64,000 bases of DNA from Vicinamibacterales bacterium (lineage in GTDB: Bacteria > Acidobacteriota > Vicinamibacteria > Vicinamibacterales > SCN-69-37). Below the pieces are notes generated by a model, which was not told the origin of the DNA, searched no databases, and saw only the letters and a program-made list of their open reading frames with translations. Shown piece by piece: positions 1 to 64,000 of the stretch. The position numbers were made by a program, and so were the translations under genes. The DNA lies in NCBI GenBank assembly GCA_039925145.1, contig JBDSZL010000071.1, positions 29,376 through 93,375 on the forward strand. The letters are read 5' to 3'. Each line of letters begins with the position of its first letter. The first letter of the stretch is position 1.

Positions 1-485
1 GATCGGGCATCTACGCCTGCTCGCTCGTGGCACACCATCCCCACCTGCGCGCAACCGTGTTCGAGCAGCATCCCGTCGCGCGCATCGCAGAGACCCTTCT
101 GTCAGAGCGCGGCTTCGCAGACCGCGTGGAGGTGGCGACCGGAGACTTTCTGCACGATCCGTGGCCACCTGACTGCGACGTGCACCTGCTCTCGAACGTC
201 CTCCACGACTGGGACCTTCCGGTCGTGCGACAGCTGCTCGACACCTCGTTTCAGACACTGGCGGCGGGCGGGCTGCTGGTGATTCACGAGGCCTTCATCA
301 ACGCAGATAAGACAGGACCGCTGCCCGTCGCGGAATATTCGGCGCTGCTGATGCACTCGACTCAGGGAAAGTGCTACGCCACGTCCGAGTACGCAGCGCT
401 CTTGAGCGAGGCGGGCTTCGGCCTGGTCACCTACGCGGACACGGCCGCGGATCGCGGCGCGATGACAGCCACAAAACCCGGTTGA
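1..485 (+). CDS. Class I SAM-dependent O-methyltransferase (family-2/COMT-like), C-terminal part; 5' end lies outside the window
   Basis: The frame is open from the window edge (..GIYACSLVAHHPHLRATVFEQHPV..), and listed ORF 27..485 is its tail. ..GDFLHDPWPPDCDVHLLSNVLHDW.. is typical of family-2 O-methyltransferases. Confidence 0.75.
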   Translation, partial: SGIYACSLVAHHPHLRATVFEQHPVARIAETLLSERGFADRVEVATGDFLHDPWPPDCDVHLLSNVLHDWDLPVVRQLLDTSFQTLAAGGLLVIHEAFINADKTGPLPVAEYSALLMHSTQGKCYATSEYAALLSEAGFGLVTYADTAADRGAMTATKPG

Positions 486-537
486 CCGCTCAGCAAAGAT
501 CCGCTGGCGTCCCGTTGCTAGCGGGAGCGCGCACTCG

Positions 538-1146
538 TCATGCCTTGGCGCGCTGGAACTTCCAGTGCCGTGACTTTCCGCCCGAAAGCTGTTCGAGGGT
601 CTTGGCCATTCGACGATCGCGTGTGTCCTGCGTTTTCGCTTCGGTCACCCACTCCAGGTACTCGCGTCTGTGGCTCGGACTGAATTCGTCGAACGCGGCT
701 TTCGCGGCGGGCACCTGTGCCAGAGCCGCTTTGAAAAAAGGCGGCACGACCAGAGGCGGCTTGGCGACGGGACGAGTCCTGACAACTTTGACGCCAGCGT
801 CGTGCAGACGCGCTGCGGCCTTCACCAACGTCACGAGCGTCTTGTGGTTCGGAACCTCATCGACCGTCGTCATCCGGTCGAGCTGATCCAGTGCGGCCTG
901 GCCGGCAGCCGACAGCTCGCTGCGGAGCAGGGACGTCTTCCAGAAGTGCAGCCGTGCGTGCTGCTTGAATGCGGCGAGACTGCAGAACACGCCCTTGTAT
1001 TCGAAATGCGGCACGCTCCACTTGATGGTCTCCTGCGCCTCCGGACAGCCGGCGTGAACTGCCTCTCGCAGCAGTTCGAGCAGGGGACGGGCCCACGGCG
1101 CGGCCTTGTCGATATACCTGTCGACCCTCTGGTCTCTGGCGAGCAT
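538..1146 (-). CDS. DUF1801 (YdhG-like) domain protein with YdeI/OmpD-associated C-terminal region
   Basis: This is the tail of listed ORF 538..1302. I moved the start to the ATG at 1146 (MLARDQRVDRYIDKAAPW..), 4 nt after the stop of the upstream DinB gene. ..ETIKWSVPHFEYKG.. and ..FSPSHRREYLEWVTEAKTQDTRDRR.. are typical of the family. Confidence 0.75.
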   Translation of the reverse strand: MLARDQRVDRYIDKAAPWARPLLELLREAVHAGCPEAQETIKWSVPHFEYKGVFCSLAAFKQHARLHFWKTSLLRSELSAAGQAALDQLDRMTTVDEVPNHKTLVTLVKAAARLHDAGVKVVRTRPVAKPPLVVPPFFKAALAQVPAAKAAFDEFSPSHRREYLEWVTEAKTQDTRDRRMAKTLEQLSGGKSRHWKFQRAKA

Positions 1147-1150
1147 GACG

Positions 1151-1660
1151 TCAGGCCATCGGCTCGTCGGCCGAGGCTCCGTAGATCGCCGGGACCTTCG
1201 AGCCGAGGCCCCGCAGATAGGCGGCCAGCTGTCCGCGATGATGAATCGAGTGGTTGTTCGCAAAACCGAGCATGGCCGCGGCCGGCAACTGCAGCCGGCC
1301 AAAGAAATCGACGGATCGTGCCAGCTCGTCGCCAGACGCGGCGTGCAGCGACTGGATCCTGGCTCGCAGCTCTTTCTTGTAGAAGGTCACCACGTCGCTC
1401 ACCGACTTGAACATCGCCGTCTGTCGCGCCGCCCCGTCGGGATCCCATTCGAACTTGCCCCGAGAGATGCTGTCGAGGAACCACACATCGGCTGTGGCCA
1501 TATGCGTCGCGAGATCCCACGCAGAGCGGGATTTCTCATCCGGCTTGTAATCGCGATTCTCGTCCTTGACGGCGGCGAGGACCTTGCACGTGGCATCGAA
1601 CTCGCGCTCCATCAATGCGAGGAACTGCTCGGCGACGATCTTGGCGTGCTCGGGGGTCAT
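1151..1660 (-). CDS. DinB-family (damage-inducible, four-helix-bundle metalloenzyme-like) protein
   Basis: 169-aa ORF. ..WDLATHMA..FL.. and the C-terminal ..NHSIHHRGQLAAYLR.. are the conserved His-containing DinB motifs. Confidence 0.8.
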   Translation of the reverse strand: MTPEHAKIVAEQFLALMEREFDATCKVLAAVKDENRDYKPDEKSRSAWDLATHMATADVWFLDSISRGKFEWDPDGAARQTAMFKSVSDVVTFYKKELRARIQSLHAASGDELARSVDFFGRLQLPAAAMLGFANNHSIHHRGQLAAYLRGLGSKVPAIYGASADEPMA

Positions 1661-1824
1661 GAGATCTCCTATGAAACCGGGACGTCCGCAAAGTTCAATT
1701 AGCGTGTATCAGTCGAGGGCTGCGTTCGCGCCGTGTCTGGCAACTCGCAACAGTCATTCTGCCGCAGCGCGTCCACGAAGCATAATGTTGTCGGTCGCGA
1801 TCGGCCAACAGGAGGTTTCGCGCA

Positions 1825-2298
1825 ATGGCTCTCATCGATCCGGGCAGCAAGGCGCCGGCGTTTACCCTCAACGACCAGACAGGTCGCACACATAAACTCA
1901 GCGAGTACTCCGGCCGGCCGGTCGTTCTGTATTTCTATCCCAAGGACGACACGCCTGGGTGCACGACCGAGTCGTGCAACTTTCGCGACAACCTGCCGAA
2001 GTTCGCGTCGAGCAAGGCCGTGGTGCTGGGAGCGAGCATCCTGGACGAGAAGAGCAAGGCCAAGTTCGCAGCGAAGTACGACATCACGTTTCCCCTGCTC
2101 GCCGATGCCGATCACATCGTGGCGGAAAAGTACGGCGTGTGGCAGGAGAAGATGCGGTACGGCCGCAAGTACATGGGAATCGTGAGGACCACGTATCTCA
2201 TCGGTCCCGACGGCAAAGTGGCCCGGCGCTGGGACAACGTCAAGGTGGAGGGGCACGCCGACGAGGTACTTGCCGCCGTGGGCTCACTCGACGCCTGA
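1825..2298 (+). CDS. bcp: Thioredoxin-dependent thiol peroxidase (peroxiredoxin Bcp)
   Basis: ..PAFTLNDQTGRTHKLSEYSGRPVVLYFYPKDDTPGCTTESCNFRD.. contains the PxxxTxxC peroxidatic motif. AGGAGG lies 8 nt upstream of the ATG. Confidence 0.92.
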   Translation: MALIDPGSKAPAFTLNDQTGRTHKLSEYSGRPVVLYFYPKDDTPGCTTESCNFRDNLPKFASSKAVVLGASILDEKSKAKFAAKYDITFPLLADADHIVAEKYGVWQEKMRYGRKYMGIVRTTYLIGPDGKVARRWDNVKVEGHADEVLAAVGSLDA

Positions 2299-2337
2299 CG
2301 GGCCGGCCGCGCGTTTCGCGTTACCCAAACGATCGCG

Positions 2338-2976
2338 TCAATCGCCGACGCGAAACTGAACGCTGATCGTCGCCGTTGGGCCGCGGAGCAGTTCGCCAAA
2401 GCCGCGCTCGGCCGAAATGACCCGGTACCCGCCGCCTAGATTGACGAACACCCGCGAAGTCAGACCCAGCTGAAGGACGGCCTCCGGTTCGGCCACAAAG
2501 AAGGTGTCCGTGAAGCCGACGCGACGCGGAGACAGTTGTCGTTCGTCGGGCGTGCGGAAGTCGACCCGCGAAAGGGTGGAGACCTCACGGTAGATGGTCG
2601 CCTGTCCGGCGCCCAGCAAGCCGCGGGCTGTCAGGTTCAGGCGATCGCTGCCTGCCACACGCCACCCGAGCAGCAAACCGGCATATCCGAGGTGAGTGTC
2701 GCTTCTCGGGCTGACCAGCCAGTATCCAGCGCCGCCGACGAGCACCGTGTGCTCAATCCACTTGGCAACGTAGCCGCCCGTTAGCGTCGCGGTCCGATCG
2801 TCGACGGTCGTCACCTTGAGGTCCGGCGCAAACACGATTGTCTCAGGGATGGGAGACATGAGAAGCGGTCCGCCCGTATCCTGAGCGGCCGCGCGGCCAG
2901 GGATGCCGCACAGGGCCACGATCGCCAGCGCCGCGATGCGCGGCCCTGGCCGGTGGAAGGAGTCGCGAGGCGTCAC
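2338..2976 (-). CDS. Hypothetical secreted protein, probable small outer-membrane beta-barrel
   Basis: It has a signal peptide (..RIAALAIVALCGIPGRAAAQD), alternating hydrophobic/Gly-rich strands, and a C-terminal ..TISVQFRVGD. The GTG start overlaps the stop of the upstream PEGA gene (GTGA, 2973-2976). Confidence 0.6.
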   Translation of the reverse strand: MTPRDSFHRPGPRIAALAIVALCGIPGRAAAQDTGGPLLMSPIPETIVFAPDLKVTTVDDRTATLTGGYVAKWIEHTVLVGGAGYWLVSPRSDTHLGYAGLLLGWRVAGSDRLNLTARGLLGAGQATIYREVSTLSRVDFRTPDERQLSPRRVGFTDTFFVAEPEAVLQLGLTSRVFVNLGGGYRVISAERGFGELLRGPTATISVQFRVGD

Positions 2977-3842
2977 TGGACCGCCCCGCGCAGCAGACTG
3001 ACATTGAGCGGCAGGTTCGCGCCGCGGCGGATGAGCACGTCTTCCGTATACGTACTGAAGCCGGCCTTGCGTACTTCAACGTGATGCCGGCCCTCGGACA
3101 GCTCGATGGCAAGGCGATCCTGCCCGGCCGGAGCGCTCCATCGTTCGCCATCAATCAGGATGTCTGCGTCGCCCGGCTGCACGCGCACGGTCAGCGTGCC
3201 GAAGCTTCTCTGTCCCTCAGATGGAGGAGGCCCTGCCGGCGGCCGCTGTCCTGCCGGACCGGGCCGCCTGGTGCTGGGTCCTGGGCCATCTGGCTGCTGC
3301 GTGGGATCCTGGCCCGGCCCTTCCTGGTCTGGCTGCGGAGGCCTCTCAGAGACCTGCCCTGCCCCGAGCTTCTCCATGGCGTAGTGAATCTTCTGGTCGG
3401 ATCCAGGATTGAGATACAGCTTCTGCCGGATCGTCTGATACCCGTCGAGGAAGAGCACGACCTCATGTGCTCCCGGCCTGAGCCGCAGGCGCTGGAAGAG
3501 GCCGTCGAAGTCGTCCACCAGACCGGCCTGATATCCGTCGACATATACCTCGGCCTGCCGAGGTGTGACCTCGAGCTTCACCGCCGTGGTGAGCTCGTCG
3601 CGCATGGGATAGCCATAGCCAAACGGGGGATAGGGGTAGGGATAGGGTCCCCACTGGGACCACGAGTCGTAGTACCAGCGCGGATAGGCGCTGTAGCCTC
3701 CAATAACGACCACCTGACGCCGCACGGGTACCACGCGAACGCTACCGCGTCGCTGGGCAGCAGCCGAATGGGGCGCGGCCAGGATGAGAGATGTGCTGAG
3801 GACGGGGAGTAGGGCGAGTCGCGTGAGGCGTGTGAGCAACAC
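2973..3842 (-). CDS. PEGA-domain protein (two PEGA repeats separated by a Pro/Gly/Gln-rich linker), secreted
   Basis: The PEGA-like repeats are ..VKLEVTPRQAEVYVDGYQAG..GAHEVVLFLDGYQT.. and ..LTVRVQPGDADILIDGERW..GRHHVEVRKAGFSTY... I moved the start from 4010 to the GTG at 3842, which has GGAG 7 nt upstream and gives an N-terminal signal peptide VLLTRLTRLALLPVLSTSLILAAPHSAAAQ. Confidence 0.75.
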   Translation of the reverse strand: MLLTRLTRLALLPVLSTSLILAAPHSAAAQRRGSVRVVPVRRQVVVIGGYSAYPRWYYDSWSQWGPYPYPYPPFGYGYPMRDELTTAVKLEVTPRQAEVYVDGYQAGLVDDFDGLFQRLRLRPGAHEVVLFLDGYQTIRQKLYLNPGSDQKIHYAMEKLGAGQVSERPPQPDQEGPGQDPTQQPDGPGPSTRRPGPAGQRPPAGPPPSEGQRSFGTLTVRVQPGDADILIDGERWSAPAGQDRLAIELSEGRHHVEVRKAGFSTYTEDVLIRRGANLPLNVSLLRGAVQ

Positions 3843-4044
3843 GGCGGTTTCTCCGAGATGGGGCGTGGCACTGCGGCACGCTGCAATGGAGGTGCCACGG
3901 AGAACGGGCGTGTAGGGGATGGCTTTATGCCCGACGTCTCTGGACGCGGACACAGCAGGCGTGCTCAGGGGGAGACACCCGACCCCGGCAGCCGCGGGCG
4001 CCGAGAGCATGGCGTTGTCGCAGAGCCCCTGTGCTGGCGTGCGG

Positions 4045-4881
4045 TCAACGCGGCATGCAGAAGATGTCGAAATGCGGCCAGTTCATCATGTCTTCCCGAC
4101 CGAGTAGCTCGCCGCGGTACTCCCGCTCACTCACCCACCGCCGCACGTCGTAGTTGAGCCCGGTGAGCAGGGCATGAAGGCGCTCGCGTGTGGCTCGCGG
4201 AGAAAACTTGTAGACCTCGGCCCGAACGACTGGCCGGCGGCTGACCAGGAGCGAGTGGAGTGAGGACAGCACGTCCAGGTCGTAGCCTTCGGCATCCACC
4301 TTCACGTACCGAAGCCGCGGAATGCTCTCGGGAAAGTGCTGCTCCAGATACGTGGGCAGATGCTCGCCCCGCACCCGCAGCTTGAAGGCGTGCGCATGCC
4401 GCCACTTGCTGACACCTTGGTGCAGGCCGCCATTGCAGAACCCGGCGTCCGAGTACTCGAACTCGTACTCACCCTCCTTCGCTGTCGCCGCAAAGTTCAA
4501 GGGAACGATCCTGGTCTTGCTCGGATTTAACGTGGCATTTCGCTCGAGGATCCTGAACACATAGGGGTTGGGCTCGAGCGCCAGCACCATTCCGGTGGCA
4601 CCGACGGCGAGCGCCATCGGCATCGTGGAATCGCCCGTATGAGCTCCAATGTCAATCGCTACGTCCCCTTCCTGGAGGAAGGCGCGCAACTGGTCTACCT
4701 CGTCCTGACAGACGTGTTTCGGGGTCTCGCCCGGATGCATCCACTGCGCGTAGTCCACGTCACCTTCAGCCAGGGTGAATCGCTTGAGCTGATAACCGTA
4801 GGTCCTTGGCGCGGGCTTGAAACCGAACAGGTATCCGAGCTCTCGCAGCTTCACGACCCGCAGGGTACGCGACATCTTCAC
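4045..4881 (-). CDS. FkbM-family methyltransferase
   Basis: ..VAIDIGAHTGDSTMPMALAV..MVLALEPNP.. and ..YVKVDAEGYDLDVL.. are FkbM hallmarks. Confidence 0.8.
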   Translation of the reverse strand: MKMSRTLRVVKLRELGYLFGFKPAPRTYGYQLKRFTLAEGDVDYAQWMHPGETPKHVCQDEVDQLRAFLQEGDVAIDIGAHTGDSTMPMALAVGATGMVLALEPNPYVFRILERNATLNPSKTRIVPLNFAATAKEGEYEFEYSDAGFCNGGLHQGVSKWRHAHAFKLRVRGEHLPTYLEQHFPESIPRLRYVKVDAEGYDLDVLSSLHSLLVSRRPVVRAEVYKFSPRATRERLHALLTGLNYDVRRWVSEREYRGELLGREDMMNWPHFDIFCMPR

Positions 4882-5018
4882 GTTTGGCTACGGGTCGTAG
4901 CAGGCCGCCTTCTGCGCGGAGCGGCTCGTCCGCAGCCAGGCCGCGACGCACCCGGCGAGGCGTCGCGAGGCTCGGACGCGGCACCACATAGGCGGCGCAT
5001 GCCGTAAAATCAGCAGCT

Positions 5019-6716
5019 ATGTCTCTTCCGACGAGCTCGGCCCCGGGTCTCCGGCAGAATTTCGTCCGAGACCTCGTGGCGGCCGACAAGGCCAGCGCGA
5101 GGCACGGCGGGCGTGTCGCCACGCGGTTCCCGCCCGAGCCCAACGGTCATCTGCATATTGGCCACGCCAAGGCGATCTGCCTCGACTTCGGCATCGCGGA
5201 CGAGTTCGGCGGCTCCTGCAACCTGCGGATGGACGACACAAACCCTGTCACGGAGGAGGAGGCCTACGCGCAGGGAATCATGGAGGACGTTAGGTGGCTC
5301 GGGTTCTCGTGGGGCGACCGCCTGTTCTACGCGTCTGATTATTTCGAGAAGCTCTATCAATGTGCCGAGGCGCTGATAGAGGACGGCAAGGCCTATGTCG
5401 ACAGCCTCAGCGCCGACGAGATCCGCGAGTATCGGGGCACGCTCACCGAGCCGGGTCGCGACAGCCCGCATCGGCAACGGCCCGTGGGCGAGAACCTCGA
5501 TCTGTTTCGCCGCATGCGCGCCGGCGAGTTACCCGACGGGGCGTGCGTCCTGCGCGCCCGCATCGACATGGCGTCGCCCAACATCAACATGCGCGACCCG
5601 ATCCTCTACAGGATTCGACGGGCGCATCATCATCGGACTGGCGATGCCTGGTGCATCTACCCGATGTACGACTACGCCCATCCCTTATCGGACGCCTTCG
5701 AGCGCATCACCCACTCGCTCTGCACGCTCGAGTTCGAAGATCACCGGCCCCTGTACGACTGGCTGATCGAGAACGTCAGAGGCCTGCCCGGCCGTCCTCA
5801 ACAGGTCGAGTTCGCCCGGCTCAATCTGACATACACGATCACGAGCAAGCGCAAGCTGCTGCAACTGGTCAACGACAAGCACGTGAACGGCTGGGACGAT
5901 CCACGGATGCCGACGCTGTCTGGACTCCGCCGGCGTGGCTGTACGCCAGAGGCCATTCGACGCTTCATGGACGAAATCGGCGTCGCCCGGCGCGAAAACG
6001 TCGTCGATGTCGGGCTGCTCGAGTTTTTCGTGCGCGAGGACTTGAATCGGCGCGCGCCGCGTGCCATGGCCGTGCTGCGTCCACTGAAAGTGGTGCTCGA
6101 GAACTACCCGGACGATGGAGTCGAGCAAATGGACGTGATCAACAATCCGGAGGACGCCTCGGCCGGTGCCCGGAAGGTGCCGTTCTCGCGCGTGCTGTAC
6201 ATCGAACGCGACGACTTCCAGGAGCAGCCGGCAAAGAAGTTCTTTCGCCTCGCGCCCGGACGCGAGGTGCGACTCCGGAACGCGTATCTGATCACGTGCC
6301 GCGACGTGGTCAAGGACACCGCCGGTGAGATTACCGAGCTGCTGTGTCGTTACGACCCCGCCACCCGGGGGGGCGACGCGCCAGACGGCCGCAAAGTGAA
6401 GTCGACGCTCCACTGGGTGTCGGCCGCGCACGCGACAGGCGCCGAGATCCGTCTCTACGATCGACTGTTCAGCACCGAGACACCCGGGTCCGGCGACACG
6501 GACTTTCTTGCGCAGCTGAACGCGCTATCGCTCGAGACGATTCGCGACGCGAAGCTGGAACCGTCGCTCGCGGCGGCCGCCGAAGGCGCCCGGTTTCAGT
6601 TCGAGCGGCAGGGCTACTTCACCGTCGACCGCGACAGCCGTCCAGGCGCTCCAGTCTTCAACAGGACCGTGACCCTCAAGGACACGTGGGCGCGCATTCA
6701 GGGGCGCGCGGAGTAG
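5019..6716 (+). CDS. glnS: Glutamine--tRNA ligase
   Basis: ..[24 protein letters not shown].. carries the HIGH motif. ..ITSKRKL.. is the KMSKS-like motif. The GlnRS-type C-terminal anticodon-binding region is present, and the protein is 565 aa. Confidence 0.93.
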
Positions 6717-6737
6717 ACGCGCACGCCGGACGTCGAC

Positions 6738-7172
6738 TCAGGCGCGCAGTTCGTCGGCCTGCCAGTCCTTCACCATCTTTTTGATGGTCGACTTATCCTG
6801 AATGCCGTCGCGAAGAACGGTGGCGGCCAGCGCCGGCAGCTCGGCGTCGCTGGCAAACCGCAGCGCCAGCAGTTGCGGCACGGTGAAGTCGCCAATCCGC
6901 GGCTGTAATTCACCTGGCAGAAGTTCGCGGAGTCGCAGACGCATCTCCAGCCTGATGACGCGGTCCTGCACCCGCAACGCAAAGATGCGCGCGAACAGGA
7001 ACATCGCGATGAGCGCAATCGCCAACAAGGCGCCCACGATGGTGTCGATCGCAGGCACCGCGAAGACCCGGTACAACGACCAGAGCAGGTTGATGACGAG
7101 TAGAGGGGCGGCGACCCCGTGAAACAACGGAACGAACCGCCGGTGATTCTCGAAATTCTGGGGAAGAGCCAT
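6738..7172 (-). CDS. Hypothetical membrane protein (two predicted TM helices)
   Basis: This is the tail of listed ORF 6738..7214, with the start placed at MALPQNFENHRRFVPLFHG... Two hydrophobic helices are followed by a charged C-terminal region. The codon third position is strongly G/C. Confidence 0.55.
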   Translation of the reverse strand: MALPQNFENHRRFVPLFHGVAAPLLVINLLWSLYRVFAVPAIDTIVGALLAIALIAMFLFARIFALRVQDRVIRLEMRLRLRELLPGELQPRIGDFTVPQLLALRFASDAELPALAATVLRDGIQDKSTIKKMVKDWQADELRA

Positions 7173-7179
7173 TGGGCGA

Positions 7180-8253
7180 CTATAGTCCTTTCGGGGGCCG
7201 GCTCCTCCGTTCACCGTCGAGCAGCTGCGCCTTCACGTCCGTGCCCCACCGGTAACCGCGCAAATCGCCCTTAATCCCCACGACACGATGACACGGCACC
7301 AACAGAGACAACGGGTTGGTGGCGCAAGCCCGCGCCACGGCCCTTACGGCAGACGCAGACCCGATGGCGCGTGCAACTTCTGAGTACGTGCGCGTCTGGC
7401 CGGCCGGAATTTCCGTCAGCGCCCGCCACACGCGCCACTGAAATGCCGTGCCTCGAATATCCACGGGCACATCGGCTGAGAGCGGGCGCGCTTCGGCGAT
7501 GGTGCTCGCCGCAGCCGCGAGCGCACGAAGCTCCGGATTTGGCGCAGCATCGATTGTGGCCCGCGGAAACTCCCGACAAAGTGTCTCGCGCAGCTCCGAG
7601 ACGGTTGTCCCGATCGCGACAAAACAGACTCCATGTGTCGTCGCAGCGACCATCACGCGTCCCGCCCGTGACGACGTCGTGGCCCAGCTGATCGCTGCGC
7701 CCGCGCCACCTTTCGCGAACGTGGCCGGGGTTACGCCTGGCAGTCTGAACGCCTCGTAAGCCCGACTCGACGATCCGTACCCTGCCGCATAGACCGCTTG
7801 CGTCACTGACTCCCCCGCTCTGAGATGCTGGCGAAAACGGCGCTGACGACACGCCGCGACGAAGTCGCGCGGCGACACACCGAGCAGCGCGCGAAAGGCG
7901 CGCTGCATCTGTGCCGTGCTCCCGCCTGCCGCGGTCGTCATGCGCGACACGGTCCAGCGCTGATCTGGAGCGCTTCCAACCGCACGGCACACACGGCACA
8001 CAAGTGCAGCCCGAGGGCTCGCTGGGACACGGTCCGCGTTCGGGTCACACCGGCGGCACGACCGGTAGCCCGCGGACTGAGCCGCCTTCCAGGATGCGAA
8101 GAAGTCCACCCTGTCGCGCGACGGCTTGCGACTGGGGCACGAGGGCCGACAATAGATCCCGGTAGATCGAACGGCATAGACAAACAGCCCATCGGCCGTA
8201 GGGTCGCGGTTGAGCACCGCGGTCCAGAGCGGGCTTGTCGAATCTGGAGGCAT
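7180..8253 (-). CDS. ada: Bifunctional Ada: methylphosphotriester-DNA methyltransferase/AraC-type activator plus O6-methylguanine-DNA methyltransferase
   Basis: The N-terminal Zn cluster is ..FVYAVRSTGIYCRPSCPSR..CRRC... An AraC helix-turn-helix sits in the middle. The C-terminal ..VPCHRVVG.. is the methyl-acceptor Cys motif. Confidence 0.88.
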   Translation of the reverse strand: MPPDSTSPLWTAVLNRDPTADGLFVYAVRSTGIYCRPSCPSRKPSRDRVDFFASWKAAQSAGYRSCRRCDPNADRVPASPRAALVCRVCRAVGSAPDQRWTVSRMTTAAGGSTAQMQRAFRALLGVSPRDFVAACRQRRFRQHLRAGESVTQAVYAAGYGSSSRAYEAFRLPGVTPATFAKGGAGAAISWATTSSRAGRVMVAATTHGVCFVAIGTTVSELRETLCREFPRATIDAAPNPELRALAAAASTIAEARPLSADVPVDIRGTAFQWRVWRALTEIPAGQTRTYSEVARAIGSASAVRAVARACATNPLSLLVPCHRVVGIKGDLRGYRWGTDVKAQLLDGERRSRPPKGL

Positions 8254-8330
8254 GAGCGGATGGTATCTGCCGGCCCCAGCGAAGGCTACCCGGAACGCGA
8301 CACCAAACTGCGCGCGTCCGAGCCCACCGT

Positions 8331-9338
8331 TCAGACGTCGGCGAGCAGTCTTGTGGCGAGATCGACGTAGAGGTCAACCGCCGCCTGCAGTTCGGCCACA
8401 GACACGTATTCGTCTGCCGTGTGGGCCAGCGTCACCGAGCCTGGTCCCACGAGGAGCGGCGTGCCCCAGTTGGTGAGAAACGGGATGTCCGTCGTGAAGT
8501 TGAAGACGGCTGTCTCGAGCCCAGCGAGCGTCTTCAGCGCCACAGGCGGCACCACCAGCACCTCTTCGAGCTCCGCGTCATCGCCGACGGCCTCGACGAT
8601 CAGATCCCGGAGCGGCACATGATGCCCCACCGTTCGCAACATCACCTCGGCCTGCGCCTTCGCGGGAATGACGTTTGGCGCCACACCGCCACTGATCATG
8701 CCGACGGTGTAATACGTCACGCCGAGCTCGGAATCGTGCGGCCAGTCAATGCGCCGCAGAGCCACGAGCGCGTCGATCAGTTTCTCGATGGCCGAGGCGC
8801 CGAGCTCCGGCTGGCTCGAGTGCGCGGCCCTGCCGTACGAACGTAGACGCACCCGGTAGATCCCCCGGGTCGCACGCGCGAGCCGGTTGTCGGTCGGCTC
8901 GCCATTGATGAGGTACTTCGCCCCTTGGGCGATGTTATTCGCGAGCTTCGCGCCGTCGCTGCCACGTTCTTCGCCGACGACAAACAGCAGAGCCAGACGC
9001 CGCTCGCCGGCGGCGCGCAGGCGCTCGGCGGCCGCAATCTGCGCCACGGCCGTGCCCTTCGCGTCGCATGATCCGCGGCCGTGGATCCGACCGTTCTCCT
9101 CCCTGCTCGGGAAGAAGGGCGGCACACAATCAAAGTGCGTGGAGAAGGTCACGCGCGGGCCCTCGCCCAACGTCGCAAGGACGTTGAAGCGGCCGTCCGT
9201 GACAGGCTGTTCGATGACCTGATAGCCCAACGCCCTCAGGCATGCGGCAAGCCACGCGCCCGCCTCGCCTTCGCGGCCGGTTGTCGAATCTATGTCGACG
9301 AGCTCTCGAGTGAGCCGAATCTGTGTGAGAAGGTCCAC
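8331..9338 (-). CDS. M20-family metallohydrolase (ArgE/DapE-like deacylase); by context a candidate N-acyl-diaminopimelate deacylase
   Basis: ..THFDCVPP.., ..HGRGSCDAKG.. and ..GEERGSDG.. are M20 metal ligand motifs. It lies directly downstream of dapA on the same strand. Confidence 0.75.
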   Translation of the reverse strand: MDLLTQIRLTRELVDIDSTTGREGEAGAWLAACLRALGYQVIEQPVTDGRFNVLATLGEGPRVTFSTHFDCVPPFFPSREENGRIHGRGSCDAKGTAVAQIAAAERLRAAGERRLALLFVVGEERGSDGAKLANNIAQGAKYLINGEPTDNRLARATRGIYRVRLRSYGRAAHSSQPELGASAIEKLIDALVALRRIDWPHDSELGVTYYTVGMISGGVAPNVIPAKAQAEVMLRTVGHHVPLRDLIVEAVGDDAELEEVLVVPPVALKTLAGLETAVFNFTTDIPFLTNWGTPLLVGPGSVTLAHTADEYVSVAELQAAVDLYVDLATRLLADV

Positions 9339-9411
9339 GCCTCGGCTGCTCCTGGTGATGGCTCGCCTGCTCGCCGCGGCCGAGCCTCTGCAGTATCGCG
9401 GACGCTCTTTG

Positions 9412-10317
9412 TCAGGCGCGAGCTTCTATGACGACCGGCATCCCGTAGTCCTTCAAGGTCGCCACGATCTTTTCCTGTGAGGCCGCGCTGGGCGATGTCA
9501 TCGGCAGCCGATAGATCTCTTCGCACAAACCCATGGCAGCCATCGCGAACTTCACGGGAATGGGGTTCGCCTCGACGAAATTCATCTGCATCAGCGGCAG
9601 CATCTTGTGATGCCACCGTCGTGCGCTTTCATAATCGCCATGCTCGGCGGCTTCGATGAGCTCGACCATCTCGGCCGGCACCTCGTTCGACGCGACCGAG
9701 ATCAGCCCACGGCCGCCGATCGCCATCAACGGCAGAGCCAGCGCATCGTCGCCTGACAGGACGATGAACTCGGGCGGCATCAGACGGCAGATCTCCGTCA
9801 TCTGCGTCATGTTGCCGGAGGCTTCTTTGACGCCGATGATGTTGGGGATTTGCGCGAGACGGGCCAGCGTCGAGGGCTCGACGTTGCAGCCCGTCCGGCC
9901 TGGCACGTTGTAGACCATGATGGGCAGCTTGGTGGTATCGGCGATGGCGCGGTAGTGCTGGTAGAGACCGTCTTGCGTCGGCCTGTTGTAGTAGGGCGTC
10001 ACCGAGAGGATGCCATGCGCCCCAACGTCCTGAAACGCGCGCACCGCCTGAATGACCTCGCGCGTGTCGTACCCACCCGCGCCCGCCATCACCATGGCGT
10101 GTCCTTCGACTTCGTCGACGACCAGCTCGACGAGCCGGACGCGCTCGCTCATCGACAGCGTCGGCGCCTCGCCGGTGGTGCCACACGGCACGAGGAAATG
10201 AACGCCGGCTTCGACCTGTCGGGCGGCGAGACGCCGCACGGCACCTTCGTCGAGGGCGCCGCCTGCGGTGAACGGCGTAATTAACGCGGTGCCCAGCCCG
10301 GTGAATGAAACTCGCAT
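9412..10317 (-). CDS. dapA: 4-hydroxy-tetrahydrodipicolinate synthase
   Basis: ..GTALITPF..VPCGTTGEAPTLS..YNVPGRTG.. is present, and the protein is 301 aa. Confidence 0.93.
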   Translation of the reverse strand: MRVSFTGLGTALITPFTAGGALDEGAVRRLAARQVEAGVHFLVPCGTTGEAPTLSMSERVRLVELVVDEVEGHAMVMAGAGGYDTREVIQAVRAFQDVGAHGILSVTPYYNRPTQDGLYQHYRAIADTTKLPIMVYNVPGRTGCNVEPSTLARLAQIPNIIGVKEASGNMTQMTEICRLMPPEFIVLSGDDALALPLMAIGGRGLISVASNEVPAEMVELIEAAEHGDYESARRWHHKMLPLMQMNFVEANPIPVKFAMAAMGLCEEIYRLPMTSPSAASQEKIVATLKDYGMPVVIEARA

Positions 10318-10331
10318 GTCAGCTCCCGTCG

Positions 10332-11012
10332 TCAGCCACTAATCATGTCACGCATCGAGAACCACCCGCGGCGGCCCTTGAGCCACTTGGCGGCTTCAAG
10401 CGCGCCGTGGGCGAAGACGGCCCTGTCGCGAACCGTGTGCGTGAGATTCACGGTTTCGGCCGGGCCGTCGAATCCGACCACGTGCGTGCCCGGGATGTAG
10501 CCGGCGCGCGTCGACGACATGTCGATCGGGCGCGTATAGCCCTGCTCGGTCATGGCGCGTTGCAGCATCAGGGCCGTGCCGGACGGCGCGTCTTTCTTCG
10601 CCGCATGGTGCGCCTCGTGAATCCACGCACCGATGCCGTCGAGCCCCGCGAACCGACGCGCCGCTTCCTCGACGACGACCGCAAACACGTGCATGCCGAG
10701 CGAGAAATTTGCGGCGGCGAGGACACCTAGGCCGGCGGCGTCTGCGACGTTGCGCAGTGCGGGTTCCTCTGCCTGCCAGCCCGTGGTGCCGATCACGACG
10801 TTCACGCGGCGGGCGGCAAGGGCACTGACATTGGCCGCGACTGCGTCCGGCTGCGAGAAATCGATCGCCACATCTACGGCGCCCGCATGGCTGAGCGCAT
10901 CGGCGACGGGTGTATCGACCTCGGCGATCGCGGCAATCTCGCAGCCGTGGGAAGGCGCGAGTTCTTCGATGAGGCGGCCCATGCGCCCGTGGCCGATGAG
11001 CAGCAGTCTCAC
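10332..11012 (-). CDS. dapB: 4-hydroxy-tetrahydrodipicolinate reductase (short form)
   Basis: The N-terminal Rossmann motif is MRLLLIGHGRMGR... ..EAHHAAKKDAPSGTA.. is the DapB signature. The GTG start overlaps the lysC stop (GTGA at 11009-11012). Confidence 0.88.
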   Translation of the reverse strand: MRLLLIGHGRMGRLIEELAPSHGCEIAAIAEVDTPVADALSHAGAVDVAIDFSQPDAVAANVSALAARRVNVVIGTTGWQAEEPALRNVADAAGLGVLAAANFSLGMHVFAVVVEEAARRFAGLDGIGAWIHEAHHAAKKDAPSGTALMLQRAMTEQGYTRPIDMSSTRAGYIPGTHVVGFDGPAETVNLTHTVRDRAVFAHGALEAAKWLKGRRGWFSMRDMISG

Positions 11013-12400
11013 GCCGGCACCCCGAAGAATCGCTCGTGAACCTTGGTCAGGGCAGACTGAAGATCCGCTTCACGAATCACGAGCGTGATGTTCCGGCGGG
11101 CCGCGGCCTGCGACACCATGCGGATGGGAATGCCGCCGAGCGACTCCAGGAGCTGACTCACGAAGGTCTGGTCGCGTTGCAAGCCGTCGCCTACCGCGCA
11201 CAGGATCGCCATTTTGTCTTCGCGTGTCACTTCCGCCACCTCCCGCAGTTCCTCGGCAATCTCCGATAACCGGCGGGCGTCATCAACGGTGACCGACACG
11301 CTCACCTCGGACGTGGTGACCACGTCGACCGCCGTGCGGTGCTGTTCGAATGCAGCAAAGATGCGTGCCAGGAATCCGTGCGCCATCAACATCCGTGTGG
11401 ACGTGATGTCGACAACAGTCACGCCCTGTTTCGACGCAACGGCCGTCAGCGGCCGACCGGTCGACGGGCGATCGCGCGTAATCAATGTACCGCGCGCGTC
11501 CTGCGTCCGCTTGGAGTTGAGGATCCGAACGGGAATGTTCTCGGCCACGGCCGGGAGGATGGTCGCCGGATGCAGCACCTTGGCACCGAAGTACGCGAGC
11601 TCAGACGCTTCACCGAACGACAGATGAGGCACGACCTGCACATTCTTGATGATTCGGGGATCGGCTGTCAGCATCCCATCGACATCCGTCCAGATTTGAA
11701 TCTCCGACGCGCCGAGACACGCACCGACGATGGCCGCCGAGTAGTCGGACCCGCCGCGCCCCAGCGTGGTGGTGACGCCCTGACGATTTGCTCCGACGAA
11801 GCCGCCAAGCACCGGAATCCGACGCTCGACGAGCAGCGGGTCGACATGCGCGGTGAGGGCCACTTTGGTCTCGTCCATGAGCGGCGGCGCCGCCGTGTGT
11901 TCGTCGCCTGTGACAATGGCCAGGCGTGCATCGACCCAGCCGGCTGCCAGCCCTTGCGCCGAAAGCGCCGCTGCGACGATGCGGCTGCTGAGAATTTCAC
12001 CGCAGGCCGCAATAGTATCGAGCCAACGGGGCGTCACTTCCTTGAGCACACCGAGCGCACCCACGAGTCGCTCCAGCGCATCGAACTCCTGCCCGATGAA
12101 TGCGTCGACAAGGGGACGGTCTGGGGTGTCGCCGATGACGCCCGCAACCTCGAGATGCCGGGCTCGAAGCCGCTTCAGGTTCTCGAGTGCCGCGTCAGAC
12201 CGGCCCTCGGCCGCGTCGGCGGCAGCCTTGAGGAATTTATCGGTGGCGCCACCGAGAGCGGAGACGACGACGACCGGCCCGCGCCAGTCCTGACGCTCGG
12301 GCTGAATCGCCGACTGCTTCGCCGCGCGCACTATCGCAATCAATCGCTCGATCGCGGCCTGATCGGCGACCGACGTGCCGCCGAATTTCATCACAATCAT
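11009..12400 (-). CDS. lysC: Aspartate kinase (with C-terminal ACT domains)
   Basis: MIVMKFGGTSVAD.. and ..GRGGSDYSAA.. are present, and the tail has tandem ACT-like domains. Confidence 0.92.
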   Translation of the reverse strand: MIVMKFGGTSVADQAAIERLIAIVRAAKQSAIQPERQDWRGPVVVVSALGGATDKFLKAAADAAEGRSDAALENLKRLRARHLEVAGVIGDTPDRPLVDAFIGQEFDALERLVGALGVLKEVTPRWLDTIAACGEILSSRIVAAALSAQGLAAGWVDARLAIVTGDEHTAAPPLMDETKVALTAHVDPLLVERRIPVLGGFVGANRQGVTTTLGRGGSDYSAAIVGACLGASEIQIWTDVDGMLTADPRIIKNVQVVPHLSFGEASELAYFGAKVLHPATILPAVAENIPVRILNSKRTQDARGTLITRDRPSTGRPLTAVASKQGVTVVDITSTRMLMAHGFLARIFAAFEQHRTAVDVVTTSEVSVSVTVDDARRLSEIAEELREVAEVTREDKMAILCAVGDGLQRDQTFVSQLLESLGGIPIRMVSQAAARRNITLVIREADLQSALTKVHERFFGVPA

Positions 12401-12419
12401 AAAGACACCTGACGGGCGG

Positions 12420-12454
12420 ACGGTTCACGACTTACGACTTACGACTTACGGTTC
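12420..12454. repeat. Heptanucleotide tandem repeat (ACGGTTC ACGACTT x3 ACGGTTC) in the asd-lysC intergenic spacer
   Basis: I read this directly from the sequence: five contiguous 7-nt units. It shares the 10-mer CTTACGGTTC with the heptad array at 29055-29103, which is in the opposite orientation. Confidence 0.85.
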
Positions 12455-12472
12455 AAGATTGAGCTGAGGCTG

Positions 12473-13516
12473 CTAGAGCAGGCCCTCGGCTTTCATCAAC
12501 TCGGCGTTGAGCACCGACGCGCCGGCGGCGCCGCGGATCGTATTGTGGCCGAGCGCCACGAACTTGTGACTGAGCACCGGACATACGCGGACGCGGCCGA
12601 TGGAGATGGTCATCCCCTGACCCAGGTCGGCATCGAGTCGCGGCTGCGGACGGTTGATTTCGGACATGACGTTGAGCGCCGGAACGGGGGCGGTCGGCAG
12701 CTGCAGATCCTGAGGTCGGCCCTTGAACGCCCGCATCGCGTCGGCCACCGCCTCGACGGAGGGACGGGCGGCGAGGTCAACCGCCACGGTCATCGTGTGC
12801 CCGTCGATCACGGGCACCCGGTTGACCTGAGCACTCACCACGGCATCGAGCGGCGCGCTGCTGTCGTCGGCGCCCAAGATCTTGAGGGTCTCGGTCTCGA
12901 TCTTCTCCTCTTCGCCCCCGCCGATGTACGGCACGATGTTGCCGAGGATATCGAGTGACGGCACGCCGGGATACCCGGCTCCCGACACCGCCTGCATGGT
13001 CGTCACGACCACGGTGCGGATGCGGAACTGTCGCAAGGGCGCCAGCGCCATCGCCAGCACCACTGTGGCGCAGTTCGGGTTGGTGACCACGACGCCCTTC
13101 CAGCCCTTCGCCTGACGCTGTCGATCGAGGAGGGCGAGATGAGCGGCATTGACCTCCGGAATCAGGAGCGGCACGAGCGGGTCCATGCGATGGGTGCGGG
13201 CGTTGCTCAGCACGACGTGGCCCGCGGCCGCGAATTGCTGCTCGAGCTCGTCGGCCGCCTTGGCATCGAGCGCCGAGAACACCACCTTGGGCCCACGGCC
13301 CGGCACACATCCCTCCACTTTCATGTCACGTATGAAGTCGGGCATGGGCGTGGCGAGGCGCCATGGAGCGGCCTCGGCATACGCCTTGCCCTCGGACCGC
13401 TCGCTCGCGGCAAGCCAGGTCACCTGAAACCATGGATGCTGAGCCAGGCGCAGAATGAACTGCTGGCCGACCATCCCTGTCGCGCCAAGAACACCAACGT
13501 CGATTTTCTGAGGCAT
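12473..13516 (-). CDS. asd: Aspartate-semialdehyde dehydrogenase
   Basis: MPQKIDVGVLGATGMVGQQF.. is the N-terminal motif. ..NPNCATV.. contains the active-site Cys. The protein is 347 aa. Confidence 0.92.
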   Translation of the reverse strand: MPQKIDVGVLGATGMVGQQFILRLAQHPWFQVTWLAASERSEGKAYAEAAPWRLATPMPDFIRDMKVEGCVPGRGPKVVFSALDAKAADELEQQFAAAGHVVLSNARTHRMDPLVPLLIPEVNAAHLALLDRQRQAKGWKGVVVTNPNCATVVLAMALAPLRQFRIRTVVVTTMQAVSGAGYPGVPSLDILGNIVPYIGGGEEEKIETETLKILGADDSSAPLDAVVSAQVNRVPVIDGHTMTVAVDLAARPSVEAVADAMRAFKGRPQDLQLPTAPVPALNVMSEINRPQPRLDADLGQGMTISIGRVRVCPVLSHKFVALGHNTIRGAAGASVLNAELMKAEGLL

Positions 13517-13593
13517 ATAAGTCCACGGCCGGTCGTTGACAGCGCTCGCCAGAGCACCCGGTTTCCCTGGCGGCCGAACACCTCTCCAGACAC

Positions 13594-13627
13594 AAAAAAA
13601 CCCGCCGTGCGAAGCGCATCGGCGGGT
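13594..13627 (-). terminator. Rho-independent terminator
   Basis: On the minus strand: CCCGCCGAUGCG-CUU-CGCACGGCGGG (11 bp, one bulged A) followed by UUUUUUU. The U-tract corresponds to the plus-strand A-run 13594-13600. Confidence 0.75.
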
Positions 13628-13761
13628 TCATCGGGGCCGTTCGAGGCCTAATTTCTGGCCAGTCTCAGACGCGCACCATCGCCGACACCAATGCGGGTGT
13701 GCCCCGCTTATTGTCGGACCGCTTTCGCGCGATGACGGATGCGCTTCGCACAGACATGACC
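13594..13761 (-). ncRNA. Candidate structured leader RNA / sRNA upstream of asd (unclassified)
   Basis: It is bounded by a promoter-like element and the terminator. It contains a perfect 14-bp long-range helix (13738-13751 with 13607-13620), an extending 6-bp helix (13730-13735 with 13628-13633), a GNRA hairpin (13720-13729), and a nested stem-loop (13682-13717). Confidence 0.4.
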
Positions 13762-13767
13762 GGAGGA

Positions 13768-13796
13768 AGCATAACTGTCGACGTGGCTCGCGTCAA
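13768..13796 (-). promoter_or_regulatory. Candidate sigma70-type promoter (TTGACG - 17 nt - TATGCT)
   Basis: On the minus strand the -35 is at 13796-13791 and the -10 at 13773-13768. This rests on the motif match only. Confidence 0.35.
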
Positions 13797-13834
13797 GCGA
13801 GCCGCGCGACGAGCGAGCCGCGCGACGAGATTTA

Positions 13835-13984
13835 GGAGACCGGGTCTCCACCGGGAGGGGACGGAGACTAGGAGACCGGGTCTCCGCTGTCATGGAACGG
13901 AGATTAGGAGACCGGGTCTCCGCTGCGAGGGGACGGAGACTAGGAGACCGGGTCTCCGCTGTCATGGAACGGAGACCCGGTCTC
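13835..13984. repeat. REP-like array: 4 copies of the palindrome GGAGACCGGGTCTCC at 36-nt spacing plus a terminal variant GGAGACCCGGTCTC
   Basis: Copies start at 13835, 13871, 13907 and 13943, and the variant starts at 13971. The 21-nt spacers alternate between two related sequences. The array ends 5 nt from the stop codon of the hydrolase gene. Confidence 0.9.
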
Positions 13985-13989
13985 TTGGA

Positions 13990-15156
13990 TCACTGATATC
14001 CCAACCGGACGGTGCCTGAACGCGCGCGGCTTACCGTGCCCTCGGCGAGCCACTCGCGCGAGGCGGCGAAGAGCGCCGCGTGCTGCCGCTCCCAGAGCGC
14101 GTTGTGCGAGGAGCAGCCCAGATCGACCAGCACCTTCTGCGGCGAGCCGGCGTCTTCGTAGAGCTCGCGGACGCGTGCCGGCGGTACCTGCACATCGTGC
14201 GCTGGGGAGACGACCAGCAGCGGCATGCGAAGCCGCCCGGCGACCTCCCGATTCCAGCCCCATGTGGCTGTCTGCGGCGCGCGACGCACGCCCGAGCCCC
14301 AGGTGGCTCCGACCGGATCGGACTCGAGCATGGCTGTCCAGACCGACTCGCGCGCGCCCATATCGAACTGATTGGCGCACCCAAGCTGCCGGTCCCAGTT
14401 GGCGTCGAACTCCGCGCGCGATTGCGTGTTGAACGCCACACCGGTGGGCAGCGCCGCCGGCGGGCCCGGCGCCGCGTCGCGCGTGTAAGCCGGCGACAGA
14501 AGCACGAGCTTATGAATCTTGTCGGCATGCGCGGCCGCATAGCCGCCAGTCCGCGGTCCACCCAACGACCAACCCACCAGGCTGACCCGGTCCACGTGAC
14601 GCAGCGCTCGCAGATAATCCACAACGGCGCCGATGTCATTCCAGTCGGAGGCGATCGTCGTCACCGGCTGGGCGTAAGTCGCCGCACACGGCGCGCCGAT
14701 CAGAACGGGAATGAACGTCGCCTGCTGGGCGGGCGACAGATTGCACGGGTCGTTCATCGGGGTCGGGCGTGTAGACCTGCCGTACCCGCTGACATCCATC
14801 GAGAAGGTGTCGAATCCCCCGCCGGCCAGAGCAGCCATCCAGCTGTAGTCCTGGTAGGCCACGTCGAAGGCCACTTCTGCGGGCGTGCCCGCGCCGTGTA
14901 CGAACAGGACGACGCGATCCGCGAGGTTCACGCCAGGGCGGATGGTTTCGGGCAACGCGCGCTCCCGAACGTACATCTGCGCGGCCTGCCCCACCATGAC
15001 AGGCACGGTGGACATCACCTTGACGTAGTGGTTCAGCGACAGCACGCTGCTTTTGTCGTTCTGCGGCACGCGCGCGGCTGTCCCGTTTTGCGCGGCGAGC
15101 GCGACGGCAATCGTCACCGCGCCGGTAGCGACACCTAACCTGAGAATGCTGACCAT
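13990..15156 (-). CDS. Secreted alpha/beta-fold hydrolase
   Basis: The signal peptide is MVSILRLGVATGAVTIAVALAAQ... The nucleophile elbow is ..LVGWSLGG... ..VLFVHGAG.. is the oxyanion region. Confidence 0.8.
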   Translation of the reverse strand: MVSILRLGVATGAVTIAVALAAQNGTAARVPQNDKSSVLSLNHYVKVMSTVPVMVGQAAQMYVRERALPETIRPGVNLADRVVLFVHGAGTPAEVAFDVAYQDYSWMAALAGGGFDTFSMDVSGYGRSTRPTPMNDPCNLSPAQQATFIPVLIGAPCAATYAQPVTTIASDWNDIGAVVDYLRALRHVDRVSLVGWSLGGPRTGGYAAAHADKIHKLVLLSPAYTRDAAPGPPAALPTGVAFNTQSRAEFDANWDRQLGCANQFDMGARESVWTAMLESDPVGATWGSGVRRAPQTATWGWNREVAGRLRMPLLVVSPAHDVQVPPARVRELYEDAGSPQKVLVDLGCSSHNALWERQHAALFAASREWLAEGTVSRARSGTVRLGYQ

Positions 15157-15187
15157 GGTGCCGGCATTCTACCGCTGGTCGATATCA

Positions 15188-15301
15188 GGAGACCGGGTCT
15201 CCGCTGTGCGATCACGGAGAGTAGGAGACCGGGTCTCCGGTGTACCAGAACGGAGGCTAGGAGACCGGGTCTCCGGTGTACCAGAGCGGAGACCCGGTCT
15301 C
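15188..15301. repeat. REP-like array: 3 copies of GGAGACCGGGTCTCC at 36-nt spacing plus the terminal variant GGAGACCCGGTCTC
   Basis: Copies start at 15188, 15224 and 15260, and the variant starts at 15288. Geometry and orientation match the 13835-13984 array. It ends 1 nt from the stop codon at 15303. Confidence 0.9.
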
Positions 15302-15302
15302 T

Positions 15303-17963
15303 TTAGAAGCTGACGTTCAGGTTGAACGTCGTGCGGCGGACGCCATCCGATTGCGTCGGCTGCAGGAACAGTTTCGATGTCATCACGCCCGTGTAGCCGG
15401 TGTAGTTGGCGTGATTTGTCAGATTGGAGATCTGCACGCCGATGTTCAGCTGGTAGCGCGGCGCGGCCTGCGACGCGGCGGGATTGACGACGAGCTGCCC
15501 GCCGCTGGACGTAATTTGCACACCGCCGCCAGACATCACCTTGCGTGTGCCGAGCGAGAACGAGTACGAGAAGAAGCCGAAGCTGTTGAACTGGCCCGCG
15601 GTTCGGGCGGAGTTGCGACCCACGCCCGCCGGTCGGTCGTTGAAGATCAGGTCGCCGTTGTCGTCGATGCCCGTCCGAATTGTCAGCGGAGTGGCCGAGT
15701 TCCCGTTGAGGCTCACCTGAGCGTTGAAGTTGCGCAAAAAGCTGGTGCTGAGCGACAGGCCCCCTCTGTGCCGCACGTCAAATGCCGCCGGCCCCCACTC
15801 GAGTCCCAGATCGTTCGTGGCCGGGGTGGCAAAGGCGCCATCCGTGTTGTTCTGGTTGCGGCCGGTGCCGTAGTTCACCCCGAGGAACAACCCGCGTTTG
15901 AAATCTAGGAGCTTGCCGGTGCCGCGAGGACCGGGGATGGCGCTCGAGAGGCTGACCGACAGATTGGCATTCAGCGAATGCACCCGGGAATTGCCGTCGG
16001 AGACCGATCGAATGACGTTGGCAAAGGCTGGATCGGGACGCACACCGTTCACCGGCGCGTTCAGGTTCTGGCCGACGAGCTGTCCGATGCCGCGGGTATA
16101 GGAATACGTCACGCCGCTCGAGATGCGCTTGCTCAGCTGTTGATTGACTCCGGCGCTGAGGCGTGTCGTGCGGCCCATGATCAGATCTGAGCCGAGCACG
16201 TACCGGTTGGTGGGCGGAGCGGCGGCTGACCCGGGATCCGGAAACGACGGGTTGATGATGTTGATCTCCTGCTGTCGGAAACCGTCCACCCGGATGGTCT
16301 GCTCGTAGGTATTGGTGGTGAGCCAATCATGGAAGATACCGGCGCTCGCGCGCAGTGTTGTCTTGCCGCTCTGGCCAGGCGACCAGGTGACTCCGAAGCG
16401 GGGACCGAAGTTCATCCGATCGGGAAGGTGCGTCTGGACTTCGTAACGGAGGCCCGGCGTGATCGTCAGCCCTTTGCGGACCTTGATGTCATCGAGGATG
16501 TAGATGCCAGCCTGGACGTTCCAGTAGTTGACGTTCGGATCGCCGATACGGCGCGTGTAGCTGCGCGGTCGGCCCGCCTGAAACGCCTCGACGCTCTCGA
16601 AGGTGTAGGTGCCGAGATAATTATTGGAACTGTCGCTGCGGTAGTGGCCCCCATCAATGAGGACGCCGGTCCGCACTGAATGTGTGCCGCGGACGTAGTC
16701 GAGATCCGATCCGATCTGGAACGCACGATTGTGGCTGCCACCTCGCGTCTGTGCCCCGCCAGTGGTGACGCTGTCAGGGATCACTACCGTGGGCGCCTCG
16801 AACACAGACGTCGACTCGTTGTTGCCAATGTTCAGCAGCACGCGCGTATTGGTGAAAAACCGGCGCCCAAGCGGACCGAGTTCCTGCGCGCGAATGATCG
16901 TCGACGTGTTGCGTGTCGAAAATGCCCGCTGACTGTCGTTGTTGCCGCCGAGCCCAAGGTTCTCGGTGTGTCCGCTCGATCGATTGACGCCGAGGCGAAT
17001 GGTCTGGTCGCGCGTCAGCGCGTAGTCAATCAATCCCGAGAAGCCGACGTTCTTCGACGGCTGCTGCACGTTGGACAGTGTTCTGACGATGCCGTCGGCA
17101 TTGGAAGACACCTGTACGGGCGTCTGAAATGCGTCCGTGCCGACGAATGACAGCTGGAAAGAGCTGCGTTGCTTGATCAACGTGCCACCGACCGCAAGGC
17201 GGAGGTTGGTGTTGCGGCTCGCGGGGCGCAAGCCCACCAGCGGGTTCTTCCCGTCCGTCGACGAGTCGTAGAAGGTAGTACCGATGCCACCGCGCAACGG
17301 CCCGATGCCCGGCTGCGTGACGATCTCGATCGACAAACCGCCGGCAAAGTGATTCTCGGCGGAAAACTGGTCGCGCGAGATCCGGATGGACTTGATCATC
17401 GACTTCGGGGGCAGATCCTGGCCCTCGAAACTATCGACGCGAATGACCGCGTCGCCTCCGGCCATCTGCTGCAACTGCCGGCGCATCTCTTCGGGGTCGT
17501 CCGAGAGCGCGTCGATTTGCTCACGCGTGAGCGCCGATCCAAACGCGGCGCCCCGATCGGAGGCCGCCTCCTTGCGATCGCGGCCGACCGTGAGCGACTC
17601 CTCTACGCCGGCGGGAACGAGCACGAGCGTCTGCCGGTTGTCACCCGCACGCACGCGCAGGTCACGGACGACGCCTTTGGTGAACCCGGGGAACTCGACC
17701 GACACCGAGTAGCGTCCGGGCAGCAGGTTCGCGATGGTCGCCACGCCAGTCTCGACGCTCTTCACTGGGTCGAGCGTCGCTTCCCGTGTCGCCGGCTCGA
17801 GACCGGCGACCGCCACCGCGGCGCCCGGAATCACACCGCCGCTCGGGTCGGTGACCGTCACCAGAAGGCGTCCGCGTTGCGCGGTCTGTGCGCGCGCACC
17901 GAGCGGCGAAAGAACCGCTCCCAGCAGGACAATGACGGCAATAACCAACCGGCAACCACGCAT
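15303..17963 (-). CDS. TonB-dependent-receptor-like outer-membrane beta-barrel with N-terminal carboxypeptidase-regulatory-like (CarboxypepD_reg) domain
   Basis: After the signal peptide comes ..RLLVTVTDPSGGVIPGAAVAV..GRYSVSVEFPGF.., which is the CarboxypepD_reg domain. A long beta-strand-rich body ends in ..TFNLNVSF (terminal aromatic). I placed the start at the ATG at 17963, which has GGAG 7 nt upstream. Confidence 0.8.
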   Translation of the reverse strand: MRGCRLVIAVIVLLGAVLSPLGARAQTAQRGRLLVTVTDPSGGVIPGAAVAVAGLEPATREATLDPVKSVETGVATIANLLPGRYSVSVEFPGFTKGVVRDLRVRAGDNRQTLVLVPAGVEESLTVGRDRKEAASDRGAAFGSALTREQIDALSDDPEEMRRQLQQMAGGDAVIRVDSFEGQDLPPKSMIKSIRISRDQFSAENHFAGGLSIEIVTQPGIGPLRGGIGTTFYDSSTDGKNPLVGLRPASRNTNLRLAVGGTLIKQRSSFQLSFVGTDAFQTPVQVSSNADGIVRTLSNVQQPSKNVGFSGLIDYALTRDQTIRLGVNRSSGHTENLGLGGNNDSQRAFSTRNTSTIIRAQELGPLGRRFFTNTRVLLNIGNNESTSVFEAPTVVIPDSVTTGGAQTRGGSHNRAFQIGSDLDYVRGTHSVRTGVLIDGGHYRSDSSNNYLGTYTFESVEAFQAGRPRSYTRRIGDPNVNYWNVQAGIYILDDIKVRKGLTITPGLRYEVQTHLPDRMNFGPRFGVTWSPGQSGKTTLRASAGIFHDWLTTNTYEQTIRVDGFRQQEINIINPSFPDPGSAAAPPTNRYVLGSDLIMGRTTRLSAGVNQQLSKRISSGVTYSYTRGIGQLVGQNLNAPVNGVRPDPAFANVIRSVSDGNSRVHSLNANLSVSLSSAIPGPRGTGKLLDFKRGLFLGVNYGTGRNQNNTDGAFATPATNDLGLEWGPAAFDVRHRGGLSLSTSFLRNFNAQVSLNGNSATPLTIRTGIDDNGDLIFNDRPAGVGRNSARTAGQFNSFGFFSYSFSLGTRKVMSGGGVQITSSGGQLVVNPAASQAAPRYQLNIGVQISNLTNHANYTGYTGVMTSKLFLQPTQSDGVRRTTFNLNVSF

Positions 17964-18229
17964 TACACGCTCCAAGTCCACGTCGATGTCTATCGGGTGC
18001 CACGCTCTGTAGCACCCACTGCAATCCTACTGATTACCACCCGATAAACATGAGTCTGGTTACCGGCTGCAGGTAGCTGATGTTCTTAGACGTATACAGA
18101 CACCGAAACGACTGCGTTGACCGCACAAAAAAACAAATTTGTTCACGGGGGCCTTCAAGACCCTCGCGAGAGGTTATCGCCGCGGGCGGCGGCCTGTGCG
18201 CCACCCGGGTTCTGGTCCACAATGGCGGC

Positions 18230-19051
18230 GTGGATTCGACTCTCCCTATCGGCGTGTTCGACTCGGGTGTCGGCGGCCTCACAGTGCTCCGCGCCCTGCG
18301 CGAGTCCCTGCCGCACGAGTCGGCGATTTATCTCGGTGACACGGCACGTCTGCCCTACGGCACGAAGAGCGAAGCCTCGGTCATCCGCTACGCGACGCAG
18401 GCGACCGAGCATCTCGTCGGACGCGGCATCAAACTCCTCGTCATCGCCTGCAACACGGCCTCGGCCGTGTCGCTCGATCCCATCCGTCAGCGCTTCGCGC
18501 CACTGCCCGTCGTCGGCGTCGTCGAGCCCGGCGCAGAGGCGGCGGTCGCGGCGAGCCGGCATCAGCGACACCTGGTGCTCGCCACCGAGTCGACGGTGAA
18601 GCGCCATGCGTATGCCCGCGCCATCCGCACCCTGGCACCGGATGCAGTCGTCGAGGAGATTGCATGTTCCCTGCTCGTCGCGCTGGCCGAAGAGGGATGG
18701 ACGGAGGGCAGCATTGCAGAGTCCATCGCGCGTGAGTACGTGTCGGCGGTGTTCACGCGGCCTCCGGCGGCCCAGCCGGAAACAGTCGTTCTGGGATGCA
18801 CGCACTTTCCGTTGTTGGCGAGCGTGATTCGCCGGGTGGTGGGCCCGGCGCCGGCCTTGGTCGATTCGGCGAGCACGACGGCCGCCTATGTGGCGGGCCT
18901 GCTGGGCAGGTCAGGCCTGCTCAACACGAAACCGGGACCGGGAGACCTCCGGCTGCTCGCCACGGATGGCGCGGATCGTTTCGCGGCCGTCGGCGCGCGG
19001 TTTCTCCGAGAGCCCATGACGGCAGGCGACGTCGAGATCGTCGACCTGTAG
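18230..19051 (+). CDS. murI: Glutamate racemase
   Basis: ..IGVFDSGVGGLTVL.., ..VIACNTAS.. and ..LGCTHFP.. contain the two catalytic Cys motifs. The listed ORF starts at 18080; I trimmed the start to the in-frame GTG at 18230, which is uncertain by tens of nt. Confidence 0.85.
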   Translation: MDSTLPIGVFDSGVGGLTVLRALRESLPHESAIYLGDTARLPYGTKSEASVIRYATQATEHLVGRGIKLLVIACNTASAVSLDPIRQRFAPLPVVGVVEPGAEAAVAASRHQRHLVLATESTVKRHAYARAIRTLAPDAVVEEIACSLLVALAEEGWTEGSIAESIAREYVSAVFTRPPAAQPETVVLGCTHFPLLASVIRRVVGPAPALVDSASTTAAYVAGLLGRSGLLNTKPGPGDLRLLATDGADRFAAVGARFLREPMTAGDVEIVDL

Positions 19052-19118
19052 AGCGGGCGACACTGACATCAGGACGGGACCCGGTACGAGCGGGCTGCGT
19101 CTCGGCCAACCCCGTCCG

Positions 19119-19964
19119 CTACCTCACCCGGCCCTCGGCCTGAAACCGGCGGTAGTTCGAATACCACGTCTCACTCGTGATTACTTCGTCGCCTCGAGGT
19201 CGCTTGGCGACGTAGCGTTCCTCGAACAACGTGGGGACCCACAGCTCCACTCCCCCGTGCCACTCGAAGCTGGTCGTCAGCTCCGCTGTCGTCGCCCCAT
19301 CACGCACGAGAATGCGGGTGCGATGCACGCGGCCGCTCAGCGGCTCGATGGTGACTTCGCCCGTTGAGAACACCGACTTTCCGCCGGTGCCTTTGACGAG
19401 TGTGGGCCTATCTCGCTCCTCGAACGCGAGCGTCACGGCCGTCTCGTCGGGCTCATGCTGATTCACTGCCACGCGGCTGAACTTGAACCGCGACACGTGC
19501 GTGCGGCCCAATACCAGCAAGGCAATTGTCGGCTCGTTGAAGTTGCGGACGACGTTGCCGAGATTGTAGCGGGCGTTGTGGCGAAGTAACTGCTCGGCAA
19601 CGGCGCGAACCGGGCTCTCGCGGAGCAGGGCGGGCAGGTCGTCGCGCTCGACGACCACCTGCCCATCGACGTCCTTGACGTCGCGAACGGACAGCCACAT
19701 CCGTTCGGCTATCAGGTAGGTGAGGAACAGCTCGCCGTGCGTCTTGCGGCTCGAGATCTCCGCACCTGGCCCGTGGGCGTTCTGCTCGGTAGACTCGTCG
19801 GCAACGACGAACTTGAAATCCTGCTGATAGGACTCGACGTACGCGGACGCCCTGGCGACGAGGTCCTTGACTGCCAGATCGCGCGCCGACTTCTGCACGG
19901 TCCCCAGGGCGTGAACGCCCGAGACGATGAGCATGATGGCAATCAGCGCGAGCAGGGGCCGCAT
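19119..19964 (-). CDS. Hypothetical secreted protein
   Basis: The signal peptide is MRPLLALIAIMLIVSGVHALG, and the codon third position is strongly G/C. I recognise no family. Confidence 0.6.
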   Translation of the reverse strand: MRPLLALIAIMLIVSGVHALGTVQKSARDLAVKDLVARASAYVESYQQDFKFVVADESTEQNAHGPGAEISSRKTHGELFLTYLIAERMWLSVRDVKDVDGQVVVERDDLPALLRESPVRAVAEQLLRHNARYNLGNVVRNFNEPTIALLVLGRTHVSRFKFSRVAVNQHEPDETAVTLAFEERDRPTLVKGTGGKSVFSTGEVTIEPLSGRVHRTRILVRDGATTAELTTSFEWHGGVELWVPTLFEERYVAKRPRGDEVITSETWYSNYRRFQAEGRVR

Positions 19965-20024
19965 CGATCTACGGTAGCGCAGCCTGGCGAGGCAACGTTC
20001 ACCAGCGCAGGTGCCTTCGGCGGA

Positions 20025-20393
20025 CTAGGGCGTCTCGTCCCGATGCACGGTGTCCATCGAGAACGCTGGGAGGCAGACTGCCACGTACTCAGCGCCACCC
20101 GGCTCAGGGCTGCTGTAGCGCACCCACTCACCCGGCGTTGCAACGACGGCTTGTCCGGCGCGCACGTCGAGAACGCCCTGTTCGTGTTCGACCCGAAGCA
20201 TGCCGCGCAGCACGAGCGTGATTTCCTCAAAGGCGGGCCGCTGTCCCGGCTCTACCCACCCCTCGGGTGAGACCATTTTCGCCACGCTGACGGCACCATG
20301 GCCGGAGTTCACGCGCCCCGCGTATTCTTCGATCCGCTTCGGCTTGTTTCCAGCGGCTGGCATCACTGTGGGCTGCGCTATGAGAGTCGGCAT
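20025..20393 (-). CDS. Cupin-domain protein
   Basis: This is the tail of listed ORF 20025..20717, with the start at the ATG at 20393 (MPTLIAQPTV..). ..FEEITLVLRGMLRVEHE..AGQAVVATPGEWVRY.. is the cupin beta-barrel pattern. Confidence 0.65.
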   Translation of the reverse strand: MPTLIAQPTVMPAAGNKPKRIEEYAGRVNSGHGAVSVAKMVSPEGWVEPGQRPAFEEITLVLRGMLRVEHEQGVLDVRAGQAVVATPGEWVRYSSPEPGGAEYVAVCLPAFSMDTVHRDETP

Positions 20394-20404
20394 GGTTCTC
20401 GACT

Positions 20405-20770
20405 TTACTCCACACGCCTGCGGCCTCGCAGCAGCAGGTGATACACGGCGGCGGCATAGAGCGCGTACCCCAGGACGACAGGCCATCGGTACGACGGGAA
20501 GACGCTGCTCGGCGAAAGCCGCGCGCCAAGCTCGAGAACCCGGAGCGCCGCCGATGCGACGAGCGCCACCTGGCCAAGCGGGTACCCGAGCGGCCGCCGC
20601 TCGGCGAGCATGACACCCGCACTGCCCTGCAGAATTGCCACGCACGCGCGCGCGGAAATCATCGCAATCACGACGCGGCTGTGGCCAGCGAGCATCGGCA
20701 GCAACTGGCCGCACCACGTCGCGGCAAGCATTGCTTCGGCAATCAGGAGAGCGCCAAGCGCACGCCGCAC
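20405..20770 (-). CDS. Hypothetical small membrane protein (about 4 TM segments)
   Basis: The 121-aa ORF ends 11 nt before the cupin start, and the protein is hydrophobic throughout. There is no family call. Confidence 0.45.
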   Translation of the reverse strand: MRRALGALLIAEAMLAATWCGQLLPMLAGHSRVVIAMISARACVAILQGSAGVMLAERRPLGYPLGQVALVASAALRVLELGARLSPSSVFPSYRWPVVLGYALYAAAVYHLLLRGRRRVE

Positions 20771-21013
20771 TCAGGCACGATACACGAGGACGCGATCGTC
20801 CTCAGGGGCAGTGGCGGCTGCCGCTCGAAGCGCGAGTCGTCACGACCACAGCCTCAGTCGCATCCCGTTGTACGGTAATTCCCAAGTGTTTCAGGCGATC
20901 ACCTTGCGTGGAAGCGAACCGGCCCCGATAATTCTAGGGTCCTCCCGGCCCACGATGTGTGAGGCGACGGTGGACGCGTGAGCGCATCGGTCGCGCTCGG
21001 GAGAGACCAACAG

Positions 21014-23857
21014 ATGACCCGTCGCCTCAGCCTTCAGCTCGCGTTCATTGCGGGTGCCCTCGGGCTTGCGGCATCGCTCGCCGGCGCTCCTCGGCAGCCG
21101 GCCCAGGTGGCTCGGGACAAAGGGCCGCTCGCAGCCACGATTCCGACCGACCCGCAGATCACGACCGGACGGTTTGCGAACGGCCTGCGTTATTACATCC
21201 GGCGAAACACACGGCCGCAGAACCGAGCCGAGTTGAGGCTGGTCGTCAATGCCGGCTCCGTGCTCGAGGAGGATGACCAGCAGGGGCTGGCCCACTTCGT
21301 CGAGCACATGGCATTCAACGGCACGACGCATTTCCCAAAGATGGCCATCGTTTCCTTCATGGAGTCGATCGGCATGCGCTTCGGCCCCAGCGTGAACGCC
21401 TTCACCAGCTTCGATGAGACGGTCTACATGCTGCAGATCCCGACCGAGCGCGCGGAGGTCATCGACAAGGCGCTGCTCGTGCTCGAGGATTGGGCGCACA
21501 ACGTGTCGTTCGGGACCGAGGAGATCAACAAGGAGCGGGGCGTCATCACCGAGGAGTGGCGGCTGCGGCGGGGCGCGGCGGCCAGGGTGCAGGACAAACA
21601 GCTCCCAATGATCCTGCAGAACTCGCGTTACGCGGGCCGCATTCCCATCGGCAAGATGGAGATCGTCCAGAACTTCAACCCGGATCGGCTGCGGCAGTTC
21701 TACAAGGACTGGTATCGCCCAGACCTCATGGCGGTCATTGCGGTGGGAGACTTCAACCCGGCCGACGTGCAGGCCCTGGTGACGAAACACTTCGGCGCGA
21801 TAGCCCCGTCGGCCACTCCGAAGAAGCGACCGACGTTCGCTGTGCCGGGTCACCCCGGCACCACCTTCGCGATTGCCACCGACAAAGAGGTGCCGACCAC
21901 GCAGGTCAGCGTGTACAACATGACGCCGGCGCGCGACCAGTCGACCATCGGATCCTATCGGCAGCAGCAGATCGTCGACGGGCTCTTCTCGAGTATGCTG
22001 AACGCCCGCTTCGCCGAAATCGCCGAGAAGCCCAACGCGCCGTTCCTCGCCGCCCATGCCTCGCGAGGTCAAATCGTGCGTACCGCCGAGGCGGCTACCC
22101 TTGGCGCCGTCGTGAAGGAGGACGGCATCGAGAAAGGGCTGGAGTCAATTTTTGCCGAAGCCCAGCGGGTGGCCCAGTTCGGCTTTACAGCCACCGAGCT
22201 CGACCGCCAGAAGGTCAGCTCCCTTCGCCGCCTCGAACGCGCGATCACCGAGAAGGACAATCAGCAGTCTGCCGACCTGGCAGCCGAGTACAGCCGAAAT
22301 TACCTGAACGGCGAGCCAATCCCGGGCATCGTGTACGAGAACGCGCTCTACCAGCGCTTCATGCCGGGAATTACCCTCGCCGAGATCAACCAGCTCGCCA
22401 AGACGTGGTGGCCCGATCGCAACCGCGTCGTGGCGGTGACGGCCCCCGATAAGCCGGGTGTCGTCATTCCCACAGAGGCGCGCCTGTCCGCGGCGATGAC
22501 GCGGGCGGGCGGCCCAGGTCTGAAGGCCTACGAGGATGCCGGCGGCGGACGGGCGCTGCTCGAGTCGGTGCCCACACCCGGACGGGTCGTCAGCACCAAC
22601 GTCCGCACGCCATTTGGCATCACGGAGTGGAAGCTGTCCAACGGCGCGACGATCGTCCTCAAGCCCACGACGTTCAGACAGGACGAGATCATGTTCCGGG
22701 CGTTCAGTCCCGGCGGCACCTCGCTCGCGAGCGACCGCGACTTCATCGCCGCGATCACGGCGGCGCAGGTCGTGAGCGCTGGCGGTCTCGGCCAGATGAG
22801 CTCGAACGAGCTGGGGAAAGCGCTCACCGGCAAGCTCGCCAGCGTGCGTCCGTCGATCGGCGCGCTCGACGAAGGGGTGGCCGGCACAGGGTCGATGAAA
22901 GACGCCGAGACGCTCTTTCAGATGATCTATCTGACGTTCACGCAGCCGCGTGTCGATCCGGAGATCTTCAAGGTCATTCTCGATCAGACCCGGACGGCAC
23001 TGGCCAACCAGTCTGCACGCCCGGAGTACGCATTCGGTCTGGCACTCGGCTCCGCCCTGTCGCAGGATCATCCCCGGGCCCGTCCGATGACGCTCGACCT
23101 GGTGAATGAGATGGATCTGGCCAAATCGGTTGCCTTCTACAAGGACCGGTTCGCCGACGCGAGCGACTTCACATTCGTATTCGTCGGCAGCTTCGATCCC
23201 GCGAAGCTGCAGCCACTGGTGGAGCAGTACATCGGTTCGCTGCCGGCGCTGCATCGGCAGGAGTCCTGGAAGGATGTCGGCATCCGCTACCCGCACACGG
23301 TCGTCGAGCGACGGGTCGAGAAGGGCATCGAGCCGAAGAGTCAGACGGCCACCGTGTTCACGGGGACGTTCCAGTACGATCAATCTCACCGCACGGCGAT
23401 CCGGGCGATGGCGATGGCGCTCGAAACCCGCCTCCGCGGTGCTCTGCGCGAAGAGCTCGGTGGCACGTATTCGGTGAGCGTCTCGGCGGGCTACTCCAAG
23501 ATTCCCACGCCGGAGTACAGCGTCTCGATCAACTTTGGCGCCGACCCGACCAGGCTCAATGCGCTGGCGGCGCGGGTGTCGACTGAGATCGAGCGTCTCA
23601 AGACATCGGGCGTGACCGAGCAGGAGTTGAGTGACGTGCGCGAGGCCCTGCTCAGGGAATACGAGGCAGGCACCAAGTCGAACAGCTACCTGATGAGTAA
23701 CATTGCAGGCCGGTATCAGCTCGGCGAGAGTCTCGAGAGCTTCTTTACGCTCGACGCCAGCTATCGGTCGCTCACGGCCGCAACGATTCAGGACGCGGCC
23801 CGCACGTACTTGAATCCCCAGTCGGTGGTTCGCGTGACCCTGGTTCCAGAGAAGTAA
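21014..23857 (+). CDS. M16-family (pitrilysin/insulinase-like) zinc peptidase, double-unit, secreted
   Basis: ..GLAHFVEHMAFNGT.. carries the inverted HxxEH zinc motif. There are two M16 halves. I placed the start at the ATG at 21014, which gives the signal peptide MTRRLSLQLAFIAGALGLAASLAGA. Confidence 0.88.
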   Translation: MTRRLSLQLAFIAGALGLAASLAGAPRQPAQVARDKGPLAATIPTDPQITTGRFANGLRYYIRRNTRPQNRAELRLVVNAGSVLEEDDQQGLAHFVEHMAFNGTTHFPKMAIVSFMESIGMRFGPSVNAFTSFDETVYMLQIPTERAEVIDKALLVLEDWAHNVSFGTEEINKERGVITEEWRLRRGAAARVQDKQLPMILQNSRYAGRIPIGKMEIVQNFNPDRLRQFYKDWYRPDLMAVIAVGDFNPADVQALVTKHFGAIAPSATPKKRPTFAVPGHPGTTFAIATDKEVPTTQVSVYNMTPARDQSTIGSYRQQQIVDGLFSSMLNARFAEIAEKPNAPFLAAHASRGQIVRTAEAATLGAVVKEDGIEKGLESIFAEAQRVAQFGFTATELDRQKVSSLRRLERAITEKDNQQSADLAAEYSRNYLNGEPIPGIVYENALYQRFMPGITLAEINQLAKTWWPDRNRVVAVTAPDKPGVVIPTEARLSAAMTRAGGPGLKAYEDAGGGRALLESVPTPGRVVSTNVRTPFGITEWKLSNGATIVLKPTTFRQDEIMFRAFSPGGTSLASDRDFIAAITAAQVVSAGGLGQMSSNELGKALTGKLASVRPSIGALDEGVAGTGSMKDAETLFQMIYLTFTQPRVDPEIFKVILDQTRTALANQSARPEYAFGLALGSALSQDHPRARPMTLDLVNEMDLAKSVAFYKDRFADASDFTFVFVGSFDPAKLQPLVEQYIGSLPALHRQESWKDVGIRYPHTVVERRVEKGIEPKSQTATVFTGTFQYDQSHRTAIRAMAMALETRLRGALREELGGTYSVSVSAGYSKIPTPEYSVSINFGADPTRLNALAARVSTEIERLKTSGVTEQELSDVREALLREYEAGTKSNSYLMSNIAGRYQLGESLESFFTLDASYRSLTAATIQDAARTYLNPQSVVRVTLVPEK

Positions 23858-23915
23858 GACTCGTCACCCTGGCATCCCGGCAGTCGACACGGGCACTGCG
23901 GGTAGTCGGCGAGAG

Positions 23916-24722
23916 TCAGCCGTACGTCGCAACGAAGACGTCGTGCGCGGTTTTGACGACCAGCGCGAGCACCACGCCGATGAAGACCGGCCGCATCAGC
24001 CTGGCGCCGCCGCGCAGGGCGAGGCGCGATCCCACCTGCGCCCCGGCCACGTTGAATACGGCCATCCCGAGACCAAGCGGCCAGAGCACGTGCCCGTGCC
24101 AGCCAAACCAGAGGACCGCGGCCAGGTTGGTGGCCACGTTCAGGACGCGTGCGGAGGCGGCCGCGTTCACCAGGTCGTAACCGAACAATCGGACGAATAG
24201 GACCATGAAGAAGCTGCCGGTTCCCGGTCCGAAAAAGCCGTCGTACAGGCTGATCGCTGCCACAAGGAGCGCCGCGAGCGCGTAGTGCGGTCGCTGCATC
24301 GTGCGTGGCGCGTGCACATGACCGAAGTCTCTGCGGCCGACTGTGCTCAGCAGGACCGCCAGGAGCAGCAGCGGAACCAGGGGCCGGAACAGATCGGGAG
24401 GCACCCGCGTCGCGAGCACGGCGCCGCCGAGTGAGGCGGCGAGCGCGATGGGAGCCACGACCCCCAGCACGCGCCACGGAATCACGACCGATCGGGCGAA
24501 CCGCGCGACGGCGCTTGCCGTGCCCACGATCGACGCGCACTTGTTGGTGCCGAGCAGGTCCGCGGGGAGCCGACCCGGATAGGCGGCAAAGAGCGCTGGC
24601 AGCTGGATGAGTCCGCCGCCGCCAACCATGGCATCCACGCATCCGGCGAGAGCGGCCGCGCCGAGAATCAGAAGGAAACCGATCACGCGATCATGGGCGT
24701 CTGCTTGCGGCGAGCCCTGCAA
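23916..24722 (-). CDS. TauE/SafE (TSUP) family anion-exporter-like membrane protein
   Basis: ..GCVDAMVGGGGLIQLPAL.. is present, and the protein has about 8 TM helices arranged as an internal duplication. Confidence 0.8.
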   Translation of the reverse strand: MQGSPQADAHDRVIGFLLILGAAALAGCVDAMVGGGGLIQLPALFAAYPGRLPADLLGTNKCASIVGTASAVARFARSVVIPWRVLGVVAPIALAASLGGAVLATRVPPDLFRPLVPLLLLAVLLSTVGRRDFGHVHAPRTMQRPHYALAALLVAAISLYDGFFGPGTGSFFMVLFVRLFGYDLVNAAASARVLNVATNLAAVLWFGWHGHVLWPLGLGMAVFNVAGAQVGSRLALRGGARLMRPVFIGVVLALVVKTAHDVFVATYG

Positions 24723-24828
24723 GCGCGTCTCCGGTCAGGCGATAGACCGTCCAATTCAAGCAGCACCGGGATATCGGAGGCGACGGCCGGGTCGATCCGG
24801 ATCACCACAGGCACGGCACACCCCCGAC

Positions 24829-26349
24829 TTAGGCCGGGCCATCCATGTCGGTGACGAGCGGCTGGGATCGATCGCTTTCGATCTCATCCCAGATGAGCAC
24901 GCTGTGTGTCTCTTTCAATAGCAGCGCGCCGATGACGAACGTGGCGCTCGCTACGCCGATTGGGTAATACAGACCGGCGTAGATATCCCCGGTCTGCGCC
25001 ACAATCGAGAGCCCGATGAGCGGCAGCAGCCCGCCGAACACACCGTTGCCGATGTGATAGGGCAGCGACAGTGCCGTGTAGCGGATCTTGGCCGGGAACG
25101 CCTCGACCAGGTAGGCGGCGATGGGCCCGTAGACCATCGTGACGAACACGAGCTGGACGAACACCAGGAGGATGAGCTTCCACGCCACCGGATTGCTGGC
25201 CAGGCTTGCAATCCCCGCGTAAGGCAGCACCTCGAGCGCTGGGGTCAGCACGCCGTTGACGAGCCGCAACGGAGTCAGGCTGAGCCCACCGGTCACGGGA
25301 TTACGCTGCGACTGAGCCGTCACCACTTCCGATCCCGCCACGTGCTGCATGGCGTGGTAGATCGGCAGGTACGACACGGCTGCAATGAGGCAGCCTGCGA
25401 GGATGATGCGCTTACGGCCGATCCGGTCGGACAGCGCCCCGAAGACGACAAAGAGCGGCATGCCGAGCAGCAGCGCGGTCGCCACGATGTAGTTGGCCGA
25501 GGTCGCGTTTACTTTGAGTATCGTCTGCAAATAGAACAGGGCGTAGAACTGCCCGGTGTACCAGACGACCCCCTGGCCCGCCGTGGCTCCGAAGAGCGAG
25601 ATCAGCACGCGCTTGAGGTTGACCCACTCCGTGAACGCCTCCTTCAGCGGCCGCGCCGACGTCATGCCAGTTGCCTTGATGTGCGTGAAGATGGGCGACT
25701 CCTTCATGCGCAGGCGGATATAGAGCGAGATGCCGACCAGGAAGATGGAGATCAGAAACGGCAGCCGCCAGCCCCAGGCCCGAAACGCCTCGACACTCAT
25801 CAGGTTCTGAACGATGAGGATCACCGCCAGAGAGATGAACAGGCCAAGCGTGGCCGTGATCTGAATAAAGCTCGTGTAGAACCCACGTTTCCCGTCGGGC
25901 ACGTGCTCGGCGACGTAGACCGCGGCGCCCCCGTACTCGCCCCCGAGCGCCAGTCCCTGCAGCACACGCACGAGCAGCAGGACGAGCGGCGCGGCGACGC
26001 CGATGGTTGCGTAGGTCGGGAGCAGGCCGATGGCGGCCGTGGCACCGCCCATGATCAGGAGCGTCACCAGGAAGGCGTACTTGCGCCCCACCAGGTCGCC
26101 GATGCGGCCGAAGAACAATGCCCCGAACGGCCGTACGACGAACCCGACCGCAAACGTCGAGAGGTAGGCAATGAGCGCGAGCGTGTCGTTGCCGCGCGGG
26201 TAGAACAGCGGCGAGATGACGGTGGCAAGGCTGCCGAAGATATAGAAGTCGTACCACTCGATCATGGTCCCCACGGCCGATGCCGCGATGACCTGCCAGA
26301 TCTTGTAGTCGGCCGCTCCTGCGGCGGCCGTCGGCCTCACCTGATTCAC
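24829..26349 (-). CDS. MFS transporter, metabolite:H+ symporter (ProP/KgtP-like) family
   Basis: ..GTMIEWYDFYIFG.. and ..FFGRIGDLVGRK.. are MHS signatures. I moved the start to the GTG at 26349, which has GAGGAG 5 nt upstream. Confidence 0.85.
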   Translation of the reverse strand: MNQVRPTAAAGAADYKIWQVIAASAVGTMIEWYDFYIFGSLATVISPLFYPRGNDTLALIAYLSTFAVGFVVRPFGALFFGRIGDLVGRKYAFLVTLLIMGGATAAIGLLPTYATIGVAAPLVLLLVRVLQGLALGGEYGGAAVYVAEHVPDGKRGFYTSFIQITATLGLFISLAVILIVQNLMSVEAFRAWGWRLPFLISIFLVGISLYIRLRMKESPIFTHIKATGMTSARPLKEAFTEWVNLKRVLISLFGATAGQGVVWYTGQFYALFYLQTILKVNATSANYIVATALLLGMPLFVVFGALSDRIGRKRIILAGCLIAAVSYLPIYHAMQHVAGSEVVTAQSQRNPVTGGLSLTPLRLVNGVLTPALEVLPYAGIASLASNPVAWKLILLVFVQLVFVTMVYGPIAAYLVEAFPAKIRYTALSLPYHIGNGVFGGLLPLIGLSIVAQTGDIYAGLYYPIGVASATFVIGALLLKETHSVLIWDEIESDRSQPLVTDMDGPA

Positions 26350-26419
26350 GGGTGCTCCTCGATGACGTGGACGAGGAGTATATACGGGCGCCCGGCCTGA
26401 CTCCTGATCTGGACCCTCG

Positions 26420-28237
26420 TCACAGCCGGCAGATGAGCAACTCCCGCTCGTACACCATCTCGGGGGGCAGATGGTCGTGGAGCTCGATGAACAGCTCTTC
26501 GTGCTCCATGACCTCGCGCCGCCAGGCGGCGACATCGACGGCCTGCAGCTCGTCGAACTGGGCCTGCGACAGCGACAGGCCGCTCCAGTCGATGTCCGTC
26601 CAAGCGGGCATCCAGCCGATAGGGGTCTCGCGCGCCAGGGCGCGGCCGCGAACCCGCTCGACGATCCATCTCAGCACACGCATGTTCTCGCGGAAGCCTG
26701 GCCACAGGAACTCACCCTCAGCGTTCTTGCGGAACCAGTTGACGTGGAAGATTCGCGGCGTCTGGCTGAGGGTCCGCTGCATGGTGATCCAGTGCCGGAA
26801 GTAATCGCCCATGTGGTAGCCACAAAACGGACGCATCGCCATCGGGTCGCGGCGCACCCGTCCGACCTGGCCAACAGCAGCCGCCGTGGTCTCCGATCCC
26901 ATCGTGGCTCCGACATAGACGCCGGCGGTCCAGTTGAAGCCCTGATAGACCAGCGGCATCGTCGTCGCGCGACGCCCGCCAAAGATGAAGGCGCTGATCG
27001 GCACGCCCTCCGGCGACTCCCACCGGTCGTCAACGATCGGGCATTGAGCGACCGGAGCCGTGAAGCGAGAATTGGGATGCGCGGCTGGGGCGCCTGTCTC
27101 GCGCGCGATCTCCGGCGTCCATGGGCGTCCCTGCCAATCGAGGCACTCGGCGGGAGGCGTGTCGGTCATGCCTTCCCACCACACCCCTCCACTGGGAGTG
27201 AGCGCCACGTTCGTAAAAATCGCGTTGCGGGAGATCGTCGCCATCGCGTTCGGGTTGGTCCGAGCCGACGTCCCCGGAGCGACGCCAAAGATACCGGCCT
27301 CGGGATTGATCGCGTGGAGCCGGCCAGCCGCGTCCGGCTTGATCCAGGCGATGTCGTCGCCGACCATCGATACCTTCCAGCCGCGCATGGCGTCTGGCGG
27401 AATCATCATCGCGAGGTTGGTCTTGCCGCACGCGCTCGGAAACGCCGCGGCCACGTACGTCTTCTCCCCAGAGGGGTCCTCCACGCCGAGAATGAGCATG
27501 TGCTCGGCCATCCATCGCTCGTCGCGGGCCATCACCGAGGCGATGCGCAAGCCGAAGCACTTCTTGCCAAGCAGCGCGTTGCCGCCATACCCCGATCCGT
27601 ACGACCAGATCTCGCGCGTCTCGGGGAAGTGCACGATGTACTTCTCACTGTTGCAAGGCCACGCGACATCGGCCGCGCCAGGCGCCAGCGGCGCACCGAC
27701 CGAATGCATGCACGGCACGACGCGGCGGACGTCACGATCGATCTCGCTAAACACCGGCAGGCCAATGCGCGCCATGATCCGCATGCTGACCACGACGTAC
27801 GGCGAGTCGGTGAGCTGTACGCCGATCTGCGACATGGGTGAGCCAATGACGCCCATGCTGAACGGCAGCACGAACATCGTCCGCCCCGCCATGGCCCCCC
27901 CGAACCGGCCCTTCAACTGGCGACGCATCTCGTAGGGCGCCACCCAGTTGTTGGTCGGACCTGCCGCGTCCTGCGACAGCGAGCAGACGAACGTTCGCTG
28001 CTCGACACGAGCGACGTCGTTCGGGTCGGACCGGGCGTAGAAGCAGCCCGGCCACTCGTCCTCATTCAAACGCGTGAACGTGCCCGCTTGCACCAGCTGC
28101 TCGCACAACTGGTCGTATTCCTCCTGAGAGCCGTCCACCCAGTGGACGGACTCCGGACGAGTGAGCTGCCGCATCTTCTCCACCCAGCGGAGCAGATGGG
28201 TGTTACGCGAGAGCGGGACACTGACGTCACGTGACAT
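26420..28237 (-). CDS. pckG: Phosphoenolpyruvate carboxykinase (GTP)
   Basis: ..[14 protein letters not shown].., ..FPSACGKTN.. (kinase-1a) and ..[10 protein letters not shown].. are present. I placed the start at the second ATG (28237, MSRDVSVPL..); 28273 is also possible. Confidence 0.93.
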
Positions 28238-28525
28238 CGTTGGACCTAGCGGAAAGAGTTCGGGCCACGCCATCCATGGCGGAGCGGTACGTATTGATCG
28301 ATGCAGGTGAATTCGAGTCTGTATAGTAGCGTGCCAACCGAACCACCGGCGCCCACGTTATGTCCTCTCTCCTGATTTCGCTCGAACGGCACGACTCGGT
28401 GCTGGTGCGTAGTGGGTCAGTTTGAAATCGGCTGCATACGTTATGCTGTCGCGTTCGGGTGAGCCCGTGGCAGGATCGCACCATGCCAAGACGGTCAAGC
28501 ATGGCCTCTGGCGATAGGAGGCGGT

Positions 28526-28771
28526 ATGTCACGACGCTTGCTCTGGATTGCAATCTGGGTTGTCTCTATTCTGGCTACTGCGCAGTACGTGAAAGCCCAG
28601 CGCGAAGCCCTTCCTGCCAATCCGATGTCCAATCCGCTGATGGTTAGCGGAACCGACCTGGCGTTCCGAGTGCAGAGCTACGGGCCTGATGCCGCGCGCG
28701 GGCGCTTCATGATTAGAATCAACGGCACTTGGCAGCCCATTGAAGTCGTGAGCCCTGGCGCCGAGAAATAG
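28526..28771 (+). CDS. Hypothetical small secreted protein (81 aa)
   Basis: AGGAGG lies 5 nt upstream of the ATG. The signal peptide is MSRRLLWIAIWVVSILATAQ. The gene sits in a locally AT-richer intergenic island. Confidence 0.6.
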   Translation: MSRRLLWIAIWVVSILATAQYVKAQREALPANPMSNPLMVSGTDLAFRVQSYGPDAARGRFMIRINGTWQPIEVVSPGAEK

Positions 28772-29054
28772 CCATAACTGAAAACCCTAAGAAGCGTGGC
28801 ACCGACCATGACTTCGCCACTGGCGCCCGCCGCGTGGTCGAGCAGGGCATCGGGGAACGCCTAGACGGCTCACCACTACCCGATCCGCATGAGGGGAAGA
28901 ACCCGCACGCGGTCGCGCTTGGGAAGCTCGGCGGGGCCAATCGCCCGCTTGCACGCCGCACACGGCGCCAGTTGGGAGCCTGCGCGCCTCATCCAAACAC
29001 TGGCGGCGCAGGGGCGGACTTTTCGCGACCTGGACGCCGATCGCCGCGCCGTGC

Positions 29055-29103
29055 GTAAGCCGTAAGCCGCGAGCCCCGAGCCCCGAGCCCCGAACCGTAA
29101 GCC
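29055..29103. repeat. Heptanucleotide tandem repeat (GTAAGCC x2, GCGAGCC, CCGAGCC x2, CCGAACC, GTAAGCC)
   Basis: I read this directly: seven contiguous 7-nt units ending 1 nt from the stop codon of the SGNH hydrolase gene. Confidence 0.85.
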
Positions 29104-29104
29104 G

Positions 29105-29815
29105 CTATCTCACAACCCGCATCACTGGCCTCACTTGTGTGATCAATGGAGCGAGCTGTGCCGTCCACAGGTCATAGCCCTCCGCTGTCATGTGCAGGCC
29201 ATCGGCGACGAACAACTCCGGCCGGGGTGTGCCGTCTCGGCCCAGCATCGCGGCGGCCAGGTCGATGTAGTGCAGGTTCTTCCGCGTGGCGGTGTACGTT
29301 TTCACGCGCGCATTCGCGTCCTGCATCGCCGGCCACATGGTCCATCGGGCCAGGCTGGGTTTGACAGCGATGAAGATGATCTCCGTCGCCGGTTTCGCCG
29401 CGAGCACACGGCCGACGAACTGCTGGTAATCGGCGAGCACCCGCTCGGGTGTCTTGCCCGCGGCGATGTCGTTGTCGCCCGCGTAAAAGACCACGACGTC
29501 GGGGCTGTACCTCGTCACTGTCTGTTCGACGAAGTAGTTCACGTCGGAGATCTGAGATCCGCCGAACCCCCGGTTGATGACGGTCAGCGTGGGAAATCTG
29601 CTGCCCGTCGCCCACATCCTGATCGTCGAGCTGCCGGCAAACAGCACCGCGTGCGCGGGCGGCGTGTTCTTGCTGTCCCACTGATCGAACGCCTTGATCT
29701 CCTCCACCAACCGGGCCGGGTCTGGATCGACCGCCTGTGCGTAGGACGCGCTCGCCCCCGCGGTCAGCAGGCACAGGACAATCAGACTGCGCGCGGCGGT
29801 ACGACGCACGTGCAT
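29105..29815 (-). CDS. SGNH/GDSL-family hydrolase (acetylesterase/lipase-like), secreted
   Basis: After a signal peptide come block I ..VLFAGSSTI.., block II ..GFGGSQ.., block III ..YAGDNDI.. and block V ..DGLHMT... Confidence 0.82.
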   Translation of the reverse strand: MHVRRTAARSLIVLCLLTAGASASYAQAVDPDPARLVEEIKAFDQWDSKNTPPAHAVLFAGSSTIRMWATGSRFPTLTVINRGFGGSQISDVNYFVEQTVTRYSPDVVVFYAGDNDIAAGKTPERVLADYQQFVGRVLAAKPATEIIFIAVKPSLARWTMWPAMQDANARVKTYTATRKNLHYIDLAAAMLGRDGTPRPELFVADGLHMTAEGYDLWTAQLAPLITQVRPVMRVVR

Positions 29816-29886
29816 AAGTCCTCCTCTTCAACGGCGCGGCGCCACTAGCGTGTCGCGCGCATGCCCGCAGTATGCGCCAAGACAGG

Positions 29887-31842
29887 TCAGGTCCGCGCGC
29901 GGAGGCGCCATCGATCCAGGTTGTCAATGGCCAGAGGGGCCAGGTCGTCGGCGGGCGCGAAATCGAACACCGCCGCATAGAACGCAAGCTCCGCCTCGAG
30001 GCTCCGGACCGTGGACGCCGCCTGCCGGAAGCCGTGCTGCTCGCCCTGGAACATGACCAGCGCCACCGGCAGCCCTTTGGCGCGCACAGCATCTGCCATG
30101 GTCTGCGCTTGCGCGGGCGGCACGACGGGGTCTTCGGCGCCCTGCAGGAGGATGAGCGGGCACGAGAGTCGATCGACGGCGTGGATCGGCGAACGCGCCC
30201 GGTAACGGTCCTTTGCGGCGGGATACGGTCCGACGAGTGTGTCGAGATAGCGCGCCTCGAATTTGTGTGTGTCGCGCGCGAGACTCTCGAGGTCGCTGAC
30301 ACCAAAATAGCTCGCCGCCGCTGAGAAGACGTCTGGGCGAAACGCCAGCGCGGCGAGTGCCGTGTAACCACCAGCGCTCGATCCACGGATGATGAGGCGG
30401 GCGGCGTCTGCGAGACCCAGGCCGACGAGATGGCGCGCGGCGGCGACGCAGTCGTCGACGTCAACCTCCCCCCACCGGCCGTTCAGACGCTGGCGATAGG
30501 CGCGGCCATAGCCCGTGCTGCCTCCGTAGTCCACGTCCACGACTGCAAATCCACGGGTCGTCCAGAACTGCAGCGCCAGGCTCAGAGCTGCGGACGCAGC
30601 CCCTGTGGGGCCTCCATGGCTCACCACGATCAGCGGGGGTCGCTCATCGTCGGCCGCCCGGCAGTGGGGATGGCGAGGCGGATAATAGAAGGCACGTGCG
30701 GTGACGTCCTGTTGAGTCGGAAACTCGATCGTCTGAGGCACAGAGAGATAGCTGACATCAACCGTTTCAGCGGCTGCCGATCGCACCGTGTCGACCGCAC
30801 CGGTCGAGAGATCGATACACACGACCGCGTCGGTCGCCGTGGGTGACGAAGCCACGCACGCCACCCACATTGAGTTCGCGACCACCATCGCACCCGGCTC
30901 GATGTCAGGGGCGAGCGTTCTGAGCGTGCGGCTTGCCGGGTCGAGAACAGCCAGCCTCCAGCGTCCGTCCATCGCGTAAGAGACAACCAGCGACGTGCCG
31001 GCGAACGACCAGGTCGTGGTCCCCAACTGCCAGAGCGGACGCCCGAAATCCGCTGCCATCGGGCAGATCGCTTCTGCGGGAGAACTTTCGTCCGCTCGCT
31101 GCCGGTACAGATTCCACCAGCCGCTGCGGTCGGATACGAAATAAATCGTGCCGTCTGTGGACCACTCCGGATGCATCACCGACTCACGATCGCTGCCTGC
31201 CACCCGGCGGTGGCGAGCCGTCCCACCGCCCGGCAGGACGTCGGCCACCCAGAGTTCGGTCCCATCCCAAGGCATCTGCGGATGTCGCCACGACAACCAG
31301 AGCAGCCGGGTGCCGTCGGCACTGAACCTTGGTGCCGCATAGAAGTCCTCTCCAGCCACGAGGACCTGCGGCGCGGTCGAGCCTCCACCGAGCATGACGC
31401 GCACGAGGGTGTTCTCGGGCTCCTGCGAGACGCGCGAGTGGTCTTCCCTCACCCACACCATCCACCCGCCAGATGGATGTAGGTCGCCATCCGCGTACCG
31501 CCAGGGTCCGACCGGTGTGAGCGGCCGGATGTCGCCGTTTTTGATGCTGTATAGCCGCTGGTCGGAGAACTCGGAGAAGACGACCTGTCCATCCGCGATG
31601 AGGTAGGCGCCTCCACCATACTCGTGCACGCGAGTGCGCACATTCATCGCCGGCGGTGTGACTTCGGCAATCGCGCCATCGGCGCCACGCTTCATGAGCA
31701 CGTTACGGCCACCCTCTGCCGGCCGGCCTTCGAGCCAGTAGGCGTCGGGACCATCGAGCGCGACTGCCCCGAGGCGCAGCGAACCTGCACCCACCGACCG
31801 CGCGCTGATTGGAGACTTCCAGGTGCCGTAGGGAGCGATCAC
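29887..31842 (-). CDS. S9-family serine peptidase (prolyl oligopeptidase/acylaminoacyl-peptidase-like) with N-terminal beta-propeller
   Basis: ..IIRGSSAGGYTAL.. carries the GxSxGG motif. ..LLQGAEDPVVP.. and ..GEQHGF.. are the catalytic Asp and His regions. Confidence 0.85.
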   Translation of the reverse strand: MIAPYGTWKSPISARSVGAGSLRLGAVALDGPDAYWLEGRPAEGGRNVLMKRGADGAIAEVTPPAMNVRTRVHEYGGGAYLIADGQVVFSEFSDQRLYSIKNGDIRPLTPVGPWRYADGDLHPSGGWMVWVREDHSRVSQEPENTLVRVMLGGGSTAPQVLVAGEDFYAAPRFSADGTRLLWLSWRHPQMPWDGTELWVADVLPGGGTARHRRVAGSDRESVMHPEWSTDGTIYFVSDRSGWWNLYRQRADESSPAEAICPMAADFGRPLWQLGTTTWSFAGTSLVVSYAMDGRWRLAVLDPASRTLRTLAPDIEPGAMVVANSMWVACVASSPTATDAVVCIDLSTGAVDTVRSAAAETVDVSYLSVPQTIEFPTQQDVTARAFYYPPRHPHCRAADDERPPLIVVSHGGPTGAASAALSLALQFWTTRGFAVVDVDYGGSTGYGRAYRQRLNGRWGEVDVDDCVAAARHLVGLGLADAARLIIRGSSAGGYTALAALAFRPDVFSAAASYFGVSDLESLARDTHKFEARYLDTLVGPYPAAKDRYRARSPIHAVDRLSCPLILLQGAEDPVVPPAQAQTMADAVRAKGLPVALVMFQGEQHGFRQAASTVRSLEAELAFYAAVFDFAPADDLAPLAIDNLDRWRLRART

Positions 31843-31872
31843 GGATCTACACGGCTGCCCGTCGAGAGATCG

Positions 31873-32256
31873 TCAGACGTCTCCGCCGTTTCGCCATCGC
31901 AACGCCGTCAGGTCTGCGAGCCCCGACAGATACGAACTTGCCAGCCCGGCTTTGTCGGTCGGCGACTCGAGCGCCGCCGCCAGCTCGCTGACGAGCACAG
32001 ACCCAAGGGCGTGAATGGAATCGTGCCTCATCAGACCCTCGCGTTGCAGCCGCGCGTGAGTGTCGACAACGACTGGCTCACCGAGCGCCAGCTGATTTTC
32101 GACAGCCACGTGAATGGCCGCGTGCAGCCGTGCATTGGCGACCGCAATCCGAGCCTGGCGATGATAGGTCATCACCGCCACGAGCTTGTCGCTGTCATCG
32201 GCGCCCATCCACTCCTCGGCCGGTGGCGCAACGTCCGGGTCGTAGTCCTGCACCAT
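31873..32256 (-). CDS. Hypothetical protein (tentatively DUF1841-like)
   Basis: The 127-aa ORF has good G/C third-position bias. Its resemblance to DUF1841 helical proteins is from memory only. Confidence 0.5.
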   Translation of the reverse strand: MVQDYDPDVAPPAEEWMGADDSDKLVAVMTYHRQARIAVANARLHAAIHVAVENQLALGEPVVVDTHARLQREGLMRHDSIHALGSVLVSELAAALESPTDKAGLASSYLSGLADLTALRWRNGGDV

Positions 32257-32301
32257 ACGTGAACGGTCCGAGCAATAGTGAAGCGCGGTTTTGCGATCAG
32301 A

Positions 32302-32580
32302 TCAGGTGCGCGGCGAGTCGCGCAAGTGCGCGTCTTTGATCCGTCCGAGTGCGCGATCGACCGACCGGGTCAGCTTGTCCAGAGCGCCGGCCAGAGCCTG
32401 TTCGACGCCGGCGGCCTGATGCGTCACCGCGATCGGAGGCAAGCCGGCGAGCCGGGCCTCGATCGCGCAGCGCTTGTCGAAGTCGTTGGACTTGGCGCTG
32501 CTGTTCTCGTCGGTGAAGTGCACTTCGACGCGCGTGATTCGTTCGCCAAAACGCGCCAGAGCCCCGGGCCATGCCCCCAT
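32302..32580 (-). CDS. HPF/RaiA-family (ribosome-associated, S30AE-like) protein, apparently N-terminally truncated
   Basis: ..RFGERITRVEVHFTDENSSAKSNDFDKRCAIEARLAGLPPIAVTH..ALDKL.. matches the central and C-terminal part of short HPF-like proteins. An in-frame TAG directly precedes the ATG, and the GT2 gene ends 4 nt upstream. Confidence 0.55.
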   Translation of the reverse strand: MGAWPGALARFGERITRVEVHFTDENSSAKSNDFDKRCAIEARLAGLPPIAVTHQAAGVEQALAGALDKLTRSVDRALGRIKDAHLRDSPRT

Positions 32581-32584
32581 CTAA

Positions 32585-33574
32585 TCACGGGGGTGAGTGG
32601 TCGGTCGACTGCGGACCCGTGGGGCGCTCAGGAGGCACGTCGGCACCGCCGCGGACGATTTCACGCACGACCGCCTGCGGCCGCTGGTTGATCGTCAGAA
32701 ACATCCGTCCGATGTACTCGCCGATCAGCCCGAGCAGCACGAGCTGCGTGCCCGAGAACACCAGCAACGCCGCCATGATCCAGCCGAAGCCGTAATCAGG
32801 CCCCTGATCGCGCAGCCACAACCGGAACACGACCACGAGCGCGCCTAACCCCGCGACCGCCAGCACGAGCCCCACGAACGTGGCCAGCCGCAGTGGCAGC
32901 ACCGAGAAATTGAGCCACGCGCTCAGCCAGAGCCGCACCAGTCGCCGAAGGGTGTAAGTACTCGTGCCCGCCTTGCGCGCTTCGTGCCGGACATCGACCG
33001 ATCCGATGCGCTGTGTCACCTGCAGCAGTAATCCGTCGATGTACGGATAGGGGCCCGCGTAGCTGGTGACCTGCTGCGCGACGAACGCCGTCACGCAGCG
33101 GAAGCTCGACAGGTAGAACCCCTGGGGCTTGTCGAGCGCCCAGTCGGTCATTCGATTGGTGAACCAGCTGCCGACATTGCGAAACATCGAATGCTGCTTC
33201 ATCGGGTAGTGCCCGAAGATGACGTCGAGCCCGGTTGCCACGGCATGACGCCACAGCCGGGCGGCCTCCGCGGGTGGATTCTGGCCGTCGTCGTCGAGGT
33301 TCACGATGTGCAACCCGCGCGCGTGCCGCCATCCGGTCAGCACCGCGTTGTGCTCGCCGTAGTTGCGCGCGTGCTCAATCAGCGTTATGGGTACGCGCAT
33401 GTCGCGCATGAGGGCGCGGCAGACCTCGCTGGTGCCATCGCCGCTGCCGTCGTTCACGAGGACGATCTCGTGACCACCTTCGATCGTGAGCGACTCGATT
33501 TCTCGCACAACCGTGCCGATCGTCTCGGCACTTCGGTAGAGCGGAATCACGAACGTCAACGCGGGAACAGACAT
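32585..33574 (-). CDS. Family-2 glycosyltransferase (polyprenol-phosphate glycosyltransferase, GtrB/ArnC-like) with C-terminal TM helices
   Basis: ..LTFVIPLYRSAETI..IVLVNDGSGDGT.. and ..NLDDDGQ.. (DxD) are present, with two C-terminal TM helices. Confidence 0.85.
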   Translation of the reverse strand: MSVPALTFVIPLYRSAETIGTVVREIESLTIEGGHEIVLVNDGSGDGTSEVCRALMRDMRVPITLIEHARNYGEHNAVLTGWRHARGLHIVNLDDDGQNPPAEAARLWRHAVATGLDVIFGHYPMKQHSMFRNVGSWFTNRMTDWALDKPQGFYLSSFRCVTAFVAQQVTSYAGPYPYIDGLLLQVTQRIGSVDVRHEARKAGTSTYTLRRLVRLWLSAWLNFSVLPLRLATFVGLVLAVAGLGALVVVFRLWLRDQGPDYGFGWIMAALLVFSGTQLVLLGLIGEYIGRMFLTINQRPQAVVREIVRGGADVPPERPTGPQSTDHSPP

Positions 33575-33635
33575 ATCGGGTTGGGGCGCCCGATGTTAGC
33601 ACGCAGGCCGACGGCTTTTCAGGGCACTCAGTGCG

Positions 33636-34316
33636 CTAGCGGACTTCAATCTCGACCACCTGTGTGTCCACAGTCGCGTCGATGGCGGAGGCGGTGGAAC
33701 CGGGATCATGCCAGAGGAAACGTCCCGGCTCCGAGCCTGTGACGACGACCTCGAGCCAGCCGCCCGAGTGCCGATGTGCCGGCATCCGTTCCCCCGCACG
33801 CAGGACGATGCGGCTGGCGAGAACGCGGGTGTTGTCGACGACCACTTCGTGGCCGGGGGCGCCGGCCGGTGTCGCAGGTGCCGCATCGGCGCGGATCGGC
33901 GTCAGCAGCTCGACGTCGAAGATCCTGATGGGATGGTCGCCGACGTTGGCGACGCGGTGAGTGTACGGCGGGTGCGCCGAGTTGAACACGACCCTCCCGA
34001 CCGGCGGCGTCTGAATGAGGCCATCGGCGCCGGGCAGGTCGACGCGCGTGGGGCCCGTGGCCAGCCGAACGGAGACGTTGTCGTTGGAGTGGGTGTGAAA
34101 CAGGCTGACGTAGCTTGAAGGCAACACCACATCGAGCAGGCGCAGGCTGGCGTTTTCGAAAACAGGTCGGTGCTGCGGCTCACGCTCGACCGGGACGGGC
34201 GACTGCGGGAGCGAGCCTAGCAGCACGACGCTGGCGCATACGGCCGTGCAGCTGATGCTGCGAGCACGTACGAATCTCGCGCGCAACAGGCCGCCGCGCC
34301 CTCCGTTCAGTTCCAC
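33636..34316 (-). CDS. Hypothetical secreted protein with two cupin-like halves
   Basis: The N-terminus is hydrophobic. Two repeats resemble each other: ..LFHTHSNDNVSVRL.. and ..MPAHRHSGGWLEVVV... The start codon is uncertain. Confidence 0.5.
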   Translation of the reverse strand: MELNGGRGGLLRARFVRARSISCTAVCASVVLLGSLPQSPVPVEREPQHRPVFENASLRLLDVVLPSSYVSLFHTHSNDNVSVRLATGPTRVDLPGADGLIQTPPVGRVVFNSAHPPYTHRVANVGDHPIRIFDVELLTPIRADAAPATPAGAPGHEVVVDNTRVLASRIVLRAGERMPAHRHSGGWLEVVVTGSEPGRFLWHDPGSTASAIDATVDTQVVEIEVR

Positions 34317-34337
34317 AACGTGCAGCCGCGCAGAGGG

Positions 34338-34901
34338 CTACCGCTCGGTGCCACGCGACACGACCCGAGCGTGATCGGCTGGCTTCTCCATCGTTGGCTG
34401 CCGGTTGTACGCGTCCGACTGGCCCGGTGGAATGCTGAGGTACGTCCAGTCGCGCCCACGAATGGCTTTCGCAACGTAGACAATTTGCCCGACGTGGTAG
34501 CTGCAGTGCGCGAGCGCGCGGTGCAACGCGTCGCCAACAGGCAGCGCCTGCCCGCGGATGGTCACCGTCTGGTCGAGCGTCTGTGCATCGAGCGCGTCGA
34601 GTGCCTGGAGCACCGCATTCCACCCGAGTGCCCACTTGGCCTCGAGCTCCGCGTGCGTCACCGCGCGCGGCTGGAACTCCTCCTCACGATGTCGCCAGGG
34701 CTTCTCGCCGTCGCTCGTGAGGAAATCGGTGAAGCGCGACTGAAGATTGCCGGCGATGTGCCAGCAGATTGTCGCCACCGAGCTGGCAGCGTCACTGCGC
34801 GAATCGGACAGCTCCGCGTCGCTCAACTGCCCTATCGCGCCTTCTGCCAGTGCCTTGTATCGGAGCAACTCGGTGCGGATGGACCCAATCACATCAGGCA
34901 T
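34338..34901 (-). CDS. DinB-superfamily protein (DUF1572-like)
   Basis: ..ICWHIAGNL.. and ..LAHCSYHVGQIVYVAK.. are the conserved His motifs. Confidence 0.8.
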   Translation of the reverse strand: MPDVIGSIRTELLRYKALAEGAIGQLSDAELSDSRSDAASSVATICWHIAGNLQSRFTDFLTSDGEKPWRHREEEFQPRAVTHAELEAKWALGWNAVLQALDALDAQTLDQTVTIRGQALPVGDALHRALAHCSYHVGQIVYVAKAIRGRDWTYLSIPPGQSDAYNRQPTMEKPADHARVVSRGTER

Positions 34902-35013
34902 AGACCGGACTCTCCTCGGGGATGCGGCCCAGGAACAACTCTGTGTCGTACATCAGCCGTACCCTGCCGCCGTCCTGATAAGTCTCGAACAAATGCTTCA
35001 GCGCGTCCAGCAT
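34894..35013 (-). CDS. Possible small ORF (39 aa) translationally coupled to the DinB/DUF1572 gene
   Basis: MLDALKHLFETYQDGGRVRLMYDTELFLGRIPEESPVYA. The third position is about 80 percent G/C, and its stop overlaps the downstream ATG by 8 nt. It has no clear SD and no family. Confidence 0.3.
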   Translation of the reverse strand: MLDALKHLFETYQDGGRVRLMYDTELFLGRIPEESPVYA

Positions 35014-35056
35014 CGGCACATGGCCCGGATCGGACGCCGCAGGGACGTACGGAGCG

Positions 35057-35785
35057 TCAGTCGAGTGGTTTGATCCGGACGTTGGTGTAGTAGCTGAAGC
35101 TGTTCGGGTCGTGCGCCTGAAAGGCAATCGTGCCCGGCGCGATCTTGCGGCCAGGCGTGTCGTACGACCCTGCCCAGTCAGCTGGCTGCTTCCACTGGAG
35201 AACCTGCTCGCCTTTGACAGTGACCGAGATGGTCTGGCCGCGCACCATGATCTCCATCGGAAACCACTCGTCGTCTTTCGCCGGGATGTTCGAGAGATCG
35301 ACCACGTGATAGAGGCTGCCAGTGCGGATGCGGTCTGTATGGCTGTTGTTGACCTGGATTTCGAACCCTTTGGCCGGAAACCCTGTCTCCTGAAACTCGG
35401 TCAGCACGTAGACGCCGCCGTTGCTGCGCGCCTTGGCCATCACGTCGAGCTTCAGATCGAAGTTGCGGAAACTATGGGTCCGGAATGGGCCGTCGTAGAA
35501 CAGGTGCCCGGCGCCGCTGACGCCGTTGGCCACGATGGCGCCGCTCTCCACCTTGAACGACTCCGCAGGGCCGCTCACCTTCCAGCCGGTCAGATCCTTG
35601 CGGTTGAACAGGTTCGTGTACCCGGCCTCGATCTTCAGCGCCGGGACCTGCAGCGGCGCACTCGCCGCGGCCGCGGGTGGGGTAGAGGCCGGGGCCTGCG
35701 GCGCGGGGCTTTGCGCGCGCGTGACTGGTCCGAACAGTCCTGAGGCAGCGACAAGGGCAATCAGCAGAACAGGGGCGTGCTTCAT
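35057..35785 (-). CDS. DUF1080 (3-keto-disaccharide hydrolase / LamG-like fold) secreted protein
   Basis: I moved the start to the ATG at 35785 (GGAGGA upstream; signal peptide MKHAPVLLIALVAASGLFG..). ..LFNRKDLTGWK.., ..NSGVYV-like.. and ..IAFQAHDPNSFSYYTNVRIKPL.. are typical of DUF1080. Confidence 0.8.
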   Translation of the reverse strand: MKHAPVLLIALVAASGLFGPVTRAQSPAPQAPASTPPAAAASAPLQVPALKIEAGYTNLFNRKDLTGWKVSGPAESFKVESGAIVANGVSGAGHLFYDGPFRTHSFRNFDLKLDVMAKARSNGGVYVLTEFQETGFPAKGFEIQVNNSHTDRIRTGSLYHVVDLSNIPAKDDEWFPMEIMVRGQTISVTVKGEQVLQWKQPADWAGSYDTPGRKIAPGTIAFQAHDPNSFSYYTNVRIKPLD

Positions 35786-35958
35786 GACGATTCCTCCGGG
35801 GGCGTCCACGCGCCAGTTCGCGGCGTTGGCGCAGATGTCAGGGGTGGCTGAGAGCATACCATCGGCTGTTCGTGCATCGGGACGGTGTGCTGGCTCTCGG
35901 GCCGAGCCGCAGCGCATCATCAGCGCGAGGTCACCGGACGTGAAGCGTCGCGGCCATG

Positions 35959-36765
35959 TCACGGTCGCGGACGCGCACCCTGAGGCGCCACGATTTCGAT
36001 CTGGAACACGGCTGGCCAGAACTTTCCCGTCACGAACAGGCGATCACCCTCGGGGTCATACGCGATGCCGTTGAGGACGGCGTTCGAACCAGGCGGGACG
36101 GCGGTTGGCCGGAGACCCGCAAGATCGATCCAGCCCACCACCTGACCGGTGTCAGGCGAGATGCGGGCGATGCGGTCCGACTGCCAGACGTTGGCCCAGA
36201 TCTCGCCCTTCACGAATTCGAGTTCGTTCAGGTCCGCTACCGGGGCACCCCGATCGGTGACCGCAATCCGCCGTAGCTCGGCGAACGACTCGGGGTCGAG
36301 GACGCGGAGAGAGCTGGATCCGTCACTGAGAAACAGGTGCTGGCCGTCGTGAGTGAGGCCCCATCCTTCACCCGAGTAGGTCACGGTCCGTTGCAGAGCG
36401 AACGACGAACGGTCGTAGACGAAGGCCACGCCGCTCTGCCAGGTGAGCTGAATGAGGGAGTCCTTCCACGCCGCCAGACCTTCGGCAAAGTATGCGGAAT
36501 CCACAGGTCGCTGCTGAACAACACGGCCGGTCTCGAGCTCGACCCGGCGCAACGAGGAACGGCCATTGAGACCGGTGCTCTCCAGAAGCTTCCCGTCCGC
36601 GAACACCAGTCCCTGGGTGAACGCGTCAGGATCGTGCGGGTAACTCTTCACGACGCGGTAACCGGCGGCGACGGCAGGCCCGGTGACCGCGGCTGGAGAC
36701 GGTGCGCCCGCACATGCCGCGACGAGGGACGCGGCGGCGGTTGACGTGGCAATGAGGCGCCCCAT
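35959..36765 (-). CDS. Glutaminyl-peptide cyclotransferase (beta-propeller, plant/bacterial type), lipoprotein
   Basis: ..YPHDPDAFTQGL..LLESTGLNGRSSLRRVELETG..FAEGL..LTWQSG..EGWGLT.. and ..LNELEFVKGEIWANVW.. are present. The lipobox-like N-terminus is ..LVAAC. Confidence 0.85.
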   Translation of the reverse strand: MGRLIATSTAAASLVAACAGAPSPAAVTGPAVAAGYRVVKSYPHDPDAFTQGLVFADGKLLESTGLNGRSSLRRVELETGRVVQQRPVDSAYFAEGLAAWKDSLIQLTWQSGVAFVYDRSSFALQRTVTYSGEGWGLTHDGQHLFLSDGSSSLRVLDPESFAELRRIAVTDRGAPVADLNELEFVKGEIWANVWQSDRIARISPDTGQVVGWIDLAGLRPTAVPPGSNAVLNGIAYDPEGDRLFVTGKFWPAVFQIEIVAPQGARPRP

Positions 36766-36860
36766 GATGTGCCCCCATCATGAGTTGAAGACCGTCGAAC
36801 GTCCAGCACGATAGGCGCATGTGCCGGCGGCGGACATTGCGCGATAATGCGAGGGTGGGC

Positions 36861-38225
36861 ATGCCTCTCTTACGCCACTCTCGCATTCTTCTCCTGCTGC
36901 TGGGAGGGGGCCTCGTCTCCCCCGTTTCGGCGCGGCAGCAGGCGACTCCGGCGCAGCAGTCGCAGGCCGCTGACGCCGGCGCCAAGGCCAATACCGTCAT
37001 GACGCTGCTCACTCAGCAGAAGTTTGCCGAGGTCGCTGCCCAGTTCGACGCGACAGTCGCGGCTGCGCTACCCGAGGATCGACTGCGCAGTTCCTGGGCC
37101 AGCCTCCTCCAGCAGATGGGAGCCTTCAAAGACATCGTGCAGACACGTGTGGACCTGCGCGACGCCGTCCGTATCGTGACGGTGACATCGCAGATGGAAC
37201 GCGGCAGGATCGAGACGGTGATCGCGTTGGGTGCGGGCGACCGCGTCGTCGGTTTGTCGATTCGGCCGGTGGTGCCTGTCGCTGACTACGCCCCGCCCCC
37301 CTACGCCGATCCCCCTTCCTACGCCGAAACGGAAGTGACTGTTGGTAGTGGCGAGTGGGCGTTGCCCGGCACGCTCACCATGCCTGCCGGCTCGGGCCCC
37401 TTCCCGGCGATCGTGCTCGTGCACGGGTCGGGCCCGAACGACAGAGACGAGACGATTGGGCCCAACAAGCTGTTCAAGGATCTCGCTCTCGGTCTGGCGT
37501 CGCAGGGCATCGCGGTGCTCCGCTACGACAAGCGCACCAAACAATACGCCGCGAAGATGGTCGCGTCCAGCACCCTGACCGTGAAGGACGAGACGATCGA
37601 TGACGCGGTTGCGGCGGCGGCGCTGCTTCGGTCCACGCCGCGCATCGACCGCGCGCGCGTCTTCGTACTCGGCCACAGCCTGGGTGCCATGCTGCTGCCC
37701 CGCATCGCTGCGGCGACCCCCGAGCTCAGAGGCCTGATCGCGATGGCGGCCCCAGCGCGATCCTTCGATGTGGCGCTCATGGAACAGGCCCAATACCTGG
37801 CCGAGCTCGACGGTCGAGTGACGCCCGAAGAGCAGAAGCAGCTCGACACGATGAAGACAGGCCTCGACGCTGTTCGAGGACTGACGCCGGCCGATGCAGG
37901 CAACTCGCGTTCTTATTCGGGGGCGCCAGCTTCATACTGGCTCGACCTACGGGGATACGACCCCCCGACAGCCGCCAAGGACGTGAAGCAGCCGATGCTC
38001 GTGCTGCAGGGCGAGCGCGATTATCAGGTGACCATGGCCGAGTTCGCGCGGTGGAAGGCGGCCCTCGCCAGTCGGAAAGACGTCACCTTTCATTCCTATG
38101 CTGGTCTGAATCACATCTTCCAGGCAGGGGTGGGCCCCGGGATGCCCACTGAATATTTGAAACAGGGACACGTCCCCGAACAGGTCATCCGCGATATTGT
38201 CGGCTGGATCCAAGCGGCGCGCTGA
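36861..38225 (+). CDS. Secreted alpha/beta hydrolase with N-terminal DUF3887-like domain
   Basis: I placed the start at the ATG at 36861 (signal MPLLRHSRILLLLLGGGLVSPVSA). ..VLVHGSGPNDRDE.. and ..VLGHSLGAM.. (GxSxG) are present. Confidence 0.8.
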   Translation: MPLLRHSRILLLLLGGGLVSPVSARQQATPAQQSQAADAGAKANTVMTLLTQQKFAEVAAQFDATVAAALPEDRLRSSWASLLQQMGAFKDIVQTRVDLRDAVRIVTVTSQMERGRIETVIALGAGDRVVGLSIRPVVPVADYAPPPYADPPSYAETEVTVGSGEWALPGTLTMPAGSGPFPAIVLVHGSGPNDRDETIGPNKLFKDLALGLASQGIAVLRYDKRTKQYAAKMVASSTLTVKDETIDDAVAAAALLRSTPRIDRARVFVLGHSLGAMLLPRIAAATPELRGLIAMAAPARSFDVALMEQAQYLAELDGRVTPEEQKQLDTMKTGLDAVRGLTPADAGNSRSYSGAPASYWLDLRGYDPPTAAKDVKQPMLVLQGERDYQVTMAEFARWKAALASRKDVTFHSYAGLNHIFQAGVGPGMPTEYLKQGHVPEQVIRDIVGWIQAAR

Positions 38226-38262
38226 TCGCGCCCGCGCGTGCCTCCTGGGAGGCTGCGATCCC

Positions 38263-38898
38263 TCAGTCTGTTGTGGCTTCGAGAAGCCCAGCGAGGCAGC
38301 TCGGACAGACGCTGTGGCTGAACTGCGCGGACGAGTGCGTGCTGATGTAACTTTCCATCTGCTCCCACTCCTGCGCGTCCGAGCGGATGCGCTTGCAGTA
38401 GCTGCAAATGGGCAGCAACCCCTCGAGCGCTGTCACCTTCGCCAGCGCCTCCTGCAGGGCGGCAATCTGCTGGTTCAACTCGCGCTGCAGTGTGACGACA
38501 CGGATCCCGACGTCCACACGTGCTTTGAGCTCTTCGCGGTTGAACGGTTTCGCCAGGTAATCGTCCGCTCCGGCCTCGAGCCCCTGCACCAGGTCCGAGG
38601 TCTCGTTACGAGACGTCAACAGCATCACATGTGTGTGGGCGCAGGCCGGCTCGGCGCGAATCCGGCGGCACAGATCCGGCCCATCGATGTCGGGCATCAT
38701 CCAGTCGAGAATGACGATGGCCGGCTGGTGAGCGAGCAGCAGCGCCCACGCCTCCATCCCGTTGTTCGCTGATAGCACGTCGAAGTCCCACCGCTTGAGC
38801 GCCGCGGCCAGCACGGTCAGCGACACGCGGTCGTCGTCTGCAATCAGAATCTGCGGGCGCCCCGCATGCTGGACGGCGGCCACGGGCAGAGAACCCAT
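38263..38898 (-). CDS. Response regulator: receiver domain + coiled-coil + C-terminal CxxC..CxxC domain
   Basis: The REC motifs are ..ILIADDD.., ..IVILDWMMPDIDG.., ..LLTS.. and ..YLAKPF... The C-terminal region is ..LLPICSYCKRIRSDAQEWEQMESYISTHSSAQFSHSVCPSC... Confidence 0.85.
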   Translation of the reverse strand: MGSLPVAAVQHAGRPQILIADDDRVSLTVLAAALKRWDFDVLSANNGMEAWALLLAHQPAIVILDWMMPDIDGPDLCRRIRAEPACAHTHVMLLTSRNETSDLVQGLEAGADDYLAKPFNREELKARVDVGIRVVTLQRELNQQIAALQEALAKVTALEGLLPICSYCKRIRSDAQEWEQMESYISTHSSAQFSHSVCPSCLAGLLEATTD

Positions 38899-38901
38899 GA
38901 T

Positions 38902-38949
38902 CTGGTTATCGGCCGCGCGGCGTTGAGCATGATGCGCGCGGTAAACCAG
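38902..38949. promoter_or_regulatory. Imperfect inverted repeat in the divergent promoter region between the two response-regulator genes
   Basis: CTGGTT(38902-07)..CCGCGCG(38913-19)..15 nt..CGCGCGG(38935-41)..AACCAG(38944-49). I read this directly; its function is unknown. Confidence 0.3.
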
Positions 38950-39044
38950 TTACAGCCGTCCCCCAGGGATGCCGATATATCCACTGCCACTGCAAGGCTG
39001 CCGAACAGTGCGGAGCTGCCCGGTGGTCGGAGCCCGCTGTAGCC

Positions 39045-40346
39045 ATGGGAACACGCCTGAGAGTTCTCCTCGTCGACGACGAGGCACCGATGCGCGTCCT
39101 CATGCGGAGGTTCCTCGACCTCGACTTCGAGCTCGACGTCATCGAAGCCGACGACGGCACGACAGCGCTGGAAGTATTGCTGAATGAGCCCGTGGACGTC
39201 GTGATGCTCGATCTGCGGATGCGGGTGATGGGTGGCATCGACGCTCTGAAGGCCATCAGGCGAACGCCTCGCTTGGCGTCGCTGCCAGTGGTGTTCGTCA
39301 CAGGGGTCGCCGACGAAGAAGCGGTCTCGATCGCCGTCTCGCTCGGCGTCCAGGCCATCGTGGTCAAACCCTTCACGCGCGAGTCGCTCCGCGATCGCAC
39401 TCAGACCCTGCTCGGTGGCGCCATCAAAACCCCGCCATCGGCGGCAAGCCGCCGGCGATCGACGCAAAAGATGATCGACCTCGCTCCGACGCAGAGCGTG
39501 CTGGTCGTCGACCGCGAGCTCGAATACCGGTCGGTGCTGTCCACGCTGCTCGCCCGCATTGCCAAGGTTGCCGAGGCCCCTAACGAATTTGCCGCGTTGA
39601 CGCTCTGCCTGGAGGGCCCCTGCCCTGATGCCATCGTCTTCGGCCAGCTGTCTGAATTCTCGCCCCTCGACGGCTGCGCACAGAAGGTCCGTGAAATCAC
39701 GACAGGAAAGCCGCTCGCGCTCGTGGCGGCCGCGCCTGCCGAACAGGTCGGGCCACTCCGCGCGAAGGGATTGTTCGACGCAGTGATGGTCCGCCGGTGC
39801 GATGCCGAATTCACGACAGACTCTCTGCTCGATGTGCTCAGCGAGAGGAGTGCCGAGCGCCTGCTGTTGCACACCTCAGCCACCGACATCGTCGAAGCGC
39901 TGGACTGGACGCGTCAGGAGATGACCCGCGTGAGCGGCCTCGCGCTGCGGGAGGCCCCGGCGGGCATGGCTGCGGAGGCGCGCGGCGTCAGGGCTCAGGT
40001 CGAGCTCCACAGTGCGCACGCCACGTATCGGCTGCGGCTGTTCGTGCCGATGCCGCTGGCGCTGGGCATTGCCGCCCGCAACACGAACGTCGAAGCAGAT
40101 GCGCTGTCTGATGTGGAACTGTCCGGGGTGGTCTCGAACCTGCTGGCCGATTCGGCTCGCCATCTGCAGCAACGGCTGGCGGCACGGCCCTGCACGGTCG
40201 AGATCGGCGCGATTCAGGCAGCGGTGGCCGATACCCTCGGCGAGACACTCGGGTCGGCGGCCGAGCAGCGAGGTACGCGCCGCTGGCTCGCGCCCGAGGC
40301 GACATGCCCGGTGGTATTCACTCTCGCCCCAGGCGTCGGGGCGTGA
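39045..40346 (+). CDS. Multi-domain response regulator: canonical REC + degenerate (pseudo)receiver + uncharacterised C-terminal domain
   Basis: REC1 is ..VLLVDDE..VVMLDLRM..VFVTG..VVKPF... The second REC-like region is ..VLVVDRELEYR..DAIVFGQLS.. and lacks the acceptor Asp. The C-terminal ~150 aa have no confident family. Confidence 0.8.
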   Translation: MGTRLRVLLVDDEAPMRVLMRRFLDLDFELDVIEADDGTTALEVLLNEPVDVVMLDLRMRVMGGIDALKAIRRTPRLASLPVVFVTGVADEEAVSIAVSLGVQAIVVKPFTRESLRDRTQTLLGGAIKTPPSAASRRRSTQKMIDLAPTQSVLVVDRELEYRSVLSTLLARIAKVAEAPNEFAALTLCLEGPCPDAIVFGQLSEFSPLDGCAQKVREITTGKPLALVAAAPAEQVGPLRAKGLFDAVMVRRCDAEFTTDSLLDVLSERSAERLLLHTSATDIVEALDWTRQEMTRVSGLALREAPAGMAAEARGVRAQVELHSAHATYRLRLFVPMPLALGIAARNTNVEADALSDVELSGVVSNLLADSARHLQQRLAARPCTVEIGAIQAAVADTLGETLGSAAEQRGTRRWLAPEATCPVVFTLAPGVGA

Positions 40347-40421
40347 GATGACGACACGGCGAGCAGGTGGCCCCCTGCTGAGTTTTCAAGTCGTGCCGAT
40401 GTCCAGTGTAGGAGTGGTGCC

Positions 40422-42119
40422 ATGAGCGGACGGCCGTTCGGTAGCGGAGGCACGAAAGGAACAGGGTTCGTGGCCCAGACTGAGAGTGCGCCCCTCCAGT
40501 CGCTCGAGTTCTATCGAACGCTCGTCGAGGACCTGCCGCACAACATCCTGCACAAGGACGCGGACGGCCGCTACTTGTACGTGAACGCGCGGTTCTGCCA
40601 GACCGTTGGCCGTTCCGCAACCGAGGTGCTCGGCAAGACCGCCTTCGATCTGTACCCGGCCGATCTTGCCGCCAAGTACCGGACCGACGACCTCCGCGTC
40701 ATGGCCTCTGGCGAGCCGTGGTCCTTCTTCGATCCGTATCAGTCGGCCACCGGCAGGACCATCATCCAGGGGATCAAGACGCCACTGCGGAACGCCAGCG
40801 GCGTCATCGTTGGAATTCAGTGCGTGTTCTGGGATGGCACCGACCGCTCTGCGCTCGAGGCGCGCGCGGAAGCGGCAGTCGAGTTGCGCACGCTAGAGCT
40901 TCGCAGCAGTCTCGCTCGCTACAAGATGCTCGTCGAGAGCACGCACGCGGTGCCATGGGAGATGGACGGTCGCACGCTCGCTCTGTCCTACATCTCGCCC
41001 CAGGCTGCGCTCGTGTTCGGCTGGAACCCCGAGACGTTGGTCGGCGCCGGATCGATGCTCGACCTCGTCTACGATGACGACCGCGCCTACGTCCGGGAGG
41101 TGCTCGAGGCGCTGGTTCACGCGCCGCAGAGCCAGAACCTGACGATCGACTATCGCGTCTATGCCGGCGCCCGGCTCGGCTATGTGAGGAGCGTGCTCAA
41201 CGTGCACCGCGACACGGCCGACCAGCCCGGCGTCGTGCGAGGCGTGACGGTGGACATCACCGAGCAGAAGAAACTCGAGGCCGGACTCCACCAGTCGCAG
41301 AAGCTCGAGTCGATCGGCCGGCTGGCGGCGGGCGTCGCCCATGAAATCAACACGCCCGTGCAGTTCGTGAGCGACAGCGTCCATTTCCTGCAGGACGCGA
41401 TGATCGACTTTGCCCGTCTCATCGAGCAGTACCGGGCCGTGACCCACACCGTGCTGCTGGGCCAGCCCTCAACCGAGCTGGCGGCCGCCGTTCTCGCCGC
41501 GGAGCAGACCTCCGACATCGAGTACCTGATGGAGCACGTTCCCAGGGCGATCACGCGGTCGCTCGACGGGCTCGATCGGGTCGCCACAATCGTCCGGTCG
41601 ATGAACGAGTTTGCGCACCCGGACCAGAAGGAGATGACACCAGTCGATCTCAACCAGGCGGTGCGGAGCACGATCGTCATCGCCCGCAATGAGTACAAGT
41701 ACGTCGCAGACGTGGAAATGGACCTCGGCAACCTGCCGCTCGTGACCTGCCACGGCGGCGACGTCAATCAGGCGATTCTCAACATCATCGTAAATGCGGC
41801 GCACGCGATTGGCGACGTGGTGAAGGGCACCCAGGCGCGCGGACGCATCCTCGTCCGATCCCGTCTCGACGGCGACTACGCGGTAGTGGAGATCAGTGAC
41901 ACCGGCGGAGGAATTCCAAAGGCCATCCATGCGCGCCTGTTCGATCCGTTCTTCACCACGAAGGAAGTCGGCCGGGGCACGGGTCAGGGTCTGGCCATCG
42001 CACGCTCCGTCATCGTCGAGAGACACGGCGGTGAACTGACGTTTCGGACCGAGATGGGGCGCGGCACAACGTTCTTTCTCCGTCTGCCGCTGAACCCGGT
42101 GAGCGAGCCGTTCGACTGA
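40422..42119 (+). CDS. Cytoplasmic PAS-PAS sensor histidine kinase
   Basis: There is no TM segment. Two PAS-like regions are followed by the H-box ..GVAHEINTPVQFV.., the N-box ..NIIVNAAHA.. and the G-boxes ..DTGGGIP../..GTGQGLA... GGAG lies 7 nt upstream of the ATG. Confidence 0.88.
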   Translation: MSGRPFGSGGTKGTGFVAQTESAPLQSLEFYRTLVEDLPHNILHKDADGRYLYVNARFCQTVGRSATEVLGKTAFDLYPADLAAKYRTDDLRVMASGEPWSFFDPYQSATGRTIIQGIKTPLRNASGVIVGIQCVFWDGTDRSALEARAEAAVELRTLELRSSLARYKMLVESTHAVPWEMDGRTLALSYISPQAALVFGWNPETLVGAGSMLDLVYDDDRAYVREVLEALVHAPQSQNLTIDYRVYAGARLGYVRSVLNVHRDTADQPGVVRGVTVDITEQKKLEAGLHQSQKLESIGRLAAGVAHEINTPVQFVSDSVHFLQDAMIDFARLIEQYRAVTHTVLLGQPSTELAAAVLAAEQTSDIEYLMEHVPRAITRSLDGLDRVATIVRSMNEFAHPDQKEMTPVDLNQAVRSTIVIARNEYKYVADVEMDLGNLPLVTCHGGDVNQAILNIIVNAAHAIGDVVKGTQARGRILVRSRLDGDYAVVEISDTGGGIPKAIHARLFDPFFTTKEVGRGTGQGLAIARSVIVERHGGELTFRTEMGRGTTFFLRLPLNPVSEPFD

Positions 42120-42178
42120 GGAGGGGTGTGGGCCGGGCGACGGGCGACGCGAGCCGCGCGGACGCGACGTGTGCCGTC

Positions 42179-43381
42179 TTACCGCCGGATGCTTGCGGCT
42201 GACGTGCGCTCACGCCGGCTGGCGCGGCACAGGGCAGATGGCCCGCTCCGGAAACCAGGCTCGGGGTGCCCGAGCAGATAGCCCTGCAGCAGATTGCAGC
42301 CCATCTCGCGGGCGGCCAGCAGGTCGTTCTGCTCCTCAACGCCTTCTGCCACCGTCGTGATGGCCAGCTCGCGGCACACGGCGGCAATCGAGCGGACCAG
42401 CTTGTGCTTGGATGGCGTCCGGTGCATCGCGCGAATCAGCTCGCGATCGAACTTGACGAAGTCGGGCAGGATGGTCGTGAACGCCGTCAAACCGGAGTAG
42501 CCGGATCCCATGTCGTCGATGGCGATGCGGTAGCCGATGGCTCGCAGCGCCTCCACGCGAGGCCGCAGGTCGTCGACCTCCTCGAGCGAGCCGCGTTCGG
42601 TGATCTCGAGCACGATTGCTTTCGCGTGCGGCGCGAGCGGATCGTGGTCCGTGTACAGCTGCGGATCGAGCAGCGATCGCGGATGCAGGTTGACGAACAG
42701 ACAGCTGTCAGCGGGCCGACTGGCGATTCGAGTGGCGATGCTCGCACGAATGGCGCGCTCCACTTCCCACAAACGTCCCTGCGCGTCGGCGCCGTCCAGC
42801 AGGTCATCCGCTGTGGCCTTCATGTCGGCAGGCAGCCGCACGAGCGCTTCGTGCGCAAACAAGCCGCCGCCTTGGCTGGCATAGATCGGCTGCATCGCCA
42901 TGTGCAAGCGCACAAGCGCGTCGTCAATAGACAGATTCAGGTGACGGTGCGGCACGCCTGTCTGGTGCACCGAATGTGCCTCGAGCGCCTGCTCTACAGC
43001 GAGGCCCAGGTCACTCGGCGTGCATGGCTTCAGCAGGTACCTGAAGACGCCCGCTTCGTTGACGGCGCGCGAGATCGTCCGCGGATCCATATTGCCGCTG
43101 AGCACGAGCCGAACGATGCCCGGGTGGCGACGACGAACCTCGCCAAGCAGCTCGGTTCCCGACATGACCGGCATCTGTTCGTCGCTCACGATGACGCTGA
43201 CTGTTTCGCGCGAGAGCACCTCAAGTGCCTCGGTGGGCCCCCCGGCGGTCAGGATGCGAAAGTTTCTGTCGTGCAACGCAACCGAGATGCCATCAAGGAT
43301 GCTGGACTCATCGTCGACGAACAGGGCCGACGGCGCGTCGAGCTTGCTGCGCGAGCTGGTGCCTCTGGTGGCCGGGTGCAT
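42179..43381 (-). CDS. Response regulator with EAL (c-di-GMP phosphodiesterase) output domain
   Basis: This is the tail of listed ORF 42179..44311. The REC motifs are ..LFVDDE..VIVSDEQMP..LKPC... The EAL motifs are ..HEALVRL.., ..NLHP.., ..LEITE.., ..DDMGSGYSG.., ..KFDRE.., ..AEGVEE.. and ..QGYLLG... The ATG at 43381 shares 1 nt with the upstream stop (TGATG); the ATG at 43396 is an alternative. Confidence 0.85.
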   Translation of the reverse strand: MHPATRGTSSRSKLDAPSALFVDDESSILDGISVALHDRNFRILTAGGPTEALEVLSRETVSVIVSDEQMPVMSGTELLGEVRRRHPGIVRLVLSGNMDPRTISRAVNEAGVFRYLLKPCTPSDLGLAVEQALEAHSVHQTGVPHRHLNLSIDDALVRLHMAMQPIYASQGGGLFAHEALVRLPADMKATADDLLDGADAQGRLWEVERAIRASIATRIASRPADSCLFVNLHPRSLLDPQLYTDHDPLAPHAKAIVLEITERGSLEEVDDLRPRVEALRAIGYRIAIDDMGSGYSGLTAFTTILPDFVKFDRELIRAMHRTPSKHKLVRSIAAVCRELAITTVAEGVEEQNDLLAAREMGCNLLQGYLLGHPEPGFRSGPSALCRASRRERTSAASIRR

Positions 43382-44631
43382 CAGGACCTTCTCCATTCCG
43401 ACACGGTGGCTGGCACCGGCCGGGTTGCCGGCGCCTCGGGCGCGGTGGCAAACGCGGTCGCCATCAGGGCCCGTCCCGTGGGCACGAGCGCCGACCAGCC
43501 GCTGCATTCGAGAAACCCGGTATCGAGACCGGCTTCGGCCGAGGGAATCTCGTCGCGCATGTCCAACAGGGCATCCGCGACGTGAACCGCTGCGAGAGCT
43601 TCGCGATCGCCGTCCCCGATGAGCGAGGGGCGATGGTGGTAGGCGACGGCCTCGACGACGGAAAACGGCAGTCCCCAGATGCCCAGCAGATACGCGCCCA
43701 CCTCGGCATGGGACACGCCCAGTTGCTCGCATTCGACCTCGTGCAAAGGTCGCCCTGTGGAGCGGACCTCCCACAGGACGCGGGCGAACTGCTCCCGCAT
43801 GCACACGGCAAGTGCAATCTGTCCGATGTCGTGCAGCAGCCCCGCCGTAAACGCGTCGTCGGCGACGCGCTGATTGCGCACCAGCTGCTTGGCCAGCCGC
43901 GCGGTCATGAGTGAGTGCTGCTGCAACCGCTCGATCGAGAGCCCCAGAGCGGACGAGCGATCGAGCAGGGAGAATATCTGTGACGTGAGCACCAGACCGC
44001 GTATCGTGTCGCTCCCGAGGTACACGGTCGCCTGGAGAATGGACGTGACGCGCCTCGAAAGGCCGAAGTACGCCGAGTTCACCAGTTGGAGCACCTTGGC
44101 GGAAATGGCGGGGTCCTTCTCGACAACGGCGGCAACGGCGGCCAACCCCACGTCCGGATCGGACAACGCCTGGGTCAGCTCTCGATAGATGGTGGCAGAC
44201 GACGGCAGGTTTTCGAGCCTGCCGACGGCTTTCCGGATGGTCTCGTCGTGCAGGAGCCGCTGAAGGCGGCAGGCGCGTTCGATGACGATACGCAGAAGCT
44301 CGCCGTCGCACGGCTTGGTCAGAAGGTGATGAGCGACGGGCAGGGCCTTAAGGAGGGCCTCTCGTTCGGCCTGACCGGAGAGCGCGATGCGGGCGATGTG
44401 CGGGTAGGCTTCCTTCACCGCGGTCAGAAAGGCGGCTCCCTGAAGCCCGGGGAGTCGCATGTCGGTTACGACGACGTCGAACGGGCCCTTCTGCAACTCT
44501 GCCAGCGCCGCCGCCTCGCCCAACGAGAACACCATCTCCCACAGGTGCCGCTGCTTGTGAAGCAGGTCCTGGAAGCCGTCCAGGATGCTGGGCTCTTCAT
44601 TCACGAAGAGAACGCGGTGGGGGGTCTGCAC
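43381..44631 (-). CDS. Response regulator with HDOD output domain
   Basis: The REC motifs are ..VLFVNEE..VVVTDMRLPG..LTKP... The HDOD region is ..LPSSATIYRELTQAL..VVEKDPAISAKVLQLVNSAYFG..LLHDIGQ... Confidence 0.85.
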   Translation of the reverse strand: MQTPHRVLFVNEEPSILDGFQDLLHKQRHLWEMVFSLGEAAALAELQKGPFDVVVTDMRLPGLQGAAFLTAVKEAYPHIARIALSGQAEREALLKALPVAHHLLTKPCDGELLRIVIERACRLQRLLHDETIRKAVGRLENLPSSATIYRELTQALSDPDVGLAAVAAVVEKDPAISAKVLQLVNSAYFGLSRRVTSILQATVYLGSDTIRGLVLTSQIFSLLDRSSALGLSIERLQQHSLMTARLAKQLVRNQRVADDAFTAGLLHDIGQIALAVCMREQFARVLWEVRSTGRPLHEVECEQLGVSHAEVGAYLLGIWGLPFSVVEAVAYHHRPSLIGDGDREALAAVHVADALLDMRDEIPSAEAGLDTGFLECSGWSALVPTGRALMATAFATAPEAPATRPVPATVSEWRRS

Positions 44632-44787
44632 GTGTCGTCAATCGGCCCGCTAGCGAAAATCGTGAGTGGATGTGGGCGCCCGTTGGCGGGAGCTACACAC
44701 ACGGGCGCGCCACTGCACGGAGTTGCACACGGTAGCCCTCCACTGCAGCTGCGATTGGGCCTGCCCGGGAGCGGCTATGATGCCGCG

Positions 44788-45918
44788 ATGCCCGGCAGCC
44801 ACACGCCCGCGCGTCGGCGATTCCTCGTCGCGGTCATTGCCTCTTTCCTGCTGGTTCTCTCAGGCCCGTACATCGGCCAGTTCCGGAGTGCTATACGGAC
44901 TGCCCTGCCGGCCGGGACGTATGTCGTGGTGCTCAACGGCGTCCTGTTGGGCCTCGCCACGCTGATTGGCGTGGCGGCCGTGCGCCGCATTCGGACCCAC
45001 CGATCGCTCCTGCTGGTCGTGGCGGGCCTCATCGTGGCGGCCGCCGGCGCGCGTCTCTATGCGACGGCCGCTCCGAATTCGAGTCAGAGTGCGGTCGAAC
45101 GATTCCACTTCGTGGAGTACGGCGTCATCACCTGGCTGTACTACCGCGGCGTCGCCGAGCAACTTCGATCGAACGGCACCGTCGCAGCCGATCCGTCGCT
45201 GATCCTGCGCCCTGTGTTCTATGCCCTGCTGGTGGGGATCGCCGACGAGTGGTTTCAATGGTTCGTGCCCGAACGCATCGGTGAGTGGCCCGATGTTCTG
45301 CTCAACGGCAACGCCGTCGCCGCCGGGCTGCTCTGCAGTCTTGGCGTGGACACGCCGGCCGGGCTGCAATGGCGCTGGCACCCCGGAACCAAACGCGCGG
45401 TTGCGACAGCGCTCGCGCTGCTGGTGCTGGCCAGCGCCGCATTCCTGCATGCCATTCACCTGGGACACGTCATCGACGATCCACGCATCGGCAAGTTTTC
45501 GTCCCGATACACGGGTCCCGAGCTCCTCGAGCTGAGCCGGGATCGAGTGGTCCGCTGGCAGGCGTCCCCACCGCCCACAGTGGTTCGACGACTATCACGC
45601 GAGGATCAATATCTTGCAGAGGCGGTGTGGCACGTGCAGGCGAGAAACAGCGCGTGGGAATTGGATCCGGCGGTCGCCTGGCGCGAAAACCTCATACTCG
45701 AGCGTTACTTCGACCCTGCACTGGACACGACATCGTACGCGATGCCCGTGAGCCGGTGGGACCGAGCGCAACGTGCAGACGCAGAGCGCCGTGCCGGCGC
45801 GACGCCGGACGTTGCGTTCGAGAGTCACGCCGCACGGCTTCCCCTTTACTACTGGCCGCCGCTGTTGATCTGGGGCATGGCGGCTGGCGTGGCGCTCTAC
45901 CTGCGCACGGCCAGATAG
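44788..45918 (+). CDS. VanZ-like family membrane protein with extended C-terminal region
   Basis: This is the tail of listed ORF 44086..45918, with the start at the ATG at 44788 (MPGSHTPARRRFLVAVIASFLL..). ..ERFHFVEYGVIT.. and ..ADEWFQWFVPERIGEWPDVLLNGNA.. are VanZ-type motifs. Confidence 0.7.
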   Translation: MPGSHTPARRRFLVAVIASFLLVLSGPYIGQFRSAIRTALPAGTYVVVLNGVLLGLATLIGVAAVRRIRTHRSLLLVVAGLIVAAAGARLYATAAPNSSQSAVERFHFVEYGVITWLYYRGVAEQLRSNGTVAADPSLILRPVFYALLVGIADEWFQWFVPERIGEWPDVLLNGNAVAAGLLCSLGVDTPAGLQWRWHPGTKRAVATALALLVLASAAFLHAIHLGHVIDDPRIGKFSSRYTGPELLELSRDRVVRWQASPPPTVVRRLSREDQYLAEAVWHVQARNSAWELDPAVAWRENLILERYFDPALDTTSYAMPVSRWDRAQRADAERRAGATPDVAFESHAARLPLYYWPPLLIWGMAAGVALYLRTAR

Positions 45919-46009
45919 TCAGCTCCTATCGTGCGGCAACATCGTTACGCGCTCCAGTAATTCCACGCGATGGCCAAGCGGATCAGTAATGTGCGGGCGT
46001 CAGCTCCGA

Positions 46010-46276
46010 TCAGGCAAAGCGCTCGCGCGAGCGTTCCTGAGCCTTGCGCGCTTCTTCCTCGCGGTTGCGCGGGGCCGCGGTGGTCGTCAGCGATGCAATC
46101 AATCGGCGGGCCGCATCCGTGACTTCGTCGATCGCGCGGTTGAACGCCACCTCGTTGACGCGCGACGGCCGGGTCGCGCCGCTCAGCTTGCGCACGAACT
46201 GCAACGCGGACGCCCTGATCTCATCATCGGTCGCCGGCGGCGCAAAGTTCGCGAGTGTTTTGATATTTCGACACAT
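46010..46276 (-). CDS. DUF2277-family protein
   Basis: This is the tail of listed ORF 46010..46534, with the start at the ATG at 46276. MCRNIKTLANFAPPATDDEIRASALQFVRKLSG.. is the highly conserved DUF2277 N-terminus. Confidence 0.82.
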   Translation of the reverse strand: MCRNIKTLANFAPPATDDEIRASALQFVRKLSGATRPSRVNEVAFNRAIDEVTDAARRLIASLTTTAAPRNREEEARKAQERSRERFA

Positions 46277-46365
46277 GCTGGTCTGCCCCCTTTCACTACA
46301 GATCGGATCACAACAGACCGGGGGATGGCAACCGCCAGGACCCCGGCGCCCCGCTGCCGCCGTGC

Positions 46366-47562
<1,197 letters not shown>

Positions 47563-47831
47563 CTATGAGGTCCCCATAGCCCTACGGCAATGCGTCTTCT
47601 TCAGGACCCGTCGAGCGTTTCCCAGCGCAGCGGCGGTCCGTGGTTATCGAGTCTACCGCTCCGAGCGGACCGATCCGCCAACCCCGTTGCGGCCAGGATG
47701 TGGCGCTCTCTGAGGTATGCGTAGAATAGCGGCGCACAGTGCATGAAGCTCTGCGCAGCGGCCTCGTGCGCTGCTTTGCGCAAGTGACCGGGCGCGCCAC
47801 CGAGCGCTGGCGACGCACGGCCAGGCCGATA

Positions 47832-48911
47832 TCAAACAATCTTGCGAAGCTTCGTCACCCGGCCCACCTCAACCCACTCGACCACGAAGATGTTGCCGTC
47901 GTGATCGAAGCAGGCACCGTGCGGCTGCACGAACTGACCCGCAATGAACGCATCGCGAGGACCGGTGCGGAGGGGATTGTTCCAAGCGGGGGCATTTGAA
48001 TCGCCGAGGTGCGCGACGATCTGGTTAGCCCCGTCCATGAGCGTCACCCGCCCGTGCAAATCAGGAATCACCACGAGGCCGCCACGTTCGTCGAAATGGC
48101 ACGGCAAGCGAAAGCCGGGCATCGTGTCGATCGACTGTCCCTCGAGCGTGAAGCGCTGCAAGCGATTGTTGCGGCGATCGGCGACGACGAGCACCGGCTG
48201 TGTGCCCCGCGTGTCCATCCAGATGCCGTGCGGCTCGGCGAGCTGACCGGCGCCGGTGCCGCGTCCCCCAAATGACCGGATGTACTCCGTCTTGCTGTTG
48301 TACTGATTGATGAAATACGAACCGTAGCCGTCGGCGACGTAGATGTCGCCGTTCGGAGCGATCGCGACATTGGTCGGGTTGTAGGCCGGCACCACACCGT
48401 TCGCGCCGGGACGGTACCCCTCGAAGTCCGGAGGGCCGTCGATCTTCCACACTACCTCGCCGGCCAACGTCGTCTTCACGAGGGCCGCCTGAATCGCAGG
48501 CTTAATCGCTGCTCTGGGGCTGGCGGCATTCACGGTGAGGTAGAGGAACTCGACGCCGTTCTCACGCCGGATCTGCAGGCCGTGCGCGACGCCGCGATAT
48601 TCGGCTCCCCAGGCACGTACGAACTTTCCCTGGGGATCGAAGACGACGACCGTGTCTGGGCGCGCGCTCGTGGCGTGCACGGTGTGATGGACGTGCAGGA
48701 ATCCCTGGGCATCCTCCACAACGCCATGCGTGTTGCCCCAGCGAATCGACGGTGGGAGCGTGCCCCAGTCATGGATGGCTTCGAACAGATACGGTGCCTG
48801 GCCCATGACTGGCAGCTTATTGCCCGCCTTGTCCTGCAGCCCCAGCAGAATGGGCGACACGACGGGCCCGGCGGTGAGAGCGGCGAGGAACTGGCGCCTG
48901 GTTGGTGTCAT
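47832..48911 (-). CDS. NHL-repeat six-bladed beta-propeller protein (peptidyl-alpha-hydroxyglycine-lyase-like) with Tat-type signal
   Basis: The Tat-like N-terminus is MTPTRRQFLAALTAG... Repeated ..P.GI..D..G...V.D..N.R.. blades follow. I placed the start at the ATG at 48911 (AGGAG upstream); 48923 is an alternative. Confidence 0.75.
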   Translation of the reverse strand: MTPTRRQFLAALTAGPVVSPILLGLQDKAGNKLPVMGQAPYLFEAIHDWGTLPPSIRWGNTHGVVEDAQGFLHVHHTVHATSARPDTVVVFDPQGKFVRAWGAEYRGVAHGLQIRRENGVEFLYLTVNAASPRAAIKPAIQAALVKTTLAGEVVWKIDGPPDFEGYRPGANGVVPAYNPTNVAIAPNGDIYVADGYGSYFINQYNSKTEYIRSFGGRGTGAGQLAEPHGIWMDTRGTQPVLVVADRRNNRLQRFTLEGQSIDTMPGFRLPCHFDERGGLVVIPDLHGRVTLMDGANQIVAHLGDSNAPAWNNPLRTGPRDAFIAGQFVQPHGACFDHDGNIFVVEWVEVGRVTKLRKIV

Positions 48912-48946
48912 GTCGCTCCTCATTCAGAAGTGCCGAGATGCCGCGC

Positions 48947-50452
48947 TCAGCCGAACAGCGCCATCGCGGCCTTGCCCTTGCCGTCGCGGGTCACGTACAC
49001 CGGCCGTTTCTCCGCGACGTAGGCCGTGTCGGCGGCAATGCCGAGCGCGCGGTACATCGTGGCGTGCAAGTCCTCCACTGGCATCGGGTTCTCGATGGTC
49101 GTGCAGGGCCGCTCCTCGGCGGTACGGCCGTACACGTAACCGCGTCTGATGCCCCCGCCGAACATCAGCACCGAACCAGCTGCCGTGAAGTGGCGATGCA
49201 TCCCGTAGTGGCGCGGCTCGGTCATCACGTCGGGGATGTTGATCGCCTGATCACGCACTTCCTTGCCGACCTTCCCCTCGGTGACCGCATCCCGTCCAAA
49301 CTCGCTCGCCAGCACTACCAGCGTTCGACTGAGCAGGCCGCGTTCCTCGAGGTCTTTGATGAGCTGCGCCACTGGCGCGTCGATGATCCGCTTCATCGCC
49401 ACGGCACGCTCGTGTCCGTTCTCGTGCGTGTCCCAGTAGACGAAGGGAATGTACTCGGACGTCACCTCGACATACCGCGCGCCGCCTTCGATGAGCCGGC
49501 GTGCGAGCAGGCACCCCTGCCCGAATCGGCTTGCGTTGTAGGCCGCCGCGCTCGCCGCAGGCTCGAGCGACAAGTCGAAGGCACGCGCCGCGGGCGACCG
49601 CAGCAGCCGGTCGGCCGACTCGATCGACTGCACCAGCGATTGACGATGGAAGTCGCTCGCGTGCTGAAGGACCGGCTCGCGCGCCAGCAGCCGCTCGAAC
49701 AGCTGGCGGCGACTGTCGAAACGACCGCCGGTCAAATCCTGTGGCGGACGCACGGCCGACGCCGCGTCCTGGGGATCGACGATCAGGAACGGACTGTGCT
49801 CGGTGCCGAGAAACCCGGCGGTGTGAAATGCCTTCAGGGTGCCGATCTCGCCGGCACCCTCTACGGTTTGGCCGATGGCGACAAACGCGGGCATATCGGG
49901 ATTCCTTGGCCCGAGCGTCTTGGACACCACAGCCCCGATGTGCGGCATGACCATCGGCTGCGGTGGGATGTATCCGGTGTGCCAGTGGTACTGATGCCTC
50001 GAGTGCAGGATGAATCCCAGATCCGCCGCCGTGAACGACCGGATGACGGCACCGCGATCCATCACCGCTCCGATGCGTTCGAGCCCCTCGGTGAACTTGA
50101 TGTGATCGACGGCGGTGTCGATCGTCGGAAACGTGCTGAGGACATCGTGCACGCGGACGCCAGGCGCAAACGGCGTGTAGCGCTTTGGATCGAAGGTCTC
50201 GGTCTGTGCCATGCCCCCGGCCATCCACAGAACGATGACCGCATCGGCCGTGGGTGCCAGCTGCGCCGCGCGCGCAAGCGCCGGCTCGCCGGCGGCCAGC
50301 GTGGCAAGCGTCGCACCCGCAGCCGCGCCGATGAAGCCACGACGGCTGATGCGCGCGTGCAGCGCGCGTTCTTCGGCGTTCAACGCACCGGAGCTCCTGC
50401 CCGCAGGTTCCAGCCGGTCGGCTGACGACTCTCGAGATGAACGGGTTGGCAT
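48947..50452 (-). CDS. DUF1501-domain protein (sulfatase/alkaline-phosphatase-superfamily-like) with Tat-type signal
   Basis: The Tat motif is ..ISRRGFIGAAAGATLATLAAG... ..VIVLWMAGGMAQTETFDPK.. and ..LASEFGR.. are typical of DUF1501. I placed the start at the ATG at 50452, which has GAGG 6 nt upstream. Confidence 0.85.
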   Translation of the reverse strand: MPTRSSRESSADRLEPAGRSSGALNAEERALHARISRRGFIGAAAGATLATLAAGEPALARAAQLAPTADAVIVLWMAGGMAQTETFDPKRYTPFAPGVRVHDVLSTFPTIDTAVDHIKFTEGLERIGAVMDRGAVIRSFTAADLGFILHSRHQYHWHTGYIPPQPMVMPHIGAVVSKTLGPRNPDMPAFVAIGQTVEGAGEIGTLKAFHTAGFLGTEHSPFLIVDPQDAASAVRPPQDLTGGRFDSRRQLFERLLAREPVLQHASDFHRQSLVQSIESADRLLRSPAARAFDLSLEPAASAAAYNASRFGQGCLLARRLIEGGARYVEVTSEYIPFVYWDTHENGHERAVAMKRIIDAPVAQLIKDLEERGLLSRTLVVLASEFGRDAVTEGKVGKEVRDQAINIPDVMTEPRHYGMHRHFTAAGSVLMFGGGIRRGYVYGRTAEERPCTTIENPMPVEDLHATMYRALGIAADTAYVAEKRPVYVTRDGKGKAAMALFG

Positions 50453-50460
50453 GCTCGACC

Positions 50461-53079
50461 TCAATAAATCAGCTGGAATTCGGGCTTCATCAACACGGCC
50501 CAGAGCAGGTTCGCGAGTCCGTCCGGAGAGACACCGCCGGGCCGCGCCGGATCTCGTAGCGCGGCCTCAGCCACCTGGCGCTCGCCCGCCGTCGGTCGGC
50601 GACCCAGGGCGTGCCTGAAGACACCGTCGACCGCCTCGCCCTCGGTCTTCACAGCAAGCGGCGCCGGCAGCGGCGCTCCTGCCATCGGCGGCTGCAACCG
50701 CTCGAGGTTCGGCTCTTCGCCAAAGACGTAGAACCGGGTCTGCGGATCGAGCGTCGCGCCAATGTCGCTGACGGGATTCTCGAGCCACATCACGCCACGC
50801 AACCTCGTGAATCCTCGGCCGCCGATGTCGTACACCAGCATCGACGGATTGCTGACGCGGACCACCTCATCAGCCGTTGCGGCCCCGATCGCGACGGGGC
50901 CAGAGCCGGCGCGCAGCCCTTTGGAATCGCGCGGCGAGAGCGCCGACAACGGCGTAACGACACCGGCCGCGTCTACCAGTTCAGCCCTGGCCCAGACAGG
51001 CAGCACGCGAGCTGGATCGTTCGACCCGTTTTCCTGAACGATGAGCCAGAGCATCCTGGCGCCCGACACATCGACGTCGAACACGGCGGGTCGGGCCTGG
51101 CGGCCGCTGACGCTCTTGTTATAGAGACTCGTTGGCTCGGCACGCTGCTGGTTGAGCAGCCGGCGGGCACCGATCGACAGCCAGTGCGTGAGGCTCTCTC
51201 CGTTGACCAGCTCCAGTCCTTGAGGGGTCGTTGGCTGCGTGGCGCGGACAGAGGTGACCTGGTCCCGCACCGGCCGGCCGAGCGCCCGCGACAGGTTGTT
51301 CGAGGGCATCTTCCATGCGCGCACGTACCGGCCGACGCGCAGCGGATCGGACGGAGTCAGCGCTGGGCCGGCCCCGCGCGCTGCCCCCACACCGGGAGCC
51401 AGAGTCGGGGCCCCGGCGCCGCGTCCGGGTCCGGCTGGGCCTGGCGCCGCGGTGCCTGCGATATTCAATGTGGAGATGCCCCATTCGCCAGTGATCGATC
51501 CAACGGCGTCCGCGAACTGCTCGGCGGACAGACGCCGGACCTCGGGACCTGCAAACACGTAGTCACGAGGCGCTGGCTCTCTGTCGCGCGCCACCGTCGG
51601 TATCTGGTACGCGCGTGAACCGACGATGGTTGCGATGAGGTGTTTGAGATCGTACCCGTGTTCCGCCAGATCCGCCGCCAGCCAGTCAAGGAGCGCCGGA
51701 CTCCAGGGACGTCCGTCCATGTCGTCGGGGTTGGCCACGATTCCGTAGCCCATCAGACGCTGCCACACCCTGTTGGTCACCGTGCGAGCGAGGCGGCCGT
51801 TGCGCGGATCGGTGAAGATGGCCGCCACAGCAGCACGTCGATCGCTCAGCGCCGTCGTCGCCGGAGTCCGATTGAGCTCGGGATAGAGGAAGGCGGGCTC
51901 GGCAAATGCCTCCTGGGCGATGTCACATCGGTAGAGCTGCAGTCGACCGTCGGGCGAGAAGAAGCTGGCGAGCCCGTAAGCGTCCTTCAGCTTCCACTTG
52001 CTGATGAAGCTGTCGTGGCAGGCATTGCACTTGAGGTTGACACCCAGAAACACCTGCGCGCTGTTCTGCGCCGCCTGCATCCACGGTGTCACCGCCGCGC
52101 TCGTTTCGCCGCGCCAGTTCACTCCAACGAGAAATCCTTCGGCGGCCGCCCCGACCTCCGGGTTGAGGAGGGTCGAAACGAACCGGTCGTACGGCAGGTT
52201 CGAACGCAGCGCCTCCAGCAGCCAGGGCGTGATGCTCCGGCGGCTTCCCGTCTCCGAGTAATAGCTCACACCATCGTCGTTGCGCAGCAGGTCGTTCCAG
52301 AACGAGATCCAGTGATCGGCGTACTTGTCGGCATCGCCCAGCAGGCGATCGATCAGCACGCGTCGTTTGTCTGAGGATCGATCGTTCTGGAACGTCTCGA
52401 GTTCCGCGGGGGTCGGCAGCAGACCCCAGAGGTCGAGGAAGGCGCGCCGTGCAAATACGGCGTCGGACACCAGGGGCGGTTCTGGCATGCGGTGAGCACG
52501 CAGATAGGACGCGACGATGCGATCGGGCGACGACGACCAGGAGCGCCACACCATCGGTGGAGGGTTCGGACGCACGAGCGCAAGCGCCGGTTCCCAGGGC
52601 GAGGGCGCGGGAGCCGACACGGGAGTGGCGCGCGCGCCCTCGTCAATCCACCGGCGCAGGATCGCGATTTGCGCAGTGGAGAGCGGCGCCGCATCCTTGG
52701 GCATCTGGTCGCCACCCTCGCCCATGACTCGTTGCAGAAGCATGCTGCCGGCGCTGTTGCCGGGACGCACGATCGGCCCGTCCTTGCCCCCTTCGAGCAC
52801 ATCGGCGTACGAGGCCAGCGAGAGACCTCCCTTGCGCTTGTCCTGGCTGTGGCAGTCGAGGCAACTGTCTTGGAGGATCGGCGCCACGGCGTCAACATAG
52901 CCGACGCGTGCAGCGGTGGTCGTCGACGGTGTGCCGACAGGTGTTCGCTGTGGCAGAGCAGTCTGGCGCGGCTCACCGGTGCGGTCTGGCGGCTCCGTAC
53001 GCCCCGCGCCGACCGCGATCGCGACAGCGACCCATCCGAGCAGCGTCAACCCGACCAACCAGCGCATCCTGTTCACCAT
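50461..53079 (-). CDS. PSCyt (CxxCH) + DUF1549 + DUF1553 protein
   Basis: ..CLDCHSQDKRKGGLSL.. is the planctomycete-type cytochrome c motif. ..DKYADHWISFWNDLLRND.. is DUF1549-like. ..FLGVNLKCNACHD.. is the DUF1553 core. The start at 53079 overlaps the upstream stop by 7 nt; 53067 is an alternative. Confidence 0.85.
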   Translation of the reverse strand: MVNRMRWLVGLTLLGWVAVAIAVGAGRTEPPDRTGEPRQTALPQRTPVGTPSTTTAARVGYVDAVAPILQDSCLDCHSQDKRKGGLSLASYADVLEGGKDGPIVRPGNSAGSMLLQRVMGEGGDQMPKDAAPLSTAQIAILRRWIDEGARATPVSAPAPSPWEPALALVRPNPPPMVWRSWSSSPDRIVASYLRAHRMPEPPLVSDAVFARRAFLDLWGLLPTPAELETFQNDRSSDKRRVLIDRLLGDADKYADHWISFWNDLLRNDDGVSYYSETGSRRSITPWLLEALRSNLPYDRFVSTLLNPEVGAAAEGFLVGVNWRGETSAAVTPWMQAAQNSAQVFLGVNLKCNACHDSFISKWKLKDAYGLASFFSPDGRLQLYRCDIAQEAFAEPAFLYPELNRTPATTALSDRRAAVAAIFTDPRNGRLARTVTNRVWQRLMGYGIVANPDDMDGRPWSPALLDWLAADLAEHGYDLKHLIATIVGSRAYQIPTVARDREPAPRDYVFAGPEVRRLSAEQFADAVGSITGEWGISTLNIAGTAAPGPAGPGRGAGAPTLAPGVGAARGAGPALTPSDPLRVGRYVRAWKMPSNNLSRALGRPVRDQVTSVRATQPTTPQGLELVNGESLTHWLSIGARRLLNQQRAEPTSLYNKSVSGRQARPAVFDVDVSGARMLWLIVQENGSNDPARVLPVWARAELVDAAGVVTPLSALSPRDSKGLRAGSGPVAIGAATADEVVRVSNPSMLVYDIGGRGFTRLRGVMWLENPVSDIGATLDPQTRFYVFGEEPNLERLQPPMAGAPLPAPLAVKTEGEAVDGVFRHALGRRPTAGERQVAEAALRDPARPGGVSPDGLANLLWAVLMKPEFQLIY

Positions 53080-54866
53080 CCCACCGGCCTGCCCGAGAGT
53101 TGCTGATCGAGGTACGCCTTGAGAGGCGCGAAGTAGTCGAGAATCGCCGTGGCGTCCATTTGCCGCGAGCCGGTCAACGCTTCGAGCGCGTCGGGCCACG
53201 GTTTGGAGGCGCCGAGCTTCAGCATGGCTTCGAGCCGCGCACCCGCGGCCTTGCTTTCATAGATGGAACAACGGTGCAGGGGCGTTGTGCATCCGGCGAT
53301 CTTCGAGAGGGCACGATGAAATTGGAACTGGAGGATCCGTGCGAGAAAGTAGCGGGTGTAGGGCGTGTTGGCTGGCACGTGGTACTTGGCGCCGGGATCG
53401 AAGAACTGCTCCGATCGCGGGTTCGGAGGAGCAACACCCTGGTACTTGAGCCGCAGATCCCACCACGCCTGGTTGTAATGCTCGGGCGTCACCTGACCTG
53501 AAAAGACCTGCCACCTCCACTGGTCGATGAGCAGCCCGAACGGTAGAAATGCCACGCCGTCGAGGGCGCGCGACATGAGCAGACCGAGATCTCTCGAGGC
53601 GTCGGGCGCCTTGTCGATGAGCCCGATCCTGACGAGGTACTCCGGCGTGACCGAGAGCGCGATCGTGTCGCCGATGGCTTCGTGAAACCCGTCGTTGGCG
53701 CTGCCGCGAAAGAGCGGTGGCAGCGTGTTGTAGGCGCGCTGGTAGTAATTGTGCCCAAGCTCGTGGTGGATCGTGGTGAAGTCCTCTTCGGTGGGATCGA
53801 TGCACATCTTGATGCGCAAGTCGTCCACGAAGTCGACATCCCAGGCGCTGGCGTGACAGACGACGTCGCGATCGCGTGGCTTGGTGAGCATCGAGCGCTG
53901 CCAGAACGTTGGGGGCAGCGGAGCGAAGCCCAGTGACGAGTAGAAGCGCTCGCCAATCTCGACCATGGTCTTCGGATCGGTCTTGCGCTGTTCGAGGATC
54001 CGGGTCAGCGAGTAACCTGGGTCGGCGCCCTGCGGGGCAACCAGCTCGTAGACGTTCGACCATTCCTGAGCCCAGATGTTGCCCAGCAGGTAGGCAGGAA
54101 TAGGCCCGGCAGGAGGAACGAGGTCGCCGTAGCGCTCGTGCAGCTTCATGCGCACATAGGCGTGCAGCGACAGATAGAGCGGCCGGACCTGGTCCCACAG
54201 CCGGTCGAGTTCCTTCGTGAACGCATCGGCCGGCATGTCGTACTTCAGCCGCCACATGGCGCCCGTGTCGGCAAAGCCGAGCTCCGTCGCGCCTTTGTTG
54301 GACAGCGCGACGAGCCGCGCGTAGTCGGCCTTCATCGCGGGTGCGATGGTGTGCCAGCCCTCCCAGACGGTGCGCAGCTCGCGCGGGTCGTGCGACTTGG
54401 CCATGACCTCCGTGATCTGTTCCACGTCCATGCAGGTCGAGGCCACCGCTGGGTCCGCGCACCAGTGGCCCTTGCCGTAGGCAGCCTCCAGGCGCGACGC
54501 AATCGTCATCAACTCTTCGGATTCTCTCGGGTCGTTGGGTGTCGCCAGGACGAGCGACACCTTGAGCAGGTCGATCGACCGGCGCAAATCGGCGGGAAGC
54601 GTGAGTGCGTCAAATCGCGTCGAGGCCTTGGCGTACTTCACGGCCGCGTCTGTGGACGCCTGCGACGCACGCGCGCTGATCGCCTGCGTGTCATCGGTGA
54701 TGAACGTGGCGGCCACCCAACCCGCTTGCGCCGCGGCCCGGTCAAGCTTGAGCGACTCGATGTTCACCTCGTCCACGAATGCCCGCGCTTCGTCGACGGT
54801 CGGCGCCGGTGTCGGTCGAGGTCTTGAGCATCCACTGATGCAGGCGGCCACCAGCACGAACCGCAT
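53073..54866 (-). CDS. M2-family peptidyl-dipeptidase (angiotensin-converting-enzyme-like), lipoprotein
   Basis: ..TIHHELGHNYYQ.. carries the HExxH motif, with ..HEAIGD.. downstream. I placed the start at the ATG at 54866, which gives MRFVLVAACISGC... Confidence 0.85.
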   Translation of the reverse strand: MRFVLVAACISGCSRPRPTPAPTVDEARAFVDEVNIESLKLDRAAAQAGWVAATFITDDTQAISARASQASTDAAVKYAKASTRFDALTLPADLRRSIDLLKVSLVLATPNDPRESEELMTIASRLEAAYGKGHWCADPAVASTCMDVEQITEVMAKSHDPRELRTVWEGWHTIAPAMKADYARLVALSNKGATELGFADTGAMWRLKYDMPADAFTKELDRLWDQVRPLYLSLHAYVRMKLHERYGDLVPPAGPIPAYLLGNIWAQEWSNVYELVAPQGADPGYSLTRILEQRKTDPKTMVEIGERFYSSLGFAPLPPTFWQRSMLTKPRDRDVVCHASAWDVDFVDDLRIKMCIDPTEEDFTTIHHELGHNYYQRAYNTLPPLFRGSANDGFHEAIGDTIALSVTPEYLVRIGLIDKAPDASRDLGLLMSRALDGVAFLPFGLLIDQWRWQVFSGQVTPEHYNQAWWDLRLKYQGVAPPNPRSEQFFDPGAKYHVPANTPYTRYFLARILQFQFHRALSKIAGCTTPLHRCSIYESKAAGARLEAMLKLGASKPWPDALEALTGSRQMDATAILDYFAPLKAYLDQQLSGRPVGW

Positions 54867-54980
54867 CGCGAGCGTCCACGCACCAGTCGTGGTCTGGTGA
54901 CGCGCGGGACAACGGTCTGTCCCGGCGCGGCGCGAGGGGCACTCAGGGATGAGCTGGATGGCCACGCGGTCGCCTCCCCT

Positions 54981-55268
54981 TCAGGTCGTCACGGATGGAT
55001 CCGCGCGTTGCACCGCCTGTGGCTCCTGCGCGTACCACTCGATGCGGCCGCATTCGGCACAGATGAGAATGGTGGCGGATGGATCGGTCCAGTCCAGGTT
55101 GAACAGCGTGCGAACGGTGCTGTTGAGCATCGCGCGGCCAGGAACGAACATCCCTTCTCCGCAATGCGGACACTGGACCGGCCGCCCGGCCACGACGTAC
55201 GCGCTCGGTGCCGTGCCTTCCTTGAAGCCGGAGACGCCGGCCTTCAGCGCTTCGAAAAACCGTCCCAT
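54981..55268 (-). CDS. Hypothetical small zinc-ribbon protein
   Basis: AGGAG lies 6 nt upstream of the ATG. It has two CxxC pairs (..CPHCG.. and ..CAECG..). Confidence 0.6.
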   Translation of the reverse strand: MGRFFEALKAGVSGFKEGTAPSAYVVAGRPVQCPHCGEGMFVPGRAMLNSTVRTLFNLDWTDPSATILICAECGRIEWYAQEPQAVQRADPSVTT

Positions 55269-55355
55269 GATCGCTCCTGCTGCGGCGCGGCACCCGTCTG
55301 ACCAGGGCCCGCTCCTGGATCTTCTGCTCTTACCCGACGATGGCCCACGGCGGCT

Positions 55356-55964
55356 TCAGCGCCGCACTTCGGCCACGATGGTGTCGCCGCGTTCGAGCAT
55401 CGCGACGAGGGCCGCGATTTTGCGCGCACGGCCCGCCGGCGTTTTCATGCTGTTCGTACGATACGTCAGCGCAAACAGATTCAGACGGCTGAGTGTGAGG
55501 AACATCTTCAGGGCACGAGGGCTTGCCTCGATCGCGGTGCGCAGATCATCAGGCACCGTCTCGCGTGAGGCGCTCCGGATCGGCGCGTACGCCGCATCCC
55601 AACGTCCATCGGCTTTGGCGGCGTCGACCTGCTTCTGTCCGTGCGGCGTCATCCGGCCGGCCCGTACGAGCCGGCTGATGTTGTCCCGGTTGACCTGGCT
55701 CCAGACACTCCGCGGCCGGCGTGGTGTGAACCGCTGCAGAAACGTCTGTTCGTCGAACGACTTGCGGATTCCGTCAATCCAGCCCCAGCACAACGCCACA
55801 TCGATCGCCTGGGCATGAGTCACGGTGGGCAGGCCGGATCCCTTCTTATAGATGCGCAACCAGAGCTCGGGCGCACGCTGGTGGTTGGCCGCAAGCCATC
55901 GCTCGAATGCCGCCTCCGTGCGGAAGCTCTTGATATGCCTGGGATCGGGGATGACGGGCGCCAT
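55356..55964 (-). CDS. YdeI/OmpD-associated family protein
   Basis: ..FRTEAAFERWLAANH..ELWLRIYKKGSG..DVALCWGWIDGIRKS..FTPRRPRSVWS.. matches the family pattern. Confidence 0.8.
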   Translation of the reverse strand: MAPVIPDPRHIKSFRTEAAFERWLAANHQRAPELWLRIYKKGSGLPTVTHAQAIDVALCWGWIDGIRKSFDEQTFLQRFTPRRPRSVWSQVNRDNISRLVRAGRMTPHGQKQVDAAKADGRWDAAYAPIRSASRETVPDDLRTAIEASPRALKMFLTLSRLNLFALTYRTNSMKTPAGRARKIAALVAMLERGDTIVAEVRR

Positions 55965-55973
55965 GATGCGAGA

Positions 55974-57896
55974 CTACACGTCGAGTTCTTCGGCCTCTTC
56001 CGCACGTTCCATGATGAATCGAAACCTCGCGGACGGATCCTTCCCCATCAGCTCGTTGATGACGCGATCCGTCACGATCTGATCGGAGATCTCGACCTTC
56101 AGCAACCGTCGCGTACGCGGATTCAGCGTCGTCTCCCACAGCACCTTGGGCATCATCTCTCCAAGGCCCTTGAACCGCGTGATCTCGGTCTTGGACTTGG
56201 CGCCAATGCGCCTGAGAATTATGTCGCGGTGCCCCTCGTCGGTCGCCCAGAACGTCTCCTTGCCAGCGTCGATGCGGAACAGAGGCGGCTGCGCCAGGTA
56301 GAGATGACCACCGTTGATCAGGCCCGGCATGTGGCGGTAGATGAACGTCATCAGCAGCGTCGCGATGTGGTGGCCGTCTGAATCGGCGTCAGCCAGAATG
56401 ATCACCCGACCGTACCGCAATCGCGAGATGTCGAAATTCTTGCCGATGCCACAGCCGAGGGCGGTCACCAGGTCGGCCAATTCCTTGTTCTCGAGCACCT
56501 TCGCGAGCGAGGCGCTCTCGGCGTTGAGCACTTTGCCACGCAGCGGCAGAATCGCCTGGCGCGCCCGGTCGCGCCCCTGCTTCGCAGATCCTCCGGCCGA
56601 GTCGCCCTCGACGATGAAGATCTCGCTGCCCTCGCGGCCAGGCAGCGTGCAATCGCTGAGCTTGCCCGGAAGCGTGAGCCGAGACGACGTGGCGCTCTTG
56701 CGCGTGACCTCCGCCTGCGCCGCCCGGCTCGCCTCGCGCGCGCGGGCCGCCAGGATGATGCGCGCCACGATCGCCTGCGCCATCGTGGTGTTCTCGTTGA
56801 GCCAGTGCTCGAGCGCCGGACGCGCCATGGAGTCGATTGTCGCGGTCACCTCGGGATTGTTCAGTCGATCCTTGGTCTGTCCCTGGAACTGTGGCTCCTT
56901 GATGAAAATGCTCAGGACCCCAATCAGGCCCTCCCGAATGTCCTCAGCCGTGAGCGTCACGCCCTTCGGCGAGAGGTTGTGGGTGTCGATGAAATTGCGT
57001 ATCGCTTTGCCGATCCCGGTCCGCAGCCCGTTCTCGTGCGTGCCGCCCGATGCGGTCGGAATCCCGTTCACGTAGCTGCGTAGGTGCTCGTCGGTCGCCT
57101 CCGTCCAGCGCAGGACGAGATCGAGGCGGAGGCCCGTCTCTTCGTGTTCGCGCGTCAGCGCAAATGGCTGTTCGTGCACGGGCGTCGCGTGGCGCTCCGC
57201 CAGGATCTTTCGGAGGTAGTCGCCCAGCCCTTCTTCGTGCTGAAAGACCTCACGCGCCGGCTGCCCGCTCTCGGCCGCTTCGTTCTCGAAGCTGATCTTG
57301 AGACCTCGATGCAGGTAGCTCGCGATTTCGATGCGCTCGCGAATTGTGGCCGCGTCGAATTCCGTCTTGGGAAAGATGGTTGGGTCGGGGTGAAAGAACA
57401 CAGTGGTGCCCGTGCCCCGCGCCGGTCCCAGCTTCTTGACAGTGCCGACGGGAACGCCCTGCTTGAAGCGCTGCTCCCACGTCGCGCCGTCGCGTCGCAC
57501 CGTCGCCACGAGCTCGCGCGAGAGCGCATTGACGACCGACGCACCCACGCCGTGCAATCCTCCGGCGGTCTTGTAATTCTGCCCTTCGAATTTTCCGCCC
57601 GCGTGCAGTGTCGTGAAGATCACTTCGAGCGCGCTGGTCTTCGTGTGCGGGTGCTTGTCCACCGGTATCCCGCGCCCATCGTCCTGCACGGTCAGTGACG
57701 AACCGTCCTTGTGGAGCGCAACGACGATGTTGGAGGCGTGTCCGTTCATGGCCTCGTCGATGGCGTTGTCGAGAATTTCCCAGACGAGGTGGTGCAGTCC
57801 GGAGGCTCCGACGCCGCCGATGTACATGCCTGGCCGGCGGCGGACAGGTTCGAGCCCTTCCAGAACAGTGATGTCTTTGGCGGTATAGGTCGACAC
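55974..57896 (-). CDS. Type IIA DNA topoisomerase ATPase subunit (GyrB/ParE family, about 640 aa)
   Basis: ..VLEGLEPVRRRPGMYIGG..GLHHLVWEILDNAIDEA.., ..EGDSAGGSAKQGRDR.., ..PLRGKVLN.. and ..DADSDGHHI.. are present. I cannot separate GyrB from ParE without a search, and no A subunit is nearby. The listed ORF starts at 58148; I placed the start at the in-frame GTG at 57896, which is uncertain. Confidence 0.88.
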   Translation of the reverse strand: MSTYTAKDITVLEGLEPVRRRPGMYIGGVGASGLHHLVWEILDNAIDEAMNGHASNIVVALHKDGSSLTVQDDGRGIPVDKHPHTKTSALEVIFTTLHAGGKFEGQNYKTAGGLHGVGASVVNALSRELVATVRRDGATWEQRFKQGVPVGTVKKLGPARGTGTTVFFHPDPTIFPKTEFDAATIRERIEIASYLHRGLKISFENEAAESGQPAREVFQHEEGLGDYLRKILAERHATPVHEQPFALTREHEETGLRLDLVLRWTEATDEHLRSYVNGIPTASGGTHENGLRTGIGKAIRNFIDTHNLSPKGVTLTAEDIREGLIGVLSIFIKEPQFQGQTKDRLNNPEVTATIDSMARPALEHWLNENTTMAQAIVARIILAARAREASRAAQAEVTRKSATSSRLTLPGKLSDCTLPGREGSEIFIVEGDSAGGSAKQGRDRARQAILPLRGKVLNAESASLAKVLENKELADLVTALGCGIGKNFDISRLRYGRVIILADADSDGHHIATLLMTFIYRHMPGLINGGHLYLAQPPLFRIDAGKETFWATDEGHRDIILRRIGAKSKTEITRFKGLGEMMPKVLWETTLNPRTRRLLKVEISDQIVTDRVINELMGKDPSARFRFIMERAEEAEELDV

Positions 57897-57965
57897 GTTG
57901 GAGAAGCATAGTAGCAGGCGCCGCTCGCGTGTCTGGGACAGCCTGTCGATTGGTCCAGTTGCTTT

Positions 57966-58002
57966 CCCAAAGGAGTGATGCCAGACTGGGGTCACCTTTG
58001 GG
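57966..58002. promoter_or_regulatory. Inverted repeat just upstream of the first PadR gene (candidate operator or 5' hairpin)
   Basis: CCCAAAGG(57966-73)..21 nt..CCTTTGGG(57995-58002), with inner GTGA/TCAC arms. It overlaps the SD region of the ATG at 58011. Confidence 0.3.
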
Positions 58003-58010
58003 AAGGCCAA

Positions 58011-58367
58011 ATGAGCGACACAACACGACACGACCGCGCTGAAGTCTGGCAGGGCACCCTGGCCCTTATGGTGCTCAAGACCCTGGAAACCCTGGGGCCG
58101 CTCCACGGCTTTGGTGTCGCCCGGCGAATCGAGCAAACGAGCGGGCACCGGCTGTCACTCAACCCCGGCACGCTCTACCCCACCCTGCTCAAGCTCGAAC
58201 AGGAGGGCTATATCGACTCTGAGTGGGGAACGTCGGATAACAACCGTCGCGCCCGCTTTTACCGCCTCACCCGCGCCGGGCGCAAGCAGGTAGCGCACGA
58301 AACCCGCGAATGGGAGAAAGCCACCGACATCGTGGCGCAGTTCCTCGCGCCAAAGGTGCCGCGATGA
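58011..58367 (+). CDS. PadR-family transcriptional regulator
   Basis: ..GTLALMVLKTLETLGPLHGFGVARRIEQ..LNPGTLYPTLLKLEQEGYIDSEWG..RRARFYRLT.. is a winged-HTH PadR signature. Confidence 0.88.
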   Translation: MSDTTRHDRAEVWQGTLALMVLKTLETLGPLHGFGVARRIEQTSGHRLSLNPGTLYPTLLKLEQEGYIDSEWGTSDNNRRARFYRLTRAGRKQVAHETREWEKATDIVAQFLAPKVPR

Positions 58368-61033
58368 GGCGGCTACGCGCGCTGGTGCTTCGCATGGCGG
58401 GCGTCTTCGGCGCAGGCCGTCGCGATCGCGACATCGACAACGAGCTGCGCGCGCATCGTGAGCTGCTGGCCGACGAGTACGCGCGATCGGGCCTCACGCC
58501 CGAAGCGGCGCGCCGCCGCGCGGCCGCCGACTTCGGCAGCGTCGCAACCGCAGCAGAGTCGTATCGCGACCGCCGCGGTCTGCGCTCGCTCGAGAGTCTC
58601 GCGCGGGACGGACGCATGGCGCTACGGTCACTCGCACGCGCCCCGATGCTGAGCGTCTCGATGATTCTCGTGCTCGGGCTCGGCATCGGACTCAGCACGG
58701 CGATGGTCGCTGTCTACTACGCGGTCGTGTGGGACACGCTGCCCGTCGCGGCACCAGAGCGGGTCGTCCGCATGACCCAGCAGTTTTCCGGCAAGGTCGA
58801 TCGACGGGTGCAGGGTCACCCGTCGCTGTTTTCGTACCCCGAATTGCAGACGTACCGCAGCCGCACCCACACGCTGTCTGCGGTCGCGGGGTCCCTGGAC
58901 GCCACGATGGGCTGGCGGCACGAGAAAGACGCGCGCCTTTTACACGGCGTGCTCGTTGCCGGCGACTACTTCAAGGTGCTCGCCATCACGCCGTCGCTCG
59001 GCCGTGCACTTGTGTCTGACGACGCGACCCGGCCGGTGATCGTCATCGGGCATCGCTTCTGGACCTCCGCCTTCGCTGCGGACCCCGGCGTCATCGGCCA
59101 AACCATGTGGCTCGACGGGTCGGCATACACCATCGTCGGGATCGGACCAGAGTCCTTTTCCTTTTCCGACTCCGATCAGCCTGTTGCCAGTTTTTGGCTG
59201 CCACTCGAAGCGGCGTATCAGGCGCAGGGCCGGGAAGCATTTCTTCAGGAGGCGAATGCCAGCTGGCTGCAGGTGATGGGACGGCTAGATGACCAGGCTT
59301 CTGTCAGCGCGGCGCAATCTGAAGCGGCGGTGGTGGCAGCCGAATTCGACCGGTCGTATCCGGGCAGACGGACCACGATCGCCATCAGTCGAGCGTCAAG
59401 AGTTGACCGGCAGGCGTTTCGGAGCGCCATCCTGACACTTGGCGCAATCGTGACAGCGTCTCTCGGCCTGTTGCTTTTGATCTGCGGATCGAATGCCGCG
59501 GCGTTACTGCTCGCTCGCGGTGCCGCCCGGCAGAAAGAGATCGCCGTTCGGATCGCGCTCGGCGCCGGGCGCGGGCACATCGTCAGGCAGCTGGCCGCCG
59601 AGGTCGTCCTCATCGCCAGCGCAAGTGCGCTGGTTGGGGTGGGCGTCTGCGTCGGCGCGTTGCACCAAACGGCGGCTTTTGTCCCAATGGGCGACCTGCT
59701 GTCGAGCATCCAGCCTGATGCCCGCGTGTTCGGGTTCGCGTTCGCGGCGGCCTTCGTGGTCGCATTCGCATTCGGACTGGCGCCTGCGCGTCAGGCCCTG
59801 CGCGTGGACTGCCTGGCCAATCTCAAAGGCGATCGATCGACGACCGGAGGCCTCACTGGGATGCGCCTTCGACGCGCATTGATTGCCGTACAGGTTGCGG
59901 TCTGCCTGCCGCTCCTCGTCGTGGCCGCCCTGATCGGCCGAAGCGTGTCTCAGGCGTCGGTGGTGGATCCCGGTTATGCGATCAAGGGGCTTTACGCGAT
60001 TGATCCGCAGGTGAGTTCGGCAATGCCCGGCTATCCCGGCGACCCGAGCCTTCGCGTCGGCGGCGACCTGGCCGACCGGCTCAAAGCAACCCCTGGCATC
60101 CACGCGGCCGGGCGTGCCCTGGTTGCTCCGTTTTTCGGAACAGGGATCGGCCGCGCCAGCGCCGACGCGAGCAAGCCTCTCGAAAGCACGCACTTCAATG
60201 TCGTGGACGACGCCTTCTTCAGAACCCTCGGCGTGCCGATCGTGGCGGGCCGCTCGTTCGCGCCGGGCGAAACGGGAGTGGTGATCGTCAACGCGAAGCT
60301 GGCACGTGGGTTCTGGGGCAACGAACAAGCTGCGTTGGGTCAGGCGCTCTACGTCCCGATCCCACTCTCGAAGAGTCCGTCACCGCAACCGATGCGTGTC
60401 GTCGGCGTGACACCAACGCTCCAGACGACCACGATCGGAGTGCCCGACGATCCGACGTACTATCTGCCCCTCGACGCGGGCATGGTCGGACATGCCTTTG
60501 TTCTCGTGCGAGCCGACGAGACCGTGCCCGTGGAGCGCCTTGTGGTCGCCGAACTTCGATCCATCGCGCCGGCGGCGCTGGCCACCGTGACGGCACTCGA
60601 CGCACGACTCGCCAACAGCACAAGACCAGCGCAGGTGGTTCTGCTCGTGGCGGGCTCCATCGGACTTCTCGCGCTCATGGTCGCCGCCGTCGGCGTCCAC
60701 GGCGTGATCTCGCATACGGTGGCGAGCCGGTCGCGTGACCTTGGGATTTATCAGGCGCTCGGCGCGACACCGCGGCAAGTGCTCGTGCTGATTCTCGGCT
60801 GGACGTTGCGCGGAGTGGCCATCGGCGCCGCGGCCGCTATTGCGATCGTCGCCGTCGCAGGACTCGTCTTCAGCGGTCCGCTTCGGACGGCGTTCAGCGG
60901 CCTGAGCTTGCTCGACGCCCCGTCGTTCGCGATCGGGCTCACGGTGTTAGCTGTCGCGATCGGCGCGGCCGCCTATCTCCCCGTGCGACGTGCGGTCACC
61001 ATGACGCCGCTCTCGGCCCTTCGGCACGACTAG
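58364..61033 (+). CDS. ADOP-type duplicated FtsX/MacB-like ABC permease (no ATPase gene adjacent)
   Basis: The ATG at 58364 overlaps the PadR stop (ATGA). The N-terminal permease-prefix is ..RDRDIDNELRAHRELLADEY..GLTPEAARRRA... Two FtsX-type 4-TM modules are separated by large periplasmic domains. Confidence 0.85.
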   Translation: MRRLRALVLRMAGVFGAGRRDRDIDNELRAHRELLADEYARSGLTPEAARRRAAADFGSVATAAESYRDRRGLRSLESLARDGRMALRSLARAPMLSVSMILVLGLGIGLSTAMVAVYYAVVWDTLPVAAPERVVRMTQQFSGKVDRRVQGHPSLFSYPELQTYRSRTHTLSAVAGSLDATMGWRHEKDARLLHGVLVAGDYFKVLAITPSLGRALVSDDATRPVIVIGHRFWTSAFAADPGVIGQTMWLDGSAYTIVGIGPESFSFSDSDQPVASFWLPLEAAYQAQGREAFLQEANASWLQVMGRLDDQASVSAAQSEAAVVAAEFDRSYPGRRTTIAISRASRVDRQAFRSAILTLGAIVTASLGLLLLICGSNAAALLLARGAARQKEIAVRIALGAGRGHIVRQLAAEVVLIASASALVGVGVCVGALHQTAAFVPMGDLLSSIQPDARVFGFAFAAAFVVAFAFGLAPARQALRVDCLANLKGDRSTTGGLTGMRLRRALIAVQVAVCLPLLVVAALIGRSVSQASVVDPGYAIKGLYAIDPQVSSAMPGYPGDPSLRVGGDLADRLKATPGIHAAGRALVAPFFGTGIGRASADASKPLESTHFNVVDDAFFRTLGVPIVAGRSFAPGETGVVIVNAKLARGFWGNEQAALGQALYVPIPLSKSPSPQPMRVVGVTPTLQTTTIGVPDDPTYYLPLDAGMVGHAFVLVRADETVPVERLVVAELRSIAPAALATVTALDARLANSTRPAQVVLLVAGSIGLLALMVAAVGVHGVISHTVASRSRDLGIYQALGATPRQVLVLILGWTLRGVAIGAAAAIAIVAVAGLVFSGPLRTAFSGLSLLDAPSFAIGLTVLAVAIGAAAYLPVRRAVTMTPLSALRHD

Positions 61034-61229
61034 GCCATCACAAACGCCGCGCTCGGAACCCTCAACAGGCCCAGGGCGCGAATGCTCAGGCCCATCAGAC
61101 GATTAAGCCAAAGGCCGACGTGTAAACTCCACCGCCCGCGCACCATGGCGGACCGACAGCATCGGGGCAACCGTCCCCATCGCCCGCGATCCTATTCCGG
61201 GACGCGCCGGTGCATGCTCTCGGCCCGGC

Positions 61230-61943
61230 TCACTTGATGGCACCAAAGGCGGCAAAACAGCCGTGCTTGTGGAGGATCTCGACGCGGCCGAACCCTACGG
61301 CACGGAGTACATCCGTCTGGTAGGCGAGCGACCGAGGCGTGTCCTCGTGCTCCACATAGGCGAGCACGTGATCGCGGTACTCGGCGCCGCGAACCGCCTC
61401 GAGGTACGCGCCATAGCGCGCCCACATCATCGACTGCACCTCGCCGGCGTCGTGCGACACCAGGTCGGCAATCCACATCGACCCGCCGCGCCGGAGCGTG
61501 GCGTAGCACTTCGAGAACACGGCACGCCACTCGTCGTCGGTCCGCAGGTGATGCAGGACGGCGGCGGCGACGATGATGTCGAAAGAGTCTCGGCCGATGT
61601 CGAGATCCCGAATGTCGCCGCGCACCGCGGTAACAGGGCGCGACGTCTGGCGTCCGATGCGTTCGACGGCGCGATCGAGCATCGGCTGGCTCAGATCCAC
61701 GACAGTGACCTCGAGATTGGGCACGCGCTCCAGTACCTTCAGCGAGTAGTTGCCGGCGCCGCAGCCGATATCGAGTAGCGCCGCGGCCCGCGGCGTCATG
61801 GCCGCCGCCGCTTCGGCGACGAGATCGAGCATCAACGGCGCGTCGATCGTGGCCGACTGGCCCGTCTCCAGATTCGAGAAGCGCTCCACGTCGTTGTCGA
61901 AGCGCGCGCGGATTTCATCGACGGTGGATTTCGGTTTCATCAT
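61230..61943 (-). CDS. Class I SAM-dependent methyltransferase
   Basis: ..LLDIGCGAGNYSL.. is motif I. I placed the start at the ATG at 61943 (MMKPKSTVDEIRARFDN..). Confidence 0.8.
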   Translation of the reverse strand: MMKPKSTVDEIRARFDNDVERFSNLETGQSATIDAPLMLDLVAEAAAAMTPRAAALLDIGCGAGNYSLKVLERVPNLEVTVVDLSQPMLDRAVERIGRQTSRPVTAVRGDIRDLDIGRDSFDIIVAAAVLHHLRTDDEWRAVFSKCYATLRRGGSMWIADLVSHDAGEVQSMMWARYGAYLEAVRGAEYRDHVLAYVEHEDTPRSLAYQTDVLRAVGFGRVEILHKHGCFAAFGAIK

Positions 61944-62113
61944 TTGGGCGGCACTGGAATCGGACGCACGTGGCCGCGAGCGCATCCTACACGATCGGGA
62001 TGATCGGGTGGCCCATCCCACTCTCGGCGGTTTTTATCACTGCCGCCTCCCGGTTCGGCGCGCCCTGATTGCTCTCTCCTTGACGTTCTAGGAGTGATTG
62101 GCTACAGTCTTCT

Positions 62114-62128
62114 CCTAGAGGATCTAGG
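62114..62128. promoter_or_regulatory. Perfect-arm inverted repeat CCTAGA-GGA-TCTAGG directly upstream of the second PadR gene (candidate operator)
   Basis: I read this directly. It ends 1 nt before the ATG at 62130. Confidence 0.3.
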
Positions 62129-62129
62129 C

Positions 62130-62471
62130 ATGAAGACACAGGTCGATCTGGTCCAGGGCACGCTGGACATGCTCATCTTGAAAGCCGTCTCGCTCGGCGG
62201 CCTGCACGGCTATGGCGTCCTCGTGCGGCTGCACCAGCTTACGAACGATCGGCTGCAGATTCAGCAGGGCTCTCTCTACCCAGCCCTGTACCGGCTGGAA
62301 CGACAGCAGCTGATCTCGTCCGAATGGGGCGAGAGCGAAAACAAACGGAAGGCGAAGTTCTACGCACTCACAGCCAAAGGCCGCCGCCAGCTCAAGACCG
62401 AAACGGATGCGTGGCACCGCTTCTCCGAGGTGGTGAAGGGCGTGCTCGACGCCGTGCCGGAGCGGTCATGA
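62130..62471 (+). CDS. PadR-family transcriptional regulator
   Basis: ..GTLDMLILKAVSLGGLHGYGVLVRL..IQQGSLYPALYRLERQQLISSEWG..KRKAKFYALT... Confidence 0.88.
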   Translation: MKTQVDLVQGTLDMLILKAVSLGGLHGYGVLVRLHQLTNDRLQIQQGSLYPALYRLERQQLISSEWGESENKRKAKFYALTAKGRRQLKTETDAWHRFSEVVKGVLDAVPERS

Positions 62472-64000
62472 GACTCTTTGGCCGCAGGAAGTTCGAACGC
62501 GAAATGGACGCGGAACTGCGGTTTCACGTCGAGACGTACGTGGACGATCTCGTCCGATCGGGTATCGCTCGTCCGGAGGCCGAACGTCGTGCGCGTGTCG
62601 CGTTCGGTCCGATCGCTGCGACAAAGGACGAATGCCGGCAGGCCTGGGGATGGCAGTGGCTCGACGACGTGCACGCCGACCTTCGGCTGACGTTCCGCAT
62701 TCTGCGACACAACCTGGGCTTCACCACGGTGGCGGTGCTGTCGCTCGCCCTGGGTATCGGTGCCACGACAGCGATCTTCGGACTCGTAGATGCCGTCGTC
62801 CTCCGGGGGTTGCCCGTGCGCGACCCGGCGCACCTGGTGTTCGTTCGGGCCGCGGGCACCGACGGACCCAACGGCGGACCACCCTATCCCTGTTTCGAGC
62901 TCTTCCGGGATCACGCCTCCAGCTTTGAAGCCCTGGCCGCGTTCAGCCACTCGAACATGGACCTGATCGTCGACGGTAACCGCGAGCAGGCTCGCGGCCT
63001 CTGGGTCTCCGGCAACTTCTACGAGCTGCTCGGCGTGCGGCCCATCGCAGGCCGAACGTTGTCGGCAAACGACGACGGCACGATAGGGTCGGGTGGCCCG
63101 GCAGGTCCGGTCGCGGTCATCAGCGAGCCGTTCTGGCGGCATCGCTTTGGCGGCGACCGCAACGTCATCGGTCGCCAAATTCGCATCTTCGATCACACCG
63201 CCACCATCGTCGGGGTCATGCCGGCGAATGCGATTTCGCCAGAGCCCGGGCGTCCCGTCGATCTGGCCGTGCCCATCACCCTTTCCGATCCGGGCAGCAT
63301 GAGGGATCGAGGTAGCTGGTGGCTGGACGTGGTGGGACGGCTCAAGCCGGGAACGACACGCCAACAGGCAACGGCGGAAACCGATGCGATCTTCCAGGCA
63401 TTCATGGCGGATTCCACGCTGAGTCCAGCGGTACGCAAGGTGGCCTTCGACCACATCGAACTGGCTGCGGCAGGCCAGGGTGTCGGAGACATCCGCCGGC
63501 GATACGCCAATCCGCTCACGGCGCTGATGATTCTCGCCGGGCTTGTGCTCATCGCCGCCTGCGTGAACGTGGCAAATCTGATGTTCGCGCGCGCGACATC
63601 CCGGGAGCGGGAATTCGCGCTGCGTGTGGCCATCGGCGCCGGTCACGGACGACTGGTCCGGCAGACGCTCACCGAAGCCACGGTACTTGTGGGTGCGGGG
63701 GCGCTCCTTGGGGTGGCGCTCGCCGTGCAAGGTGAGCGCGCGCTTGCGGCGTTCTTCGCCGGAGGGAGCAGGCCAATCGTCCTGAGCCTGTCGGTGAACG
63801 CGCGGCTGCTGCTCTTCACGCTGTCGGTCTCGGTGTTGACCGGCCTAGCGTTCGGACTCGTGCCCGCGTTGCGGGCCGCTCGCGTTGACCCAGCCAGGGG
63901 ACTGCGCGGAACTCGAACAGTTGCGGGAAGTCGCCGGGCCCGCACCGTCGGCCGGATACTGATGGTTCTGCAGCTCGCCGTCTCGATCGTGCTGCTCGTC
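62468..64000 (+). CDS. ADOP-type duplicated FtsX/MacB-like permease, 5' part (continues past the window end)
   Basis: This gene is not in the supplied ORF track because it has no stop in the window. My manual translation from the ATG at 62468 (ATGA overlap with the PadR stop) is open to 64000: MRLFGRRKFEREMDAELRFHVETYVDDLVRSGIARPEAERRARVAFG..DLRLTFRILRHNLGFTTVAVLSLALGIGATTAIFGLVDAVVLRGLPV... It is a paralog of 58364..61033. Confidence 0.85.
   Translation, partial: MRLFGRRKFEREMDAELRFHVETYVDDLVRSGIARPEAERRARVAFGPIAATKDECRQAWGWQWLDDVHADLRLTFRILRHNLGFTTVAVLSLALGIGATTAIFGLVDAVVLRGLPVRDPAHLVFVRAAGTDGPNGGPPYPCFELFRDHASSFEALAAFSHSNMDLIVDGNREQARGLWVSGNFYELLGVRPIAGRTLSANDDGTIGSGGPAGPVAVISEPFWRHRFGGDRNVIGRQIRIFDHTATIVGVMPANAISPEPGRPVDLAVPITLSDPGSMRDRGSWWLDVVGRLKPGTTRQQATAETDAIFQAFMADSTLSPAVRKVAFDHIELAAAGQGVGDIRRRYANPLTALMILAGLVLIAACVNVANLMFARATSREREFALRVAIGAGHGRLVRQTLTEATVLVGAGALLGVALAVQGERALAAFFAGGSRPIVLSLSVNARLLLFTLSVSVLTGLAFGLVPALRAARVDPARGLRGTRTVAGSRRARTVGRILMVLQLAVSIVLLV

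Follow-up and report, generated by a model that had tools for sequence, protein, structure and literature searches.

Lysine biosynthesis is a textbook example of riboswitch control, exerted by the L-box. The asd-lysC-dapB-dapA operon found on the minus strand of the DNA analysed here (a stretch of 64,000 nucleotides from a Vicinamibacterales bacterium, hereafter the window) raises the question of what kind of RNA precedes it and what this RNA senses. The initial annotation had noted a promoter, a multi-helix RNA and a terminator upstream of asd and had proposed a riboswitch-like leader or an sRNA. The genes concerned and the signals that flank the leader are as follows:

12473-13516, minus strand: asd, aspartate-semialdehyde dehydrogenase, first structural gene (TIGR00978, 415 bits)
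8331-12400, minus strand: remainder of the operon after asd, by family assignments
11009-12400, minus strand: lysC-like aspartokinase
10332-11012, minus strand: dapB
9412-10317, minus strand: dapA
8331-9338, minus strand: DapE/ArgE-family deacylase
13791-13796, minus strand: -35 hexamer TTGACG, read directly and by site search
13768-13773, minus strand: -10 hexamer TATGCT (TATACT in most relatives)
13601-13626, minus strand: intrinsic terminator hairpin, segments 3 and 4, from folding and alignment
13594-13600, minus strand: U7 tract of the terminator, read directly

The asd product is 100% identical to a Vicinamibacterales MAG protein. Both promoter hexamers are present where they had been placed, with a spacer of 17 nt, and the leader promoter is the only sigma70-like site within 12000-15500, where 0.3 were expected from shuffled sequences. 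A TTGAC-like -35 element occupies the equivalent place in loci L001, L002, L003, L021, L202-L204 and L206. The terminator (CCCGCCG-A-UGCG-CUU-CGCA-CGGCGGG, 13626-13601) forms a hairpin of -19.0 kcal/mol followed by U7, which agrees with the strong terminator described previously, and the 77 nt that separate the end of the U tract from the asd ATG (13516) are close to the approximately 80 nt given before.

What had been overlooked between promoter and terminator is a short open reading frame (ORF), which has homologous ORFs in relatives and contains two lysine codons within conserved motifs:

13665-13757, minus strand: leader ORF of 30 codons plus stop, MSVRSASVIARKRSDNKRGTPALVSAMVRV
13722-13724, minus strand: putative regulatory Lys codon K12 (AAG), in the context CGA-AAG-CGG
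13707-13709, minus strand: putative regulatory Lys codon K17 (AAG), in the context AAU-AAG-CGG

Its ATG lies at 13757-13755, 10 nt 3' of the -10 box, and its TGA stop codon at 13667-13665; an in-frame ATG at 13771 was discarded as start codon since it overlaps the -10 hexamer. The same layout recurs in 54 of 80 Vicinamibacterales/Acidobacteriota asd loci and in five closer relatives, in the order -10 box, start codon, ORF of 19-39 codons, stop codon, spacer of 24-55 nt, terminator and asd, the stop codon being 5' of the terminator in every leader. Vicinamibacter and Luteitalea have leaders of group B. In 50 leaders the -10 box was located 7-18 nt (mostly 9-13 nt) 5' of the start codon, a spread that is somewhat biased because the detection script preferred a spacing of approximately 11 nt; the raw leader sequences still show -10 boxes by eye. 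As the start codon is mostly at this short distance there is no room for a Shine-Dalgarno sequence, and we assume that the leader mRNA has either no 5' leader or a very short one, and that leaderless initiation operates in Vicinamibacterales.

The leader accompanies asd whatever the upstream gene, which differs between loci, and the paired Lys motif occurs 37 times within the 420 nt 5' of asd vs 4 times in the remaining approximately 1 Mb, both strands included. Within the window the asd leader is the sole site of such a pair, and no second copy was seen elsewhere in the 80 loci except for the more distant leader of L032. A metagenome scan with the pattern CGAAAGCGN{6,21}CGAAAGCGG for leaders at other lysine genes gave no leader-plus-terminator layout among the 120 matches listed, which were unrelated basic-repeat or coding sequences. 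An intrinsic terminator separates the leader ORF from the first structural gene, and these comparisons support a putative terminator-based attenuator, proximal to the promoter, as part of the asd-lysC-dapB-dapA operon. The operon-linked layout that had been proposed is thereby retained, being conserved 5' of asd regardless of the upstream gene.

The Lys codons of the leader are kept in frame and are over-represented. Of 116 motifs of the form AAG[CT][GA], 112 share the reading frame of the leader start codon, 65 of 75 motif-to-motif distances are divisible by 3, and the insertions between motifs in L054, L061 and L065 consist of whole codons. Lysine makes up 9.7% of the residues of 54 leaders vs 2.6% in the asd genes of these loci taken together with the window operon (p = 5e-39), and all leaders except one contain 2-5 Lys, which are dispersed and do not form a run. 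The leader thus has the short 5' ORF enriched in codons for the end-product amino acid (K12 and K17 in the window) that is expected of an attenuator. The conserved core of the peptide is R-K-[RHWC]...x-K-R, and Lys is the sole invariant residue of both motifs, being followed by R/H/W/C/Y in the first and preceded by N/F/A/L/I/R in the second. Outside the Lys motifs the peptide sequence is unconserved, the nucleotides between and around them are poorly conserved, and the 3' half of the ORF is maintained as RNA and not as peptide, given that GCGCAUUGGCGG is read in differing frames in L018 and L020. Since what is conserved at the core looks like a translated short ORF whose Lys codons are in frame, the sensor would be the ribosome and not an aptamer, and the earlier reading as riboswitch or sRNA was not sustained. 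On grounds that are computational throughout, we consider that the leader is probably a ribosome-mediated (leader-peptide) transcription attenuator, most likely sensing lysine through the charging of tRNA-Lys.

It could be argued that the attenuator depends on the ribosome and responds to a signal that is not specific for lysine, such as slow CGA decoding, Arg-tRNA supply, translation capacity or a nascent-peptide arrest at R-K-R, the last possibly metabolite-responsive like TnaC or SpeFL. Arg amounts to 18% of leader residues, and because its enrichment is above that of Lys the sensing is possibly broader than lysine. Moreover, the Arg codon 5' of Lys is CGA in 65 of 76 cases, a codon that represents 5.7% of the Arg codons of the asd genes (p = 6e-69), and conservation of the R-K-R core goes beyond the requirements of a Lys codon alone. 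In this fixed synonymous CGA-AAG-CGG context selection on nucleotides or codons is evident, beyond what simple Lys sensing explains. In addition, decoding of CGA is slow, and this codon causes de-attenuation of the Salmonella his leader (PMC4046918). However, the regulated genes are those of the lysine/DAP branch, the equivalent operons of other Acidobacteriota are under a lysine riboswitch, and it is Lys that is invariant in both motifs while its flanks vary, so that a signal other than lysine seems unlikely.

The lysine attenuator that we favour requires RNA segments that can pair in alternative ways, and these could be assigned in the window:

13703-13717, minus strand: segment 1, 5' strands of the putative anti-antiterminator (CCGACA 13717-13712 and GCGGG 13707-13703)
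13682-13697, minus strand: segment 2, of which CGCAUUGGUG (13695-13686) pairs with segment 3
13615-13624, minus strand: segment 3, CGCCGAUGCG, 5' arm of the terminator and antiterminator partner of segment 2

Terminators were located with a fold-based finder, since an exact-stem finder misses bulged stems. In the 54 relatives they range from -14 to -23 kcal/mol, and in their alignment 95.4% of cells pair, with one CG/UA covarying pair. The conserved competitor of the terminator is segment 2 (13695-13686), just 3' of the Lys codons, which forms with 13624-13615 a helix of 10 bp in the window; the antiterminator therefore uses the 5' arm of the terminator and a segment downstream of the regulatory codons, as in known attenuators. 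A median of approximately 10 nt separates the last Lys codon from the start of segment 2, and the segment ends approximately 15 nt before the stop codon. Folding with the ribosome placed at the last Lys predicted this 2:3 antiterminator in every subfamily examined. The duplex has a mean z of -2.3 and reaches p<=0.05 in 33 of 54 leaders, and 85.6-89.9% of the cells of the helix pair vs 23-53% when slid. Segment 2 also pairs 4.06 kcal/mol better with its own terminator arm than with a foreign one (Wilcoxon p = 9.5e-9), and compensatory changes are seen, for example CGCAGCGGCGG/CCGCUGCUGCG in L022 vs GCGCAUUGGCGG/CCGCUGAUGCGC in L018.

The inner stems that the initial annotation had drawn were found as described, CCGACA (13717-13712) pairing with UGUCGG (13687-13682) and enclosing GCGGG-GCACA-CCCGC (13707-13693), and both CCGACA/UGUCGG and GCGGG/CCCGC proved to be conserved and covarying. 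Their 3' strands, CCCGC (13697-13693) and UGUCGG (13687-13682), overlap segment 2, and the two stems would form the anti-antiterminator. In this 1:2 helix 78.9% of cells pair vs 37-50% with the partner slid, two base pairs show compensatory AU/GC changes, and 0 of 500 shuffles attained the covariation score of 0.263 (vs 0.177). A ribosome stalled at the regulatory codons would cover the 5' strand of this anti-antiterminator; the upstream partners of segment 2 fall inside the footprint of a stall at Lys in 44 of 54 leaders, although the baseline is high, with 74% of the upstream nucleotides lying within footprints. The CGC-GAAA-GCG hairpin (13729-13720), also noted initially, is present in the window, where K12 sits in its loop, but its stem is not maintained in relatives; the alignment shows it lost in L001, L002, L010, L204 and L206, and the GNRA hairpin was consequently discarded as a conserved element.

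From this arrangement we infer translation of the ORF, Lys-tRNA as the signal and the kinetics of the following scheme. Transcription would start a few nucleotides 5' of the ATG at 13757, and a ribosome would translate the 30-codon ORF while RNA polymerase heads for the terminator. When Lys-tRNA is plentiful the ribosome would move across segment 2 (13695-13686) on its way to the stop codon at 13667-13665; with the ribosome over segment 2 the 5' arm of the terminator would not be held, the terminator and its U7 would form and transcription would end approximately 77 nt 5' of asd. When Lys-tRNA is scarce the ribosome would stall with K12 (13724-13722) or K17 (13709-13707) in the A site, and its footprint over segment 1 (CCGACA and GCGGG) would leave segment 2 free to pair with the emerging 13624-13615, so that no terminator would form and the polymerase would enter asd-lysC-dapB-dapA and the DapE-like gene. 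Without translation segments 1 and 2 would pair and the terminator would form.

Folding of the leaders with a mask at the position of the ribosome is consistent with this scheme. With the first Lys in the A site the terminator probability is 0.60 vs 0.81 at later codons (p = 7e-6; 42 of 54 leaders), and the sequestration of segment 3 is 0.83 vs 0.67 (p = 5e-9). These equilibrium contrasts are moderate, and in several leaders the terminator is dominant at every ribosome position. Because GC-rich terminators often dominate throughout, and because in the window antitermination is predicted with the ribosome at the stop codon, mask folding is taken as supporting evidence only.

The helix responsible for this last prediction is the one that had been proposed as the competitor of the terminator, and it is formed by the following elements:

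13738-13751, minus strand: 5' arm of the long-range helix, GUGCGAAGCGCAUC, codons 3-7 of the leader, 100% complementary to 13620-13607
13730-13735, minus strand: helix extension UCAUCG, partner CGAUGA 13633-13628
13607-13633, minus strand: 3' arms of the long-range helix, CGAUGA 13633-13628 and GAUGCGCUUCGCAC 13620-13607

The 14-nt complement and its extension are real, the duplex in the window having -37.8 kcal/mol and z = -2.7 to -4.5 against shuffles, but they are a property of the window genome only and not the conserved competitor. Across the 54 leaders the same pairing has a mean z of +0.25 and is significant in 2. Its subfamily alignment pairs in 58.7% of cells, the window's own row included, and the UCAUCG extension, at 54.7% of subfamily cells, is not maintained. 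Among the five closest relatives, including one whose terminator is identical, the longest perfect complement is 5 nt. The z values, the subfamily pairing and these complements rule out the 14-bp helix as a conserved switch; comparison of the regions upstream of asd thus upheld the 1:2 and 2:3 helices and not this one. Moreover, folding of the window with the ribosome at the stop codon still predicts that the 14-bp helix blocks the terminator, which is the wrong sign.

The loss of this helix weighs on the proposal that the leader is a riboswitch or a protein-binding leader, in which the CGAAAGCGG repeats and the multi-helix fold would be an aptamer or binding site, the ORF would be incidental and a bound ligand would determine whether the long-range helix or the terminator forms. 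Such a reading gains from the conservation of nucleotides above the amino-acid level (the CGA preference described above) and from the 176-nt leader folding better than shuffled sequences (-85.4 kcal/mol, z = -3.58, matched by 0 of 200 shuffles). Riboswitches do occur at asd in related lineages. In L059 and L077 (Acidobacteriota) a lysine riboswitch was detected 5' of asd with 91.7 and 92.1 bits by RF00168, whose gathering score is 30 bits, and in other Acidobacteriota asd is placed 3' of a lysine or SAM riboswitch. The asd-lysC operon of Solibacter usitatus is likewise under lysine riboswitch control (PMC5584792). In our leader, however, the same models gave nothing: Rfam had no relevant match in the window at gathering score and none at E<=10 over 13450-14000, what was left being weak, unrelated or wrong-strand (e.g. 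Bp2_287, 23 bits vs a cut-off of 70). Covariance models of Lysine RF00168, the asd motif RF01732 and T-box RF00230 did not match, either at gathering score over the whole window or at E<=10 over 13450-14000. The impression that the element is not an L-box was therefore correct, and its likeness to the asd motif, which had been left unsettled, found no match. An aptamer is also difficult to reconcile with motifs and indels that respect the codon frame, a short and constant spacing between the -10 box and the start codon, a stop codon always 5' of the terminator, poorly conserved sequence between the motifs, a GAAA hairpin whose stem is not kept and a proposed switching helix that is unconserved, and we regard it as quite improbable. 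Very improbable indeed is an independent small gene or sRNA (a transcript of approximately 165 nt giving a basic 30-aa peptide or a trans-acting RNA) or a terminator of the upstream hydrolase, which its own promoter and strong terminator, and the trans action that the account of peTrpL (PMC7298713) gives for attenuator leader RNAs and peptides in other bacteria, might suggest. The element always accompanies asd and not the upstream gene, which varies, the peptide is unconserved outside the Lys motifs and in part kept only as RNA, and the conserved complementarity between the 3' part of the ORF and the terminator arm would be purposeless in a free-standing gene.

Classical attenuators that work through a leader peptide have been described for Trp, His, Phe, Leu, Thr and Ile/Val. 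Like the asd leader, trpL, hisL, thrL, leuL, pheL and ilvL of Proteobacteria have a short ORF with codons for the end-product amino acid, four segments (1:2, 2:3 and 3:4) and a terminator before the first gene, and the position of the ribosome selects the structure. The asd leader differs in its regulatory amino acid, lysine, and in having, instead of a codon run, 2-5 dispersed Lys that are usually framed by Arg (CGA-AAG-CGG). It differs also in an ORF that lacks a Shine-Dalgarno sequence and starts approximately 10 nt after the -10 box, and in its host, the Vicinamibacterales among the Acidobacteriota, with no similarity to Rfam leader families. The L-box is an aptamer of approximately 180 nt with a five-way junction that binds free lysine directly and is often terminator-based. 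It shares with our leader the target, asd-containing lysine operons, and presumably the physiological signal; the aptamer is undetectable here and the sensor would be the ribosome reading tRNA-Lys charging. The asd RNA motif of lactic acid bacteria (RF01732), a structured RNA with no leader peptide, resembles the leader only in its position 5' of asd.

In mycobacterial poly-Cys attenuators a leaderless sORF is the first cistron of a biosynthetic operon, which is switched on when ribosomes stalled at codons for the cognate amino acid remodel the structure of the mRNA downstream (Canestrari et al., bioRxiv 10.1101/834739). The asd leader ORFs may be leaderless, their start codons being mostly 9-13 nt after the -10 box with no Shine-Dalgarno sequence possible. 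The mycobacterial systems have a run of Cys codons and as output an unmasked downstream ribosome-binding site, whereas the asd leader has dispersed Lys codons and an intrinsic terminator. A survey of Actinobacteria from 2005 gave no RNA element for lysine operons and, for other species, named the L-box as the device that serves lysine (PMC1262725). No lysine leader-peptide attenuator was found in the literature searched, which covered few subscription journals. If our reading is true, lysine would join the amino acids sensed through ribosome stalling, and a single phylum would use three interchangeable RNA devices, L-box, S-box and leader peptide, for the same operon. Acidobacteriota are an abundant soil phylum, genetically almost unexplored, and attenuation with an apparently leaderless leader ORF would be documented in them. 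The short leader ORF merits annotation, and listing the region among candidate novel riboswitches would be inappropriate.

The fixed CGA-AAG-CGG context is a natural test case for codon-context tuning of attenuators. A more tentative and rather doubtful idea is that the CGA-AAG-CGG (R-K-R) units are a dedicated stalling module, which could act for example as a rare-codon brake with a basic nascent chain or as a codon-pair or metabolite-dependent arrest, and that in the window a decayed third copy was recruited as the 14+6-bp antiterminator strand. If true, a two-codon attenuator would reach the sensitivity for which other leaders rely on long codon runs, and attenuation of this type would be a mechanistically distinct variety that evolves as its sensing unit is duplicated. 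The 14-nt 5' arm is a decayed copy of the Lys-motif unit, and 13751-13731 and 13730-13710 are identical at 15 of 22 positions (p<0.0005).

The computational evidence identifies the element upstream of asd as a terminator-based attenuator acting on the lysine operon, with a ribosome on a leader ORF with Lys codons, rather than an aptamer, as its most likely sensor. The initial annotation had proposed a candidate riboswitch-like leader or sRNA, of which the attenuator stands while the riboswitch most likely gives way to a ribosome. The operon downstream comprises asd, a lysC-like gene (best model, lysine-sensitive aspartokinase 3), dapB, dapA and a gene for a DapE/ArgE-family deacylase, and its Asd protein is 100% identical to that of a Vicinamibacterales MAG. 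The promoter, the terminator, the 14-nt complement and the small stems described earlier were all found on the minus strand where they had been placed, and the observation exceeds chance expectation. The promoter is the sole sigma70-like site in 12000-15500, where shuffles predict 0.3, and the 176-nt leader has a folding energy of -85.4 kcal/mol (z = -3.58).

Features of the asd leader
13796-13791, minus: -35 box TTGACG, 17-nt spacer to the -10 box
13773-13768, minus: -10 box TATGCT
13757 (ATG) to 13667-13665 (TGA), minus: leader ORF, predicted peptide MSVRSASVIARKRSDNKRGTPALVSAMVRV
13751-13738, minus: 14-nt segment, 100% complementary to 13620-13607, extended by UCAUCG/CGAUGA
13724-13722, minus: Lys codon K12
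13709-13707, minus: Lys codon K17
within the leader, minus: small stems CGC-GAAA-GCG, CCGACA/UGUCGG and GCGGG/CCCGC
13695-13686, minus: segment 2, CGCAUUGGUG, pairs with segment 3
13624-13615, minus: segment 3, CGCCGAUGCG, 5' arm of the terminator
13626-13601, minus: terminator hairpin CCCGCCG-A-UGCG-CUU-CGCA-CGGCGGG, -19.0 kcal/mol
13600-13594, minus: U7 tract of the terminator

When Rfam 15 was searched with the whole window at gathering score no match was obtained, and 13450-14000 at E<=10 gave no match to Lysine, the asd motif or T-box. The leader therefore lies outside the L-box, asd-motif and T-box families, the first two of which the initial annotation had raised for comparison. The Lysine model (RF00168), serving as positive control, does score about 92 bits in two related loci, L059 (1767-1960) and L077 (1685-1859); L numbers denote asd loci fetched for comparison.

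For comparison, asd loci were collected from Vicinamibacterales and from other Acidobacteriota, 80 in all, and a strong terminator lies shortly upstream of asd in 54 of them. All 54 share a layout in which a -10 box (most commonly TATACT) is followed by a start codon, a short ORF of 19-39 codons with R-K-[RHWC]-x(2-5)-x-K-R as its conserved core, then a stop codon, a spacer of 24-55 nt and the terminator. The start codon lies only 7-18 nt (mostly 9-13) past the -10 box, which leaves no space for a Shine-Dalgarno sequence and so implies a leaderless or near-leaderless mRNA. The ORF of the window recurs in five closer relatives (Asd identity 84-88%). Since the genes upstream of the leader vary from locus to locus, the element goes with asd rather than with the gene before it. 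Another conserved sequence, …GTAAGATCGTCAGA…CCGTG…, about 60 nt upstream of asd, replaces leader peptide and terminator in L005, L006, L007, L013 and L019, a Vicinamibacterales subset in which the asd start codon is GTG.

The ORF bears signs of translation. In a frame-agnostic count 112 of 116 AAG[CT][GA] motifs fall in the reading frame of the start codon, the distance between motifs is divisible by three in 65 of 75 instances, and the inter-motif insertions of L054, L061 and L065 are whole codons. Lysine makes up 9.7% of leader residues, whereas its share is 2.6% in the window operon and the asd genes from those loci (p = 5e-39). The two-motif pattern hardly occurs outside the 420 nt upstream of asd, with 37 matches within them versus 4 in the other ~1 Mb on both strands. 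The 3' half of the ORF is kept as RNA and not as peptide, GCGCAUUGGCGG having a different reading frame in L018 than in L020. The Arg codon preceding each regulatory Lys codon is CGA 65 times out of 76, whereas CGA accounts for only 5.7% of the Arg codons of asd genes (p = 6e-69), and CGG dominates on the 3' side; this context goes beyond what amino-acid selection alone explains. CGA is a slowly decoded codon that relieves attenuation at the Salmonella his leader (PMC4046918), so a built-in brake is a reasonable hypothesis for the Lys leader. Arginine is also enriched in the leader peptides (18%), which leaves open a broader or different specificity than lysine.

When the leaders were folded up to the terminator loop with a ribosome masked at the last Lys codon, a long helix between segment 2, just 3' of the Lys codons, and segment 3 was found in every subfamily examined. 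Against dinucleotide shuffles this duplex has a mean z of -2.3 (p<=0.05 in 33 of 54 leaders), and pairing of the segment 2 region with the leader's own terminator arm is favoured by 4.06 kcal/mol over pairing with arms from other subfamilies (Wilcoxon p = 9.5e-9). When the window's subfamily was aligned with MAFFT, the proportion of paired cells was 85.6-89.9% versus 23-53% in slid controls. Compensatory changes also occur, U-A to G-C in L022 being one. The start of segment 2 lies a median of ~10 nt past the last Lys codon and its end ~15 nt short of the stop codon, so that a ribosome stalled at Lys would leave it free and one moving on would cover it. Until segment 3 is transcribed, folding predicts an upstream partner for segment 2 (median probability 0.81), provided in the window by the inner stems of the initial annotation, CCGACA/UGUCGG and GCGGG/CCCGC. 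These stems are 78.9% paired in the subfamily, with compensatory AU/GC changes and a covariation score reached by no shuffle, and a ribosome stalled at K12 or K17 would have them within its footprint.

The predicted arrangement is thus the classical one of anti-antiterminator (1:2), antiterminator (2:3) and terminator (3:4). A Lys-stalled ribosome would cover the inner stems and free segment 2 to hold the terminator 5' arm; a ribosome past the Lys codons would cover segment 2, which could then not take that arm. In equilibrium folding with a ribosome mask the terminator forms with a probability of 0.60 when the first Lys occupies the A site versus 0.81 at later codons (p = 7e-6), and the sequestration of segment 3 is 0.83 versus 0.67 (p = 5e-9). 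These modelled contrasts have the expected sign and a moderate size, as would be in keeping with a kinetic device.

The 14-bp helix between 13751-13738 and 13620-13607, which had been given as the element competing with the terminator, does exist as a strong helix in this genome (-37.8 kcal/mol including the extension), but it is not conserved, and the conserved competitor is the helix of segment 2 with segment 3. The longest run of perfect complementarity measures 14 nt in the window and 5 nt in every one of its five closest relatives, even in L203, whose terminator is identical to that of the window. Pairing of the 5' part of the ORF with the terminator has a mean z of +0.25 over 54 leaders, p<=0.05 being reached in 2 of 54, the chance rate, and on the subfamily alignment 58.7% of cells are paired with the window's own row included. 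The 5' arm of this helix spans codons 3-9 and is a decayed copy of the Lys-motif unit (13751-13731 versus 13730-13710, 15/22 identical, p<0.0005). In addition, with the ribosome at the stop codon equilibrium folding has this helix also blocking the terminator, which is the wrong sign. It was therefore rejected as the core of the mechanism, and on these grounds it arose either as a recent elaboration specific to the lineage or as a by-product of the duplication.

The leader is predicted to work like the trp, his, thr, leu, phe and ilv attenuators, and every sequence-level defining feature of these that was tested was found in it. It would have the leaderless-sORF idea in common with the mycobacterial poly-Cys attenuators, although their output is the unmasking of a ribosome-binding site and that of the asd leader an intrinsic terminator (bioRxiv 10.1101/834739). 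A 2005 survey of Actinobacteria reported no conserved RNA element upstream of the lysine operons there, the L-box being given in it as the lysine device of other species (PMC1262725). No lysine-specific leader-peptide attenuator was found in the literature searched, and because our coverage of it was incomplete the novelty of such a device is likely but not certain.

Elsewhere in the Acidobacteriota asd is under different amino-acid-sensing RNAs. In L059 and L077, from lineages without the leader peptide, the lysine riboswitch is followed by a DapE/ArgE-family gene and directly by asd, and regulation by a lysine riboswitch is also listed for the Solibacter usitatus asd-lysC operon (PMC5584792). 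A Lys-codon leader peptide at the same position in Vicinamibacterales fits a swap of lysine sensors. In L078 (750-849) and L079 (532-631) a SAM riboswitch (RF00162) lies upstream of a Cys/Met-metabolism-like gene, identified from its C-terminal translation alone, that precedes asd. L078 also has a group II intron domain match at 1487-1704 (minus, 179 bits).

Short lineage-specific tandem repeats with units such as GGCCCCA, CAGGCAG, GAACCCCA and GGCCTAT surround the attenuator in many MAGs, where they fill the spacer between terminator and asd or lie ahead of the promoter (L004, L011, L012, L015, L024, L026 and L072). In the window a direct repeat of GCGAGCCGCGCGAC-like units (13786-13825) overlaps the -35 region of the leader promoter and may be a binding site or merely a local duplication. 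Arrays of a 36-nt tandem repeat at 13829-13991 (~4.5 copies) and 15188-15302 (~3.5 copies) sit on both sides of an alpha/beta-hydrolase-like ORF (13990-15156, minus). Each unit carries the palindrome GGAGACCGGGTCTCC (16 matches versus 0.02 expected), and the arrays may represent a REP/MITE-like element or a series of operators. Directly 3' of the lysine operon lies a gene for an Ada-like bifunctional regulator/O6-methylguanine-DNA methyltransferase (7180-8253, minus).
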